This document shows, one piece after another, positions 1-64,000 of a stretch of DNA of 64,000 nucleotides. Made by a program: the position numbers and the translations under genes. The stretch spans positions 1 to 64,000 of the forward strand of contig CDROCS010000192.1 in assembly GCA_977020255.1 (NCBI GenBank). The letters are read 5' to 3'. The stretch comes from Obrimoposthia wandeli (Eukaryota). Below the pieces are notes generated by a model. That model saw nothing but the letters and a program-made list of their open reading frames with translations, was not told the origin of the DNA and did not search any database. Position 1 is the stretch's first letter. Each line of letters begins with the position of its first letter.

Positions 1-1335
1 TTGATACCGTCTAGGTGATATGAAGCTCTAACCTCTCAATTGCGTACTGGTTTTTGTATAAAAAACATTAATAAAAATTAAAATATATTTAAAAAAATTA
101 TCTCAATAACAAGATTATCCTGCTTTCCTATTGATCAGTGGTTGCCTTCTCAAGCACTTGCTCCTACACCACCGCCTTTGCTTCCCCCTTGGTGGTTTGT
201 AGTAGCCTCTTCAGCCACTCCTCAATTATCAACGCTGGTTCTTGTATAAAAAACATTCGTTAAAATTTTCAAATCTTTTTTAAACAATTACCTCAATAAC
301 ATGCAGATTTTGCTTGTTTTATCTGCTTGACCTTCGGTTCAAGTTGGGTTTCTTCAATGAAGTAACCGACGGTGCGATATCCAGTTGAAGTTACTGAAGA
401 ACATAATTAAATAAATAATCTAACCTCATTCCAATTTGTTCCATAGGAGATTGTAGCCTTTTTTGAATATTTCAGCACTGTATCGTCTGCAGTTTTAGTC
501 AGAGTAGAAGCATCGAGTTATTTCTGGCCATATAATTTTCTATTGGTTGTGAGACTCGGGGTGAAATTAACCCACTCGTGGATGAATGGAGTCAAGTCCT
601 TGTTTCGATCCTACGGTACCTTATAACTGAAGAGCTCTTCGTTAGAGTCAAGTGCGAGGACTGTCTCTGGTCGAGACAACCAGATCATCTTCCAGATTGC
701 AGCCTTGAAATTGTCGAAGAGATTGCTCCTCGTTGATCTCTTACTACTTCCGTCAAAGCTGATGGATGAGCAGCTTTTGCAGTCCACTGGGGAGTACAAT
801 CTTCCCAATTTTCTCAATTGAATTTTTGGGATTAGTCAGATCGATATATTGGGATCTCTGTACCCCTTCTTTTGCTGCCATTGGTTCTTCTCTCGTAGCT
901 CTTGACTTGGTGCTTCACCTTGCCTCTGCTTTTCTTATCCTTTATCTACCACCGACGAGAGTTTTGACTAAGTAAAATCAATATACTGCTACGTTGTGAC
1001 GTTTGTTTACTGTACTGGAGAGAAATTCCCATACAACTCCACCTCTTTGTCCAAACCTACTTTGTTGAAAAAGGCTTTCGGTTGATTTCTGATTTACGAA
1101 AAATAATGAAAAGAGGCTTGCTTATATACACAAACATCAGACTAACTCTTTCATCGTCCAAATAGACACAGCCCAAATAATTTATTTGGATATCTGTAGT
1201 ATTTGACTACGTTTTTTTGCAACCATGTATCTATATTGCTCATCGACCCACCGCAGGCCCATCACGAAATTTCACCCCACACACATGCACGGTTTTAAAG
1301 AACAGTTGTACACCCCCGGGACATATCCACCTACT
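1..1335. mobile_element. Right end of a degenerate Polinton/Maverick (element A)
   Basis: Ends in ...acatatccacctact (1335), the reverse complement of the AGTAGGTGG terminus at 40229 and 51928. It carries the shared subterminal motif gaaatttcac.ccacacacatgcacggttttaaag (~1266-1300). Confidence 0.8.
102..1000 (-). pseudogene. Degenerate multi-exon Polinton terminal accessory gene, unknown function
   Basis: Minus-strand peptides QRSQYIDL and RSNLFDNFKAAIWK...RPETVLALDSNEELF match QRSKYIDL and RTNIFNN...QPETVFALDSDKDLF at 28.7-29.0 kb. Candidate GT-AG introns at 241-291 (51 nt) and 394-424 (31 nt). Stops and frameshifts are present; boundaries approximate. Confidence 0.5.
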
Positions 1336-1619
1336 TGTGTAACCTGTCTGTCATAATTCAACTATATCATGTCCTGAAGACAAGAGCAAATCGCAAATTA
1401 TTTTTGCATTAAGCTATTGACGCATTTTACAAAATTTTGAACACAAGCTATTTGCAGTTAGCGTATAATTTTCAAGGCCGTCATTGAGTTGAAATGGATT
1501 TAACGGTTAAAATGAAAGTTTATGAAACAAAAAATTCATTTGTTAATAATTCCACAATACCTTAAGCAACTTTGCATGTTCCAATATGATTCTTTCTAAA
1601 TATTGAATTCTTAGAAATC

Positions 1620-1920
1620 TCAGGTTTTTGAATTGAACGTTTCGGATATTTCAATTTTTTGGTAGAAAATGGTCTTTTTTCTAATAGGATTTTTGGAGCA
1701 ATTTATAAGAAATAGTTAGTTTTAATTTTTTTAAAACTATCTATTTTTTATAAATTGACCTAAAAATCCTAAAGAAATAAGACAATTTTGTTCCAAAATA
1801 AAAAATTTGGAATACTAACTATTTCTTATAAATTTACCAAAAAAACATGTGAAAAACACAATTTTCTACAACAAAACTGGAAAGTACGAAACGTCCTACT
1901 TTAAAAAAGGCCAGTCCGAA
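1620..1920. repeat. Degenerate palindromic (foldback/MITE-like) element
   Basis: aatttataagaaatagttagt (~1700-1720) is inverted at ~1812-1833 as actaactatttcttataaatt. Shorter nested inverted matches lie outside (gtagaaaat/attttctac, acgtttcg/cgaaacgt). Confidence 0.5.
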
Positions 1921-4807
1921 ACGGCCTATATTCCTGAAAATCATAACGTTGGTCTGATTACTTTATAATTTTAATAACTTAAATGAATAATTTTATAAGA
2001 TTTAAAGTAATTGAACACTGAACATTGTAATTATTTTATTAATTTTTTAATAAACACGTTATTTAAATAGAAATCTGGGAGGAAATTGCTACATGTATTT
2101 TCTGTTCAAATATGGTTTTACTCACATTTTGTTTATTTTGATTATTGAAACAACGGAAATTATTAGTTAATTTCGATTACTTTACTGACCTATTTATTTA
2201 TTTATTTATTATATCTCTTAGTGATATTAAACTAATGAATATTTGTAAGTAGATTATTAATACTATAAATAAAAAATAAAATGTTATAAATTAATATATT
2301 TTTGATATTATACAATCAATACTACTATGCAAAAATTTTAATTTTAAATACAAATCTGAAATATATTTTCTGCGAACACCACCTATTATGTACAAGTTTT
2401 CTCCTTATGAATAAACTCTAAATATACTTCGTTATCTTCGATTATTTATGCTTCTATCTGATTCACAATTTTTTATTATAATTGTGTTTGATAGGGAGAT
2501 CAATCCCATTTTAAGCTTGGAAATTAGCGGCTACAATTGGTTGATACGTTCCTCTGCCTGTGTTTGGATTCCAATTTCCGCACATGCACTCAATTCGTTT
2601 TCTTGTATTAGATTTCTTTTAGATGTCTGCTAATTTTCTGTGACTAATAAAGTCAAGAGCTTCGATGCAACTCCTGATTCTTCTGTGATTAAGTGATTAT
2701 TTTAATATATATTTTAATTTAATTAAACGTTCCTACACCCCAACATAAGTTCATACGAAGACTTCAAATATGCAGGTCTGTTTACCTAGTATAGAACAAC
2801 AGCTCTTTTATTGGATTGAATTATCTTTATATAATCATTAAGAAATTATTTTAATACTATTACAATAGTTTTATAGTATACATTATACATAGTATATCAT
2901 CATGACGTAAGGTATACTAAAATTTGAAACATTATTTAGAACACTTAGGTTTATCGTACATATACAATATTGGTATCAAACAACGTCTAAAAATACTTCT
3001 ATTTATGAGTGCAATATAAATTTTTATCATCAAAAATATATGTAAATTACATAAAGAATATTAGTAAATTTACAAACTGTGAATAAAACATTTTTGGCTG
3101 TAAAAAATCTTATTATAGTATAAACAAAAGAGTCAAGACAGTAAATGCATTATGTACATCACAATATCACAATAAAAAATTAATCACAAAAATGAATAAT
3201 GTCCATATGTTCTAGATTTACTTAAACCAACCCATTTACGGTTATCATCACCCGAACTTAATACAATATTATTTTTTGAAATTGTAAAAAGCTAGTTATT
3301 AATACTTATAAAATTTTCTTATGGTACCTTCAAGATATCATCAGTTTTAAAAGTATATAAATAAGTACACCCAATCAAATTAATTAGCTCAATTGTAAAG
3401 CTGAATACCAATGACTGGATGTAAAATGGCTACACAATGGCTACAATATGGCCAAAAGTTAGCTACAAGCTGGATATGCTGCTATGTATAGAATATTTTG
3501 GATTTATTTTATGAGTCAAATCAAAAGTCAAATCAAAAGCAAAAGTTAAAAAGTGAGTAATTTATTATTTGAATAGTAAACACATCTTTTATATAAATTT
3601 TTTCAACATCTTTCTTATATGTTTGTAGTAAGCTTGCATATCTTTGTAATCTTCTTAATTTATCCTCTTTAACAATCTTAGTCATATTATTTACTCAATC
3701 TTTAAGTAAAACATGTCTGGTCATTTTCTTTTTAAATATCTGTGAAGTTAGAAACTAACCATTTTCCACACAGGAAATTGGACATAGTCATTGGATTGAC
3801 TGAGCCTCTAGAAAGTTCACCAAGATTTATCTCATTCAATCATTCGCAAGTTTCATGCTGCCGCTGTGATTTTGCGCTTTGAACTGTCTCGCGGACCTCT
3901 TACAATCTTGTTTTTATAAATCTGAATACGAAAATCTCGCAATTTGTTTATTTTTTCTTCATTGTCGTGTAAATATTCCTCCCAATTCATTTAGGCGTCC
4001 ACTAGTATTGGTTTATCTCCTAAAGAGTACCTAAAATCATTGATCTAAGCTAAAAAATACCCTAAATCTAACATTTTTTTATTTTTTCACGAAATGTGAA
4101 TATTTAAACCATACCTTTTAATTCGTTTTCTGCCATATTTATTATTAAAAATTAAAAATATATTGCTTAAATTACCTTTTCCTGCCCATAAATTCGTTCT
4201 AAACGTCAAATAACACATAAAAACTGAGTTTAGGTTGTTTTCTTTTATAGTATTCACTTTTCGTTATGGTATTCATTTTGTTTAATTGTCTTATGTATTA
4301 AAATCACATACCAACATTTTTTCTACCCATGCAGATTAGTGTATGTATGCGTCCATATATTTATGGAATTGATTTTGCGCCAAGTTATTCATTTATGTTG
4401 AATGGTAAGTTTTTATTAGTGTGTGTTAATTGTTAATTTCATTTTACTACGGGTTATGGAATTCAACTTTATATATATGGAATTCAATTTTACTGAGTAT
4501 AGAATAAGAAATTACAGTATTCCATTTTCAAATTTTGACTCATTTATCTTTGAACTATAACATATACATTTTTTATATTATTTAAATTAACGATAACTTT
4601 TGATATTATTGTAATATTCTCCCACAGTTTTGCTTGAGTCCTTGTATTTAATATTATTGTACTCCAATGTATAAGTTGTATTCAAATATAAAGATTAGCA
4701 TGGATAAAACAATAAAACAATAATAAGTATAATTTGTGTAATATTTAAATTATATTTATATTTTTTGGATATTTAATTTATTAAATACTTAAATTTTGAG
4801 ATAATAT

Positions 4808-5336
4808 TCAGTGAAAAGTTTTAATCAAAAAAAAATAATATTTTCAATAGTCACATTATCTGAGTCACATCCATCCATAGGACCGGTCATTTTAAAAACA
4901 TCTGTAAAAATAATATAATATTTAATAATTGGATTAATTATAATATTTTTAAAGTGAAATTTACTGAATTATAAAATATAAATAACATATCAGACTAACC
5001 AAACTCTTTGTATAGGCTGCACAAGTTTGTTTTGTTTTTCAGGGAATGTATGACAGCCATTTGACAGTTAATGTCTCGTTTGCATTTTCTATAGCACTTT
5101 GCCGTTGAATTAATCCTGAACACATGTGTAGCATTCAACCCCTTCTTGGCTCGATAATTCGTCTTCACATTACACATTCCCGGTGGTTTTTTGACTAAAC
5201 TAGTGTCTATTTCACAATCACCATGCTCATTTTGACTTGGCCAATTACATGGTATATATTCTTGGTCAATTAAATATCCTAACAATCCACTGGCCATCGA
5301 AAGTACAATAAAGCTAATCAATAATTCCACCTTCAT
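4808..5336 (-). CDS. Secreted/surface PAN/Apple-domain protein (family A, copy 1)
   Basis: Hydrophobic signal peptide, then PCNWPS..E..DCE...KKPPGMC and PAN-type C..KC...NCQMAV....CSLY. Phase-1 GTTAGT donor at 4999 and acceptor at 4902 give a candidate exon 2 (4901-4808). Clear paralog of 20088-20412. Confidence 0.7.
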
Positions 5337-6202
5337 TTATTATACTTTAATTTCAAATTTCTAATTAGCTAAATCTCAATATTTTACATTTGCATATATG
5401 AATGCATATCAAACTGCATTCGTATTAACATCCTTTGGTACTTAAATTAAATGTAATCAACTAACCAAAATTTGTCAAACAATGGTAGATTTGTTTTGTT
5501 TATAATTTCAGTTTTACTGATATTATCTTGTATGTATAAACGTAACATATTTATACAGTTCAATTTCACATGATATTTATACATCATATTACACATAAAT
5601 TACGTAAATTAATTTAAATAACTACAATTTACCAATTAAATAAGTTATTATTAAGCGCTAAATTGTGTTCTGAATGATATAAGTTTTGAATTAAGACTCA
5701 TTATATTAAATATTACATTTTTCTTAAGCATTAAATCAGGGAACTAATTCTAAAATGTACCAAATGAAATGTGTTAGTAATGACTAGCAGCAAGTTTAAA
5801 ATAAAAAAAGTTACACTTTAAGAGAATAATCCCAAATGGGTAAATCTGAATATAAAAATAATCCATTTTAAATAAATATATATTTAATAGATATCCTTCT
5901 TATCATTCATAATTGCTAAATACCCGTAAACTCAGTAATTTTGAACTAAACTATCAAATTAATTTTGTTTAAATTCAATCAAAGTCAAACTATTAAATGA
6001 TTATTGTTTTGAAGTTATTATTTTTTACACTTAAATATACAGATTATATTAATAAATAAGTTATATTTTATTTTCAAAAAATGATCCATGTTTTGTAATA
6101 TTGTAGAATCTATTACTAAATGTATTATTAAAATATCTTCATAATAAGTCTATTAATTAATGAATGTTTGATTAATATTCTCAAGTACACACATCCAGGC
6201 CG

Positions 6203-6391
6203 TTAATACAGCCTAACCATGACAGCCGGCACTTTAGGCCGTTTCGTTCTGCATGACTCTTCAGACCCAGTGTTATATCCTTCTTCGCAATGGGTAAATT
6301 GCCTGCACAGTCGGAGATAACAAAAAAAACAATAAAAAAACACCGATGTAGCTGATAAAGTCGTTTCTACATACATACAACAAGCATACAC
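6203..6391 (-). other. Possible exon of a Cys-rich membrane protein
   Basis: Hydrophobic Cys-rich stretch VFFYCFFCYLRLC followed by a polar tail and a possible GTTAGG donor. No family recognised. Confidence 0.2.
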
Positions 6392-6419
6392 AAAATATCA
6401 CTTATTTTCGGGTCCAGTT

Positions 6420-7700
6420 TCAAATGGAGTGAACCAGTGGAGATGGATGTGCAGGCAACCCGATACGCGATCATCTTATCTCACCCAGAAACACCCAGGA
6501 AAGTATCCTGCAGTGCCAGATGGAGTTGACCCACTTCACGCAGCCCAATATGTCTCAGTGCGACCAGTTAAATCCTACCTCTGCAGCATTTCCCTCAATC
6601 ATCAAGAACATCAACCAACAGACCGAACTGATGTTACCACTGGCATTTACCCACAAACTCCATATCTTCTTCACTCTGTTCGACCAATCTTCTCCTCTAC
6701 TGCAACAACAACATGCAATTTGCTGCTGTGTCATCAAAATGTCTGTCTGTCTGTGTACTCGTGGGCAAAGTCACATGGGCCAGCATTATTTGGGGCTCCG
6801 GTCGACAGAAACGCACGTGTCAAACGGAATCGACCAGTGTCATTATCGCAGTACCGATGATGCTGTTTTGGTGCGGTGCTTTCTGACAATTGGTTGGCCA
6901 TCTAATGTACACGCATATCATCTCTCCTCTCTCATCTCTCTTCTCCCTGTATTGACAACAGAAGCAGGCAGTAGACCCAATCATCTGTGCTGCAATATCA
7001 TTGTGTCAATCTCCCCAGGTGTGACTTTCTTTCTTCTGGCATCATATCCCTCTACGCCAGTGATTCCCAATCTATGCGTCGCGACACACTAGTGTGTCGC
7101 CAAGCATATATAAGTGTGTCGCGAAAATTGTCTGTAATACGTCCCAGAATTGAACGTTTGTGTGCAGAAAAACAAGCACATATTTCGCATTAATTGATTT
7201 TTAAACGTACGTATTACATTTTGTTATTCAGAATGATTTTGTTATTTAATTTTAGGTTATTCGGACAGTGGTTGCATTTTTTTTTGGTGAGGAGGGAGAA
7301 AAAGAAACTCTTTTATGGAAACTGTAAAACTTTATCGATTTTGTTACAAATATTATTAAAGCGAATAATAAAGTGACGAATTATTTAATAATCCATTTTT
7401 TATTTATTTAGCATTTATATCCATTTGTAACTGGTTTAGTTTCTTAAAATTTTAAATTTGATGTGTCGCGACATTAAGCGAAAAAAAAAGTGTGTCGTTA
7501 TTAAAAAAAGATTGGGAAACACTGCTCTACGCTGTGTCAGTTCCTGCCGAAATAAATTAATGTGTGTTATTGGATCGGCCCAGGAGATTCCCCGATAGTG
7601 CAGCTTTTGTGATAACTCTATCCAGAAAGTAGTGTGTATGATCCAAAGGGTAATTTCTTCCTGTTTCCGGCCCTTTCCGGTTCCTTCAACACTTATAAAA
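6420..7700. other. GC-richer island of unresolved origin, interrupted by a hAT MITE
   Basis: Visibly more GC-rich than its flanks. The minus strand has weak echoes of a non-LTR AP-endonuclease (YREKRDERGEMICVYIR; VGFNWSH) but is full of stops. Confidence 0.25.
7058..7524. mobile_element. hAT-superfamily MITE (467 bp)
   Basis: TIRs CAGTGATTCCCAATCT and AGATTGGGAAACACTG (15/16 match), flanked by a perfect 8-bp TSD ctctacgc (7050-7057 and 7525-7532). Confidence 0.93.
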
Positions 7701-9329
7701 CTGCAGACTTACATCAGAGAAGCACATATTATTGTTTTTTATCCTAGCACAGTTACTTGAAAGGAGATATTATTATTTCAAATTTGGAAATTGTGAAACA
7801 ATCTGAGTTTGCACTCATTCATAATTTTCAGAGGCAATAAACAAACCCAGAAGACTAACAATTTGTGTTATGCTTTGTAAAAACAATATTTTATTATACT
7901 TGAAAAACCCAATTTTAGTTATTACAACGAATATGTTATTTTTGAGGGAAAAAACGCTAATTTTCCTTGACTTTTTGATATTTCAATTGCAATATTTTGA
8001 AGTTTAAATTAATTTTGTAACATTTATATAAACCAATATTATAACGTTCATTATAATTTCTTTTATATTCAAATTCTACATTGAATTTAATATATTTAAA
8101 ATCACAGTTTTAAAACACAAGTAAGAATATAATTTGTAACATTACAAACTTAAAACAAGACTTTTAATCATTTTATTATTTATTTTCTCTTTTAATAAAT
8201 GTATATAGCACAGATTCGTCATCAATTTAATATTATTAATAATTAAAATAAAATATTAATATTGAAGAACATTGTTTAGGGTTATTTTCTTATAAACAGA
8301 AAATGTCCTATAAAGGTTAAAAAAAGTTATGTTTCGTTAAAGTTGAAGAAAGCATTTGGAACAAAATCTTCTGAATCTTTTGAGTAGCTCGGTGAGGCAG
8401 ATAAATCAGTGTATTTTTTCTCAAACTGCGACATGTGAATGATCTAGTTCCTGGATAATGGAGGTTGAGTGAACCGAAAAATACAGGAACTTGAACTTGA
8501 AATTTTTTATTTATTATGACGTTGAGTTAGTAGTATAAAAGTAACTTTCATTAGATCTACTCGAGATAAATCATTTTTGTATTACGTACTCGGTAGAATG
8601 TGGTTTTCCGAAGTAAATTTGGCAAAAACGGTCTGATGTGCTAGAAACATATCATTTGAACACTCAAGTTCTCATAGCAACTGCGACCAAGTTACCTACC
8701 TTTTGGGGTTCTCGATCATTGCGAAGATATATTTTAATTTTCCTGTATGATTTTTTTAATTGACAGCTATAATTTTATTTTAATTATTTTCTTGAAGGTT
8801 CAGTTTTAAAAATATATTAAATTCTGATAGGTAATTAATACCACAAATAACAAAAAATGAAATGTTTTCCGCTGCGTAAAATTAAAAAAATTTACAATTT
8901 GAATTCAAAGAAATTTTTAGAAAACAAAAATATGAAATTTTAATATCGTTTTCCATTGCGTATTTAACTGTTATATCAATTTTTATTAAATCAATATTTC
9001 CTAACCTCTGAAAAATACTGTTTGGGAATTACATTAACTTATCACATGTATCTAAGGAATATTTTAATGTTTGAATTATTATATTAAACAAAATCACTTT
9101 ACTAAACAAGTAAAAAATTGAATTTAGATATATTCAAAGAAATATTCACTAAAAATCAGTCATACTCACACATTCACAATCAGTCAAACATTCCCTGCTC
9201 AATTTAACATTTACATTGCTGTTATCACCCGACATTTTCTTCGCACAGTAGAGCGTTGAAGTATTTGTTGCGTCTTGTAGTAGTATTTTCTTCACTGTCG
9301 TCTCCAGAGTTGCAGCAACTGGAATTCGG

Positions 9330-10100
9330 TTTCTTCGATCACCTTGAATTTCGTAGCATGACCTTCTTGAAATGACCTTTCTTTTACAATACGAACAGCT
9401 TATATTGTGACAATCTAGTCTCGTATATTCAAACTCTTTACAAGTCCAAAGTCGTTTCGTAAAATGCAGATTGTAATTTGAATTTTTGTGGAACGTTCTT
9501 CGATTTTCACATTATTTTCTTTCAATCAGATAGTGACCATTGTCTCTTTTTAGTACATGATTCTGGTGTAACTTATTTTTTACCGTGGACGACGCTGTTG
9601 ATGAGGAGCTTTTGCAAATCATTGATAATTTGATCTCCTTTCTGCATCATTTGGATAACTTCTTACTTTGATAGCAGTTATATCTTCAATTGACGTCAAA
9701 ACCTTTCTGATCGTATCCATCCTGTAAAACGTTTCTTTGATTTCTTTCAAATTCTGAACATTGATTAAATTGAATTCCTTCAATGCAACTGAACTCATTG
9801 AGTTATTTAGGTTGAATATCAGGATATTTTCTTTGCAGATATCATGATTTATAATTCTTCTTGTTCTCTATTCTTTTAGTAAGTATTGACATTTTCTGTA
9901 GTTCTTTTATAATTCATGACCTCCGATAAACACTGGTTCAATGTTTTCTTCTTATCATATTTCTTTGATAGAAACGTCTTGATAAATGTCGCTCGTAAAT
10001 TTTCCAGAGTTTAAGAAATTTTTAAAAAACATGAGATTTAATTTCGAAATTCTTCTATATCTTCACCAATTTTGTAAATCTTGGGAACTGAAATGAAAAA
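9330..10100 (-). pseudogene. LTR retrotransposon (Ty3/Gypsy-like) gag remnant
   Basis: Minus strand gives VPKIYKIGEDIEEF (compare FNIGEDIQKH at 30.3 kb) and a double zinc knuckle WTCKEFEYTRLDCHNISCSYCKRKGHFKKV. Many stops and frameshifts. Confidence 0.6.
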
Positions 10101-13100
10101 ACTACAGTTTCCTGGTGTGAGGGCCATGTTAAAAAAATCGGAGAACAGTATTGTGTAAAATAATGTCATTGATACATTTCATTTGTTAAAATCCAAAGAG
10201 TGGATCCTTATGAAATTAATAGAAAAATGTTTTGGTCTAAAATATCAATATTGGTTAAGTTTAGAGATATCTTAGATATCTTACAGACTCAAGAGAAGTA
10301 AACCAATTTTCACCTATGAAATACACATAAAGATTGAATTAGATACATTTAAAAATCCTTATCTGTGTGAGATATTCTGACGACTCTCGTTTCAATGCAT
10401 ATGTAGATAACTCCACGAAGAAGTTAATAAGATTTTGCACAGCAAATCCAGAAAAATTTGATAGAAAACGTTTCAGCTATGGATGGTCAAAGCTATGTTA
10501 CTTTCAGATACCCCACTGCGATAAATTTTACCCCATTTGGTGGATAATCGCAGGACAATTGACATCTTGGTATTGATAATACGATTTGTGTAGATATTAT
10601 AGTTGCATGCAAAGTCAAGTTTAAGAGTTCGATTGTTTATAAAAGTGTAAGAATTAGGTTCTAACAAATCACAATAATATGCTTTCTCTGCAACCAACAA
10701 TATTTTGATATAAATTTCTTCAAGTATAAGAAGATTTATTTTACGCTTTGCAACAATATTTTAAAATAATGTACAGTGACAAATCAATAAGATCGAAAAT
10801 TTATTTAATTTATTTTGTGAACAATATTTGTTGTGATGAGGTTTTAAAAGAAAATGGTAAGGATTAATAACACAGGTATGAAGAGGAGATAAAAACAGAT
10901 ATTTATATATAACAACATATAGGTAGAGAGTAGTGACAAAGGTAAGCTGAATTGGCTGCTGGCCGATGTTGTTATTGCTGCTGAAATTGTAGCAGCAGCA
11001 GTGATCTCCACATCAGCTAGAAACTGCCGAGATAAGAGATGTTGCAGCAGCAGGATAAGGAGTGACCGCTAGATGCTGTTAATGTTACGGATCGGAGGCA
11101 TGGAGATGACTGGGACAGTTCGCTCTGGATTTTCATGAGTGGTCCCCCATAGGGGCAATTTGTCTTTCCTCAAAACTTGTCTCGACCGGGGTTCGATTTG
11201 GCGAAGAATGGGCCATTATATTATAAGTACTTTACCATTATTAAATTATTATGAGTTACAGATCGTGTCAAAAATATTCAAATTTTGTCGCATATTAATT
11301 ATGCAGTTTCTAAAACAGTCATATATTTTCAATTTACCAAAACCTTCATTTTTCGGAGAGTTGACGGTTTTAGGAATCAACAACTGTTATCGGTACAAAT
11401 AAAAATGTTATTCTTATTTTAAAAACATTTAAAATTATTCTTGTATGGTTAATTAATTTAATTTTACATTTTGATAAAAGTCTTGCATATCTTTTACAAT
11501 AACAATAACAATCTATGATTTATTTCTCAAAAGCAATTTCTGTTTTTTTATGATTTTTCATAAGTCTTAAGCTGATTCTTGAATTTTTCAACATTATTAC
11601 AAATTCTTATATTCATCTCTAGATTGCTGTAAAGATTCAGAGCATAAAGTTCGAATATTCCCTCTGTCAGTTTGTTTCTGAGCATTTCTTAACTAATCTA
11701 CATTCATTATTGTTGCTCCTAAGCTGTATATACATTTTTTGACGAACGAATAAATATCAGTCATTGTGGCTGCGGTCAAGTCAAAGTTTCTCAATTGGAC
11801 AACATAAGTAAGTACAATTTGGTTGGGCTGCATCTGTTTTTGGTGGTCAAACATAGATCGGGTTCCTGCTACCTGTTTTTTTAGTAAGTATGGTGTTTTG
11901 ATTGTCGTCGTGGATACTTTCTGGTTTCAGTTGTAGGCTTATCCGCTATCGAAAGCGGTTAATCGTTGTTTGATTCATAGTAAAGTCGTCGCCGGTAGAA
12001 TCGTATAGGTTTCAATACGTAATGGAGCGCTTAATATGACACGGGTACCAACGTTGCTGGGTCACTGTAGGGTACATAACAGACTCAGTTATTTCTTATT
12101 TAGTCGTTCACCTTTCATCTCGAGGACTAAACCAACTATAAGCCATTAACGTCTTCCCTTAAACAGTGTCACAACTTTTGTCATCACTATTTTGAGAACG
12201 TTAACGTGTGAGCAAGCATCCATTATCTTGGCTGTCTGATGAATACACAAAGATTGCGTTGCCTAAAGCGTCAAAAGCTCTTCGAAATACATCAGAGTTG
12301 TTTTAATTTGTGGTACTACATCGGACTAATTATGTGCTGGTTGCATTGTCAGGTACAATCACCTCACAAATTCCGCCAACTGCAGTGATAATCTCTTCGG
12401 CACTCTCATAAGCCAACATTCGGATTGAAAATTAGCTCATTTTTTGTTGTGAAATCTGCATCCCACAATACATAAATTATCTTAAAATTAAATGAAACAT
12501 TCATAAAATCCAGAATTTTCGGTTAGATAGATAGACGCCAAACTGGACTACATTTGATTCCAATAAATAGTTGTTACTTATATAGAATGTGTTCATAGTT
12601 ATAACATTATTTTATTTCATAGAAGCACAAAAAATAGTTAGGTAGATAATCAATCCATTACAGAATAATTAATCGTTCTTAAGTTGTCTATTCGTATTTA
12701 TGTGTAAGCTGTAGGTGGTTAGGAAAACCCTAGTGTGGTCACTGTTTCGGTACGGAGGGACCATAAACTTCAAAAGATAAAACTTCAGAGATTCTTTATT
12801 GAAACATAAACCATAATTCATCTAAATCTTCATTGATTTAATTTAAACTTTAAAAATACAAACTTTAGTCACATAAATCCATAAAATCGATACTACAATT
12901 TTTATAATAACTTTGACCACCACTCTTTAAAACAACTGCTAAATTCATATTCCTTGAAACTTTTGTTGATCTCCTTCCCTACGCTCACTACCCACTCATC
13001 ATCTCCATCTCATTGCCCCCTTTTTAATTTATTTAATTAATAATATTTTACTGTATTCAATTTTATTCCGTTAATAATAATTAACTCTTCAACAGTCACT

Positions 13101-13753
13101 GTCTGTTGTCTTGTGTATTTTGTTTGACATAATTTATTACTGACGCCTCCAAATATTAAAATACCATGATGGGAGTAGAACATTGAGATAGTCATTAAAT
13201 TGCATTAAATTATGCACTAAATAGGAAAATAGCTGCCATCCTCATTTAGGAAGTTGAGAGCGCCGGATCTGCACTCTGGATCCATCCCTGGTATATATTA
13301 AAAAAATGTTAAGTGTTTGTTTCCATCTTGACATTAACATTTAAAAGTCGAACTTCATCGCATAACTTGAACATTTATTTGCATTCATTAAAATAACACT
13401 GATTTATCGATCCCAGCACTGAATTCCGAAATTTTCCAATGCAACCTGATACTCTGAACTGCCTACTCGAAATCAAAAATTGAAACTTGTCTAATTTGAA
13501 TAAAAAATATTTTTACTTGTGTTTATTTAAAATTCATTATTTATACCATATTGGTATTTATGTTTTCCGAAACTGAAACTGAGGAAGTACGGCAATACAT
13601 TTAAATAAAATGCACTTCCGCAGTTTTCTTTATTTAATTTTCTTTTTGAAATGCAATTTATATTGCAAAATTAAGTTAGAAGTCACAGTTGTAAAAATAT
13701 ATAATATTATTAAATAATCAAATTGGATAGAATCATCGTTTATATGAAAAGCA

Positions 13754-16065
13754 TCAGTCTAAAACGAGATAAGGCAGTCCAGTGAAATTGGTCCAGAACT
13801 TGCAATGTTGAACTGGACGATGCACGATCTTGCGTGGATCCATAATAACGAAATCATGTGATTGGGGCTTCGTTTGTAGTTTGGAGAGCTCTAAATGCTG
13901 TAGTCGTCTTCGGCAGAAGCAACGCCGGGCCTGTGAAAAAGTAGGAGTAAAATTGCTTAGTTTATTAATCTTGTTATAAATTAATATATTGATTGAGAAA
14001 TACACACTCCTAATAAGCTTGACTGAGTTGCATTATATGCGGTTAAAACCTTTTCTGTTCAGCAGTACCTGGAAGTTGGCTACAAGGGTGCATATGGTAC
14101 GTTGGAGCCAGCGGGAATCGGTATTAGGGAGGTGTGCAATGACAATGATGGAAGGCTGCAGAATGGAGAAGGAGGGACAGAACAGGACGAGAGAGGCCCA
14201 GCTGCAGGAAGAGCCGAGTGGCGCCAGTGATGGGAGGTGGATGGCTGGCTGGAGGGGTGTGGCTGTGGCCTGATGCTGTTGTAGGAGCAGACTGAGGGCA
14301 CATCGGCAGCTACGATGCTGGGACCGCTGAGATAAGGTGGGGGACAACCAGAAGCAGGATGCGTATTGGATGTGGAAGCGCTGGTGCAGCGGCATCCGCA
14401 GCTCTGGGAGCAAATAATACAGCGGCTCCTCTTCCGGTGACCCCGTATCTATTTGGTGCCTTCTGCTGGCGATGTTATGCACGTGGACGCTGCTTTCTGC
14501 ACAGTTAAAAGGAACTAATGTTAAGTCCACTCCCGATGGTTGATGTTCAGTTGGCAAATACAAATGTCGGCACTCACCTCCTCCACAGTGCTGCAAGTCT
14601 GTGAGAAGGCCCGCACAATGACGTGAGTGACTGGGGTAGAAGAAGCGCCGTACCACAGCGATAATGAGTGCCACGATGAGGACCACCATAAGGAAGTTTA
14701 CGAGGACAGTGATATGATGAAAGATGCTACAATGCAGTGGAGTTCTTCCTTGATAGTGCGGCCACAGACCGACCACGGTGTAGAGCGTGTTGTTGACGTC
14801 ACTAAGTGACCCTGCTAGCCTCACGCTGTAGTTTACTGCTATGTGGCCCATAGATACGCCTGTGCATGTGTAACTAGATTATGTAAATAACCATTATTGA
14901 ATGCTTGAGATTTATGTTATTATTCACATTGGTGATATTCGAGCGTTATTGAAGCAAATGTAAAGTTCATTGTTGCTAAATTTAGAACTCTTCTTATATA
15001 ACTAATTTTTGGGCCGAATTAGAAGTGTTATCGAATTAGTCGTACCGGTTTGGATGAGTCTTCTCCCGGCCATAACTGCATCCAAGTGTGGGCGGCTATT
15101 CGTGAAGTTGCCTACGAACACCACAAGCAAATGTGGATTCAGCGATTCATAAGCCGAGCTGCGCCACATTCGGAGCCAACCGAGGCCCTCAAATACATTC
15201 CCGTCGGGGCCAATCATGAAGTTGTAGGGGAAATCTGTGGAGACGTCATGAAAGTGGCGCTGTTGAGCATCCACCAACAAGTTGGCGCACGCCTCCCTGG
15301 TTCGACAGAAGCAGAGACGCTCCGTGAGATTGCCAATAAGCACCTCAGGCACAGGCAATTTGAGCGGTATTGTCTTACGTTTAGTGTTCTTTTTGTCACT
15401 AGCACCCCACTCTGTTCGATTTATTATTCGCTGTGTTTCCTTGAGAACTGAGGCACTGTAGAACTGGCACGTGTCGGAACCTGCTATGTGGACGAAGCTG
15501 GCGTTATGGGATCGAAAAACAAAGTTTTCGTAGCCAGTGTACACAAGATAGAACCACCATCTGCACAAGAATAGTTCTCTTCCAATAATACACTGTCAAA
15601 AATCTCGTCACATATATACAGGATAATTAAAAATAACTGTATTTCATGAGTTATTAGCAATTGAAGTTGTAAAAGTTATTTTGAATAACCTTGTATATTC
15701 AAAAAATAATTGATTTTATTTTGGAAATTTTAGAAGATTATTTTTTAAACATATCATAAACCAAATCCTTTCTCACATCTAAGCATGCTGAGTAAAGACA
15801 AAATATGTCTAAATATACATGTATAAGTAATACCGAGTGTTGCCCCATGTCTTTAGGATCCTGAAGCACTGGCCCACGGAACAGTGGATGCGCGCATTCT
15901 TGCACGTCTGGTTGTCCATGAACCGCTCCACGCCAGAGTATGCATTGCAGTCAAACCGCTTCACAAAAACATTAGTGCTCGTAAGACAGCCACACGGCCA
16001 CTCGCCCGACTGCTGCTTCTCGACACCGGCAAACCCACTCTGATCAGATACAACAATAAAACATT
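13754..16065 (-). CDS. Transmembrane peptidoglycan-recognition protein, non-catalytic (3' exons 16065-15834, 15560-15046, 14859-14578, 14496-14069, 13930-13754)
   Basis: PGRP motifs IINRTEWGA, PYNFMIGPDGNVFEGLGW, VFVGNF...P, and LIQTG|VSMGHIAVNY...LYTVVGLWPHY split by a phase-1 intron (14860-15045). A TM helix ITVLVNFLMVVLIVALIIAVV-RR follows. All junctions are GT-AG and phase-consistent. The Zn ligands (HHT, GHR, CPG) are absent. Confidence 0.8.
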
Positions 16066-16157
16066 CTAAAATTTGATTATCAATTAATAAAGTAGAAAAG
16101 GACTATCTATAAATTTTTGATAAAACTAAACAAAATAAATCAAATTAAGAAAACTGT

Positions 16158-17292
16158 TTAAATTCTGAAGTGTCCATAAGCCAGTCTAACGTTCTTTTCT
16201 ACCTAAATGCGCTTTTCGTCATTACTACTTAACACTATTTTTGTTGACTTATGGGAATACAGTTGATGGGCTCTTGAAATAAATCTAGTTTGCTCAACGC
16301 TTTTACAGCACCCAGTATCTTAAACTTTCCGGTAGGCCTCATGTGTAAGATTGTTTCTTCCCACACCCTTTGCTCTCATTGAACATGTATTATTATATGC
16401 ATGTAATCTGTAGCATTTAGGGCGTAGGAAATTAGGACGTAGAAAAAAATCACCTAACCTACGCTTTCACCCTTAAATTTCCCGATAATATCCTTTAAAC
16501 TCATAGACTGTAGAGGATGATTAACGGGATATTTATAAGTATAAAGTAAGTTATTCTTAAACATTGCCCATAATAATTGATTTTGAAAACTAACATTCCT
16601 ACATTCTAAAAAGAATTAGTCAGTGTCCCCAGCTGCGATTTTGATCTCACAATTGAATTTGTTGTGATATTTCTCTAAATCAATATATTGAAGCTCATAC
16701 ATTCTGAGTTTGGAAATGTCTACAATCGTTTGACCTATATAATTCGGTCGACTGAGACAAATACTCTATTTTCCTGATAATACTGCTACTAAGTCATCTG
16801 CAATTGTAAAACTACGCCTGAAGTTGCACTTGCTAGAATATGTTATTAGTTTACGCTCATCATTGCAAAACTATAGACAAATACGTTTCTGCAAGTCCTC
16901 TATAGTTTTACCTAAGATACTATTACTTTTAACTTGTAAAAATCCTGATCAATTTTGCTAGTGGCAAATTAAGTTTTCTCAAAATTTTCACAATATCATT
17001 TTTAAACACTACGTTTTGACTAAAGTTTATAGCCGATAAATTCAATTTAATTTCGCTCTCAACTCTAAGTAAAATTGAAGAAGTCGCCAATGCACCACAT
17101 AATTCAACTTGTCGTCATGAGTTTACAATAATTTCTTAACCTTTGAATTAGGTGAACATTGATAAACAGGCGCCACTAAACGATCGTCTAATTTATCGTG
17201 TACATTAGAAAGGATTTTTAAATCGACCTCAACTAAGTAGCCGACATTTGACGAAACTGTATCAACTGTAGCCAATTATATCATAAACTTAT
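16158..17292 (-). pseudogene. polB: Protein-primed family B DNA polymerase, C-terminal fragment
   Basis: Colinear nucleotide similarity to 61454-62590, e.g. tgggaatacagttgatgggctcttgaaataaatctagtttgctcaacgc is identical. Disrupted by indels. Confidence 0.92.
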
Positions 17293-17431
17293 TCTGCTGG
17301 TGCTTCTGTTCCTTCTTCTTGGTTCACCACCGTCGACATTATTGTAGAAGGGCATTCTATTAATTTTTGATTTATGAAAAATAATGAATATGTCTTTTTA
17401 TATACACAAACATCAGACTAACCCTCTTTCA

Positions 17432-17532
17432 TTGAGCGGTATTGTCTTACGTTTTCTGTTCTTTTTGTCACTAGCACCCCACTCTGTTCGATTTATTATT
17501 CGCTGTGTTTCCTTGAGAACTGAGGCACTGTA
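17432..17532. repeat. 101-bp copy of PGRP exon sequence 15360-15460
   Basis: 99/101 identical by direct comparison; begins with ttga and is followed by ttga. Confidence 0.95.
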
Positions 17533-17709
17533 TTGACCAATGAGAGCGTGTTATTCAAATAATTTGTTTGAAAATTCGTAGTATTTTCGTAAGTTTTTGA
17601 CTACGACCGTGTGTTTATATCATGGGGTAGAAAAATATTTTAAAATAATTTATGTAAAAAAAAAGTTGTATTTTGTTCATATTTTATTAACATGTGTGTA
17701 TTTAGAGCA

Positions 17710-17711
<2 letters not shown>

Positions 17712-17749
<38 letters not shown>
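17712..17749. repeat. (TA)n microsatellite
   Basis: Pure TA run. Confidence 0.95.
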
Positions 17750-17938
17750 CATTTGTGAATGTAGGCGATTTAAAGGGCAGGGGTACCCCATATGAGGGTA
17801 TGGTCAGATTAGACTGGACACATCCACTTACTAACACCATCCTAGTCTGTTAATGTGTAACTCAAGAAATCCAACTATAATTATTTAGAGAAAAGAAGTG
17901 ATAGGTTTGGTTTGTCTTTCTAATAAGGCAAATATTAC

Positions 17939-18172
17939 TTGAAAACGCTCTAAGTTCCAAAATTTTTGGTGAGACCATCTCATTCAGTTTCAATTTATCT
18001 GTAAAAATAATGTCAATATATTTAGGAATTGGTAAAGATTATCAAGTTTGTGATTACGTAAGCAAATTCACTATTTGCTAAATGCTAAATTTAATAATAT
18101 CTAACAGTATACCTCGAGGACATGGGTGCACAAAGTGCAGTCCTCAAAGAAGTATTTTGCATCCCGACTCAA
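17939..18172 (-). CDS. Two short candidate linker exons (18172-18106, 17998-17939) of the PAN-PGRP gene
   Basis: Open frames LSRDAKYFFEDCTLCTHVLEVY and KLKLNEMVSPKILELRAFS. AG acceptors at 18173 and 17999, GT donors at 18105 and 17938; phases 0-1 and 1-1. Confidence 0.45.
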
Positions 18173-18521
18173 CTATTTTTAAAATTCAAACTTAAAATGA
18201 TAATTTTTGACTCACGACTATTAGTAGATTGTTTGATTTCTTTAGTTCTAATTATAAAAGAAGACGTTTATTTAGTTGATTAGTTGTAATAACTACTATA
18301 AAATTATAATAAAATTCCCGTATGTTCTGGAAGACATTTTAAGGTTGGCCACAACACAATTTGTAGTGAATATATCCACTAGAAGCCATTGAAGATTAGC
18401 TACAACACAATTTGTAGTGATTATATCCACTGGAAGCCATCACATCAGTTCTATCAAAGTACATTGTAAGAGTTAAAGAAAGAAATTCTAATCTGAAACT
18501 CTGTAATGCAGTCAATGGTAC

Positions 18522-18834
18522 CTTTAATGCCAATTTTGAGATTCTCGGGGAGTGACAGCAGTGCCAGGTGACGCGTACGTAAGACATGTAGCGACTGTGG
18601 TTGACAAAATTATATCGTAGCGGCACTGAGCAAATCGTGGGACTCCGAGACATCAGCAGGCAGTGGGCGTAGTCGGTAGAGTAGAGCAGAGAGCGACACA
18701 TCGACATCCGCTCACAGTTGGCCAAGCAATCGCTGAAGTTGTGCGTGTGGTATTTCAGCAGTAGCTGCAAGTAGTCCGGGTCCATCTCTTTTCCGTCCAT
18801 TTTGAAGTTGCCCGAACAGTTCTTGTTTCTCTCT
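18522..18834 (-). CDS. PAN/Apple-domain exon (family C)
   Basis: DCLANCERMSMCRSLLYSTDYAHCLL fits the PAN C-x3-C-x5-C...C pattern. Acceptor cacag at 18835, donor GTACCA at 18521. Confidence 0.65.
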
Positions 18835-19274
18835 CTGTGTTCGTCAGAGATGCAAGAAAATATAATGATTCCATAATGAAAATTCACGACAAATTAATGA
18901 GTTACATTAATCCAAAATTTGAATATTTAAAATCAATAATTAAATATTTTCTAATTAAAGATCGTAATTTAACTATAGTTCTTTAACATAATTTAATTTT
19001 TTTATTGATTGTTTTACTGTTTATTATTGGTATTATGTTTTGAAGTAATAATTATAACAATAAAGCAATATATTTAATATATCGAAAATATCGAATAAAT
19101 CTATGACATTTGGTTATTTATTAAAATTATTAAGTAAAACAGGAAAACTAATATATGTATCTATGTAAATACATTATTGTTATTGTTGTTAAAATTTTAA
19201 TAAGATACAATTTAGTCAAATATTGAGATTACCATATTTTCATGCAGATAGTAATTTAATTAGTCTTTACTTAC

Positions 19275-19635
19275 ACACATGATGGGTCGATTGTATAGTT
19301 CTGTACTTTTGCACAAATCCAAAGGTAGGCAATTAAATATTTGGAATATCCCATAGTAAGAGTGGTGGAATTGAAATTTTTGACGAATTTGCAAATTTCA
19401 TGATTAGTGTCATAGTTGAAGGCCCCGCACACCGGCTCATTTTGACACCGTCTTTTGCAATCTGCCACGTAGCGAACTCTGGTGTCACCGTGGAAGTCCT
19501 GATAGTCATTACTGGTATACATACTGTACGGTGTGAACATCCACTGACCGTTACACCGACCCGAGACAGGTTTGCCCACGGTGAAGTTGCAGAATTCCCA
19601 CTTGAACACGTTACTGCGGAACAATGGAGCAACTC
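19275..19635 (-). CDS. PAN/Apple-domain exon (family B, copy 1)
   Basis: DCKRRCQNEPVCGAFNYDTNHEICKF. Acceptor ttccag at 19636 (phase 1), donor GTAAGT at 19274 (phase 2). Paralog at 35.9-36.2 kb. Confidence 0.7.
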
Positions 19636-20087
19636 CTGGAAGGGAATATTGATAAGTGATTTTCTGATAATTTTTAAATATGTTAAGCTAAGAGTCATAT
19701 ATATAAACTATCTTACTTACATGATGACAACATATAATGTAGGACTACTGTTATAGATAAGCATGGTCGATAATCAGCACTTTTATGTTATTTAAAATAT
19801 CAGCGTTCCTTATTGATTTTATTATGTTTTCATTTACCAGACGACACTTATTGATGGTTTGAAATAAATTAAATTTTAAGTTAATAATTTTTTGCATATT
19901 TTCTGATTTTGTCATGTATGAGTGATGAAATCTAAGTTATAGTACTAGTGCAATGACATCTTTGGTTGGTATTTGGAGAATATTGGCGAATTTTTGATTA
20001 GCTCTGTTTTGGTTTGGAGTAAGCATCGGTTACATCTACCCTCAGTTTGAGTGTGTTTTCGAAAGTAAATGTGGCCGTGTAACTCAC

Positions 20088-20412
20088 CGTATTCCTCGTA
20101 GAGACTGCAAACGTGCGTTTTCTGATTGATGACTGCCATTTGACATTTCAAGCTCTCCTTACATTTGTCATAGCACGGTTTGGTGTGGGAGTTATTAAAT
20201 GTTCTGAATGGTTTCAGTCCCAGCTTGGCCCCAAAATGAAAATTCACATCACAAAGTCCCGGCGGTTTCTTGATAGGTTTCTTGTCGTTTCGTTCGCAGT
20301 CGTTCTTCTCGTACACGGAAGGCCATTTACATGGAGGACTATTTAGATCGGCAACAATTGATCCTGGAATAAGGTAACACGTAACCAGGCAGATAAGAAA
20401 TTTATTCATCAT
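20088..20412 (-). CDS. Signal peptide + PAN/Apple-domain exon (family A, copy 2); unspliced ORF runs on to 19945
   Basis: MMNKFLICLVTCYLIPGSIVA, then PCKWPS...KKPPGLC...CYDKCKESLKCQMAV...CSLY. A GTGAGT donor at 20087 sits at the same codon and phase as the donor in copy 1. Confidence 0.72.
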
Positions 20413-21959
20413 ATGTTGACATACACCGATCGCTTTGCTGATATTTATATGTAAATTGAATTGTAAATAAACCACCAGCTTCCGATGTGTAAATTGTAGA
20501 CGGATCCTGTAATAACTATGAATAATAAATAAACTATAAACATTTTACGGTATAGTCTTATTACACCGAAGTAGTATAAAGGGATGATTTTAAGACACTA
20601 CAGCACAACAAAGAACTAGACCCACTGATTTAAAATAATCGAATTCCGATTAGAGTTCATTAAATCAAATAAAAATTTTAATTCATTAAACAATTAATAC
20701 AAACAAAGCAAATAATTTCAATTTAATTCATGCAATTTAATTAATCCAATTGATATAAGCAATTTTAGAACACACTTTTTTCACAAATGTTTATTATTAT
20801 AGTTTTAGATAAATTATTTGGCTACTCCCAAAGAAAAATATTCTATATTTAATTTTCGTGAGACACCCTACACTGTACATATTAAAAATATTTTAACCTG
20901 AATGGAACCCCTACTTAACGTCAGTGAAACAATTTGATACTTCATATAAGACATGTCTAAATTTAACTACTTCAATTTTCAAGTAGAAAAGTTTTTGTTA
21001 GAAATATTTCATATATGAAAAAAATCATAATAAATATTTTATCTTTATATTTATTTGAAAGTATAAAGGTTGTTGTAACAAAAATAGCACAAAAGTTAAC
21101 CATCGATAGCTTTCCTTAATAATTGTAATTATGATTGATATTCAAACTGAATTTTAAATCCATAAAAGTAATTTATTGGTCAAATAGACTTAATAGATGA
21201 TTTTAAATATTGAAGCATATTTCTATACTATATTCATGATCTATCCAAAATTATCTACAACATATGATGATTGGAAATATCCAATAAATTATTAATTTTG
21301 ACTCTCAATAAAAGGACAACAAAGATTTAATTTGGTGTGAATTTTTACATCAAATTTTAATCTGAATACATTATACATTTTCTGTGAAATATTTGCTGCC
21401 TCTAAATCCACTGCCTCGTTGTGGTGTCTCAGGTGACTTTTATTTGTTGACTCAGAGGTCACATGAGATTAATTAAACCTCCATTTTTATTTTTGGAGTT
21501 TAATTAACTCGTTAATTTGTCCTCCTTAATATATTTTAATTTAATTTTTTAAACTTTCAGGACATTAAATGTCCTTGGCTAGGACTATAAATATAGCCAA
21601 TTATTTTTATTATTTTTATTAAATTCGTCTGATTCTGAACCTCAACAAAAGAAGCTGCAGCAAAACATCTAAAATAATAAAATGTGGTACATAAAATGTC
21701 GTTGAATAATTGAATTCGTTGAGAGGCAGCAATATAAAAAAATTTACTACAAACTTTACAATTTTACTCCTCGTTTATTACGTCTGCTTTCTGTAGAACT
21801 TTCTTCATTGCTCTTTTTACTGATTTTACGATTGATTCAAAAGCACCACCGAAATGAAGCGACCTGGTAGGATTGAATACCCATCTGATCTCGGGCTCTG
21901 TCAACTCTTTCTTTAATTTATAGCTATCAATTACAAATTCTATTTGTTAATAAAGAAAA

Positions 21960-22925
21960 CAAATTTAAAACATGGCATATTAGATGTAAGGCTGCTGTTT
22001 TTCATGATGATTTTATCGTTATTAGAACAGACAAGTTACACAATTGTATTGAAAAGTACTCGGTATTGAGTAGTGGTTGGTCAATCTATAAAATCTTACA
22101 AATTTCTTTTAAATTAACTAAATTATCCAGTGTTTTGGGTTCTTCATATATACCAACAACACTTAAATTATTAAACAAATTGGCAGTAATCAATGTGAAA
22201 AATAGTGCTAACAAGTGTTTCATCTATGCTATCCTTAGTGTATTAAAATATAATGAAGTTTGTCATCGATATAGACATAGACCAACTTCATATGATGAAT
22301 ATTTAAGTGAATTAAAATGCCAGCCAGGTTCTATGCCCTTAGCCTCAATACCACATTTTGAACGTGATAACCAAATAGAAATTACAGTTTTTAAGTATTC
22401 TGAAATTAAAACTAAATGCCCCAATGTGTTGAAAAATCCTAATGTTAGTATAATTTATCAAACAAAACTACGGGAATGTAATAAAAGTGTTAATTTACTT
22501 TTGATTGAAGACCGTGACCGCTATTATTTTTGTGGTGTTTCTAATTTAAATATATTTTTAAATTGTCATAGCTATGGTTTACGACTTCATTGGTGTCCGA
22601 AATGTCTTTTTGGTTTTCGAACTTGGGTTACTTATGATACACATAGAACTCATTGTAATTTTAATATTGCTGCTTCAACATTATTCATTATACCAGATGA
22701 TAAATATTGTGAATTCACAGATTGGTCAAAGTCACTTCAACCTCCTTTGTAGTTTATGCTGATTTGAGAGTATTTTAGAACCTGATGTGACTGTTAAATA
22801 TTATACATACTCCCATTTCAGTTGGAATGTTGTTGAAAAATAATGTTACTGACTTAATAGAATACTTTTCATATTTTGGTTTAGATTGTGCTACAAACTT
22901 TATCGATAAATTAATTGAAATGCCC
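21960..22925 (+). pseudogene. polB: Polinton PolB N-terminal region fragment (element C)
   Basis: SSGWSI...SSYIP...AVINVKNSANKCFIYAILS and CPKCLFGF...H..HC...EFTDWSK...VVYAD align with CHRCLHGF...KFRDWPK..FRVYADFESIL at 63.7-63.9 kb. Confidence 0.8.
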
Positions 22926-24411
22926 ATTCTTTAAATCTCTCAATTGTTGCAGCGTTTAGATTTTACAGTTACGTTAACAAATCAAATAATATCCATTTAG
23001 TATTAGAAGAGAAATTGGAAAAGCACTGGTAAAATCGGCCACAGCAAGGAATCGCCAAGGAGGCTCGATTGCTGAAGAATGTGAGGCAGTAAGGTATGAC
23101 GGGATAAACAATTACCTGATAAATTGCCAACAAGTTAGATATGTCTTATGCCATAGAATACCAGATTGATATGCTCGAAATGTCAAAAAAGGTTGCATAA
23201 AGGGTGCAGTGGTACTTACTATACGATATAATTTGAATATAATTATGGAATATTGAAATTGTTTTTGGTTGAGGGGATTGTTCCTTTGTGTTAGTACCAA
23301 CACTATAGTGCCTAAAAAATCTGTATACTGTCATTTTTTAGACAAAATATCGTTAAAATGTCTAAAAATTGTTTAAATTGGCTTAAAATGACTCAAATTT
23401 CTACCTTTTTACTGCAAAATCTATTTGAGTTCGTATGTAGGATTTCCGGACTTGACCTACATTTGGTCTCAAAATCGCGCATACTAACTCAAGGCAATAG
23501 GTCCCCCCGCGGGGTACCTTTTACTGCAAAATTATTTTTGGCGTTGTATGCGTGATTTCAAGACCATTTTCAAATATGGCGCTGAATATCTTGCCGTTTA
23601 AAACAAAAGTAGATTTTGAGTAGATTTTAGGTAACCAAAGTCTCCCTTGCGGAGCCTTTAAGAGGGGAGCCCTTTAGCAAAGATTATATTTTATATTACT
23701 TTTGTTTATAGTTAACCTTTAAAGAATAATAAAATTAATTAATTATTTATTCATATGATAAATAAAATAAAAATAAAATCATGTGATACTTTGATGTTAA
23801 TGATATTGATATTCTTTAGGGTTGGTGCGAAGAGCACATAACATATTCAAAGTACCTAAAGTCATAATGATGAAATGATTTTAAAACTAAAGTGTTTCAA
23901 TTATATAAAAACCTAACTTCAATATAATTGGTCAACCAATCAAATTAATCCTATATAATAAATAAAACGATTAAACACAAAAGTTGAATTAATATATACA
24001 AGTGAATGCGTGTATGTACAAATTATGACATTAAATAACAACAACAATAACAAAACTATATATATTATTTTAAAATTATTAAGTTAAATTAAAATGACCG
24101 TAAGCAAGGCTTTAATTCTTACTAATTTTTTCATGTCTTTGGAAATAACAAATGTATTTGCAAGTGTAAAATTTTTAAAATGTATTTTTTCTGGTTTATC
24201 GTTTTATGTAATTTAGATGATCATACAGTATTTTTAGAATTTTTCAATTTTTCAAATTATATTTTTTTAAAAAGATTTATTATGTTTCATAAAAAAATAA
24301 TTAGCAAACGATTGTAAAACATCTAATTTCTAAATGTATTTAAAAAATTTTTTATAGAAATTAATATTTATAATCTATATAAATCTAACTTTTATAAAAT
24401 ATATTGTATAA

Positions 24412-24810
24412 ACTATATGATGTTAAATACTTTTATTTTATTTAAAATAATCTATGATGTTAAATAATTTTATTTTAAAAAAAATCCATGATGTTAAATA
24501 CATTTTACAAGTAATGTTTTAATTTTAAAATAATTTTAAAATTTATTTGTAAGTGTAAAATTTTTGAAAATTATTTTAATAACTTTTATTTAGAAATTTT
24601 TTTGTAAATATTTCTAATGAATCTAAATTATTGAACTTTAAGTTAGAACATTTTTTTATATTGGTTAACATTTAACTTAAAACATATATGATATTTTTAT
24701 ATTTTAAAACTATGATGTTAAATACTTTTATTTAATTTAAAAACTATGATGTTGAATACTTTTATTTAATTTAAAAACTATGATGTTTAATACTTTTATT
24801 GAATGTTAAA
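24412..24810. repeat. AT-rich ~34-bp minisatellite in two clusters
   Basis: Unit aaaactatgatgttaaatacttttatttaattta repeated at ~24412-24505 and ~24705-24805. Confidence 0.75.
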
Positions 24811-26128
24811 TAGTTTTTGTATCTTTGTATTTATTGTGAGAAAGTATTTTAATTTTGAAATATGTTTTATTTATTTCTAAGAAAGAAATTTTTTAACTAT
24901 TTTTTAATTTTGAAAGGTTTTTGTAAAATTCTAACGAATCTAAATTCTAAATTCTATGTAGCTATGGATACAGATTATTTTTTCATTGACTGTGTAAATA
25001 TTAGTAAATATTAATTACTTAAAGAAATAATTAAGGACGGGTATTTAGATACGAATAATTATCCTAAAACAAATCCAGTGTATTCGGAAAATCTTAAAGC
25101 TGTAATTGAAAATTTTAAATATGAAATTGAGGATACCTGATTATAATGGGTTTTTTAAATTAAAGTTTTATTCACTTCAAAATATATTAAAGGCTATGGG
25201 TATTTCTTTAAACAAAATAATTTAAGACAATAAGATTACTTATATTGTTATTAAAATGAAAAATTACTAGTGTTAACCAATCACGTATAGCATCGGTTAA
25301 CCATCAAATTCAAACAACGTTTACTTATAAAGTAGCTTTAAAATGTTTTGATGATAAAAAAGATGGGTTAGTAAGAATAAAAGCCTAACTTATGGTCATT
25401 TCAGTTTAACTTAACAATTTGTAAATAAGATATGATAAATTAATCTATATATATTGTTGTCTGATTTTATATTTGATGCTGTATAATATTATTGCTGTTG
25501 TATATATTATTACACACGTTCATTTGTATATAATACAATTTTTGTCTTATATAGATTTATTTATTATATAGGATGTATTTGATTCGTTACCCAATAATAT
25601 TGAAGTTAGGTTTTTAATATAATCTTTAGTTTTAAAATCATTTTATCATGACTTCTCATTTGAGCACATGGGATATGTTATGTACTTTTCGCATTAACAT
25701 CGGAGAAGACATATTTAAACTATATACAAATCAATACCTTTCAATGAATTGTGCTCCAAAACAATTTTAATCTAGGATTTTGGAATTATTTCATTAACTT
25801 CATAATAAGAATTTTTTTTTTACAATATTTTAAATATTTTTATTAGCTATCAGATAAATCCATTATTATCATCACCATGAAACTCGATTTTGTAATCATG
25901 TGAATAAATGAATTTAATTGTTTATTATTATTCAATTTTCAAAGATCAAAGGTACTGCTTGGTCATGCCAGGCTCCCGTCTTAGGATGCTCCATAAGGGA
26001 GACTGGTAACTTTTTAAATATATATATAGAATGAAAAAATTTGTAATATAAGTATCAAAAACACATAAATTTAAAAAATCCCCGAAATCGTACACACGGC
26101 TGCAATAGGATCCACGAATTTTGCTGCG

Positions 26129-26186
26129 GCAGTATCCACGATTTTGAGACTAAAACTGTATAAGATCTCGAAATCGTGGATACTGC
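26129..26186. repeat. 21-bp-stem inverted repeat
   Basis: gcagtatccacgattttgaga / tctcgaaatcgtggatactgc, one mismatch, 16-nt loop. Confidence 0.8.
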
Positions 26187-26329
26187 TGCAGTTGAAATCG
26201 TGCTTTAATTGCGGTCTTTTTCAAGACTTCATGATTTTTGATTCATTTTTAAGTGATTTTGTGTGTTTTTAAAATTAATATAGACACGACTAATGTATAT
26301 AGTGTTAGTACAAGCCGCACCGTCACGCC

Positions 26330-27950
26330 ACCATTCTCCCTGAAGTTTTAGACCAACTTGTCATTTAAACGAACTCCTTGGAACTTTGCAGCATTGTCAA
26401 ATTTTATCCGAACTTTCATTGTTTCTTTATCTTTTCTTATTACTGAAAAAATGTAGAATCAGCCACTTTGCATCTTTCTTTTCTTCCTCATCAATATTTT
26501 ATACATAAACTTTTTACATGATTTTCTATTGTTGAGATGTATTTCTTTTTCAACTGTACATTTTAATTAATCCTACCATAAATCTTCCATTGTGTAACTT
26601 AATTATCTCAAGTGTTTTATCCATGACTTTCTTATCTTCAATCGACTGCTACTCAAATGGTTCCATTTCTTAAACTTTTGTCACTTGTTCTTCCAATCAA
26701 GTATCAGGGTGAAATGTTTTTTATAAAATTAGTTTAATGTCTAACCAAGGTACTATTTTCTACTTTACATACAGAGGTCCAACCAAAGGGCGTTAACCTT
26801 GCTACTGATTCACCACTTCGTACTCATATCTCCACTACGGCCTTGTGCAGTTGAATATGGTTGCAGCAATAAGCCCATCTACCGTGTTCTTACCTTTAAA
26901 CAACAGAAATCTAATTGAATTTAAATTAGGCAACTTTGGTCTCTCCGTCTTTTAATATATCTCCCAAAGTTTTCCAGTCACTTCCTTTATAGCCAAGGCT
27001 TGAAATCTTGTCCATAACCTTTGATACATGCTAAACATTGTTATATCCACAGGAATCGTCTGCATTATCTCTATATGTTCACGATCACTCCGACTGGAAC
27101 CTAAGTAGATATCCAATTCAACTGCATTTACATACAATATCAAAATTTACATAACTTGTGGTGCTTGCGTCATCTAATAGAGAATTTAACTGAAGAGCAC
27201 TTTCTCTGCTTTTAATCTAATCATTTGTTATCGAACCTTGTCACTTCTTTCTAATTGAGTCACAAATATTGTATCATTATAACAACTGTTTATATTGACA
27301 TTCATGTTATCTTTGACTGAGTGCAATAATCAATTATGTTTATCTGTTTTGGGGCGTTTACAATCATTTATTAAGTGACCTTTTCGTAAGCAATTACCAT
27401 ATGCCTTCATCTCTTGAACTGCCTTATATTTGTCATTGAGCTGTAGCGCTTAAAAACCAAAACATTGGTCTAAATAAATATTCTTTCCACATTTGAAACA
27501 TGTCTTCAGTCACTCATTTCTCTGTTCCGTATTGTTGCCTTCTTTATTGCTAAAATATGACTTTTGATCTATTCGAATTAATGATTTTCTATACCTCCAT
27601 CGCCTTTCTCAAGTAATTAGCTTTATCTTGAACCCATATTATGAGATTCTCTACTGTTTGATTTTCACCTATCTTTGAGTTCCATCTTTCCCAATTTACG
27701 ATTCTCAGTTCTGAGAGTTTTTGTAAGATCATTTGTAGTATATTTTGTAGTAATCTAATCCCTAATCTGTGTTTCCTTTATAGCTAGCTAATACTGTATT
27801 TCGATCTCGTCAAAACCCCTTTTTCTAAACGTTTCTATCGTACTCCCTGTTTTAAAATCTCTTCGTCACTTAAACCTCCTTTTAATATCAACCAGTTTGA
27901 GCGTATAGGATGCTTACATTTATTTTATTTTTGAAATTTTCCAATTTTTT
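26330..27950 (-). mobile_element. BEL/Pao LTR retrotransposon remnant (gag, protease, start of RT)
   Basis: Minus-strand motifs GNCLRKGHLINDCK...KHN.LLH (gag), LLDDASTTSYV (protease), VARLTPFGWT, and HFSVIRKDKETMKVRIKFDNAAKFQGVRLND (RT). Confidence 0.85.
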
Positions 27951-28169
27951 CTCACGTGTATGGACTGTAGAATACCACCACCACTAAATTGCTGTATAGG
28001 AATTTGTGAATTATATATAAAAAGTAATGTATAATTGTTTTTATAAAACTTACACACCCTTCCTCATATCTCCATTACGGCCTTGTGCAGTTGAATATTG
28101 TCTGAGTGGAGCGATATATAGATAGGGTCTCTATCGCTCCAACTACACACACATTCAAGATCTATGATT

Positions 28170-29400
28170 TAAAAAAATAAATTAATTTAAAATATTCTCT
28201 ACTTCATGATACACACATAAACATAGTCAAAAACTTAAGAAATTACTGCGAAATTTTCAAATAAACTGTTTTAATAACACATTTTTATTGGACGATGAAA
28301 AAGGGTTTGTTCAATTTTAGTGTAAATAATAAGACATGTTTTCGTTATTTTTCATTAATTTTAAATCATCAAAATGATAATCTACAGAACAATGGAGAAC
28401 AAGGAGTATTCGATGTTCTTCGCTATACATCGGGCTCACTTGTTCAGCTTCACGGTCAACAGCAAGACAAAGACTGTCCTTTATTTGGTGGGCAATTCTT
28501 CGAATGGTCTAGCCTCAGCTCCAGTAGTTACTTTTCAATCTGCTTTTTGTCCATAAATCGCCCCGTCTGTTGCCTCTCCGGTTACAACGCCTGCTGCTGA
28601 ATCATCCACTCAACTTTCCAAAAATGTGTGGATAGAGGTCATCAGCTAAGCAGATTTTGAGGATACATGATTATTAGTCTCTAAGAGCAGCAACACTACC
28701 AGCAGCTGCAACAGCAACAGAAACAGCACGAGGAGAAGTGATACAGAGATCCAAATACATCGACCTGATTAGTCAGGATTCGGTAGAAGATTTAGTAGAC
28801 TGTACTTCTCAGTGCAATACAGTCAACGTTGTTCGGACGCCAAGTTCAGCGGAATCAGCAAGGTGACCATCGCTAACATCGGTGAGGAAGAGGACAAACA
28901 TATTCAACAACTAAGAGGCCAGCATCAAACGCTAATGTATATGACAATTGAAACCATTGTTTCAACCAGAGACAGTTTTCGCTCTAGACTCCGACAAGGA
29001 CTTGTTCGGCGATGTAGAACCTGCTCTCAATAGAACCACTTTCCTTTGTCTAAGATTGGATCAGTGTGACTCCGACTCTCCAATCAAATTATGTCACACG
29101 AGCAATCAGCGACAGCATCATGGTCAATTATGACGAGAATAAGGACTTACCGCCATTCCTCGACGAATGGGACAGTGTCATGATAACTTTTTTAACACGC
29201 AGCGAAGCTCCAGCCAGAAGTGATTAAATCATCGCTGAGTTGGACGATGACGAGTGGCAACTCTTCGCCGACAAATGGGAAGGTATTACTCCATCAACTG
29301 CTGCTAATCCTACTCCTACTGCAAATGACTCAGTGCTGCTGCCAGAGCCCGTATTTAAAAGGCCTCAGACTCATGTGAGATGAGCTAGGAAAATAAAGAC
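28170..29400 (+). mobile_element. Polinton subterminal region plus degenerate terminal accessory gene (element D)
   Basis: 28170-28370 is an inverted homolog of 17360-17650 and 1090-1230. Peptides are homologous to 102-1000. No clean AGTAGG terminus was found. Confidence 0.65.
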
Positions 29401-29855
29401 GACAAATGAAATTGTATTATTTATTTAAATCATTTTTTCATTTATATTTTTTCAGAAACTCCAACTTAATATGGCTTCATCTGTGACTACGGTGGATATA
29501 CATATGGAAACAGAGATAATCGCCAATTAATGCGGCCAGGAGTTATTAATTACTTTCCCTTCCTTTATGCATTCAAACATTCTCTCCAACAACTATCTTA
29601 CAACATTTAACCAAAGATAATTTCTTTGCCACAATCACTTGTTCTAGAAATGTGCAACACAGCTTACAAATTTCTGAATCAGACGCGCTTGTGGTGTTGG
29701 ATGTTCCCTGTTACTCCCATTCAACTCCCCTTTGTAGCACAAAAGAAACCAATTATCAAAAAAACTCAAATTTTAATTAATAAATCATTACGCAAGATCA
29801 TACGAAAGGGTCATATGCTAGTAGATAGGCGATCAATGAAATTTAGATTTTAAAA

Positions 29856-29933
29856 ATGTACTGTCAGCTTTGCAGAACCAAAGTTATGAATGAGTATTCA
29901 TTCAATTCTCATCTAAATGGAAAATATCACAAG
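29856..29933 (+). pseudogene. U1/matrin-type C2H2 zinc-finger exon fragment
   Basis: YCQLCRTKVMNEYSFNSHLNGKYHK followed by a GTATGG donor. In-frame stops upstream; candidate short intron at ~29413-29455. Confidence 0.55.
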
Positions 29934-30042
29934 GTATGGTATATATTTATTTATATACATTTACTTTTGTAAAAAAATATTCTACAACAATCAATACAAA
30001 TGAATATTAAAGCGGCTAGGAGATGTTAGTTAAACAAAATAA

Positions 30043-30255
30043 TGTTACATATTAATTTATTCAACATTGTAAGCAAATATTCTACTTCTTCTGTTATTTA
30101 AACTATTGTATATTATTTGTTAGTAAAATTGACTTTCAATTTAAATAATAATAATATAATAATAAATGGGATTTAAAACTGTAGATATAATGCGTAATAA
30201 TTGTTGTTTGAATATTGTGAATATATATTTTGTGTGTTAATTTGAATTTGTAACA
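30043..30255 (+). repeat. Putative 5' LTR
   Basis: Starts TGTTACA and ends TGTAACA (inverted termini), contains AATAAA, and lies immediately upstream of a PBS. Confidence 0.6.
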
Positions 30256-30258
30256 TCA

Positions 30259-30278
30259 TGGCGTCGCGAGCAGGATTT
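30259..30278 (+). promoter_or_regulatory. Primer-binding site, probably tRNA-Ser
   Basis: TGGCGTCGCGAGCAGGATTT is complementary to a ...AATCCTGCTCGCGACG-CCA tRNA 3' end and lies 3 nt after the LTR. The tRNA identity is from recalled tRNA-Ser ends, not a search. Confidence 0.65.
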
Positions 30279-33200
30279 GAAGAAATGCTCAATTTTTTTA
30301 CAGAAAATTTTAATACCTATCAAATTTTTAATATAGGTGAAGATATTCAAAAACATTTAAAGAAAGTAGAAGAATATTTTAAGAAATAACATTTAACTGA
30401 AGAAAAAACCAAAATTACCATTTTAATTGAAAGTTTGTCAGATGATGCCCAATGTGAAGTATAATCCATTCCAAAATTTTAAGATTACCAAGAAGATTAT
30501 GACTGGATTAAAGATTTAATTAATAAATTATATTATAAAGAAATCTTCTAAAACAGCCCAATTAGTAAACATATTGGGTTTGACACAAGATCAATGAACT
30601 TTAAGGGAATACCTAACTGCAATAAGAGTTAGAAGATTTAAATAGTTGGGTGACGACGACAATATATCAAGAGAAAAGATATTACTATCCATATTTTTAA
30701 AAGGAATTAATAACTGCAAGGCAGCTGAACTAATTAACCCAGCAACTCTTGAAGAGGCATTTAACCTCATTAAAAAAGAAGACAGAAAAATAGAGAAGAA
30801 ACTGTACGAATGATCGGAAATGATGGAGCTTCTGATCAAACAGCTGAAATTGAATATTTTAAAAAAAATATAACACATTTAAAACAGAAAATTAAGAATC
30901 TATGTGTATCCAGAATAAGACATATCAAGACAAACCACAACATAAGTGTTAAACTTGTAACAGAGAAGGCCACATTGCTAAAAACTGCAAAAAATCGATA
31001 CAATGTTCGAAATGTAACAGAGTAGGCCATTTATCACGATATTGTAGATCACATTTAAAGCCAAGTACCCAATTCAGAACAATAAACAAGTCAGAAGATC
31101 ATGAATCAATTAATTACGACAATGAAACACTGAATGGCAACGACATTGCTCAAATTACGGACGAAGCAGACGAAGATATTTTTGGGGTTAATGAATTTCA
31201 AATGGTAAAAAAGAAAAGAGATAATGTTTCTGGTGACTTATAATTAATTTCTGAAAGTTATAATAGGTATTAAAGACATGAATTATCTAGGGATAAGTTT
31301 ATTCCTAAAATATCATTGTATTAAATTTAATGATATAGAAATTCCATTTCTGTCAAAAGTTATGGATGTGACGGAAAACTGAAAGGCACTACTTGTATGA
31401 GTCTGCAGAGTAGTGCACTAGAGGTGAAGAGGACTCAGTTTAATTTTCTTAGAATTATAAACTATAAAAAGTAGAGAAGAAATAGAGATTTTAGTTAAAA
31501 TTTTAAAAATTTAGTTAAAATGTGATATTTATTCAATAAATCAAGTTATGTTCCTTCCGTGTAAAGATAAGTTTGGCGGACTTAGGTTTATTAGCGGCAA
31601 ATAGCATTTCATATGTTTTTAATAATGGTGTATTTCCTGTCAGAGTTATCAATGTATATTATTCTCTATAAAAATACGAAAGTAGGTAAGGCTGAGATAA
31701 TCGAAGAATATGTAGATTAAAAAAAGGAAATATGTACATTGGAGACTGATGATAATCAATATAAGCACCTAAAAATATTTTTGATTCAATTAATGAAGAA
31801 AAATCAAAATTTGCTAAAGAAGGCAAAATGCAGTAACTAATCGTCCAATACACCCTATTCTTGATAGTCAACAGTTGTTTGACACACTTTAAGGGTCAAA
31901 AATATTTAGTGCTTTAGACTTATCTAGTGGATACTACAACGGCGAAATTTATGAGAAAGATAGGGAGAAAACAGAGAACAATATGAATTTAAAAGAATGC
32001 CATTTGGTCTTTGTGGAGCACCAGCAACTTTTCAGAAATTAATGAATTTAATTTTAAAAGAAGAAAATTTTGAAAAGTGTTTAGTTTATTTCGATGATAT
32101 CTTGATATTAGGAAAAACAGAAATAGAACACAATGAACGACTTCAATTAATTCTTCAGAAGATGCGAGAGGCGGGAATTAAATTATCACATTGTAAATGT
32201 AGTTTTCTGAGAGAGTCAATCAAATACTTAATCAAATACACATTATATCAGAGAAAGGAATTGAAACCGATTCGGAGAAAATTGAGAGTGTTGTAAAATG
32301 GAAATCTCCAAATACGAATTTAGAATTAAAATGTTCTTTAGGATTTTGCAATTATTATAGGAAATTTGTTCATAAGTACTCAGAAATAGTTAGACGACTT
32401 GAAAACTTACTACGAGAAGCTAATGCAAGTATTAATAAATCACGAGAAAATGGATTAGACTGAACCGTGGAACATCAAACCGCTTTCGAAAATTTAAAAC
32501 ATGCCCTGACTAAAGCTCCTGTTCTATCATATCCTAATAAAATAGATATATTCATTTTAGACACCGATGCTAGTTATTTTGAACTAGGAGCTGTGTTAAG
32601 TCAAATTTTAAAATGGAGATGAAAATCTTAATTGTTATGGATCGAAAGAATTATCTAAAACTGAAGTAATGTACTGTGTGTCAAGGAAAGAGTTGCTGGC
32701 AATATATTATGTTGTTAAGCAGTATATACATTATTTAACAGGCAAAAGTTTAAAATTCGTACAGATCACAAAAGTATTACTTGGATGCTAAATTGGAAGA
32801 AACCAAACACGTTACAATACTGTTCCTGAACCTGCACAATCTGATCTCGAAGTTTTTTATTTTTTATTACCAAAATTGTACTTCATTCTTTTTCAATTTT
32901 GTTGTACAATTAATTGTATTTAATATGTGTTTCAAAACTAATTTGTTTAAATACTTCAATAGCAATAATAAAAAGCCTGCGCAAATTGAAATTTTTAGAA
33001 AAAATATAATAAAGTTTTAAATTTTATAAAATATTTTGCTTTATTTTTATAAATAACTTTAATACATCTTCTAAAAACGTTTTGCTGTAAAATTAAAATA
33101 TGTTTAACTTTAGCAAATATCTACAAATTAATTTGGCATAAATTAATTTTTAAAATTTTTTTTCCTCAGGACCCCTTAACCTATGCATGACTATGAGGGT

Positions 33201-35869
33201 ATGGCTGAACAAACCCAACCATGTTATTAAATAATCATATTGATTCAAAATCCGAACCTTACATTTTGAACGTGGATAAAATATATACATGGTTTAACAC
33301 AATTCTTAGAAACACAACTATGTACCTAAATATGTAGAATTCCAACTGTTTTCAATCCTTTCATATATCATCGACCATACCATTATGGTTGAAGTCACTT
33401 TCTAAAGACGAACCCAACCATGTATTCTAACCTTAACAGTTGGAACTTGGTTGTGTCTTTGATCCAACCCCTTCATCTAAAGTCGATCACAACCCTTTAG
33501 ATGTGTTTCTAAACATAGGATAACTCAACCATACCTTCAAACCTTCATAACCTTTCTCAGCCAGATCCTTATGATGTCGATGACAGCCTTCAGAGGATTA
33601 TATAATCACCTGGTATACACACATTCATTTTCGGTCAGTGTATGCACAAAGGAGGAGAGGGGACCAAATAGAGTCAGACTCTATCTTTCTATCTACTCAT
33701 TGAATTCTCTATTTTAATCATATAATTTAGAATTTAAGTCTATTTTATAATAATCATAAACGAATTATATTTTTAAATCGTTATTATTTGAAATAGTCTA
33801 CTTTGTATAATTGAATTGTCTAAGTATATTAAAGGCTATTCTGTTCTGAAATTGAAGACAGAAAAGGTTGAAGGATACATAAGGTCTCACCGTTTTAGAT
33901 AGGATTTTCTCCGAGGTATAATTTTAATTTTGTTAGTAATAAACGTATTTAAATTTTCAATGCGTATATATTTGAATAACTTGATACCCAGAGCTGTATT
34001 AAATCTCAAATTAATCAAGAAGAGTTAAAAACTTGCAGGAAGGCCGAGACCCAAACTGACCCAAATCAACCCATACCGTATATCGAAAAAAGTCGATTTT
34101 CAGCAGAATCGTCCGGTTTATAACCACCCATCTATACTCAGTCAAACTATTTTTAAATCAAGCCAGGATTTGGCTTAACTGGTTGTAAACTAAGACCTAC
34201 ACCATACTCCAATAGTTTTCAAGAAACATTTTGAATAACCAAACGCATCACAAATACACAAAACAAATGCTTTCAGACTTGATTGGACTAGGTAGGTCTA
34301 GAATACCTATATCTATAGAACTCACATTAAGGGCCTCCACACGAGTATTCTAAGATAAGAATTTCTAGAAAACCGCATCAAATTCAACTTTTCAATTTGT
34401 TGACTAGCAGTATCAAATTTAGTTTCCTTGGACATTTTCTTGGGATTTTACAGAATGTTTTCTTTATTGCATTATTTACTCCAATTTATTCATTGAGTAC
34501 TGTTTTTTATAAGTTTTTTTCACATTCTCAATCTTTTTTGCAGGGTTTTAGGTTTCGTATTTGGACTTACTCCATGTGATAATTGTTTTCTCTCTCAAAC
34601 AACATTTAAATATACTTTTTAAAATATGTTTAATCTAAAAAGAGGATTTATAGTGATATCTTGAAATTCATTAATTGAATATTACAAGAAAAAACATGTC
34701 TTGATAAAAAAAATCTATACCTTACTGATCTCAGCGATTTTTCAATAATACTAGGTAATGTTCATTTAAATCCCTTCTTCTATATTTTCTTCTCTGGCGA
34801 AATAGACATTGAATAATGAATGTTACTGCAACGTTTCTATGTCTAGCAATTTTTGTAAATAATTATTGAATTCTGATTTATTATTTACTTCATCAAACAT
34901 GCAATATATAACTATAACAACACCCAATGTCCCTCTATCAGACTAATTTTCATCAAATCCATTAACAACTTTTAATGGATTCAATTTAACCAATTCAGCA
35001 TATGTTAGACCATGTTCATTTGCGCCATCCTAATGTCATTAAATCTTTTGAATTTTTTGTTAAATATGAACTTTTTTTGCAATAATTTAGTTACATAATA
35101 GATTTTTACACTATCTATTAATCCAACTATCTGATATACTGCATCGTTTTAAAGTTTCATTATTAAATAAAAAGAAGTCAAAATTTTTAATTTGTTGTTA
35201 CATTTTACTAAGATTAGTCGATTGGTTAAAAAACTCTCACATTTTAATTTTCAATTTGTGATATTTAGCAGCTTGAACACTAGGATCATGATACATACTG
35301 TTAAGCAAATCAACAAATAGTCATTTATCTTTTTGTAAACCACTTTTATATGTCCATATGCTTTATAAATAATTTGTATCTACCTAACTTGATTTTTTGC
35401 TTCAGTAGATTTTGTAGTATGTTCTTATGCTTAACACATTTTTCTATATTATTCTGTTAAGTCGAATAGTTAATTCCACTAAATTTACCAATAACAGATG
35501 AAAGAAATGATATTAGAGTAAATGCTCTATTAGAATTTGTTGAATTTTTTTATGTTTTTAAAATAATAATTAAAGTGCTCATCTTTCTTTTTCAAAATTG
35601 TTTCAAATAATTTTTATAGTCTTTAAACATTATGAAATCTTGCGCACACACACTCACATAAATTTTATATAAAAAACTTCCCAATTTTAAATGATCATAA
35701 TCATTATGGAACCGTTTCCATGAACATATTTAATAAATATTTATCTATACTTTGAATTGTGAATTTTGTTCGATCAAGTATTGATTTTTTTTTATCATGT
35801 GACTTTTGTTTTAATGGAGTGATTTAGCACAATGTTTAAAAATATAATCTAATAATTATTTTCTGACCC

Positions 35870-36231
35870 CTGGCCTCGAACGACAGAAAGGGTTCCAGGT
35901 ATGACTCATAAATTTTCTACCATGGGGTTGAACAGTATTTATTTATGTTTTTGTGAGGAGTACTGGATTTAAGTTTTTGATGATGTCACAGACTTGTGTG
36001 TGGTTTATATACTTGAAGGCTCCACACACGGGGTTCGTATGACACAAGCGTTTACAGGAACCGATTTTGGGAACCTTGACAGCGTTTTTGTAGTAATTAT
36101 AAACATAACTACGGGTCCACATAAGAGGGCCAGACACCCATTGACCGCCACAGTGATCTGTAGCCTTGCCTCCAGTCGTTAAGGTGCATAACTTCCAAGT
36201 AAACACTTTTCGTGTTGAGAATGCGCAATAC
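35870..36231 (-). pseudogene. PAN/Apple-domain exon (family B, copy 2), disrupted
   Basis: VFTWKLC...CGGQW...CKRLCHTNPVCGAFKY....CDIIKNLN aligns with 19275-19635. A 1-nt frameshift follows the acceptor (36232) and there is an in-frame TAA at 35943. Confidence 0.7.
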
Positions 36232-39149
36232 CTGCAGTGAAAATGTGAATTAAAAATTATTTTTCAATATAACTCCGAAGAACAAATGATTTTATCAAGC
36301 TCGTCTATTTTGAAAGCACTACAAGTTACATATCCGATGATAATGTAGAAATTTAGCAAACTAATTTCAAATTATTTTGTTTTAAAAACAGGTTTAAATA
36401 AAATTTGATGTTAGTTTAAAACAGAATTAAATAATATTTTTTATAATTATCGTTTATTTTTAGCAAGTTTATCGGAAATAAATTTTATAAATTACACTGT
36501 AATTAAAAATGAGAAATAAACATAAAAGTATAAATCATATGAAACTATATTTTAATTGTGAAATACTAGTTCATTAAATTATTATTAAATTTTAAAGAGG
36601 TTATATTTAAAGCCGACCTTTAATGAATTTATTATACGAATTCTTTTACTGTATTAGACAAATTGAGAAGAAAACAAACAATTTTTCATTGTGATTTAAA
36701 TATTCTTTACTTATAAAACTAATTTCAAATAATTTAATCATTATCACTCAATTATTTTTAAAATATTTAATTAATTCTAAATATTCTAAAACTAAAACTA
36801 AAAATGTTTTTAACATTTACTCTAAAGATGTCCAAAGAAATTTGTGAAAATTTTGATATACAAAACTACAACCGTCAAATTGAATAACATTTGTGAGGTA
36901 GCTAAAATAAAATATAATTAATTTTAATTACTTTATTAAATTATTTTATTTATATGATTCTAGTATGATTGCAAGTGTGATTAAATGAATGAATAATATG
37001 ACCAGTAACTGAATTATCACATTATATCCTCAGTCGAAGGCAAAGGAAGTAACAAGAACTATAGGCCATTTGTTTTTGTTTTAATATAAATTAAAAATAT
37101 GAATGTATTGACTCGAAATGAATCTAACGTGACAACCATTTAAACATGGTACAGTATCAAATTGGATAGAATATAGGATGTTTTATCGAAGATATTCAGA
37201 TATTCTAAAATTGAAGCAAATGGCAAAAGTAAAAATGCAGTACATTTGGGTACAATAATTTTTATCGACAGAAGCAGCGAAGAAATTTCAAACAGTAGAA
37301 CCAAAGAAGAAGTATCGAGAAAGTCTTCTGTAAATTTAGAGAAAGATGACAGCTACATGGGACTTTAAGAAGAATTCGATGTCGGTGTCAGAATGTTTTG
37401 CGAAAATCTACAAGTTGACAGAAAAATGGTTTTAATATTAATTAGACAAAGAAAACTTCAAGATACTTCTCATCCCTAATTATTTTATTGAACATTCATT
37501 ACCAACGGATGAAAATAGGGATCCAATGATAAATAATTATACTATGAACATTTATGTGCAGCTGTTAGATAAAAAAAACATTTTTATATATCTGTATAAA
37601 TATATATATAAAGTTTAATGAAAATAAAAGTTGCTGTCATCTTTCCTTTTACATTGTCAGTTATTTATTGAACGTACAATTTATTTGTTTAAAATTTTCT
37701 TTTTGGTATTCCATAGTCTTGTTCGAACGTTTTATCGAATAGTACCTGTACAATATGTTTCAAATAGTTGGAGATCTTAACTTGATGTTCTCACGTCAAC
37801 TATGATTTAAATAAACGGTTATTTGGGCAAGAGTAAAAAACGGTGAAAATTGATTCCTAATCTCATTGATAAGTTCAGGTTCAATAAAATCCTGAAATAT
37901 AAATGTTTATTTTTATAAAATTATATATTATCTTAAGGTTCTATTGTAACAAACCCGCAAGCAAGGACGTTTATAGGCTATTAAAATTTATTCAGACAAT
38001 CAGAAAATACAGGAACTCAACATAATACTTATATAGTTAAGGAGAAGATTGTTGAGAATTTTAAGAAACGAAGCGTCAACAGAAGAAGGTGGAAGTTGAT
38101 GAAAAAGATGCTAGTATAATTTAAAATTACCTTGTAAATCAATAAGTTCTGATTTTGTAACACTTCGATTTCTTTATTATTTTTATATAGTCAGATATTA
38201 ATTAGATTTAAACTTTTAGTATACCACACTACTTTTAATTAATAGTGGTGTGAAATTTTTAAATAAAAAAAGTTTTGGATAGTAGTGGACCGACAGTTTT
38301 TCAGTTCACGTTTGAGCAATTGGCCCAGTAGATATTTTCACCATAAATAACTTGGTTCACTGACCACACCCCATTCAAAATCCAACAATCAAGAAGTTTG
38401 AATTTAACAGTTTGGATTTGAAATAAAAAATTTTAAACAATTTTCAATTTTAATTCTGATAAAATTTCAAACTTTAAACTATGATAAAATTCATCATTTT
38501 TCAATTTGATTTGACCTTACAAACTAACCAAAAATACTTAAACGATATCTATCTTATGTGAATTTGCCATTTAGATGAAGATATAGTATCGAGAAAATAT
38601 GAGTTGTAGTTAGTTTTCGAATTGATCAAAGTTCGGTACTAAAATACTATTTTAAGTATTAAGGTATTTGGATTCTAAACATTTGAATTGACCTTGTTTG
38701 TTTTGACTTTCTAATTGACTGAGTCATTTATACTTTTCGCCGTATTAGTATGTAGATGTGTCATAGACTTTGTATAAGCAGATTTTCAGTTAGCTCTTCA
38801 AACATCTAAAACAACAACAATTCTTTAAATATTCTTTTTAAAAATTCTTTAAATATCATAGGAAAATTCTCTGAAAAATTTCCTAAAAAGCACTTCGATA
38901 ATCTTAAGATTTTATTATGTTTGTCAAAACGTTTTTTAAAGAGCTTAGATTTAAATATATGTATATTTAACAACAACAAAAACTTAACTCTATTTTAATA
39001 ATAGTAATAATATATGTAATATAGGCCTAATATTTGATAAATTTATGATTTATTAGTCACAAGCGCTTTCTGTTTACCATTATTCTTCGTAATATTTCCT
39101 CAATAGTGAGGCCTTCAACTGCTTCTCGAATTTATCAACATTGATACAG

Positions 39150-39444
39150 TTTCTTATATTCATCGAATTTTTTGTTAAAGATTTGGAGCATAAATTTAAA
39201 ATATTTCAGGACTCTGTTTGTTTTTTGAGCATTTTTTTTACCAGTCTGCTGTCATCATCAAAGCACCTAAAATGCATATACACATTCCAGGCACTTCGCT
39301 ATCATGACAGACATATTTTTCCTCCCTAGTTGGCCATACGCCACTGTTGTCTAGATCTTCTTCTATACATATCTGGCCTATTAACAAGACTACAAATATA
39401 GTCATTATGCCAAAACCGGGTCTTCGTAATAATAACACATTCAT
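39150..39444 (-). pseudogene. Signal peptide + PAN exon (family A, copy 3), disrupted
   Basis: Hydrophobic N-terminus, VWPTREEKYVC..EVPGMC, then DW*KKCSKNK and a frameshifted NLCS, matching family A order. Confidence 0.55.
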
Positions 39445-40270
39445 TCAGCTAAATTCGCAGCACCATGATAAATTGTGATGACTAAAAACCAAAAATGAAC
39501 AAAGAAAAAATTTCAATTACAATAACAACTAACAGTCGTCCCATTCCATGCGTCTTGTAGACGTGCGTTGAATGGAGCTTTTGTTTAGGGATTTTAGCGA
39601 AATTAAATATTTGTTAGAAAATTTAACAAATTGTCAGAAATCAGTCGTTAAATTATTTTGAAAATAAACAAAAAGATCCCGCCTTAATAATTTTTAGTGA
39701 TTCTTTTTAATTATAATAAATTTATAGTATGTATAATTTTTTTAATTCATTAAAAAAAGCCATCTAAACTATATGTTACATTTGGTTAACAAATAATGAA
39801 AACGATGTAAATTATCGGTCACACAGTGCATGAAACCTTTTTTTTCCCACGACATGTGCAATGCCTATTGATTTGGCAGTTGGCATGAAACATGGTTCTT
39901 TTGACGGGATAAACAACTCATGTCTTTCTATTTTGTAATTGAAAGTCCTGTACCCGCATTTGATGAACTTTTCGATAGTCATTGAGAAACAAACCACATT
40001 TTTGTATATTTAAAAAAGTTATGAAAGCAATTATTAATTTAAGTAAAGATGTCATAAGAAGAAAATGAATTCAAAGTGTAAAGATATATCAAGAGCTGAT
40101 CAAAGATTTTCAGATATGAAGATTATGAAGATACATTATTTAATCAAGAAACAAAATATCTAAATAATTATAGATTATAAGAGATAAAGGTAATAAATTA
40201 GATTTGCAAAGCCAAATGCATTTAATTGAGTAGGTGGATGTGTCCGGTCTAATCCACACCCCCTCCCCCA

Positions 40271-40369
40271 CCTGTCCTTTAAAACCGTGCATGTGTGTGG
40301 AGTGAAATTTCGTGTAGGTGTGTGGAGTGAAATTTCACTCCACACACATGCACGGTTTTAAAGGACAGG
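40271..40369. repeat. Perfect 41-bp inverted repeat in the Polinton terminus
   Basis: 40271-40311 is the exact reverse complement of 40329-40369, with a 17-nt spacer. Confidence 0.92.
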
Positions 40370-40528
40370 GAGGGGGGGTCACAAATTTTTTTTAGCGCCC
40401 ATTGGCGCGAAAGGCTCGGGACTGGTGTATATCACAGACTTCCTTGGGTAATGGGTGTATGTCGGTGGGTGTTGGGTGAAAGTCGGTGGGCGTTGGGCGT
40501 TGGGCTGGAGGTGGTTCACCACCAACAC

Positions 40529-40596
40529 TACACCACACCACACCACACCACACCACACCACACCACACCACACCACACCACACCACACCACACCAC
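40529..40596. repeat. (CACCA)n pentamer array
   Basis: About 13 copies here; about 5 in the inverted copy at ~50222-50250. Confidence 0.9.
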
Positions 40597-41190
40597 AAAC
40601 AACACCACCTACCGAAACACTCCACCCACCACCCGTCCCTTCGGGGCGGGCTCCATTCTCGCGAAAATAACTACAAAAACATGCGCTACAGTATTTTTCT
40701 TTAACTTTACCTCTCACAACTACACATCAAGACGATCCGTGTTACAATCCAGCCCCTAATATACACAGTATACCGCCCGCCCTACGGGGGGCTTCATTCT
40801 TGATCTTCAGGCACGAAAAATATTACAAAAAATAAATTATTTGAATAAGACGCAATTTTTTTGCGCCAAATTTAAAATTTTCAAAATTGCTTTTAAACAA
40901 AAAATAAAATATTAAAATTTAAAAAAAATATTACAATTTCCAAAAAATTTTAACAGAAAATAAAATTGTTTACAAAATTTTTATAGTTTAAAAATAAAAT
41001 TTTACACATAATTTTTTACAACAATTTTTATAGTTTAAAAATATAATTTTACACAGAACTTTTATACTTTAGAATTAAAATTTTAAACTTAGAAAAAGAC
41101 AAAGACGAATTGGATACAAATATTTATTAAACCAAAGAGAAAATTTAGGTACAATAAATTTGTGACATAAATTCAAACATACAAAAACAA

Positions 41191-41631
41191 TTATTCAAGT
41201 GAAAAAACATCTGAATATCTGTGATGTCCGTAGACAACTGACCGGTTTTTCTCTACCCATTTTCTCTTATCGTCATTGCTACTCAATGCGATCTTACTCA
41301 TATTTACGGTATAGAGCTGGTGATTAATTGAACTAATGCGTTGTTGTTGCACTCGTTCACTAACCCCACTCTCATATGCAGCTAAATAATTCGCATGGCG
41401 TAGCACAGTCTGCCTAAGGCTAATTCCCTTTGCTTTTTTCTGGGACTTTCCGTCTATAGTTTCTAAGCTATATGATTTGGGGCGTAAAATTACCCATTGC
41501 TTATATCTACATTGCTTACTCTCATCCTTAAATTTGCCTATCGCAGTATTGGCTAAAGGATGGTTTATAGAAAATTTTGATGTGTCTAATAACCCATCTG
41601 AAATCATTGCTGACAACAGTGTAGCTTGCAC
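41191..41631 (-). pseudogene. polB: Polinton PolB C-terminal fragment (diverged lineage)
   Basis: IGKFKDE...LRPKSYS...KAKGI...KIALSSNDDKR.WVEKN...YGH matches the C-terminus of 61454-62662. Confidence 0.9.
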
Positions 41632-42999
41632 GTCTACATTATGACACTTTAGAAAAAAATTCTAATTTGGATATAAAAGGTTCGATTTTTAATCATTTTA
41701 TGTTTATATTTGTGGATTTTAGAATACATTTTTTCGTGTATATTTCAGAATAATGTAAATTAAGATGCAAAGTTGAATCTTAGATCATTTATTATGATGT
41801 TAGTTGACAAATGAATGAATTTACTGTGTAATTTTTCTTAATAATGTAAATTTCGAAGTAGAAAGTTCGATTTTCAGTCAATTTATAGATTAGAAGATAA
41901 ATTTACAATGGATTTTTAGAATAATGCAAATAATCGATCATTTTTCAATGAATTTACCCATATTTATATAAATTTCCTTTGATTTTAGTTTAAGGACAAA
42001 ATTACTTTCAGAATAAATAAGTTGTATTTCCTGACGATTCTTATGTGCCAGCGCGTCAATAAAGTTTTCATGGTTTCTTATATGGTAGATGCACTAATTG
42101 GATTTATCTTCAACATATTTAAAGTATTCCACCGTGTAATAAAGATATAATTTGAAGAGAGTATATAATGATCAATAAGTGAGAGTTTATTACGGTCAAT
42201 TATACGGATAATTAGAGAGATTACTATGATCAATTAGTCAATTTACGATCAAGAGTATTTTATTAATTTTAATATGCATCTTTAACTAAGAATTTTATTA
42301 AATTTCAAAATGATTCATTAAATCTAAAATGTTATCTACTTTCTTGTGAAAAAGTTTTTATTTGAAAAAGAATCTGTAAAGGTTTTGTTAATAAAAAATG
42401 ATTAGTTTACATTTCTATTTTTTGTTTCAAAGAATATTGTTTGAAGATTAGCTTATTTAAGGAAATTAATCTATGTAATAAATAAGTAATTAATTAAATT
42501 ATCACTAGTAAACATCGGATATCAATACTATATTGGAACATTTTGTTTAGAAATTATTACATCAGGACTAGAAATGGATTAAATTATATTCTCTCTTTCG
42601 ATTCATTTAAACCTAAAATTATTATTTTAAAGTATCATTTATTGATATAATTTATTCAATAATGTTTAGAGTATGTATTTATCTCAGTCATAATTTATTC
42701 ATATTACTTGAGTCTATTGATAACTATATTCTCAAAAAATAATTTTTCATTGATCGATATATCAAACAAGAAAATTCTTACAAAACTCTACAAGCTTATT
42801 GATTCATTGATGTTATCAATATTATGGAAACTTATTTTCAAACATCAACAACCAGTCGATTTATTACTTCAAATAAATTATGATCGGTCTAGTAAAGACA
42901 TTATACATAAAAGGTTCTATAAGAGAAATTAACAAGATGCATGAGATTTGTTACATTTAGATGAGATATGACATGGGTGTTTATAAGGTTTAAGAATAG

Positions 43000-44040
43000 A
43001 AAATAATGGATAGAGTTTTAGAAGAGAAACTCACGATTTGTTCAAAAGGTTCTCTAGAAGAGTAATTAATACATAGAAGATTAAAGATAATAAAATAAGT
43101 AGCGGTTCAGAGGAGAAATTAACGATACTTTTAGGAGGTATCAAAAGAAAAAAATATAGCTTAGATTGGATTATGAAGTGAAATTGATGTGATTTATTTA
43201 AGAGATTTAGGAATGGAATTTAACGGGATGTTTAGAAGTTCAAAGAAAAAAATTACAAAGTATTTAGGAAGTTTATAAAATAATTTATTACATAGAAGAG
43301 TTCAAAGAGGAAATTTACGAGGTATTTAGAAGGTTATAGAATGGTTATAAAAGACAAATTGAAAAAGTGTTCAAGAGGTTTCAGAAGAAATATTATAGAT
43401 TTGAAGGGTTTAGAAGGGATTTAGCAGGAATGTTTAGGAGGTATCAGAAAATATAGCCTTAAAAAGCGTTTAGAGAAGTATTTAAAAGGAGTATTTAGGA
43501 AGTTTCAGAAAAAATAAATAAAAACCTAAAATTGATTCATAGGGGAAATTAAAGCCTAAAGGGTTCAAAGGGGGATTTAACTGAGGATTTCAAGAAGAAA
43601 TAAGACGGATTTAGAGGGAGATTTAAAGGGATATTTAGATGGTTCAGATGAGAAATTAAAGCCTAAAGGGTTCAAAAGAGAATTTAACGGATATTTCAAG
43701 AGGTTTCAGAAGATGAAATATAACCTAAATTGGTTCAGAGGAGAATATGTATAGGGAGGTTTCAGAAGAAGAAATTAGATGAATTTAGAGGGAAATTTAA
43801 CGATGATGTTTAGATGGTTCAGAAGAAAGATTAAAGTTTTGAAGGGTTTAGAATGGATTTAGCAGGAATGTTTAGGAGGTTTTGGTAAAGAAAATATAGC
43901 CTAGATAGCTAGATTAAATGAAAATAAAAGCGATGTTTATAAGATTAGTAGGATTCAGAAGAAAAAATATAGGATATATTTGACTTTGAAAGGAAATTTA
44001 ATGTGAGTTAGAAGATATTTAGGTGGTTTAGAAGGGAAAT
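43000..44040. repeat. Degenerate purine-rich ~60-bp tandem repeat
   Basis: Recurring ggttcagagg.gaaatttaac.g.atgtttag.aggtttcagaag motifs; an inverted copy lies at ~48975-49577. Confidence 0.65.
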
Positions 44041-45566
44041 AAGACTACTGTTCTAAAACTATAGTGAAATCGTATTTTATCAAAATTCCGGTCATTTCAC
44101 TTAAGATTATGATATAAGCGATCATATTGAATTTCAGCTTTATAGTGCTTCAAAGCGAGTTATACCAAAAATTAATTATAATATAAGTATTTTACTCATA
44201 TTTCGGTCATAACAAAGACAATTTTTACAAAAGCAGAGATATTATTCAAACTTTTACCATCTTCTTGTAAATGTTTCGCATATATTTTGGAAAATGATAA
44301 TCCACAATAGTGTTAGAATTAGAATATTAGAATTAGAGTATTAGCAGTTAGAGGTTTAGGTTAGATATTGAGTAATAACGATTAGTGTGCATATTTTCAA
44401 TTATTGATTTTATAGTTGAAAATAATCAATGATGTTGTAAATAGCTGCTTATAAGTCAATAGGTATTAAGGGAAACTTAAAGAAACAACTTCTGAGTATT
44501 GATAAAGTCATCATATATTTATAAAAAATCGGGTGAAATCTTTATGATCACTATTAATAGTTTTGGTTCATATAAATGGATTCTATCTTCATTGGACATT
44601 AAAAAATACTTTAAATCAATTAATAATAAGACATTGAATGAGAATTATTCAAATTAACGATTTCATTAATACATAGTAAATAAGTTATTTTCAAAGAGAG
44701 TTTTATCGAAGTCATCAATATTATCGTTCCAAAGCCAATATTTAAGCATTTCATCTATTCCTTCTACATTCCTTCAATTAAAATCAAAGCTAGGTATTCT
44801 ATTTTTTAAAGATAATGTTTGAAGTATTTTATCGAAATTTAAATGCAATAATGGAGAAAAGTGTTAAAGAATTGACATTAGGATGAAAGTGATAATCTAG
44901 AATTGATTGATATATGTGAGGAAATTTATGAATTATACCTGGTTTGTTTGACATATTGAACATATATAATCAACCTCTTGTTTGAAATAATTATGAGTAG
45001 ACATTATAATGAAATATGGTCAAAACGTTGACTGTTTATATACAACTAAAATCTGATTGGATAATGGTAGAAACATGATAAATACAATTGATGTATGATA
45101 ATGATTAGAATGACGTATTTGATTAAGCAAAGTTGTATTAAGCGCTGCAATACTGCGTTTAGCTTTAACAAGATTCCATGCAGAATTATTCTTTAAGTCT
45201 ATATTAAAAATATTAGTATTAAGATAGTGTTTATTAGACAAAGTTACTTAAAATATTTTATTACAATATATCCACCAACAAACAATAAAAAAAACTCTTC
45301 TCCCAGAAAAAGCTCCTCTTCTTTTCTTTCATCTCTTCTTTCATCTTATTATAGCCCAAAATGAGAAGATTGACTGCCTTATTGTGAATTATTCTTTGTA
45401 CATGCTCCTCCAGAGGTAGATCCGTTGCTTAGATGAGTATCAGAACATTTTCTTCTACAAGATTTTTCGAGATGAAACTCTTCACCGCCCGAACAACATC
45501 TTGCTTGAAATAATTTGCGAGTAGACATGATAATGAAGTAGGAGTTAAAAGTAAACTGTTTATATA

Positions 45567-46162
45567 CTATACAACTGAAATCTGATTAGATGATAGGAAA
45601 ATCATAAGAAATACAATTTTTGTATGATAATGATTAAAAATACGTATTTGATTAAGCAAAGTTGCATTAGGTGAAGCAATACTACGTTTAGCTTTAACAA
45701 GATTCCAGACAGTTTTAACACTCATTGAAAGAGATAAAAATGCAATCACAATACAAACAGCATGTAAACCTCCATAATGACCACATACTAGAACTTTCCC
45801 TCCATTTTTGATGGTTTCTTTAATTATATTATTAGTCTGTTTATAATATTGTAATATTGTTTCTCCTAATTTCGTATTTATATATATTGATTTTTACTTT
45901 AATTCCTTATAAGATATCTTATCCACTGGAGATGTATTGATTACATATGTGAATTTCGATTTTAGAAGCTCAGTTTCATCAAACCAGTCACGATAATTTC
46001 CAATATATAATTGATTTACTAAAATCTCGCTCATTGGGGTTTTGTTTAATTTTTCAGAGCATTTAAGAAATCCAATCGCTTATTTTCTTCTTTATCAGTA
46101 TCTTCAATAATTTCTTCATTTTTCTCTGCTGCTGCTGATGATGGTTCACCGAGTTTCTCCAT
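45567..46162 (-). pseudogene. Dual-specificity-phosphatase-like gene with altered active site; 3' half duplicated at ~44971-45225
   Basis: PMSEILVNQLYIGNY...YVINTS, then KNGGKVLVCGHYGGLHAVCIVIAFL..MSVKTVWNLVKAKRSIASPN..LLNQI, following the DSP pattern. Frameshifts lie between the blocks. Confidence 0.75.
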
Positions 46163-46284
46163 TTTACTGACAAATTTAAAGCTATAAGAGTATTGTTTAT
46201 AATTCAGAAAACAAGGGGAAATCTATTTTTAGTAACATTACAACTTTTTGCAACTTTGCATCTTTTTGCAAGTAATGTCTTTGT

Positions 46285-46787
46285 TTATGAAAAAAGACAA
46301 GTATGAAGATGTATATTAAATAAAATACATTCAATAAGATATTCATATTCTAGGGTCTTAACCCCAAGTATCATCACCTTCTCGCTTGCAAAATGTTCAT
46401 GCATAGAGGGTTGTATTTGATATATCATAGCCCCAGAAAATTTTCTGGTTCGTAAACTGCTTCCAATCCCATACTCTTACTCATCTTGCTCAGGTTTATT
46501 GGTTTTTCCAAATTAGTACTGACACTGATTGATTGAATTTTCTCGATTTTGATTTTGAACGGAAGAGTGCTTTCATCTAGCGCAGCTTTAGACCCCATGA
46601 TTCGACATGTTCCTAAATTATATTAAAACTTAAATGTAAAATAAATTACCAGATTTGAAAATTATAATAGTATAATTATCACACTTGTGTCGGTACTGAT
46701 GTGGCTTCGAAATGGTAAGTGTTGAATATTGCTTACAACCATTCCCTTGTAATTATTATTCACAAATTTGATATTATGAAGTAACAT
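46285..46787 (-). pseudogene. TBP-like gene, diverged paralog, intron 46613-46649 (37 nt)
   Basis: IKFVNNNYKG...LPF..KPHQY...DNYTIIIFKSG|TCRIMGSK...IQSISVSTNLEKPINL...YEPENF.GL.YIKYNPLCMNIF..KVMILGVK. Two frameshifts and one stop. Confidence 0.85.
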
Positions 46788-46883
46788 TTCTGATTATTAT
46801 AAACTAATTCTAATATATTATTTGAAAATCTATTTTTAGATTACAAATTATCTCTATAAACAATATTCCGATATTGATTTTTA

Positions 46884-47078
46884 TTGAAAATGGATAATCA
46901 AGATAGAGCAAGCACATATATTGGTTCTGGTAGTAATTTATATGCTAATATGGATTATAATAGAAATAATAATAGAGAAAGTATTAATCCAGTAATTGAA
47001 ACAATAACAAGACCTACGCGCGTAACCGAAGAACGTGAGCCCTTCAAGGATATGACTAATACGAAGCGATTTACATAA
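46884..47078 (+). other. Short ORF divergent from the TBP-like pseudogene, unknown
   Basis: 64-codon ORF of natural composition; no family recognised. Confidence 0.2.
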
Positions 47079-47214
47079 ACAACATTATCAATCAATTGGA
47101 ATCGGACTTCAAAGGATAAACAATTGAATAATATCACTAAATAACTTTTCTCGAAGAATTCTCCTCTGTAAACACTTTGTTAAATTCCATCTCTGAACAT
47201 GTATAAATCAATAC

Positions 47215-47216
<2 letters not shown>

Positions 47217-47264
<48 letters not shown>
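47217..47264. repeat. (TA)n microsatellite
   Basis: Pure TA run. Confidence 0.95.
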
Positions 47265-47267
<3 letters not shown>

Positions 47268-50200
47268 CTACATATTTTAAAATGTATATTTAAAAATGTA
47301 TTGATTATTTTAATTAATTGCGATAATGAAGATGAATAATGAAAGATTGTGATAATGAAGGATGAAGATGAGTGATTGCTTTGATGAGAAGAAGGATTGT
47401 GATAATGAAGATGGATCGAAGTAATGAAGATTATGATATTGTGAAGAGATGATGGTGTAACAATGTATGTATCTTTAATAAAAATTATTCTTTGCTATCT
47501 CTATTTACTTGTTTAACTCATAGGTTTAAAAATGTGTAATAAATAGCTTAAGATTACAAAAACGTTTTCTACTCACAAATAAAAGTAGATTCAATTATAC
47601 AAAATAAGTCATCACTTCTCACTACTTCTACAAGTTGTGCTTTATTTATGGCTTGTTGAAAATATTTTACTTCTAGTAGTGCTGGGTGATTTTTGATTTT
47701 ATCGTTTAGTCCATATAGAAACTGATGTAGTAGTAAGCGTTCTCTTAAATATTATATAAAATCATAAATGATTATCTGATCATGATATTGACGTAATATA
47801 AGTTTCTTGAGAAAATAACCAATATGGTTCACTTTATTTTCTTAAAGCTCTTAAATAGATCGTAATTTTTATACTTATTATTACTTCACACTTAACCTCA
47901 ATGGTGATTTAATTGAAGTATTTAATGACTGTGTACAACTTGATGAGTAGAAGAAAAATATCAAAAACTTAAATATGACTTACTATATTGAAATAATAGT
48001 AAAATATTGATAATTTAAGTACAACTTTCAATAATCACCATATGTTCAATATGTCAAACAAACCAGGTATAATTCATAAATTTCCTCACATATATCAATC
48101 AATTCTAGATTATCACTTTCATCCTAATGTCAATTCTTTAACACTTTTCTCCATTATTGCATTTAAATTTCGATAAAATACTTCAAACATTATCTTTAAA
48201 AAATAGAATACCTAGCTTTGATTTTAATTGAAGGAATGTAGAAGGAATAGATGAAATGCTTAAATATTGGCTTTGGAACGATAATATTGATGACTTCGAT
48301 AAAACTCTCTTTGAAAATAACTTATTTACTATGTATTAATGAAATCGTTAATTTGAATAATTCTCATTCAATTTCTTATTATTAATTGATTTAAAGTATT
48401 TTTTTAATGTCTAATGAAGATAGAATCCATTTATATGAACCAAAACTATTAATAGTAATCATAAAGATTTCACCCGATTTTTTATAAATATATGATGACT
48501 TTATCAATACTCAGAAGTTGTTTCTTTAAGTTTCCCTTAATACCTATTGACTTATAAGCAGCTATTTACAACATCATTGATTATTTTCAACTATAAAATC
48601 AATAATTGGGAATATGCACACTAATCGTTATTACTCAATATCTAACCTAAACCTCTAACTGCTAATACTCTAATTCTAATATTCTAATTCTAACACTATT
48701 GTGGATTATCATTTTCCAAAATATATGCGAAACATTTACAAAAAGATGGTAAAAGTTAGAATAATATCTCTGCTTTTGTAAAAATTGTCTTCGTTATGAC
48801 CGAAATATGAGTAAAATACTTATATTATGATTAATTTTTGGTATAACTCGCTTTGAAGCACTATAAAGCTGAAATTCAATATGATCGCTTATATCATAAT
48901 CTTAAATGAAATGACCGGAATTTTGATAAAATACGATTTCACTATATTTTATAGAACAGTAGTCTTATTTCCCTTCTAAACCACCTAAATATCTTCTAAC
49001 TCACATTAAATTTCCTTTCAAAGTCAAATATATCCTATATTTTTTCTTCTATATCCTACTAACCTTATATACATCGCTTTTATTTTCATTCAATCTAGCT
49101 ATCTAGGCTATATTTTCTTTACCAAAACCTCCTAAACATTCCTGCTAAATCCATTCTAAACCCTTCAAAGCTTTAATCTTTCTTCTGAACCATTTAAACA
49201 TCATCGTTAAATTTCCCTCTAAATTCATCTAATTTCTACTTCTGAAACCTCCCTATACATATTCTCCTCTGAACCAATTTAAGTTATATTTCATCTTCTG
49301 AAACCTCTTGAAATATCCGTTAAATCCTCCTTTAATTTCCTTTAATCTCCTTTAAGGTTATATTTTCTCTTCTGAAATCTCTTGAACTCCTCGGTTAAAT
49401 TCTCCTTTGAACCCTTTAGGCTTTAGTTTCTCATCTGAACCATCTAAATATCCCTTTAAATCTCCCTCTAAATCCGTCTTATTTCTTCTTGAAATCCTCA
49501 GTTAAATCCTCCTTTGAACCCTTTAGGCTTTAATTTCCCCTATGAACCAATTTTAGGTTTTTATTTCTTTTTTCTGAGTAGCAATGACGATAAGAGAAAA
49601 TGGGTAGAGAAAAACCGGTCTGTTGTCTACGGACATCACAGATATTCAGATGTTTTTTCACTTGAATAATTGTTTTTGTATGTTTGAATTTATGTCACAA
49701 ATTTATTGTACCTAATTTTTCTCTTTGGTTTAATAAATATTTGTATCCAATTCGTCTTTGTCTTTTTCTAAGTTTAAAATTTTAATTCTAAAGTATAAAA
49801 GTTCTGTGTAAAATTTTATTTTTAAACTATAAAAATTTTGTAAACAATTTTATTTTCTGTTAAAATTTTTTGGAAATTGTAATATTTTTTTTTAAATTTT
49901 AATATTTTATTTTTTGTTTAAAAGCAATTTTGAAAATTTTAAATTTGGCGCAAAAAAATTGCGTCTTATTCAAATAATTTATTTTTTGTAATGTTTTTCG
50001 TCCCTGAAGATCAAGAATGAAGCCCACCCCGTAGGGCGGGTGGTATACTGTGTATATTAGGGGCCGGATTGTAACACCAGTCGTCTACATGTGTAGTTGT
50101 GAGAGGTAAAGTTAAAGAAAAATACTGTAGCGCATGTTTTTGTAGTTATTTTCGCGAGAATAGAGCCCGCCCTGAAGGGACGGGTGGTGGGCGGAGGGTT

Positions 50201-50276
50201 TAGGTGGGTGGTGTTGTTTGTGTTGTGGTGTGGTGTGGTGTGGTGTGGTGTAGTGTTGGTGGTGTACCACTTCCGG

Positions 50277-50570
50277 CCCAACGCCCACCGACTTTCACCC
50301 AACACCCACCGACTTACACCCAACACCCACAAACTTTCACCCATCACCCACCGACTTTCACCCATCACCCAACGACTTTCACCCATCACCCATCGACTTT
50401 CACCCAACACCCAACGACTTTCACCAATCACCCAACACCCATCGACTTTCACCCATCACCCAACGATTTTCACCCAACACCCATCGACTTTCACCCAACA
50501 CCCATCGACTTTCACCCATCACCCATCGACTTTAACCCAACACCCATCGACTTTCACCCAACACCCAGCA
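50277..50570. repeat. 21-bp tandem repeat (cacccaacacccatcgacttt)n
   Basis: About 13-14 head-to-tail units; only 2-3 in the inverted left-arm counterpart (~40445-40505). Confidence 0.9.
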
Positions 50571-50576
50571 CCAAGG

Positions 50577-51459
50577 TAGATCTATTCAGCTTGATTCTGA
50601 TGCTCTAAAGCAAACAGTTAAAGTTAATCCAAGAACTAGTATTCAAAAATCAGGTGATGAAATTGACCATTCAAAATCCACAGTTTATCGTCACTTATTA
50701 GATATAGGAAAGATCTTTAGAAAACCCCAATAACCTCAGATTTAGCATCTAATCGAATTAACATTTGTAAAAAGCTGCTCAATTTTTCTAATGATTTTCG
50801 GTTTTATTTAAACATTGGTGACATGTGATTAAAAGTGGATTTATCACCGTTATCCATATTTGCGAAATCAATGGATCGATAAAAGAGTAGTATCAGCAAC
50901 GGTAGAAAAAGTTGGAAGATTTGAAAAGCAGTCTCTTTTATGTGGGTGGTGGAATTATGAAAGCTTTATTTATTTTGAGTGTCTTTCTTGGGGAGAAACA
51001 ATAAATTCGAACATTTACTGCCAACAAATTCAAAATGTTAATGAAGTTTTAATAAATAGGTATCCAGCATTGTGTCCAAAATGTTAAAGTACTTCATGCA
51101 AAACCACACACATCAATGAAAACAATGAAAGAATTAAATGAGATGAACATGGAAGTTATCCCTCTTCCACCATATAGTTCAGACCTTTCTCTATCGGATT
51201 ATTATTTAATCCGCTGTATGGCTAACTTTCTGAGAGAAAGATTTTTTGAATCAGAAGATGTAAAAGTAGGAGTCCAAGATTTCTTTGATTCTCATAATTT
51301 TGAGTTCGTATAAAGAAGGTATTTTAAAATTAGCTAGGCATTGGTAGGAAACTTTTAAGCACAATGGAATATATTTTGAATCATAATAAATGTTTTAAAT
51401 TAATTTAGTATTTGTTTATTTCAAAGTGAAAAACTGCAAAGATATGGGAATTCCTAATA
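50577..51459 (+). mobile_element. Tc1/mariner transposase remnant, 5'-truncated
   Basis: HSKSTVYRHL, TCD.KWI, LLCGWWNYE, ETINSNIYCQQ, HAKPHTS, PPYSSDLSLSDYYL (YSPDLAPSDY of DD34D mariners). 3' end ...ttcctaata resembles a TIR. Confidence 0.85.
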
Positions 51460-51927
51460 TTTTCTTGTAAATACATCTGACATTTGAATGAAGTACTCAT
51501 TAATATACAATGTTTAAAAGAATTAATCAAAATAATTACAAATATTTAAAAAATTGTAAATTTAGATTTAATTAAAATCAGATCAATTTCGAATATAAAT
51601 ATATGCTAATATGCATTGTCTAAATGATTTATTGAAGTGCTTTTTAACTGATTAAATATAACCATTTTCTCTGTAAACATAAATTTCTACTTACAAATAA
51701 ATTGTAGTGGAAATACGAAAATATTTTAAAAGCAACATAATTTTGTACATATATATATATTGTTGTGATATGTTTTCATTTCACACTATTTTTCTCTTTG
51801 TGTTGCCATTTTGTTTATGTGTGCACATGTTGTTATTTTTTATTGCAATTGTTGTAATTATGTATTATTAATAAATATAACATATTGTTATGAATTATTA
51901 AAATAAATCAATTACTTCCATAACTTG

Positions 51928-52120
51928 AGTAGGTGGTTGTGTCCGGTCTAATCCACACCCCCTCCCCCCTTGTCCTTTAAAACCGTGCATGTGTGTGGAG
52001 TGAAATTTCGTGCATGTGTGTCTCCACCCAAATGCCCCCCTGTCCTTTAAAACCGTGTATGTGTGTGGAGTCAAATTTCGTGCATGTGTGTGGAGTCAAA
52101 TTTCATGTATGTCTCCATTC
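51928..52120 (+). repeat. Polinton terminal sequence with direct subterminal repeats
   Basis: Unit gtcctttaaaaccgtg.atgtgtgtggagt.aaatttcgtgcatgtgtg occurs twice plus a partial third copy. Confidence 0.85.
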
Positions 52121-52405
52121 CACCCAAAGAGTGAAGGAAGGGGGTACCCCCCCACCACAATTTAAAAAAAAATTTACTACGAATTTCAAAAGTGGTTATA
52201 GAATACCACGGGAATCCATATTGGCTCATGCGGCTTATCGCAGACGAGATTTTAAATAATATGTTACTACTATTTTTAAGAAACATTTTAGATTAATAAA
52301 TTACTACATGTTAAATATCTATTTATAGGATAAAAAATCGGTCAGATCTATAATTTAGAGGAGAAAAAACAAAATACGAGTCAAAATTATTTTTCAAAAT
52401 ATTTA

Positions 52406-52861
52406 TTAAACATAAAACAACATATTGGCTTCACTCAAAGTCCAGAGAGGCTGCATTTTTCCGTCATCAGCAAAATATCCATTGAGACGTATTGAGATAT
52501 TCCATAGTTCTTCATCTAGAATTGGAGCAATCAAATATCCTAGATCATCTTTAAAATCCAGACTGGGATCAGTTTCAAGCTGGAAACAATTTCCTTCATA
52601 TACATAATCAGGAATGTAAAATCCCAAAATATTTTTTAATTGATCAATATCAGATGTTGTTAAAATTTCGATGAGATATTTATTCTCCACTTTTGATATT
52701 TTCACAGGATTCATAACTCGTATAATTTGATTCCTCTTTAATATATTACATAGTTTTCCTTTTGAAATTCTTTCTGGATAATAAAAGTTTGCTATACATC
52801 TCTTATCCATTCTAAAATAAGGAAACTGCTTAAAAAAACAATGTTTATAAAAAAAATACAT
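52406..52861 (-). CDS. Polinton accessory protein, putative OB-fold ssDNA-binding protein (paralog 1)
   Basis: Intact ORF (likely start MDKRC); aligns end to end with 52949-53431. The SSB call is inferred from the C-terminal motif pattern only. Confidence 0.5.
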   Translation of the reverse strand: MYFFYKHCFFKQFPYFRMDKRCIANFYYPERISKGKLCNILKRNQIIRVMNPVKISKVENKYLIEILTTSDIDQLKNILGFYIPDYVYEGNCFQLETDPSLDFKDDLGYLIAPILDEELWNISIRLNGYFADDGKMQPLWTLSEANMLFYV

Positions 52862-52948
52862 ATAAGATACAAATATTTAAATAAATAAAACTGATTATTA
52901 AATGAAAGAAACATAGTAAAACCGATTACAATTTATTACACGTAAAAG

Positions 52949-53431
52949 TTAAAACATAGAAATATGAGCACGTTCAATTTTCCACATAGGCAACTTTGTC
53001 CCCATTTCATCTTTCTTGTAACCATAAAGTCGAATTGTTACAGTCCATTGCTTCTTTTTTGGAAATGCATCAATATCAACATATCTTCCATAGTCATCTA
53101 GAAATGCTTCATCGGGTCCTCGGATATAAAATTCGTTCTTATTAAAAGTAAAATTCGGAACTGCCTTTTCAACTTTCTGTTTAAGATATTGAAAATCTGG
53201 TTTTTGAATATTTGATAGATAGTAGCTGAACTTTCTTCTTTCAATTGTCACAGGATTTACTAAAGCAATCAGTTGAGCCTTCTTCAAGAATCTGACTTTG
53301 TATTTGAAATATTGTTTCACTTCTTCATACATATCCTTATCCGATTCTTCAAACATTTCTATATCTTCCTCATCGCTTAATACCCGTTGGCTATCATCCA
53401 TCGTTGATAATTGTCTTTGATATGAATGCAT
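52949..53431 (-). CDS. Polinton accessory protein, putative OB-fold ssDNA-binding protein (paralog 2) with acidic N-terminus
   Basis: Intact ORF; FLDDYG...WTVTIRLYGY...PMWKIERA versus FKDDLG...WNISIRLNGY...PLWTLSEA in paralog 1. Confidence 0.5.
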   Translation of the reverse strand: MHSYQRQLSTMDDSQRVLSDEEDIEMFEESDKDMYEEVKQYFKYKVRFLKKAQLIALVNPVTIERRKFSYYLSNIQKPDFQYLKQKVEKAVPNFTFNKNEFYIRGPDEAFLDDYGRYVDIDAFPKKKQWTVTIRLYGYKKDEMGTKLPMWKIERAHISMF

Positions 53432-53461
53432 TTACTATGATTTGTATTCCAATGGCGCATT

Positions 53462-53565
53462 CTTTTATACTAATTTGTAACAAAGACATGAAACTTATTG
53501 GTTAATATAACTAAAGCATTGAATTTGATTGGACTAAAACCATATTAAAAATCAAATTTGATTGG
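53462..53565. promoter_or_regulatory. Divergent promoter: TATAAAAG (minus strand, 53469-53462) and three ATTGG/CCAAT boxes
   Basis: ATTGG at 53497, 53528 and 53561; lies between the divergent SSB-like and TBP-like genes. Confidence 0.5.
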
Positions 53566-53680
53566 AAGAAATATATCATCCACTTATTATAGGTTTGCAA
53601 GATAATTACAAGAAACGTGCAATAAAAAAGCAGTTTCAGACATTTATAAAGAAGATTTTATAGAATACAATTTTAGTCTA

Positions 53681-54177
53681 ATGAAACTCGTAAATATAAA
53701 TTATAAAGCTAGAACAGAAGATGATGTTTCGTACTAACCATTCAATGAATGGAAGCCGAGACAATATGTGGAAAGGTTTGACAATTTTACAGTTGTTATT
53801 TTTCCTACAGGTTAGTTTTTTTATTTTCATATTGAATTCTTTTAGGAAATTGTCGTGTTATGGGATGCAAAATACCAATGCTTGTGTTCAATTTACCATT
53901 TGGAATTCGAATCACTGCAATACAATCAATCACGATTTCAGCTAATCTTGGGAAACAGATAAATCTTTTAAAAACTGCAGAGAAAATGAAAGAAGAATGC
54001 ATGTTTGAACCAGAAATTTTTCCTGCTCTCAGTTATTTGAAGTTTAAACCGCTATGTGTAAATATATTTTCCAGTGGTAAAGTTATGATATTGGGATTGA
54101 AAAATATTGATTATCCAGACATTGTTGATTTGATTTTAGAAAATATATATTATTACATCTTGTTATCTTTTCTATAA
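53681..54177 (+). pseudogene. TBP-like gene copy 1 (exons 53681-53810, 53846-54177), nonsense TAA at codon 19
   Basis: TTA in copy 2 is TAA at 53735-53737 here; 35-nt GT-AG intron at 53811-53845. Confidence 0.88.
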
Positions 54178-54206
54178 ACAAACCCGTTTAAACTTATTGT
54201 TTGAAA

Positions 54207-54460
54207 TGAATAATACTATAAATAGAGACAATGAAGTGTCTTGCCGACGAAATATTTTCTGGAAAAATTAGGGGTAAAGAAATTTTATCAGAATTAAAAT
54301 ATAATGATATAACAAGAGATAACATTGAAATATTGGTTAGATCACACGTTATCGAGAATTTAGAAATCGAACACAAATAAATAAAATTATAGCCAAATAT
54401 TCATTAATTAATTTTTGTATTTCATCTACAATAGCTCTAACATTGTACATTTCAATAAGG
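54207..54460 (+). pseudogene. Frameshifted copy of the unknown ORF at 55603-55869
   Basis: 4-nt deletion (gaagtgtctt versus gaagtggagcgtctt) plus a further indel. Confidence 0.7.
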
Positions 54461-54509
54461 AAACTTCTATGATAATATACACAATATTAAAAATGAAAGA
54501 GTATATGCA

Positions 54510-55034
54510 ATGGAGCTAAATAATAATGCTGTATTTCAAATAGTTGGTCCCAGTGGAAGTGGAAAGACACATTTCGTATGTAAATTGTTGCAAAATGAAT
54601 CTCTTTTCAAATCAAGTTTCAAAAATATTTATTGGCATCATGGTGGAGGAGGGGAAAGCGGATTAACCAAAACAGAAGTTTGCAAGTTGAAGAGAATACA
54701 ATTTATTGAAGGGTTTGATGCAAATTGGTGTGAAAGATTGAAAAAAGAAGATGTAATAATAATTGATGATTTGTATCAGGAAACTAACAAGGAATCAGAC
54801 TTTAATAATTTATTTACAAAGATTGCAAGACATCGTGAAGTAACAGTTATATTTATCACTCAAAATCCTTTTCACCAAGGAGGTCACCATAGAACTAGAA
54901 ATTTTAATGTACATTACTTAGTTTTATTTAAAAATCCTAGAGATCAAACAGTTGTTGATTTCGTGGCCAGACAGGCATTTCCCCAAAATAAGAACTTTCT
55001 AGATAATTACAAGAAACGTGCAATAAAAAAGTAG
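54510..55034 (+). pseudogene. Packaging ATPase (A32/FtsK-like) copy 1, C-terminally truncated by the duplication junction
   Basis: Walker A GPSGSGKT, Walker B IIIDD, ITQN and LFKNPRD; diverges after QNKNFL at 55001. Confidence 0.88.
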
Positions 55035-55081
55035 GTTCAGACATATATAAAGAAGATTTTACAGAATACAATTTCAGTCTA

Positions 55082-55583
55082 ATGAAACTCGTAAATATAA
55101 ATTATAAAGGTAGAACAGAAGATGATGTTTCGTACTTACCATTCAATGAATGGAAGCCGAGACAATATGTAGAAAAGTTTGACAATTTCACAGTTGTTAT
55201 TTTTCCTACAGGTTAGTTTTTTTATTTTATTTTCATATTGAATTCTTTTAGGAAATTGTCGTGTTATGGGATGCAAAATACCAATGCTTGGGTTCAATTT
55301 ACCATTTGGAATTCAAATCACTGCAACACAATCAATCACAATTTCAGTTAATCTTGGGAAACAGATAAATCTTTTAAAAACTGCAGAGAAAATGAAAGAA
55401 GAATGCATGTTTGAACCAGACATTTTTCCTGCTCTCAGTTATTTGAAGTTTAAACCGCTATGTGTAAATATATTTTCCAGTGGTAAAGTTAGGATATTGG
55501 GATTGAAAAATTTTGATTATCCAGACATTGTTGATTTGATTTTAGAAAATATATCTTATTACATCTTGTTATCTTTTCTATAA
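55082..55583 (+). CDS. Minimal TATA-binding-protein-like protein, 153 aa (exons 55082-55211, 55252-55583)
   Basis: Two TBP-type repeats: TVVIFPTG|NCRVMGCK (TBP TALIFSSGKMVCTGAK) and FEPDIFPALSYLKFKPLCVNIFSSGKVRILGLK (TBP [34 protein letters not shown]). A 40-nt GT-AG intron contains an in-frame TAG. Confidence 0.88.
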
Positions 55584-55602
55584 ACAAACCCGTTTAAACT
55601 TA

Positions 55603-55869
55603 TTGTTTGAAATGAATAATACTATAAATAGAGACAATGAAGTGGAGCGTCTTGCCGACGAAATATTTTCTGGAAAAATTAGGGGTAAAGAAATTTTATC
55701 AGAATTAAAAAATAATGATATAACAAGAGATAACATTGAAATATTGGTTAGATCACACGTTATTCGAGAATTTAGAAATCGAACACAAATAAATAAAATT
55801 ATAGCCAAATATTCATTAATTAATTTTTGTATTTCATCTACAATAGATCTAACATGTACATTTCAATAA
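55603..55869 (+). CDS. Unknown ~85-aa Polinton protein
   Basis: Intact ORF between the TBP-like gene and the ATPase; no family recognised. Confidence 0.5.
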   Translation: MFEMNNTINRDNEVERLADEIFSGKIRGKEILSELKNNDITRDNIEILVRSHVIREFRNRTQINKIIAKYSLINFCISSTIDLTCTFQ

Positions 55870-55920
55870 GGAAACTTCTATGATAATATACACAATATTA
55901 AAAATGAAAGAGTATATGCA

Positions 55921-56556
55921 ATGGAGCTAAATAATAATGCTGTATTTCAAATAGTTGGTCCCAGTGGAAGTGGAAAGACACATTTTGTATGTAAATTGTT
56001 GCAAAATGAATCTCTTTTCAAATCTAGTTTCAAAAATATTTATTGGCATCATGGTGGAGGAGGTGAAAGCGGATTAACCAAAACAGAAGTTTGCAAGTTG
56101 AAGGGAATACAATTTATTGAAGGATTTGATGCAAATTGGTGTGAAAGATTGAAAAAAGAAGATGTAATAATAATTGATGATTTGTATCAGGAACCTAACA
56201 AGGAATCAGACTTTAATAATTTATTTACGAAGATTGCAAGACATCGTGAAGTAACAGTTATATTTATCACTCAAAATCTTTTTCACCATAAAACTAGAAA
56301 TCTTAATGTGCATTACTTAGTTTTATTTAAAAATCCTAGAGATCAAACAGTTGTTGATTTCGTGGCCAGACAGGCATTTCCCCAAAATAAGAACTTTTTA
56401 GTTGATTCATTCCACGATGCTGCTAAACAAGCACATGGGTATATATTTATTGACTTTACACAAGCTTGTCCAGATGATTTATGTGTTTTAACCGACATAT
56501 TTAATTCTAAGGGAGTAACTGTTTATAAACAAATAGAGAACAATCATAAAAGATAA
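55921..56556 (+). CDS. Packaging ATPase (A32/FtsK-like) copy 2, full length with a 4-aa deletion
   Basis: Walker A and B and the C-terminal GYIFIDFTQ are present. 12 nt are lost between cacca repeats (FHQGGHHRTRN becomes FHHKTRN). Confidence 0.92.
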   Translation: MELNNNAVFQIVGPSGSGKTHFVCKLLQNESLFKSSFKNIYWHHGGGGESGLTKTEVCKLKGIQFIEGFDANWCERLKKEDVIIIDDLYQEPNKESDFNNLFTKIARHREVTVIFITQNLFHHKTRNLNVHYLVLFKNPRDQTVVDFVARQAFPQNKNFLVDSFHDAAKQAHGYIFIDFTQACPDDLCVLTDIFNSKGVTVYKQIENNHKR

Positions 56557-56685
56557 ATTTATAATGCCTTTTAAGAAGTTGATAGTAAAACGTAAAGCAA
56601 AGCCTAAGAAATCAAAAAAAGAATCATAAAGAAAAAAGAAGTGAAAAAATTAATCAAATGTGTAGTTAGAAATAAAAAAACTTAA

Positions 56686-57057
56686 ATGGCTTCGAATATA
56701 AACAATATTTAAATTGAACCTTTTTTATTAAAGAAAATACAAAGAAGCATACCCTATTTTAAAGCTTTGGTCAAAGCCTCTTCTCATAAGAGAATGATTA
56801 TTCTTAAAGCATTTCCATCTTTTGTTGTAAATGATTTATTGGAAGTTTTGTATAATATAGTTTTGGGTCGAGTAAAAGTTGGAAATCGGAAAAATATATT
56901 AAAGAAATATAGAAAAACTCTTCTAGATATTGCTAATGTAAAAAGTAAAAAAAGGAAACGAAATATTATTCTTAAACATAATGGTGGTTTCATAGGGGCT
57001 GTTATTCCAGTCGTTGCTTCAATTATCAGTAGTATTATAGCTGCGACACGTTCATAA
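56686..57057 (+). CDS. Basic Polinton virion-type protein with C-terminal GGF-hydrophobic helix
   Basis: K/R-rich body ending KHNGGFIGAVIPVVASIISSII, typical of the small gene next to Polinton integrase. An in-frame TAA at ~56710 follows the upstream ATG. Confidence 0.6.
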
Positions 57058-57085
57058 ACAATTATTTATAAAATCAGTTAAAGAT

Positions 57086-58171
57086 ATGGGTGCTAAACCT
57101 TTTTACCTAAATTTAAATAATCTTTCTATTCAAATTGTTGTAATGGAGAAGATATGGTTCAATCCAAAAGATCCAATTGGCTACACAGGAGTTTCAAAAT
57201 TAGCAAAAAGAACAAAACAAAAATACAAGAAAACGCAGAAATGGCTGAGCAACCAGTTAGCCTACAGTCTGAACAAACCGATGAGAAGAAGGTTTCCAAC
57301 TAGAGCTTACAAAACCAGCGGTCCTAATAATTTATGGCAAATGGATTTGATGGAGATGATCCCATATTCTTCCATTAATAAGGGATATCGATATATTTTA
57401 ACATGTATTGATGTATTTAGCAGGTTTGCTCGTGCAATTCCAGTTAAAGCAAAGTCTTCAATAGCTATGCTTGAAGCCATTAAAGAAATATTAAAAGAGG
57501 ACATTCCACAAAATGTGCAAACTGATTTAGGAAAAGAACTTTATAATAAGCAAGTTCAATCATTATTTAAACAAAATAATATATATTACTACTCTGTGTT
57601 TTCACAGTATAAAGCAGCAGTAGTAGAAAGATTTAATCGTACTTTAAGAGATCGAATAAAAAAGTATTTCACAAAAGAAGGAAATAAAAAATGGATCCAA
57701 GTTTTACCTAAAATAATACATGCCTATAATCACTCGGAACATAGAGGTCTCATGGGAATGAGACCTGTTGATGTTACTAATAAAAATTCTATAGATATTT
57801 GGATGAACAGGAATAAAAAAGAAAATATTAAAAAAGCTAAATATAAGAAAAACAAATATGTCCGAATTTCGAAAATTAGCTCTACTTCATTTATTAAAAA
57901 CTTTGATCAGAATTGGAGCGATGAAATATTTTGTATAAGTAAAATTGATCAAAAGAGTAATCCAATAATGTATACTATTAAAGATGCTGACAATAATATC
58001 GTTCACGGTAAATTTTACGAGCAAGAACTACAAGTAATATCAAATAAACCTAGCGTTTTCCGTATTCAAAAAATATTAAAATCTAAGGGTGCCGGTCAAC
58101 ATAAACAATACTATGTTAAATGGCATGGTTATTCAGATCCAACTTGGATATCAGCATCTAATATAATATGA
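57086..58171 (+). CDS. Retroviral-like (rve) integrase with C-terminal chromodomain-like segment
   Basis: LWQMDL...YILTCIDVFSR...VQTDLGKE...VERFNRTL (DDE); C-terminus IQKILKSK...YYVKWHGY...TWI. Confidence 0.95.
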   Translation: MGAKPFYLNLNNLSIQIVVMEKIWFNPKDPIGYTGVSKLAKRTKQKYKKTQKWLSNQLAYSLNKPMRRRFPTRAYKTSGPNNLWQMDLMEMIPYSSINKGYRYILTCIDVFSRFARAIPVKAKSSIAMLEAIKEILKEDIPQNVQTDLGKELYNKQVQSLFKQNNIYYYSVFSQYKAAVVERFNRTLRDRIKKYFTKEGNKKWIQVLPKIIHAYNHSEHRGLMGMRPVDVTNKNSIDIWMNRNKKENIKKAKYKKNKYVRISKISSTSFIKNFDQNWSDEIFCISKIDQKSNPIMYTIKDADNNIVHGKFYEQELQVISNKPSVFRIQKILKSKGAGQHKQYYVKWHGYSDPTWISASNII

Positions 58172-59234
58172 AATCTATGTATATGGTTTTACCTAGTAAC
58201 GGATGTCCGAAGACTCAACCAGATAATTACGCTAGTAGCTTTATTATCGATTGGGAAAATCCTATAAATCTCCAAGGAGAATGGGAAGCTGCTTTAACAG
58301 AATTTTCCTTTTATTATTCTCTAAATTACTATCAGATAAAACTCACATATTTCGTTTACAAAAGAAGTTGATCATGAAAAATCAATCGAAGTTGTGATTG
58401 GGTTTGATAGTAAAGGAAAATTCCATTACAATTGTATAAATAAAGAAGTGAAAGTAATGTATGAAAAAAAACAAAGTCAGATTTAAAAATAGACTAAAAC
58501 ATTTTTTAAAACCTATTCAACTTATATTTGGATCTGATAGAGAAGCTCTTAAATTTGGTTTTGACAGTGGACATGTAGTAGGTATGAAGAGATCTGATAT
58601 AGCCTCATCTAAATCGTTTAAAAATGTTCCTGATAAAGTAACAAAAGTGTTTTTAGTTGAAACGAGACCAAAGTATGTAGTGGAACTGAAAATGTTTTCA
58701 AAAGATTATAAATTAGATAGTGAAGTGAATTTCTGTAAATTAATACAGAAGGAATGTAGTGAATATTTCGATAAATGTGTAACATTAAAAAATGGTAAAA
58801 TAACGTTTACAGTAAAGAGCAATATAATACGAGTTTTATTTGATGATAAACTCGCTAAAAATCTTGGTTTAAACAGAAATACCTTTGAAACCCATACAAT
58901 AAAAACCATAAAAGCTAAAAATAAGGCAAAACTTTTAAATGCTGTTAATCATTTATATATTTATACTAATTTAATATAACCAACGCTTGTAGTAGGACAG
59001 CGAATTCCACTTTTGAGAACAATATGGATATCTAAAAATGAAACTAGAGATGGGGACGCTGTCGGTATGTGTATAGATCAATCAATGTATCTTCCAGTTT
59101 CTCTCTTTTCTATAAACAATATTGAAGTAAATATTAGAGATGATTCCGGACAACTAATAGATTTCACGTACAGGGCCAAGACAAGTTTAACAATACATTT
59201 AAGAAAACAAAATGGCGAATCCAGCAATAATTGA
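58168..59234 (+). pseudogene. Minor capsid protein (penton/PX), disrupted
   Basis: N-terminal MYMVLPSN...N.ASSF...INLQGEWEAALTE and C-terminal LYIYTNLI*PTLVVGQRIPLLR...IEVNIRDDSGQLIDF; split by frameshifts and a stop. Confidence 0.8.
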
Positions 59235-59589
59235 AGCTTATAGTCAAAGCCAACAAGGTGGAGAATTACCATATTTTGTTGGTAAACAATACGGATCTGG
59301 CTGGCTTAGAACATTAGGTAGATTTGCCTTTCCTCTTTTAAAGAGATTCGGGCGATTTATATCAAAATTAATAAAGGACTACCTTTCATCTAAGGACAAT
59401 AAACTAATACCAACTTTTAAGAAGCATGCGCTTGATGAACTTGATAATGTTTTACCTGAAGTTGCTAATTTGATTAGAAAACGTAAATCAAATAAAAGCC
59501 AAGGAAGTAGTGGATTTAAAAGTAAAAAGAAGCAAAAAATCAATATAAACAAACGTAAGAAAGTTGAAGAAACAATATTTGCAAAATGA
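59212..59589 (+). CDS. Small Polinton virion protein with QxGxG motifs and an amphipathic basic helix (membrane-lytic type)
   Basis: YSQSQQGG.LPYFVGKQYGSGWLRTLGRFAFPLLKRFG. The function is inferred from analogy to adenain-processed proteins. Confidence 0.65.
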   Translation: MANPAIIEAYSQSQQGGELPYFVGKQYGSGWLRTLGRFAFPLLKRFGRFISKLIKDYLSSKDNKLIPTFKKHALDELDNVLPEVANLIRKRKSNKSQGSSGFKSKKKQKININKRKKVEETIFAK

Positions 59590-60815
59590 GTTGCGCCAAA
59601 ACTGAATTGTGTATTTTTGATAAACCGCTTCCACAAGTAGTTGTAGATAATGCTTCCTTCGAAGAAATATTTATAGTTAACTCAGTTCCAGGAACCACTT
59701 TAACCGATTTAGAATTTAATATTAATGGTTCCAATAGCGAGTATTTAGATTTGAATGATACTTTGCTTTATGTTCAAATAAAAGTATTAAATCGGGATAG
59801 TACTAATTTAGAGGAAAATGCAGATGTAACACCTGTAAATTATCTCTTTAATTCTTTATTTAGTGATGCCATTGTTACTCTTAATAATGTCAAAATTGAA
59901 GGTGGAAATTCTTCCTATGCTCATAAAGCTTTGATTGAAAGTCTTTTGAATTATAGTACTGATACTCAAAATACTAATTTGGCAACCATTGGTTATGATA
60001 AAACGGTCGCAACTCGCAAAGAATGGATTTCGGGTTCTAAAGCTTACGAAATGTGTGGGTCTTTGAGATTGAATTTCTTTGAACAACCGAAATATTTAAT
60101 TCCCGGTGTTAATGTACATCTTCGTTTGAAACGTAATAAATGGAATTTTTCTTTGATAAGCACAGACGTTCTAAAACGTAGACTTGATATTTTGGATGCA
60201 AAATTGTATGTCCGAAGAGTTAAAACCGAGCAATCAGTTTTAATGGCACATAATATAGGAATGGAAAAAAACAATGCTTATTATCCTATTAGAAAAACTA
60301 AACTTATATCCTACTCTTTAGGTACGGGTACACAAGCTTTTAATAAGGATCAAATTTTTGATTATGTAAGATTACCGAAATTCATTTTAATTTCTTTTCA
60401 AAAAACTGCAAAGTTTCTAGGAAATTATACGACAGATGCAACTCAATTTGACAATCTTAGTGTAGGTTCAGTGACACTTTCAAGAAATACTGATTATCGT
60501 GAAACATATAAAACAGATTTCGAAGGTAACGCTTATGCTTTGGCTTATACGCAATCTATTATTCGGAATTTGGGCCAACTAGATAAAAATATAAACAATG
60601 GTATTTCTTTCACTGAGTTTAAAAGCAGCTGCCCGTTCTTCACATTCGTTTTGGCACCAGACTTTGATATAAACCAATGCCAACTACCAAAGGATGGAAA
60701 TTTACGACTAGAAATTAAGTTCAATGCAGCTTTAACAATTCCTACTACGGTGCTTATTTACGGAGTGTTTGATTCCGAAATACAAATCAATAAAAACAGA
60801 ACTGTCATATTATAG
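59586..60815 (+). CDS. Major capsid protein (double jelly-roll, PY/hexon-like)
   Basis: CAKTELCIF..P.PQ, YLDLNDTLLY, NSLFS...V.LN, LIPGVN...RL.RN, LYVRRV, LRLEIKF; 409 aa intact. Confidence 0.92.
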   Translation: MSCAKTELCIFDKPLPQVVVDNASFEEIFIVNSVPGTTLTDLEFNINGSNSEYLDLNDTLLYVQIKVLNRDSTNLEENADVTPVNYLFNSLFSDAIVTLNNVKIEGGNSSYAHKALIESLLNYSTDTQNTNLATIGYDKTVATRKEWISGSKAYEMCGSLRLNFFEQPKYLIPGVNVHLRLKRNKWNFSLISTDVLKRRLDILDAKLYVRRVKTEQSVLMAHNIGMEKNNAYYPIRKTKLISYSLGTGTQAFNKDQIFDYVRLPKFILISFQKTAKFLGNYTTDATQFDNLSVGSVTLSRNTDYRETYKTDFEGNAYALAYTQSIIRNLGQLDKNINNGISFTEFKSSCPFFTFVLAPDFDINQCQLPKDGNLRLEIKFNAALTIPTTVLIYGVFDSEIQINKNRTVIL

Positions 60816-60816
60816 A

Positions 60817-61190
60817 ATGAAGTAAGACATTTTTTAAATTTATATTTATTAATTTTTATTTAGTTCAGTACAAGTACAAGAATCAGCAGAGAAGGTCTTG
60901 GGTGATAAATTCAATGGAGTTTATCCTATCGATATGATTCCATTTTTTCAATCTGGAGGTTACATTATCAATACTCATACTTCGAATTTACCGGGAGAAC
61001 ATTGATTTATGTTAGAGAGTGGACAATACATGTATTTGATACACTTGCAATGTATTATCCACACAAACTTGTTTCGACTATTCAAAAAGGACGAAGAAGA
61101 ATATATTTCAACAAGATACAATATCAGGATCCTGCGACGAAAAACTGTGGACATTTATGTATTTTATGGTTATCGTTGCAAAATGATTAG
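60817..61190 (+). pseudogene. Adenain-like cysteine protease with a 42-nt intron (60822-60863) and a frameshift after the catalytic His
   Basis: Spliced MN|SVQ...FNGVYPIDMIP...IINTHTSNLPGEH*; the other frame gives IYV...VFDTL...QYQDPATKNCGHLC. Confidence 0.85.
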
Positions 61191-61453
61191 TGTGTTATAA
61201 AAATAAAAATTTTAAATGTTTTATTTTGAATTATTTTTTTTAAATCCCTAAAAATATAAGGGTAAAATAATAAAAGACATAAGACGAAATTTTTTTAATA
61301 CATTTATTAAAAACAACATCACAATGAGGTCTGTCAGCAAAGATAAGGTCCATCCTAAAAATGTTTTGAAATAACAATAAGTTAGAGTCTAGGTGCCATA
61401 GGGATCTAAAATTTTAAAAAACTAAACTAAAAAAATCAAAAAATGAAAACCGT

Positions 61454-64000
61454 TTAAATTCGGAAGTGTCCATAAGCCAGGCTAGCGTTCTTTTCTACCC
61501 AAAAGCGCTTGTCGTCATTACTACCCAAAGCGATTTTTGTTGATTTATGGGAATACAGTTGATGGGCTCTTGAAATAAATCTAGTTTGCTCAACGCTTTC
61601 AATACACCCAGTATCATAAACTTTCCGGTATGCCTCATGTGTAAGATTGTTTCTTCCCACACCCTTTGCTCTCATTGAACATGTATTATTAGATGCATGT
61701 AAACTGTAGCATTTAGGGCGTAGGAAAATACAATCATCATACGAAACCTGTCCCTCGCTTTCGTCCTTAAATTTCCCGATAATATCCTTTAAACTCATAG
61801 AGTGTAGAGGATGGTTAGCGGGATATTTATGGGTATCTAATATGTTGTCCCTAAACATTGCCGGTAATAATTGATTATTTAAACTAACATTCCTACATTC
61901 TAAAAAGAAAGAGTCAGTGTCCCCAGCTGCGATTTTAATCTCACAATTGAAATCTCGTCGATATTTCTCCAATTCTATGTATTGAAGCTCATACATTCTG
62001 AGTTTAGAAATGTCTAAAACCGTTTGACCTATATAACTCGGTCGATCGAGACAAATACTCTGTTTTCCTAATAACACTGCTACCAAGTCATCTTCAATTG
62101 TAAAACTACGCTTGAAGTTGTACTTGCTAGTATATGTTATTAGTTTACGCTCATCATTGCAAAACCGTAGACAAATACGTTTCCGCAAGTCCTCTACAGT
62201 TTTTCCAAAGAGGCTATTACTTTTTAACTTGTAAAAATCCCGATCGAATTTGCTAGTGGCCAAATTACGTTTTCTAGAATTCTTCTCAATATAGTCTTTA
62301 AACACAAAGTTTTGACTGAAGCTTATAGCACGATGAATTCGAGTAACTTTCGCTCCCAACTTTAAGTAGAATTGAAGAAGCCGCCAATGCACAACATAAT
62401 ACAACTTGTCTTCATGGGTTAACAATAATTTCTTAACCTTTGAATTAGGTGGGCATTGATGAACAGGCGCTACTGGAAGATCATCTAATTTATCATGCAC
62501 ATTGGGAGGGATTGTTAAGTCAACCTCAACCAAATAGCCGATATCTGATGAAACTGTATCGACAGTAGCCAAATCTGTCATCAACTTATTCAACTCTTCC
62601 TCATCATAAACCCACTTAAAGTTGGCATGAGGTAGAGGTTGAGTAAGCGCCCACCCATACAAATTATTAATATCGATCTACAGAATCTCCGTGGATTGAT
62701 TTTTGAAAACATGATGTTTGTTGATAAAAGTCATTCCACTGCGTATACCATAATCATATATTTGATACATCGCGGGATCTTGCAGTAACTCGATATTAAT
62801 TTTAAGAGTTTTTATTGCTGTTGCCCATGAAAGACCAGGTAAACTAAAGAAATGCATGGGATCTAGCCCATCTTCTGCTAAAGACTTTACACGAAAGGAC
62901 TCAAAAACATCAGCTAAAAGATAAATGTCTAATTTCATATAATAAAGCATATATTCGAGAAGATTTCGACAATTATTCACCCAAAATGTACGGGCCTCAT
63001 TATAGTCTTGAAGACTTACACCCTCAAATTCAGTTATGGGTGGGATTTCTGTAGTATTTTCTAAATCTGCAAAGGTTTTCGCAAATTTATACGGAAAAAT
63101 CCCCTTATCATTAACCGAAGCTGGGAACACTGACTGTGGCCATGCTTTTAAAGATGCTGTTAAATTTTTTAAAGACCCGCTCAAAAACTGCAGAGAATCT
63201 ACGAATCTTAAACTGCAGAATTCAGTATATGCAGTTAAAGATAAATATTTCTCTGAAGTTTGAGGTATACAAGAAATTTCCCAAGAGCTTAATGTACCCA
63301 ACGCATATTTAAGTATATGATGCAAATCATATCCTTTGAGGTTATGAAACACGATGGGAATTCGTGGTTTTTTAGGGAGACGACGGCCAAGGTTACAGAG
63401 GTTGCACGCCGCTCCCAAGTATCGCCCCGTAACATGATCGTGATCTCTGACTAACTTAGACTGGGTTCCACACAAATAACATAATCTACAAGTATTAAAA
63501 TTAACCTAGTCTATGCCTGTCATGATCATTGCTTGATGAGCATTAAGATCATACCCCGGTTTGACAATTGTAGTTCCTAATTCTTCTAATTTTAACATAA
63601 AATCTAAAATACAATTGGGACCGGAAAATTTATGATACTGTGTAATATTGGGGTCTAAGAATAGTAGTCCTACCGAAGCCGGTAGGTGAATACTCTCATA
63701 CTGGTCGTGCAATGCTAAAATTGACTCAAAATCTGCATACACCCTGAATTCCACGGGTATGCATTTTGGCCAATCCCTGAATTTTAAATCCTTATCCTTA
63801 GGCATGCTATATAGCGTATTATCATCAGGATTCAGTGAACATAATGTCAGATGTTTGCTGTAAGAGAGCTCGGATCGGAATCCATGCAAACATCTATGAC
63901 ACCACTTACACCTTATCCTAACCGATAAGGCTCCATTATCTAAATTTAGAAGACGATCTAAACTGGGAATAGCAGCATAATGGAATTTATTATTCTGTTC
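61454..64000 (-). pseudogene. polB: Protein-primed family B DNA polymerase (runs off window), two in-frame TAG stops
   Basis: RVYADFES, CYLC...VRDHDH.TG..LGAAC..CN, FHNLKGYDLH, YMKLD, IL*IDINNLYGWA, KLKSNSLFGK, GDTDS. Stops at 62678 and 63506 are in the same frame. Confidence 0.97.

Follow-up and report, generated by a model that had tools for sequence, protein, structure and literature searches.

A planarian-type long PGRP gene of Obrimoposthia wandeli: eight spliced exons encoding PAN modules, a non-catalytic PGRP domain, a transmembrane helix and a Cys/His-patterned tail

Drosophila PGRP-LC, -LF and -LA are type II proteins with a cytoplasmic N-terminal RHIM-like domain and a C-terminal PGRP domain; many proven PGRP sensors, PGRP-LC, -SA and -LE among them, are devoid of catalytic residues. 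The tardigrade PGRP-kinase proteins P0043 and P0116 (Paramacrobiotus metropolitanus, uncharacterised) are another, non-type-II, receptor layout. In the planarian Schmidtea mediterranea pgrp-1 to -4 are named in Arnold et al. 2016 (PMC4993586), where an RNAi screen for infection pathology placed pgrp-1, -2 and -3 among the activators, together with TAK1/MKK/p38 components. The long proteins PGRP-L1–L4 of the same species are drawn as proteins of about 800 aa that carry a signal peptide, PAN, PGRP and TM (Fig. 1B), the catalytic residues being retained solely in the short PGRP-S1 to S3; family-wide PGRP RNAi impaired S. aureus clearance, with the strongest effect for secreted PGRP-S3 (Kumar et al. 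2026, PMC13453010).

The gene under study is encoded on the minus strand of the window, i.e., the whole analysed stretch of 64,000 nucleotides (O. wandeli, contig CDROCS010000192.1, positions 1 to 64,000). It is a new member of the known planarian long-PGRP (PGRP-L) family: an N-terminal secretion signal (by hydropathy), PAN before PGRP, one non-catalytic PGRP domain, a TM segment, a length of 868 aa (vs about 800) and full-length homology to a named S. mediterranea member were all found. The architecture, which the initial annotation did not recognise, is not new, since it matches the published PGRP-L scheme (PMC13453010) and one full-length relative is S. mediterranea pgrp-4. The planarian long-PGRP architecture thus occurs also in another, distant genome, in which one of the branches was expanded into a cluster. 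The coordinates are collected in Table 1.

Table 1. Coordinates of the long-PGRP gene in the window, with content and supporting records.
Feature	Position	Strand	Content and evidence
Exon 1	20088..20412	-	start codon 20412; PAN-like module 1 behind a signal-peptide-like N-terminus (aa 2-24); X4 record 27
Exon 2	19275..19635	-	PAN/apple module 2; PAN_1 E 1.3e-5, 25.4 bits; junction with exon 1 in X4 record 27
Exon 3	18522..18834	-	PAN/apple module 3; PAN_1 E 2.7e-5, 24.3 bits; entire exon inside X4 record 26
Exon 4	15834..16039	-	exon 6 of the ten-exon model, 5' end 26 nt shorter; Cys-rich linker, first part; aa identity to paralogs 77-88%; X4 records 25, 26
Exon 5	15046..15560	-	exon 7 of the ten-exon model; rest of linker (conserved TGYENF motif in linker) and N-terminal two thirds of PGRP (begins ~15451); X4 records 24, 25
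Exon 6	14578..14859	-	exon 8 of the ten-exon model; C-terminal third of PGRP (ends ~14741), TM helix (~14713-14651, aa 623-643), RR, start of tail; X4 record 23
Exon 7	14069..14496	-	exon 9 of the ten-exon model; cytoplasmic, first CxC motif and conserved His; tail collinear with tails of L001, L038, P0113, P0117; dN/dS 0.19 vs intact paralog
Exon 8	13754..13930	-	exon 10 of the ten-exon model; cytoplasmic C-terminus, second CxC (aligns with homologs), stop codon; aa identity in paralog copies 51-100%
Excluded short exons (18172-18106 and 17998-17939)	17939..18172	-	X4 depth 0; both skipped by record 26
Intronic duplicate, 101 nt	17432..17532	-	98% identical to exon-5 piece 15360-15460; in high-copy repeat

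Gene model. The ten intervals of the initial annotation were joined again through GT..AG introns and gave, as claimed, a 2760-nt frame with one stop, the terminal one; the GC content was about 46% in exonic DNA vs about 30% in the window. Transcript evidence was drawn from run X4, whose contigs are intron-free and transcript-like and which was taken as RNA from its depth pattern: no depth was observed in most intron bins, low depth solely over an intron repeat, and the X4 share of sampled words (0.30) was close to the exonic share of the stretch. In its middle the ten-exon model disagreed with X4. X4 record 26 passes from the end of exon 3 (18522) straight to 16039, which is preceded by a CAG acceptor, and bypasses both short exons and a further 26 nt; X4 depth was 0 across 17850–18449. 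The short exons with their GTTAGA donor and the acceptor at 16065 are therefore unused, 153 nt (51 codons) are dropped with the frame kept, and the eight-exon CDS of 2607 nt encodes 868 aa, in place of the approximately 919 aa proposed before. The 70-mer spanning the exon 3|exon 4 join occurred 0 times in the 1.35-Gb assembly, whose GC content is about 30%; RNA, rather than a retrocopy, is thus the source of the joined form. The PAN–PGRP membrane receptor gene is genuine, spliced and expressed.

The remaining junctions were checked one by one: 20088|19635 is supported by X4 record 27, running from 20426 to 19634; 15834|15560 by record 25; 14578|14496 by loose X4 contig ends matching the neighbouring exon exactly; 15046|14859 in part, by an X4 contig whose start lies at the exon boundary, preceded by 88 unlisted letters. 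The listed X4 contigs hold no direct read evidence for 19275|18834 and 14069|13930, which rest on zero intron depth in X4, on words of the last exon (16/16 sampled words present) and on their being conserved across paralogs and homologs. From the exon at 20.3 kb to that at 15.3 kb, for which the initial annotation proposed a transcript check, the X4 contigs link exons 1 and 2, 3 and 4, and 4 and 5, the link 2|3 not being seen directly. It would be exceedingly improbable that the model had fused two adjacent genes, one for a secreted PAN protein and one for a PGRP-TM protein. No listed contig covers exon 1 through exon 8, and within exon 4 a distance of 13 nt separates the ends of X4 records 25 and 26; against this, in record 26 the third PAN exon runs into the linker exon, from which the next contig goes on into the PGRP exon, and the order is identical in the single-ORF paralog L001, in P0113 and in P0117. 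The earlier assignment of PAN and PGRP exons to one gene is upheld by the X4 contig, L001 and the collinear C192 paralog; the PAN–PGRP fusion is a true transcript.

Paralogs and selection. The paralog at 70–88 kb of C192, about 50 kb away, keeps all 8 exons in this order, free of stops; L001, located elsewhere in the genome, is intronless, a single ORF of 887 aa with the same architecture. The subfamily comprises at least 8 copies over three contigs, some of them broken: the C1710 copies are 97–100% identical and carry a 176-nt deletion at the start of the PGRP exon, frameshifts and stops, and a stop is found in the last exon of the C2706 copy. An assignment of the C1710 and C2706 copies as PAN-less was rejected, exon-3 ends being found 10–14 kb upstream. 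The gene is part of a mosaic cluster that has expanded locally; intact, mosaic and broken copies occur in it, and its members exchange segments. dN/dS values of 0.19–0.42 were calculated for every exon with measurable dS, the tail included (exons 1, 2 and 8 having saturated dS); the coding frame is under constraint. A reading of the window copy as a recent duplicate within a cluster in decay, dispensable or becoming a pseudogene, is very improbable: the broken near-identical C1710 copies, the stop in C2706 and the exon-5 piece duplicated in an intron would fit such decay, whereas the 868 codons of the window copy form an unbroken frame with canonical splice sites, X4 contigs differing from it at 0–1 positions show correct splicing, and dN/dS is <0.45 throughout.

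Relatives. Full-length relatives were two only, P0113 and P0117, about 30% identical and aligned collinearly over the whole length. P0117 was assigned as S. mediterranea pgrp-4 (both qPCR primers translated and matched); the translated pgrp-1 primers gave no match among the proteins compared. P0113, a second UniParc-only protein, is built like P0117, and the contig search with it gave no encoding contig. Three protein homolog searches gave no further PAN+PGRP proteins: the profile of P0113 and P0117 matched P0113 solely, L001 gave no match, and P0117 gave PGRP-domain matches only (insects, others; coverage ≤25%). Constraining the four PAN-PGRP-TM proteins to one group gave a tree that exceeded the free quick tree by 46.6 lnL (p-AU 0.967); monophyly of their PGRP domains is not rejected and is favoured. 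The window protein shares with the S. mediterranea long PGRPs the signal peptide, PAN, single non-catalytic PGRP, TM, tail and a size of about 800–870 aa, and with P0113 and P0117 the linker motif TGYENF and the tail pattern C...CxC...C...H...CxC. It differs from them in about 25 additional residues inserted behind the membrane segment in the window subfamily, in the expansion of this subfamily, and in a PGRP groove more degenerate than that of pgrp-4 (P0117).

Ectodomain. Pfam, structure and database searches were run on single exons or on L001; the signal-peptide-like segment and the TM were called by Kyte–Doolittle hydropathy alone. The order signal peptide, three PAN, Cys-rich segment, non-catalytic PGRP, TM, RR and tail, as annotated initially, was recovered by Pfam, our own profile and hydropathy. 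The N-terminal peak (2.02 at aa 2–24) is followed by ...IVA|DL. There is one PAN/apple module per exon in three exons, then the Cys-rich linker, which is family-specific, and a complete membrane-adjacent PGRP (Amidase_2). In the profile searches suggested earlier exons 2 and 3 exceeded the Pfam PAN_1 cut-off (21.4 bits); the exon 1 matches to PAN_3 and PAN_1 were sub-threshold (E 0.0027 and 0.025).

PGRP domain. The single domain (aa 439–613) was aligned across the exon 5|6 join with 119 bits over profile positions 15–187 of 194; the profile (length 194) was built by us from 62 short PGRPs. Pfam on the PGRP exon alone gave E 0.13 only, while L001, P0113 and P0117 score above the Pfam threshold; the exon had 697 matches in the representative library. 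By phmmer against the PDB, the best match was amphioxus PGRP3 (4z8i_A, E 2.8e-17), with 25 further PGRP chains; the Drosophila membrane PGRPs 2f2l_X and 2xz4_A gave E ~1e-9. Of the zinc amidase active site (His, His, Cys and Tyr) a single residue survives, the Tyr in the YNF motif: Asn/Gly stands in place of His1 and Gly/Ala in place of His2, and the Cys position has been lost to a deletion. Because the zinc ligands are lost and the "GAH" histidine is missing as well, the domain, as judged from its residues, cannot be an amidase and is classed as non-catalytic. The GAH histidine lost here is kept in P0117, so peptidoglycan binding is not assured. Amphioxus PGRP3 (4z8i, 4zxm), the best solved-structure match, likewise has an extra N-terminal binding module ahead of PGRP; it differs in being secreted, in keeping the His of the HH motif and in having neither PAN nor TM nor tail.

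Topology and tail. Behind one strong TM helix (hydropathy peak 3.31) come RR and a tail of 225 aa. The ectodomain carries 14 NxS/T sites and 35 Cys residues, the tail 1 and 11. The signal-like N-terminus, the position of the TM after PGRP and the NxS/T skew indicate a type-I topology, opposite to that of Drosophila PGRP-LC and in agreement with the initial annotation. With PGRP-LC, -LF and -LA the protein shares a non-catalytic PGRP ectodomain, a single membrane pass and a presumed role as surface sensor or regulator; the type II orientation with N-terminal cytoplasmic RHIM-like domain is absent from it, and unlike them it bears PAN modules and a tail in which neither a RHIM-like nor another signalling motif is recognised. 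In the tardigrade P0043 and P0116 PGRP is N-terminal of an intracellular signalling part, as it is of the tail here; a protein kinase domain replaces the Cys/His tail, and PAN modules are missing. The pattern juxtamembrane Cys...CxC...Cys...His...CxC is invariant among the window protein and its relatives and might serve for metal binding or palmitoylation. No known signalling domain was detected in the tail by Pfam, the ESM Atlas was without usable match, and no RHIM-like IQxG-type core was seen. The tail segment EEEPLYYLL (acidic-YxxL) was considered as a hemITAM-like signal and dropped, its Tyr not being kept in the closest intact paralog. AlphaFold2 models of L001 were too poor for a fold search (tail, 4 sequences: mean pLDDT 41.3; linker and PGRP region: 42.0).

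Taken as a whole, the window gene probably encodes an 868-aa type-I flatworm (planarian-type) long PGRP acting as surface sensor or binding receptor. By analogy with S. mediterranea, the receptor would sit on epithelia that face microbes and capture bacterial wall material or glycans through its PGRP groove, its PAN modules or both, and the Cys/His-rich tail would relay a signal or direct uptake. Rather unlikely, for the same gene and architecture, is a protein that does not sense peptidoglycan: the PGRP would be a scaffold or decoy (cf. PGRP-LF, PGRP-LA), or the PAN modules would do the binding, with a function in adhesion, scavenging, phagocytosis or signal dampening. The loss of all zinc ligands and the GAH histidine, the long PGRP branch in the tree (2.06 changes per column), the PAN exons as the part most diverged between paralogs (42–59% aa identity) and the tail devoid of a known domain speak for it. 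On the other side, proven sensors such as PGRP-LC, -SA and -LE lack the catalytic residues as well, the remainder of the PGRP is conserved end to end (119 bits) and under purifying selection (dN/dS 0.26), and the tail is kept between species, which argues for an intracellular function.

The long PGRPs are type-I receptors with a non-catalytic, membrane-proximal PGRP and a conserved Cys/His-rich tail matching no known domain, and this tail is the obvious place to seek the downstream pathway in flatworm immunity. As a tentative and somewhat doubtful proposal, the tail of about 220 aa may be an undescribed signalling module specific to flatworm PAN-PGRP proteins, linking bacterial sensing to TAK1/MKK/p38, with the cluster diversifying the PAN end; if true, it would be the missing link from bacterial sensing to the TAK1/MKK/p38 response. 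The tail contains a second hydrophobic stretch (aa 768–790, score 2.03), above threshold in the window protein only, that could in principle be membrane-embedded.

Both the window gene and the architecture assigned to it are real, and the spliced mRNA of the gene was observed. When the ten minus-strand intervals of the initial annotation are joined, the resulting 2760 nt contain one stop, at the end, and all internal boundaries are GT..AG; the exons are distinct in base composition (GC 46% at 14–16 kb vs ca. 30% window-wide). The stretch was contained in four sequencing runs of one common sample: X1–X3 were genomic-DNA-like, introns being covered; X4 (50 M letters) was transcriptome-like, 0.30 of the sampled words being present, which is about the exonic share. 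X4 depth was zero in most intron bins, low depth being limited to the intron repeat; its contigs showed 0–1 differences from the window and skipped the introns exactly (Table). The initial annotation had placed two short exons (18172–18106 and 17998–17939) and an acceptor at 16065 in the middle of the gene; X4 record 26 skips them, and X4 depth was 0 over 17850–18449, so that all three are unused; the true acceptor of exon 4 is the CAG preceding 16039. The sequence thus removed (67 + 60 + 26 = 153 nt) equals 51 codons, the frame is therefore kept, and the product is 868 aa long. The 70-mer spanning 18522|16039 had no joined match in the 1.35-Gb assembly, its two halves matching separately; the joined form is consequently RNA, and a retrocopy as its source was excluded. 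Junctions 19275|18834 and 14069|13930 were not seen among the X4 contigs listed; X4 depth was zero in the intron that separates exon 2 from exon 3, and 16/16 sampled words of the last exon were present in X4. The domain reading and topology of the initial annotation were correct; the middle of its exon model was wrong and is replaced according to record 26.

Coordinates of the window gene, X4 contigs placed on it, related loci in the same genome and neighbouring elements
Feature	Location	Description
Window gene, revised exons 1–8	20412–20088, 19635–19275, 18834–18522, 16039–15834, 15560–15046, 14859–14578, 14496–14069, 13930–13754	minus strand
X4 record 27	20087/8, 19634/5	20087/8 joined to 19634/5
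X4 record 26	18522, 16039	whole exon 3 included; 18522 joined directly to 16039
X4 record 25	15834, 15560	15834 joined to 15560
X4 record 24	15045/6	begins at exon edge; 88 more letters unlisted
X4 record 23	14578	stops here; 8 loose letters = 14489–14496
X4 reciprocal loose end	14498	= 14580–14588 (checked)
Paralog L001	C103:648–651 kb; L001:1408–4071, - strand	intronless 887-aa ORF, whole PAN-PGRP-TM-tail architecture
Intact paralog L025/L032	G000:C192:70000–88000, + strand	ca. 50 kb from window gene, divergent orientation
Damaged near-identical copies L030, L031, L036	C1710 ca. 49–64 kb, 132–146 kb; C2706 ca. 369–386 kb	
Polinton/Maverick genes	window 54510–63475	Pfam: two A32-like packaging ATPase ORFs; rve integrase with chromodomain; protein-primed DNA polymerase B

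PAN modules were found one per exon, PAN_1 clearing the Pfam cut-off in exons 2 and 3 and giving a sub-threshold match in exon 1. On its own the PGRP exon scored no better than E 0.13 with Pfam Amidase_2; its matches comprised 26 different PGRP sequences of the PDB (best 4z8i_A, E 2.8e-17) and 697 proteins of the protein library. A custom PGRP profile built from 62 short PGRPs (194 positions) was aligned to aa 439–613 of the spliced protein (positions 15–187 of 194, 119 bits); this alignment crosses the exon 5|6 join and thereby supports it independently. The zinc ligands are lost (IGNLTE stands in place of 'ithTat' and RLAGSL in place of 'llGHRq', and the segment that would carry the Cys has been deleted), in agreement with the earlier reading of the domain as non-catalytic; the 'GAH' histidine is missing and the Tyr of YNF is retained.

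Hydropathy gave an N-terminal segment (aa 2–24) and a single dominant segment (core aa 623–643, peak 3.31) followed by RR. Ahead of the TM the protein has 14 NxS/T sites and 35 Cys, vs 1 and 11 behind it; this distribution supports the type-I orientation, which had been proposed at the outset. A weaker hydrophobic stretch (aa 768–790) was above threshold in the window protein only and aligns where the homologs have probable core strands. The product is a type-I protein with three PAN modules, a linker, a non-catalytic PGRP domain, a TM segment and a tail.

Among the best 150 of the 697 library matches, only P0113 (852 aa) and P0117 (801 aa), two full-length relatives, matched the PGRP exon right from its beginning; both contain PAN and Amidase_2 domains with the TM after the PGRP domain, and both align collinearly with the entire window model, tail included. 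Two library proteins of the tardigrade Paramacrobiotus metropolitanus (P0043, P0116) carry a protein kinase domain in addition to an N-terminal PGRP domain and are PGRP receptor-kinase candidates. Both pgrp-4 qPCR primers (PMC4993586) translate to residues of P0117 (285–291 and 309–315), which identifies it as Schmidtea mediterranea pgrp-4; unlike the window protein, it retains the 'GAH' histidine in its PGRP domain. That species has seven PGRPs, four of them long (ca. 800 aa, PGRP-L1 to L4), and the published domain figure shows signal peptides, PAN domains, the PGRP domain and transmembrane regions (Kumar et al. 2026, PMC13453010). A phylogeny of 79 PGRP domains placed the four PAN-PGRP-TM proteins on long branches; constraining them together gave +46.6 lnL over the free quick search (p-AU 0.967). 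From the published domain scheme, the identity of P0117 and the tree, the window gene is a member of the planarian long-PGRP family, in another genome, presumably that of a flatworm, and within an expanded cluster; the architecture, taken at first to be an unrecognised one, had already been published for S. mediterranea (PMC13453010).

In S. mediterranea the catalytic residues are kept in the short secreted PGRPs only; bacterial clearance was impaired when the family was targeted by RNAi, the effect being largest for secreted PGRP-S3, and the intracellular pathway is unknown according to the authors (PMC13453010). pgrp-4 is induced by Pseudomonas (Arnold et al. 2016, PMC4993586), and pgrp-1, -2 and -3 were 'activators' in an infection-pathology RNAi screen, together with TAK1/MKK/p38 components (PMC4993586). 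The tail contains six Cys and one His that are invariant across six proteins of two genomes (order: juxtamembrane C, CxC, C, H, CxC); it matched no Pfam family and no Atlas cluster, and AlphaFold2 on four tail sequences gave no confident fold (pLDDT 41), the model of linker plus PGRP being equally poor. We infer a cell-surface receptor that would sense or bind bacterial wall material through its PGRP groove or its PAN modules, with the Cys/His tail as the output part. In the main rival reading the PGRP domain, being degenerate, has lost peptidoglycan binding, and the protein serves as a decoy or as a receptor for adhesion or uptake.

Distant members of the family were found in the same genome on contigs C1385, C1432 and C132; the close subfamily occupies C192 (the window gene and a second gene, + strand, 70–88 kb), C2706 and C1710. 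The 70–88 kb paralog has eight exons, all in order and free of stops; its amino acid identity to the window gene is 42–59% in the PAN exons and 77–83% in the linker, TM and tail exons. The dN/dS values for this pair (0.19–0.42 where dS was measurable, main tail exon included) validate the reading frame. Between exons dS ran from 0.23 up to saturation, and in the C2706 copy the PGRP exon is 99% identical, the neighbouring exons 78–87%; this spread and the mosaic identity indicate exchange of segments between copies. In two C1710 copies (97–100% identical) the PGRP exon has lost its first 54 codons, stops or frameshifts are present, and PAN exon 3 sits 10–14 kb upstream; their 176-nt deletion form is that seen in X1–X3 DNA contigs. 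The C1710 and C2706 copies are either alleles on haplotigs or paralogs. Exon 1 (20088–20412) showed 13 differing positions and a 6-nt in-frame gap (20275–20282) in X1–X3 DNA contigs, which points to high polymorphism at this locus or to the collapse of a close paralog onto it.

Part of the PGRP exon (101 nt, 15360–15460) is copied at 17432–17532 in the long intron with 98% identity; the duplicate lies inside a very high-copy repeat, the other copies of which are without the piece. X1–X3 DNA contigs jump from 17425–17434 to 17531–17541; the duplicate resembles templated filler or a captured stretch of DNA. The intronic repeat (16050–17650) had word depths of 1e4 to 1e6 in X1–X3 and is a very abundant element of the genome. 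Polinton DNA lies between the window gene and the 70–88 kb paralog.

Follow-up and report, generated by a model that had tools for sequence, protein, structure and literature searches.

Cellular and archaeal TATA-binding proteins (TBPs; PF00352; PDB 7egb_P, 7o4i_O and 1mp9) share a saddle fold built from two repeats. According to the available text of PMC7221094, a basic patch on the N-terminal lobe binds TFIIA, TAF1, Mot1 and Brf, and two glutamates of the C-terminal lobe bind TFIIB. The same text describes the TBP-like proteins of the Nucleocytoviricota as divergent and as having lost the eukaryotic regulatory patch of the N-lobe; most of these viruses supply a TFIIB of their own, and the stirrup residues of their TBPs have drifted, with the two glutamates about 40% conserved. 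In the available text of PMC1636458, it is the N-lobe of TBP that touches the 3' half of the TATA box, positions 194, 203 and 205 alter the specificity of TBP, and C was disfavoured in the 3' half of the box in a selection with mutant TBP. A further viral system is the TBP mimic of herpesviruses (KSHV ORF24, EBV BcRF1), a TBP fold with a polar DNA face that works with host Pol II at a TATA variant, the TATT late promoter, before structural genes (available portion of PMC12529657). The same portion describes ORF24 as a protein of 752 aa that has all four intercalating phenylalanines and binds Pol II directly, and terms its model incompatible with TFIIB binding. Herpesvirus TBPs also carry a Pol II-binding N-terminal domain and an extra C-terminal DNA-binding domain.

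For elements with an adintovirus-like PolB, Starrett et al. 2021 placed a bare "TBP" label on the maps of MELD virus and adintoviruses (PMC8502044 Fig. 5; bioRxiv 10.1101/697771, as available). The figure legends and section 3.4 of that work contain no analysis of a TBP protein or its promoter, and one supplement contains neither "TBP" nor "TATA". The labelled gene and the family described here are likened by name, and they may not be the same family. The sequence-only reading of this locus had presented TBP as standing outside the canonical Polinton genes; with the label already in the available part of PMC8502044, the novelty is lower than it claimed. The available texts of 10.64898/2026.06.19.733378, PMC10748475, PMC12220804 and PMC8097293 held nothing relevant on TBP or TATA. 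The literature searched gave no account of this TBP family or of the motif described below, for which subscription papers, Repbase notes, figures or bioRxiv supplements may hold one, and no promoter study for animal Polintons. The present window contributes the intron, a control family that lacks TBP, and a map of the residues.

We analysed a stretch of 64,000 nt of Obrimoposthia wandeli DNA (the window), in which a TBP-like gene of 153 codons lies on the plus strand between an ATG at 55082 and the stop side at 55583. Exon 1 (55082..55211; 43 codons plus one base) encodes the strands of a reduced first repeat, and exon 2 (55252..55583) supplies the remainder of repeat 1, the whole of repeat 2 and the TFIIB stirrup. 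Between them lies a putative phase 1 GT-AG intron of 40 nt with an in-frame TAG (55212..55251). Exon 2 matched PF00352 with an E-value of 1.7e-10 and 41 bits, against a curated cut-off of 22.9, and TBP accounted for 35 of the 38 PDB sequences among the matches listed (best E 1.7e-11). Exon 1 searched by itself gave no TBP match in Pfam; P0001, a relative without the intron, has a start that is 43% identical to it (E 2e-10), and exon 2 aligned with P0001 at 50% identity. Full-length relatives matched PF00352 at 50–64 bits, in two stretches each. We consider the TBP-like gene of the Polinton to be confirmed.

The fold was judged on an AF2 model of P0001 (pLDDT 94) in place of the window protein. 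Both repeats of the model fitted TBP (VIA-align Z 13.2, with an rmsd of 2.6 across 149 residues), and the next unrelated fold reached Z 7.7. On this model, the element protein has the two-repeat TBP saddle fold. The strands of repeat 1 were kept, whereas H1 was reduced to 4 residues and there was no helix between strands 45–51 and 66–78, the place of the canonical basic N-lobe helix H2. Together with the Pfam match of exon 2 and the intronless relatives that span the junction, the model bore out the claim of a 153-aa two-repeat TBP-fold gene, and the lack of an N-terminal extension was likewise upheld. The first repeat had been put at about 15 aa shorter than that of cellular TBP; the actual difference is 24 residues (a span of 92 against 116–117, measured from N69 to the second stirrup in relatives, with the window gene counted by hand).

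The residues of the family were counted in yeast numbering over 145 non-canonical relatives, with no motif filter; the counts come from matches to one query and therefore favour similar sequences. As in cellular and archaeal TBPs, N69 was kept together with the intercalating phenylalanines F116 (117/118), F190 (141/141) and F207 (137/137). The column of F99 was empty in 144 of 145 rows, which leaves three of the four canonical intercalating phenylalanines, with the location of this gap depending on the sequence alignment. The two TFIIB-binding glutamates of the large-virus TBP study, which we take to be E186 and E188, were retained in 133/141 and 137/141 rows, respectively; the window copy has E and D at the stirrup, with D at position 188. 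On the DNA face, the changes were V122 to R (117/119), T124 to M (134/135), V71 to N (90/105), N159 to S (126/141), I194 to R (115/140), V203 to C (113/138), L205 to N (137/137) and a near-fixed V161T. In contrast to cellular and archaeal TBPs, the family thus has polar or charged residues at positions 71, 122, 159, 161, 194 and 205. Overall, the protein is a member of the TBP family but lacks two features of canonical TBPs, the fourth phenylalanine and helix H2.

Compared with the viral systems, the element protein shares a polar DNA face with the herpesvirus mimic, and positions 122, 124 and 205 are changed in both. However, it consists of the TBP core only, it keeps the TFIIB stirrup, and its structural similarity to BcRF1 is weak (E 4e-3). 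By analogy, it may work like the herpesvirus TBP mimic without being a member of that group. Structure searches gave 27 viral matches at E-values up to 0.001, the named ones coming mostly from large DNA viruses. The element protein resembles the Nucleocytoviricota proteins in being virus-like in its setting, divergent and devoid of the N-lobe regulatory patch, but differs from them in keeping the stirrup, and no TFIIB-like gene was found in 10 long element stretches. Five longer relatives of 163–204 aa (P0082, P0125, P0128, P0129 and P0146) keep both repeat-1 helices along with the Arg/Met and Asn changes. These sequences suggest that the DNA-face changes preceded the loss of the helix. No relative turned up in the viral contigs scanned; this leaves the longer two-helix relatives without a genomic setting, and they may belong to something other than Polintons.

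The gene is very likely spliced at 55212–55251, as judged from a comparison with the DNA of relatives, which bears out the proposal that a 40-nt GT-AG intron with an in-frame stop splits repeat 1. In intronless relatives, which align to both exons, the protein runs uninterrupted over the position of the junction; one such group, in the same genome, comprises 17 of the 30 loci of one set of copies. Among 30 close copies the intron was 38–40 nt long in 29 (38, 39 and 40 nt in 14, 9 and 6 copies), with GT at one end in 28/29 and AG at the other in 27/29. The upstream tandem TBP copy has an intron of 35 nt. A subfamily 47% identical carries inserts of 37–38 nt, of different sequence, at the identical base; both ends were canonical in one of four decayed copies, and one had GC-AG. 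A metagenome locus (L069) has a 40-nt GT-AG intron of different sequence at the same site. Exon 1 compared with intronless copies gave dN of 0.39–0.52 and dS of 1.7–2.0, indicating that it is conserved as protein. A frameshift in place of an intron was rejected, because the length varies while the ends are kept and because introns of other sequence occupy the same site. The intron is not a trait of the lineage and is absent from most relatives.

Short introns were also apparent in other genes of the lineage. In five lineages the presumed protease gene opens with ATGAA, then GT(A/G)AG, then an AT-rich tract closed by AG (window 60817–60870; L043:8478, L047:9190, L168:3921 and L170:1611), and it probably has a conserved short intron after codon 2, to judge by this pattern. 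Relatives of a 160-aa ORF (window 52949–53431) in L031, L034, L043, L048, L049 and L060 appear to contain short GT-AG introns. The presence of short introns in more than one gene of the lineage points to transcription by Pol II in the nucleus. Intact vertebrate Mavericks have been reported to be intronless (available text of PMC8097293), and the subject of PMC11957031, as far as its available text goes, is introners in dinoflagellate elements.

The element surrounding the gene has the hallmarks of a Polinton/Maverick: a protein-primed PolB, an rve integrase and an A32-like packaging ATPase. It is decayed, with several genes broken. The TBP-like gene had been placed just upstream of the packaging ATPase (55921..56556, plus strand; Pfam Pox_A32 E 2.4e-6, over the cut-off); the order held but direct adjacency did not, as an ORF of 85 codons (55612..55869, plus strand), without a family over cut-off in Pfam and with nothing useful from PHROGs, intervenes. 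On the 3' side of the ATPase follow a broken core-protein-like ORF (56794–57057; weak Adeno_PX match), the integrase with a chromodomain (57086..58171, plus strand; Pfam rve E 3.9e-11), a presumed penton gene, so labelled from order and size, an ORF of 125 codons, and a 409-aa ORF (59586..60815, plus strand) that we presume, from its size and position, to be the major capsid protein. The 409-aa ORF had no match in Pfam or the PDB. Next comes a broken ORF (60817..61187, plus strand), presumably an adenain-like protease, to judge by a motif. The protein-primed DNA polymerase B (61454..64000) lies on the minus strand, is interrupted by stops and extends past the window; the same polymerase stretch in locus L099 matched Pfam DNA_pol_B_2 at E 6e-12.

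The block of TBP, the 85-codon ORF and the ATPase is duplicated in tandem at 53600..55002 on the plus strand (blastn, 96% over 1414 nt), and the TBP copy in the duplicate (53681–54177) has a stop in exon 1. The left end of the element (51928..52400, plus strand) starts with AGTAGG and has a similar sequence, inverted, at contig position ~69330–69700. The ends at 51928 and contig ~69700 are similar, but the sequences on either side of them are not the same, and the right arm belongs to a second copy in inverted orientation. This copy (L099; G000:C192 ~64700–69700) is more decayed, carries a TBP 86% identical and is inverted against the 5' end of the polymerase; as a result, two partial elements share one pair of ends without matching flanks. 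The 160-aa ORF was weakly linked to the I3-like single-strand binding proteins of poxviruses (score 0.89, 12% of members), and ORF151 is a distant paralogue of it. Further decayed polymerase fragments and large inverted repeats were seen at window positions 16116–17294, 40226–41607 and 43505–50256, with another element end at 40226. The host genome is AT-rich and 1.35 Gb in size.

The word ATAAACA, mostly in the form TATAAACA, was shared by the upstream regions of element genes. It occurred within 70 nt before the ATPase in 11 of 13 lineages (0.28 expected) and before the presumed capsid gene in 9 of 10 (0.55 expected), mostly at 31–40 nt in both cases. Before TBP itself it was found in 0 of 30 rows and a canonical TATA pattern in 17 of them, two of the 30 rows being exon-2 ATGs rather than true starts. 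Over 310 non-redundant ORFs there were 79 sense against 13 antisense matches upstream, and 41 of the 79 started at −40 to −31. The window contained 26 matches against 10 expected. The motif preceded the 125-codon ORF in only 2 of 9 cases, and its distance from the ATG of a gene could reach 56 nt. Where it precedes the capsid gene it lies inside a coding frame and reads ATA AAC in 11 of 11 loci, codons with a use of 0.38 and 0.24; these loci are not fully independent because of shared descent.

In the window, a canonical TATA-like box, TATATAAAG, lies at 55044..55052 on the plus strand, 38 nt before the TBP start, and is likely read by host TBP. The word TATAAACA itself lies on the plus strand over the TBP stop codon (55579..55586), 33 nt before the 85-codon ORF; in the 3' end of the ATPase gene (56524..56531), 40 nt before the start of a short lysine-rich ORF; before the broken core-protein-like ORF (56697..56704); and inside the 125-codon ORF, read there as Ile-Asn (59544..59551), 42 nt before the presumed major capsid gene. 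The form CATAAACA stands on the plus strand 33 nt before the first ATG of the integrase. Upstream of the ATPase, this copy departs from the motif at one base; 18 of 22 sister copies match it. A short ORF with a Met-Gly start and a Cys-Cys pair overlaps the start of the integrase in another frame (window 57086 onward; L134:2796), and the motif before the integrase may serve this ORF rather than the integrase.

As a control we used another Polinton-like family of the same genome, in which no match to a TBP gene was found in the six copies examined. In 114 kb of TBP-bearing loci TATAAACA occurred 178 times against 19 for TATAAAAA, whereas in 107 kb of the TBP-less family the counts were 10 and 98, and ATAAACA preceded the ATPase at 0 of 19 starts. 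The control is a single decayed family with very A/T-rich upstream regions. This family (G000:C3352:56000–67800, L175–L214) differs in its PolB and ATPase and has runs of A/T in its upstream regions; no major capsid gene was recognised in it, and it may therefore use another transcription route. We infer the pairing of the element TBP with TATAAACA from their co-occurrence and fit; it may be that the two are simply inherited together.

The TBP gene marks a lineage of Polintons. A search of this genome yielded no fewer than 150 close copies with identities of 95% or above, and further subfamilies showed an unchanged gene order. Of 56 metagenome loci, 55 matched; a further element gene was present in 35 and a core gene in 22 of them, and in 19 and 15, respectively, of the 21 loci that measure at least 3 kb. 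One metagenome locus (L086; 71% GC, E 3e-4) was dropped as spurious. A protein library clustered at 50% held 98 relatives at E-values up to 1e-10. In an unrooted tree of 66 chosen rows, which identified no donor, 41 element-type rows fell on one side of a branch with an SH-aLRT of 95, and the host TBPs grouped with the canonical ones. The dN/dS ratio in 32 pairs was 0.08–0.60, mostly near 0.2, indicating purifying selection. A captured host TBP pseudogene was rejected, given this selection and the separate clade. The checks of linkage and phylogeny proposed with the sequence-only reading came out in its favour: in many elements the gene is linked to the ATPase, integrase and pPolB and stands apart from the host TBP genes, and the element rows have one side of the tree to themselves.

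In the host, two canonical TBP genes lie on opposite strands with about 1 kb between them, and there are further divergent TBP paralogues; the host's TBP and TFIIB loci (L087–L093, L215–L224) also include several TFIIB/Brf-like genes. One host TBP intron is about 48 nt, and the host TFIIB core appears to be split over exons. Some sister elements carry an additional gene between TBP and the ATPase, namely an IAP-like gene (L134:253–1149; BIR E 1.9e-13, with a RING match in the continued frame) or a dual-specificity phosphatase (L096:686–1099, minus strand; E 1.7e-12).

We propose, with a probability of about 0.6, that the element TBP serves late promoters, to which it would bring host TFIIB and Pol II, in the manner of herpesvirus ORF24. 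Since the packaging gene and the likely capsid gene stand behind a shared TATAAACA, the protein is likely the element's own switch for them, acting through host Pol II. The TBP gene would be made early, from its canonical TATA box by host TBP. The remodelled N-terminal lobe would read the 3' half of the box, which is the site of the unusual C, so that the element TBP would bind TATAAACA before the packaging, core and presumed capsid genes and would prefer it to TATAAAAG or scrambled DNA. The intact C-terminal stirrup would dock host TFIIB and thereby bring RNA polymerase II, and the loss of the basic helix H2 would free the protein from control by host TFIIA, TAF1 and Mot1. The outcome would be an early-to-late switch, where "late" is taken from the type of gene.

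Several other explanations were weighed against this proposal. The forkhead consensus is RYAAAYA. ATAAACA fits it, the host has at least two canonical TBPs and further divergent paralogues, and wild-type TBP can bind a box containing C, having been crystallised on a C(-25) TATA variant (PDB 1qn3, as far as the available entry goes); the last two points also count against the late-promoter reading. A host factor, be it a TBP paralogue or a forkhead protein, might thus read TATAAACA while the element TBP does another job. We consider this unlikely: GTAAACA, a common forkhead word, preceded 0 of 62 rows tested, the antisense motif preceded 0 of 23 ATPase and capsid rows, the use of a single strand at a fixed distance fits a core promoter element, and the TBP-less family lives in the same host without the motif. 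It is quite unlikely, too, that another element protein reads the motif and that TBP is a mere TFIIB adaptor in a larger element-coded complex, comparable to a herpesvirus activator. KSHV ORF24 does need partners for stable promoter binding (available portion of PMC12529657), and relatives of the 160-aa ORF occur in 20 of 55 TBP loci; however, the lead for that ORF points weakly to I3-like proteins, and the DNA-facing residues of TBP are near-invariant in their altered form, which fits direct reading of bases.

The sequence-only reading had suggested that the protein may reprogramme or decoy host Pol II initiation. Reprogramming fits, although our results point to the genes of the element itself as what is targeted, by way of a private promoter word. 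A decoy is less well supported, given how strongly the DNA-facing surface has been conserved in its altered form. As a decoy or inhibitor, the protein would sequester host TFIIB or block host TATA promoters and so damp host genes, and the retention of the TFIIB-binding glutamates alongside the loss of one phenylalanine and of the TFIIA-binding helix is consistent with this, as are the host-modulating genes (IAP, phosphatase) of some sister elements. Such a role leaves unexplained the matching promoter word, and also why three phenylalanines and the newly polar residues of the DNA face are conserved; it could accompany the work of a late-promoter TBP as a side effect, and as the main function it appears improbable. 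Finally, the motif often overlaps a TAA stop codon or the 3' end of a gene, as might be expected if it had nothing to do with TBP and served to terminate or polyadenylate the transcript of the gene upstream. We rejected this as highly improbable, because the position of the motif follows the downstream ATG (29–52 nt) and not the preceding stop (−103 to +45), and because none of the 7 PolB 3' ends has the motif within 150 nt; AATAAA lies within 200 nt of five of these ends.

The late-promoter reading also leads to a broader proposal, for which we see roughly even odds: that this Polinton lineage runs its own early-to-late switch by means of a TBP of about 150 aa that has shed the host control surface, rebuilt its N-lobe for TATAAACA and docks host TFIIB directly, as a minimal private TBP-promoter pair that evolved apart from the herpesvirus one. 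With a named factor and a named promoter word, the timing of capsid and packaging gene expression in Polintons becomes testable. The element protein is in addition a natural dissection of TBP, in which the TFIIB surface was kept, the regulatory helix was dropped and the specificity residues were altered. If the proposal is true, a private TBP-promoter pair would indicate that elements long classed as transposons follow a timed programme for making virions.
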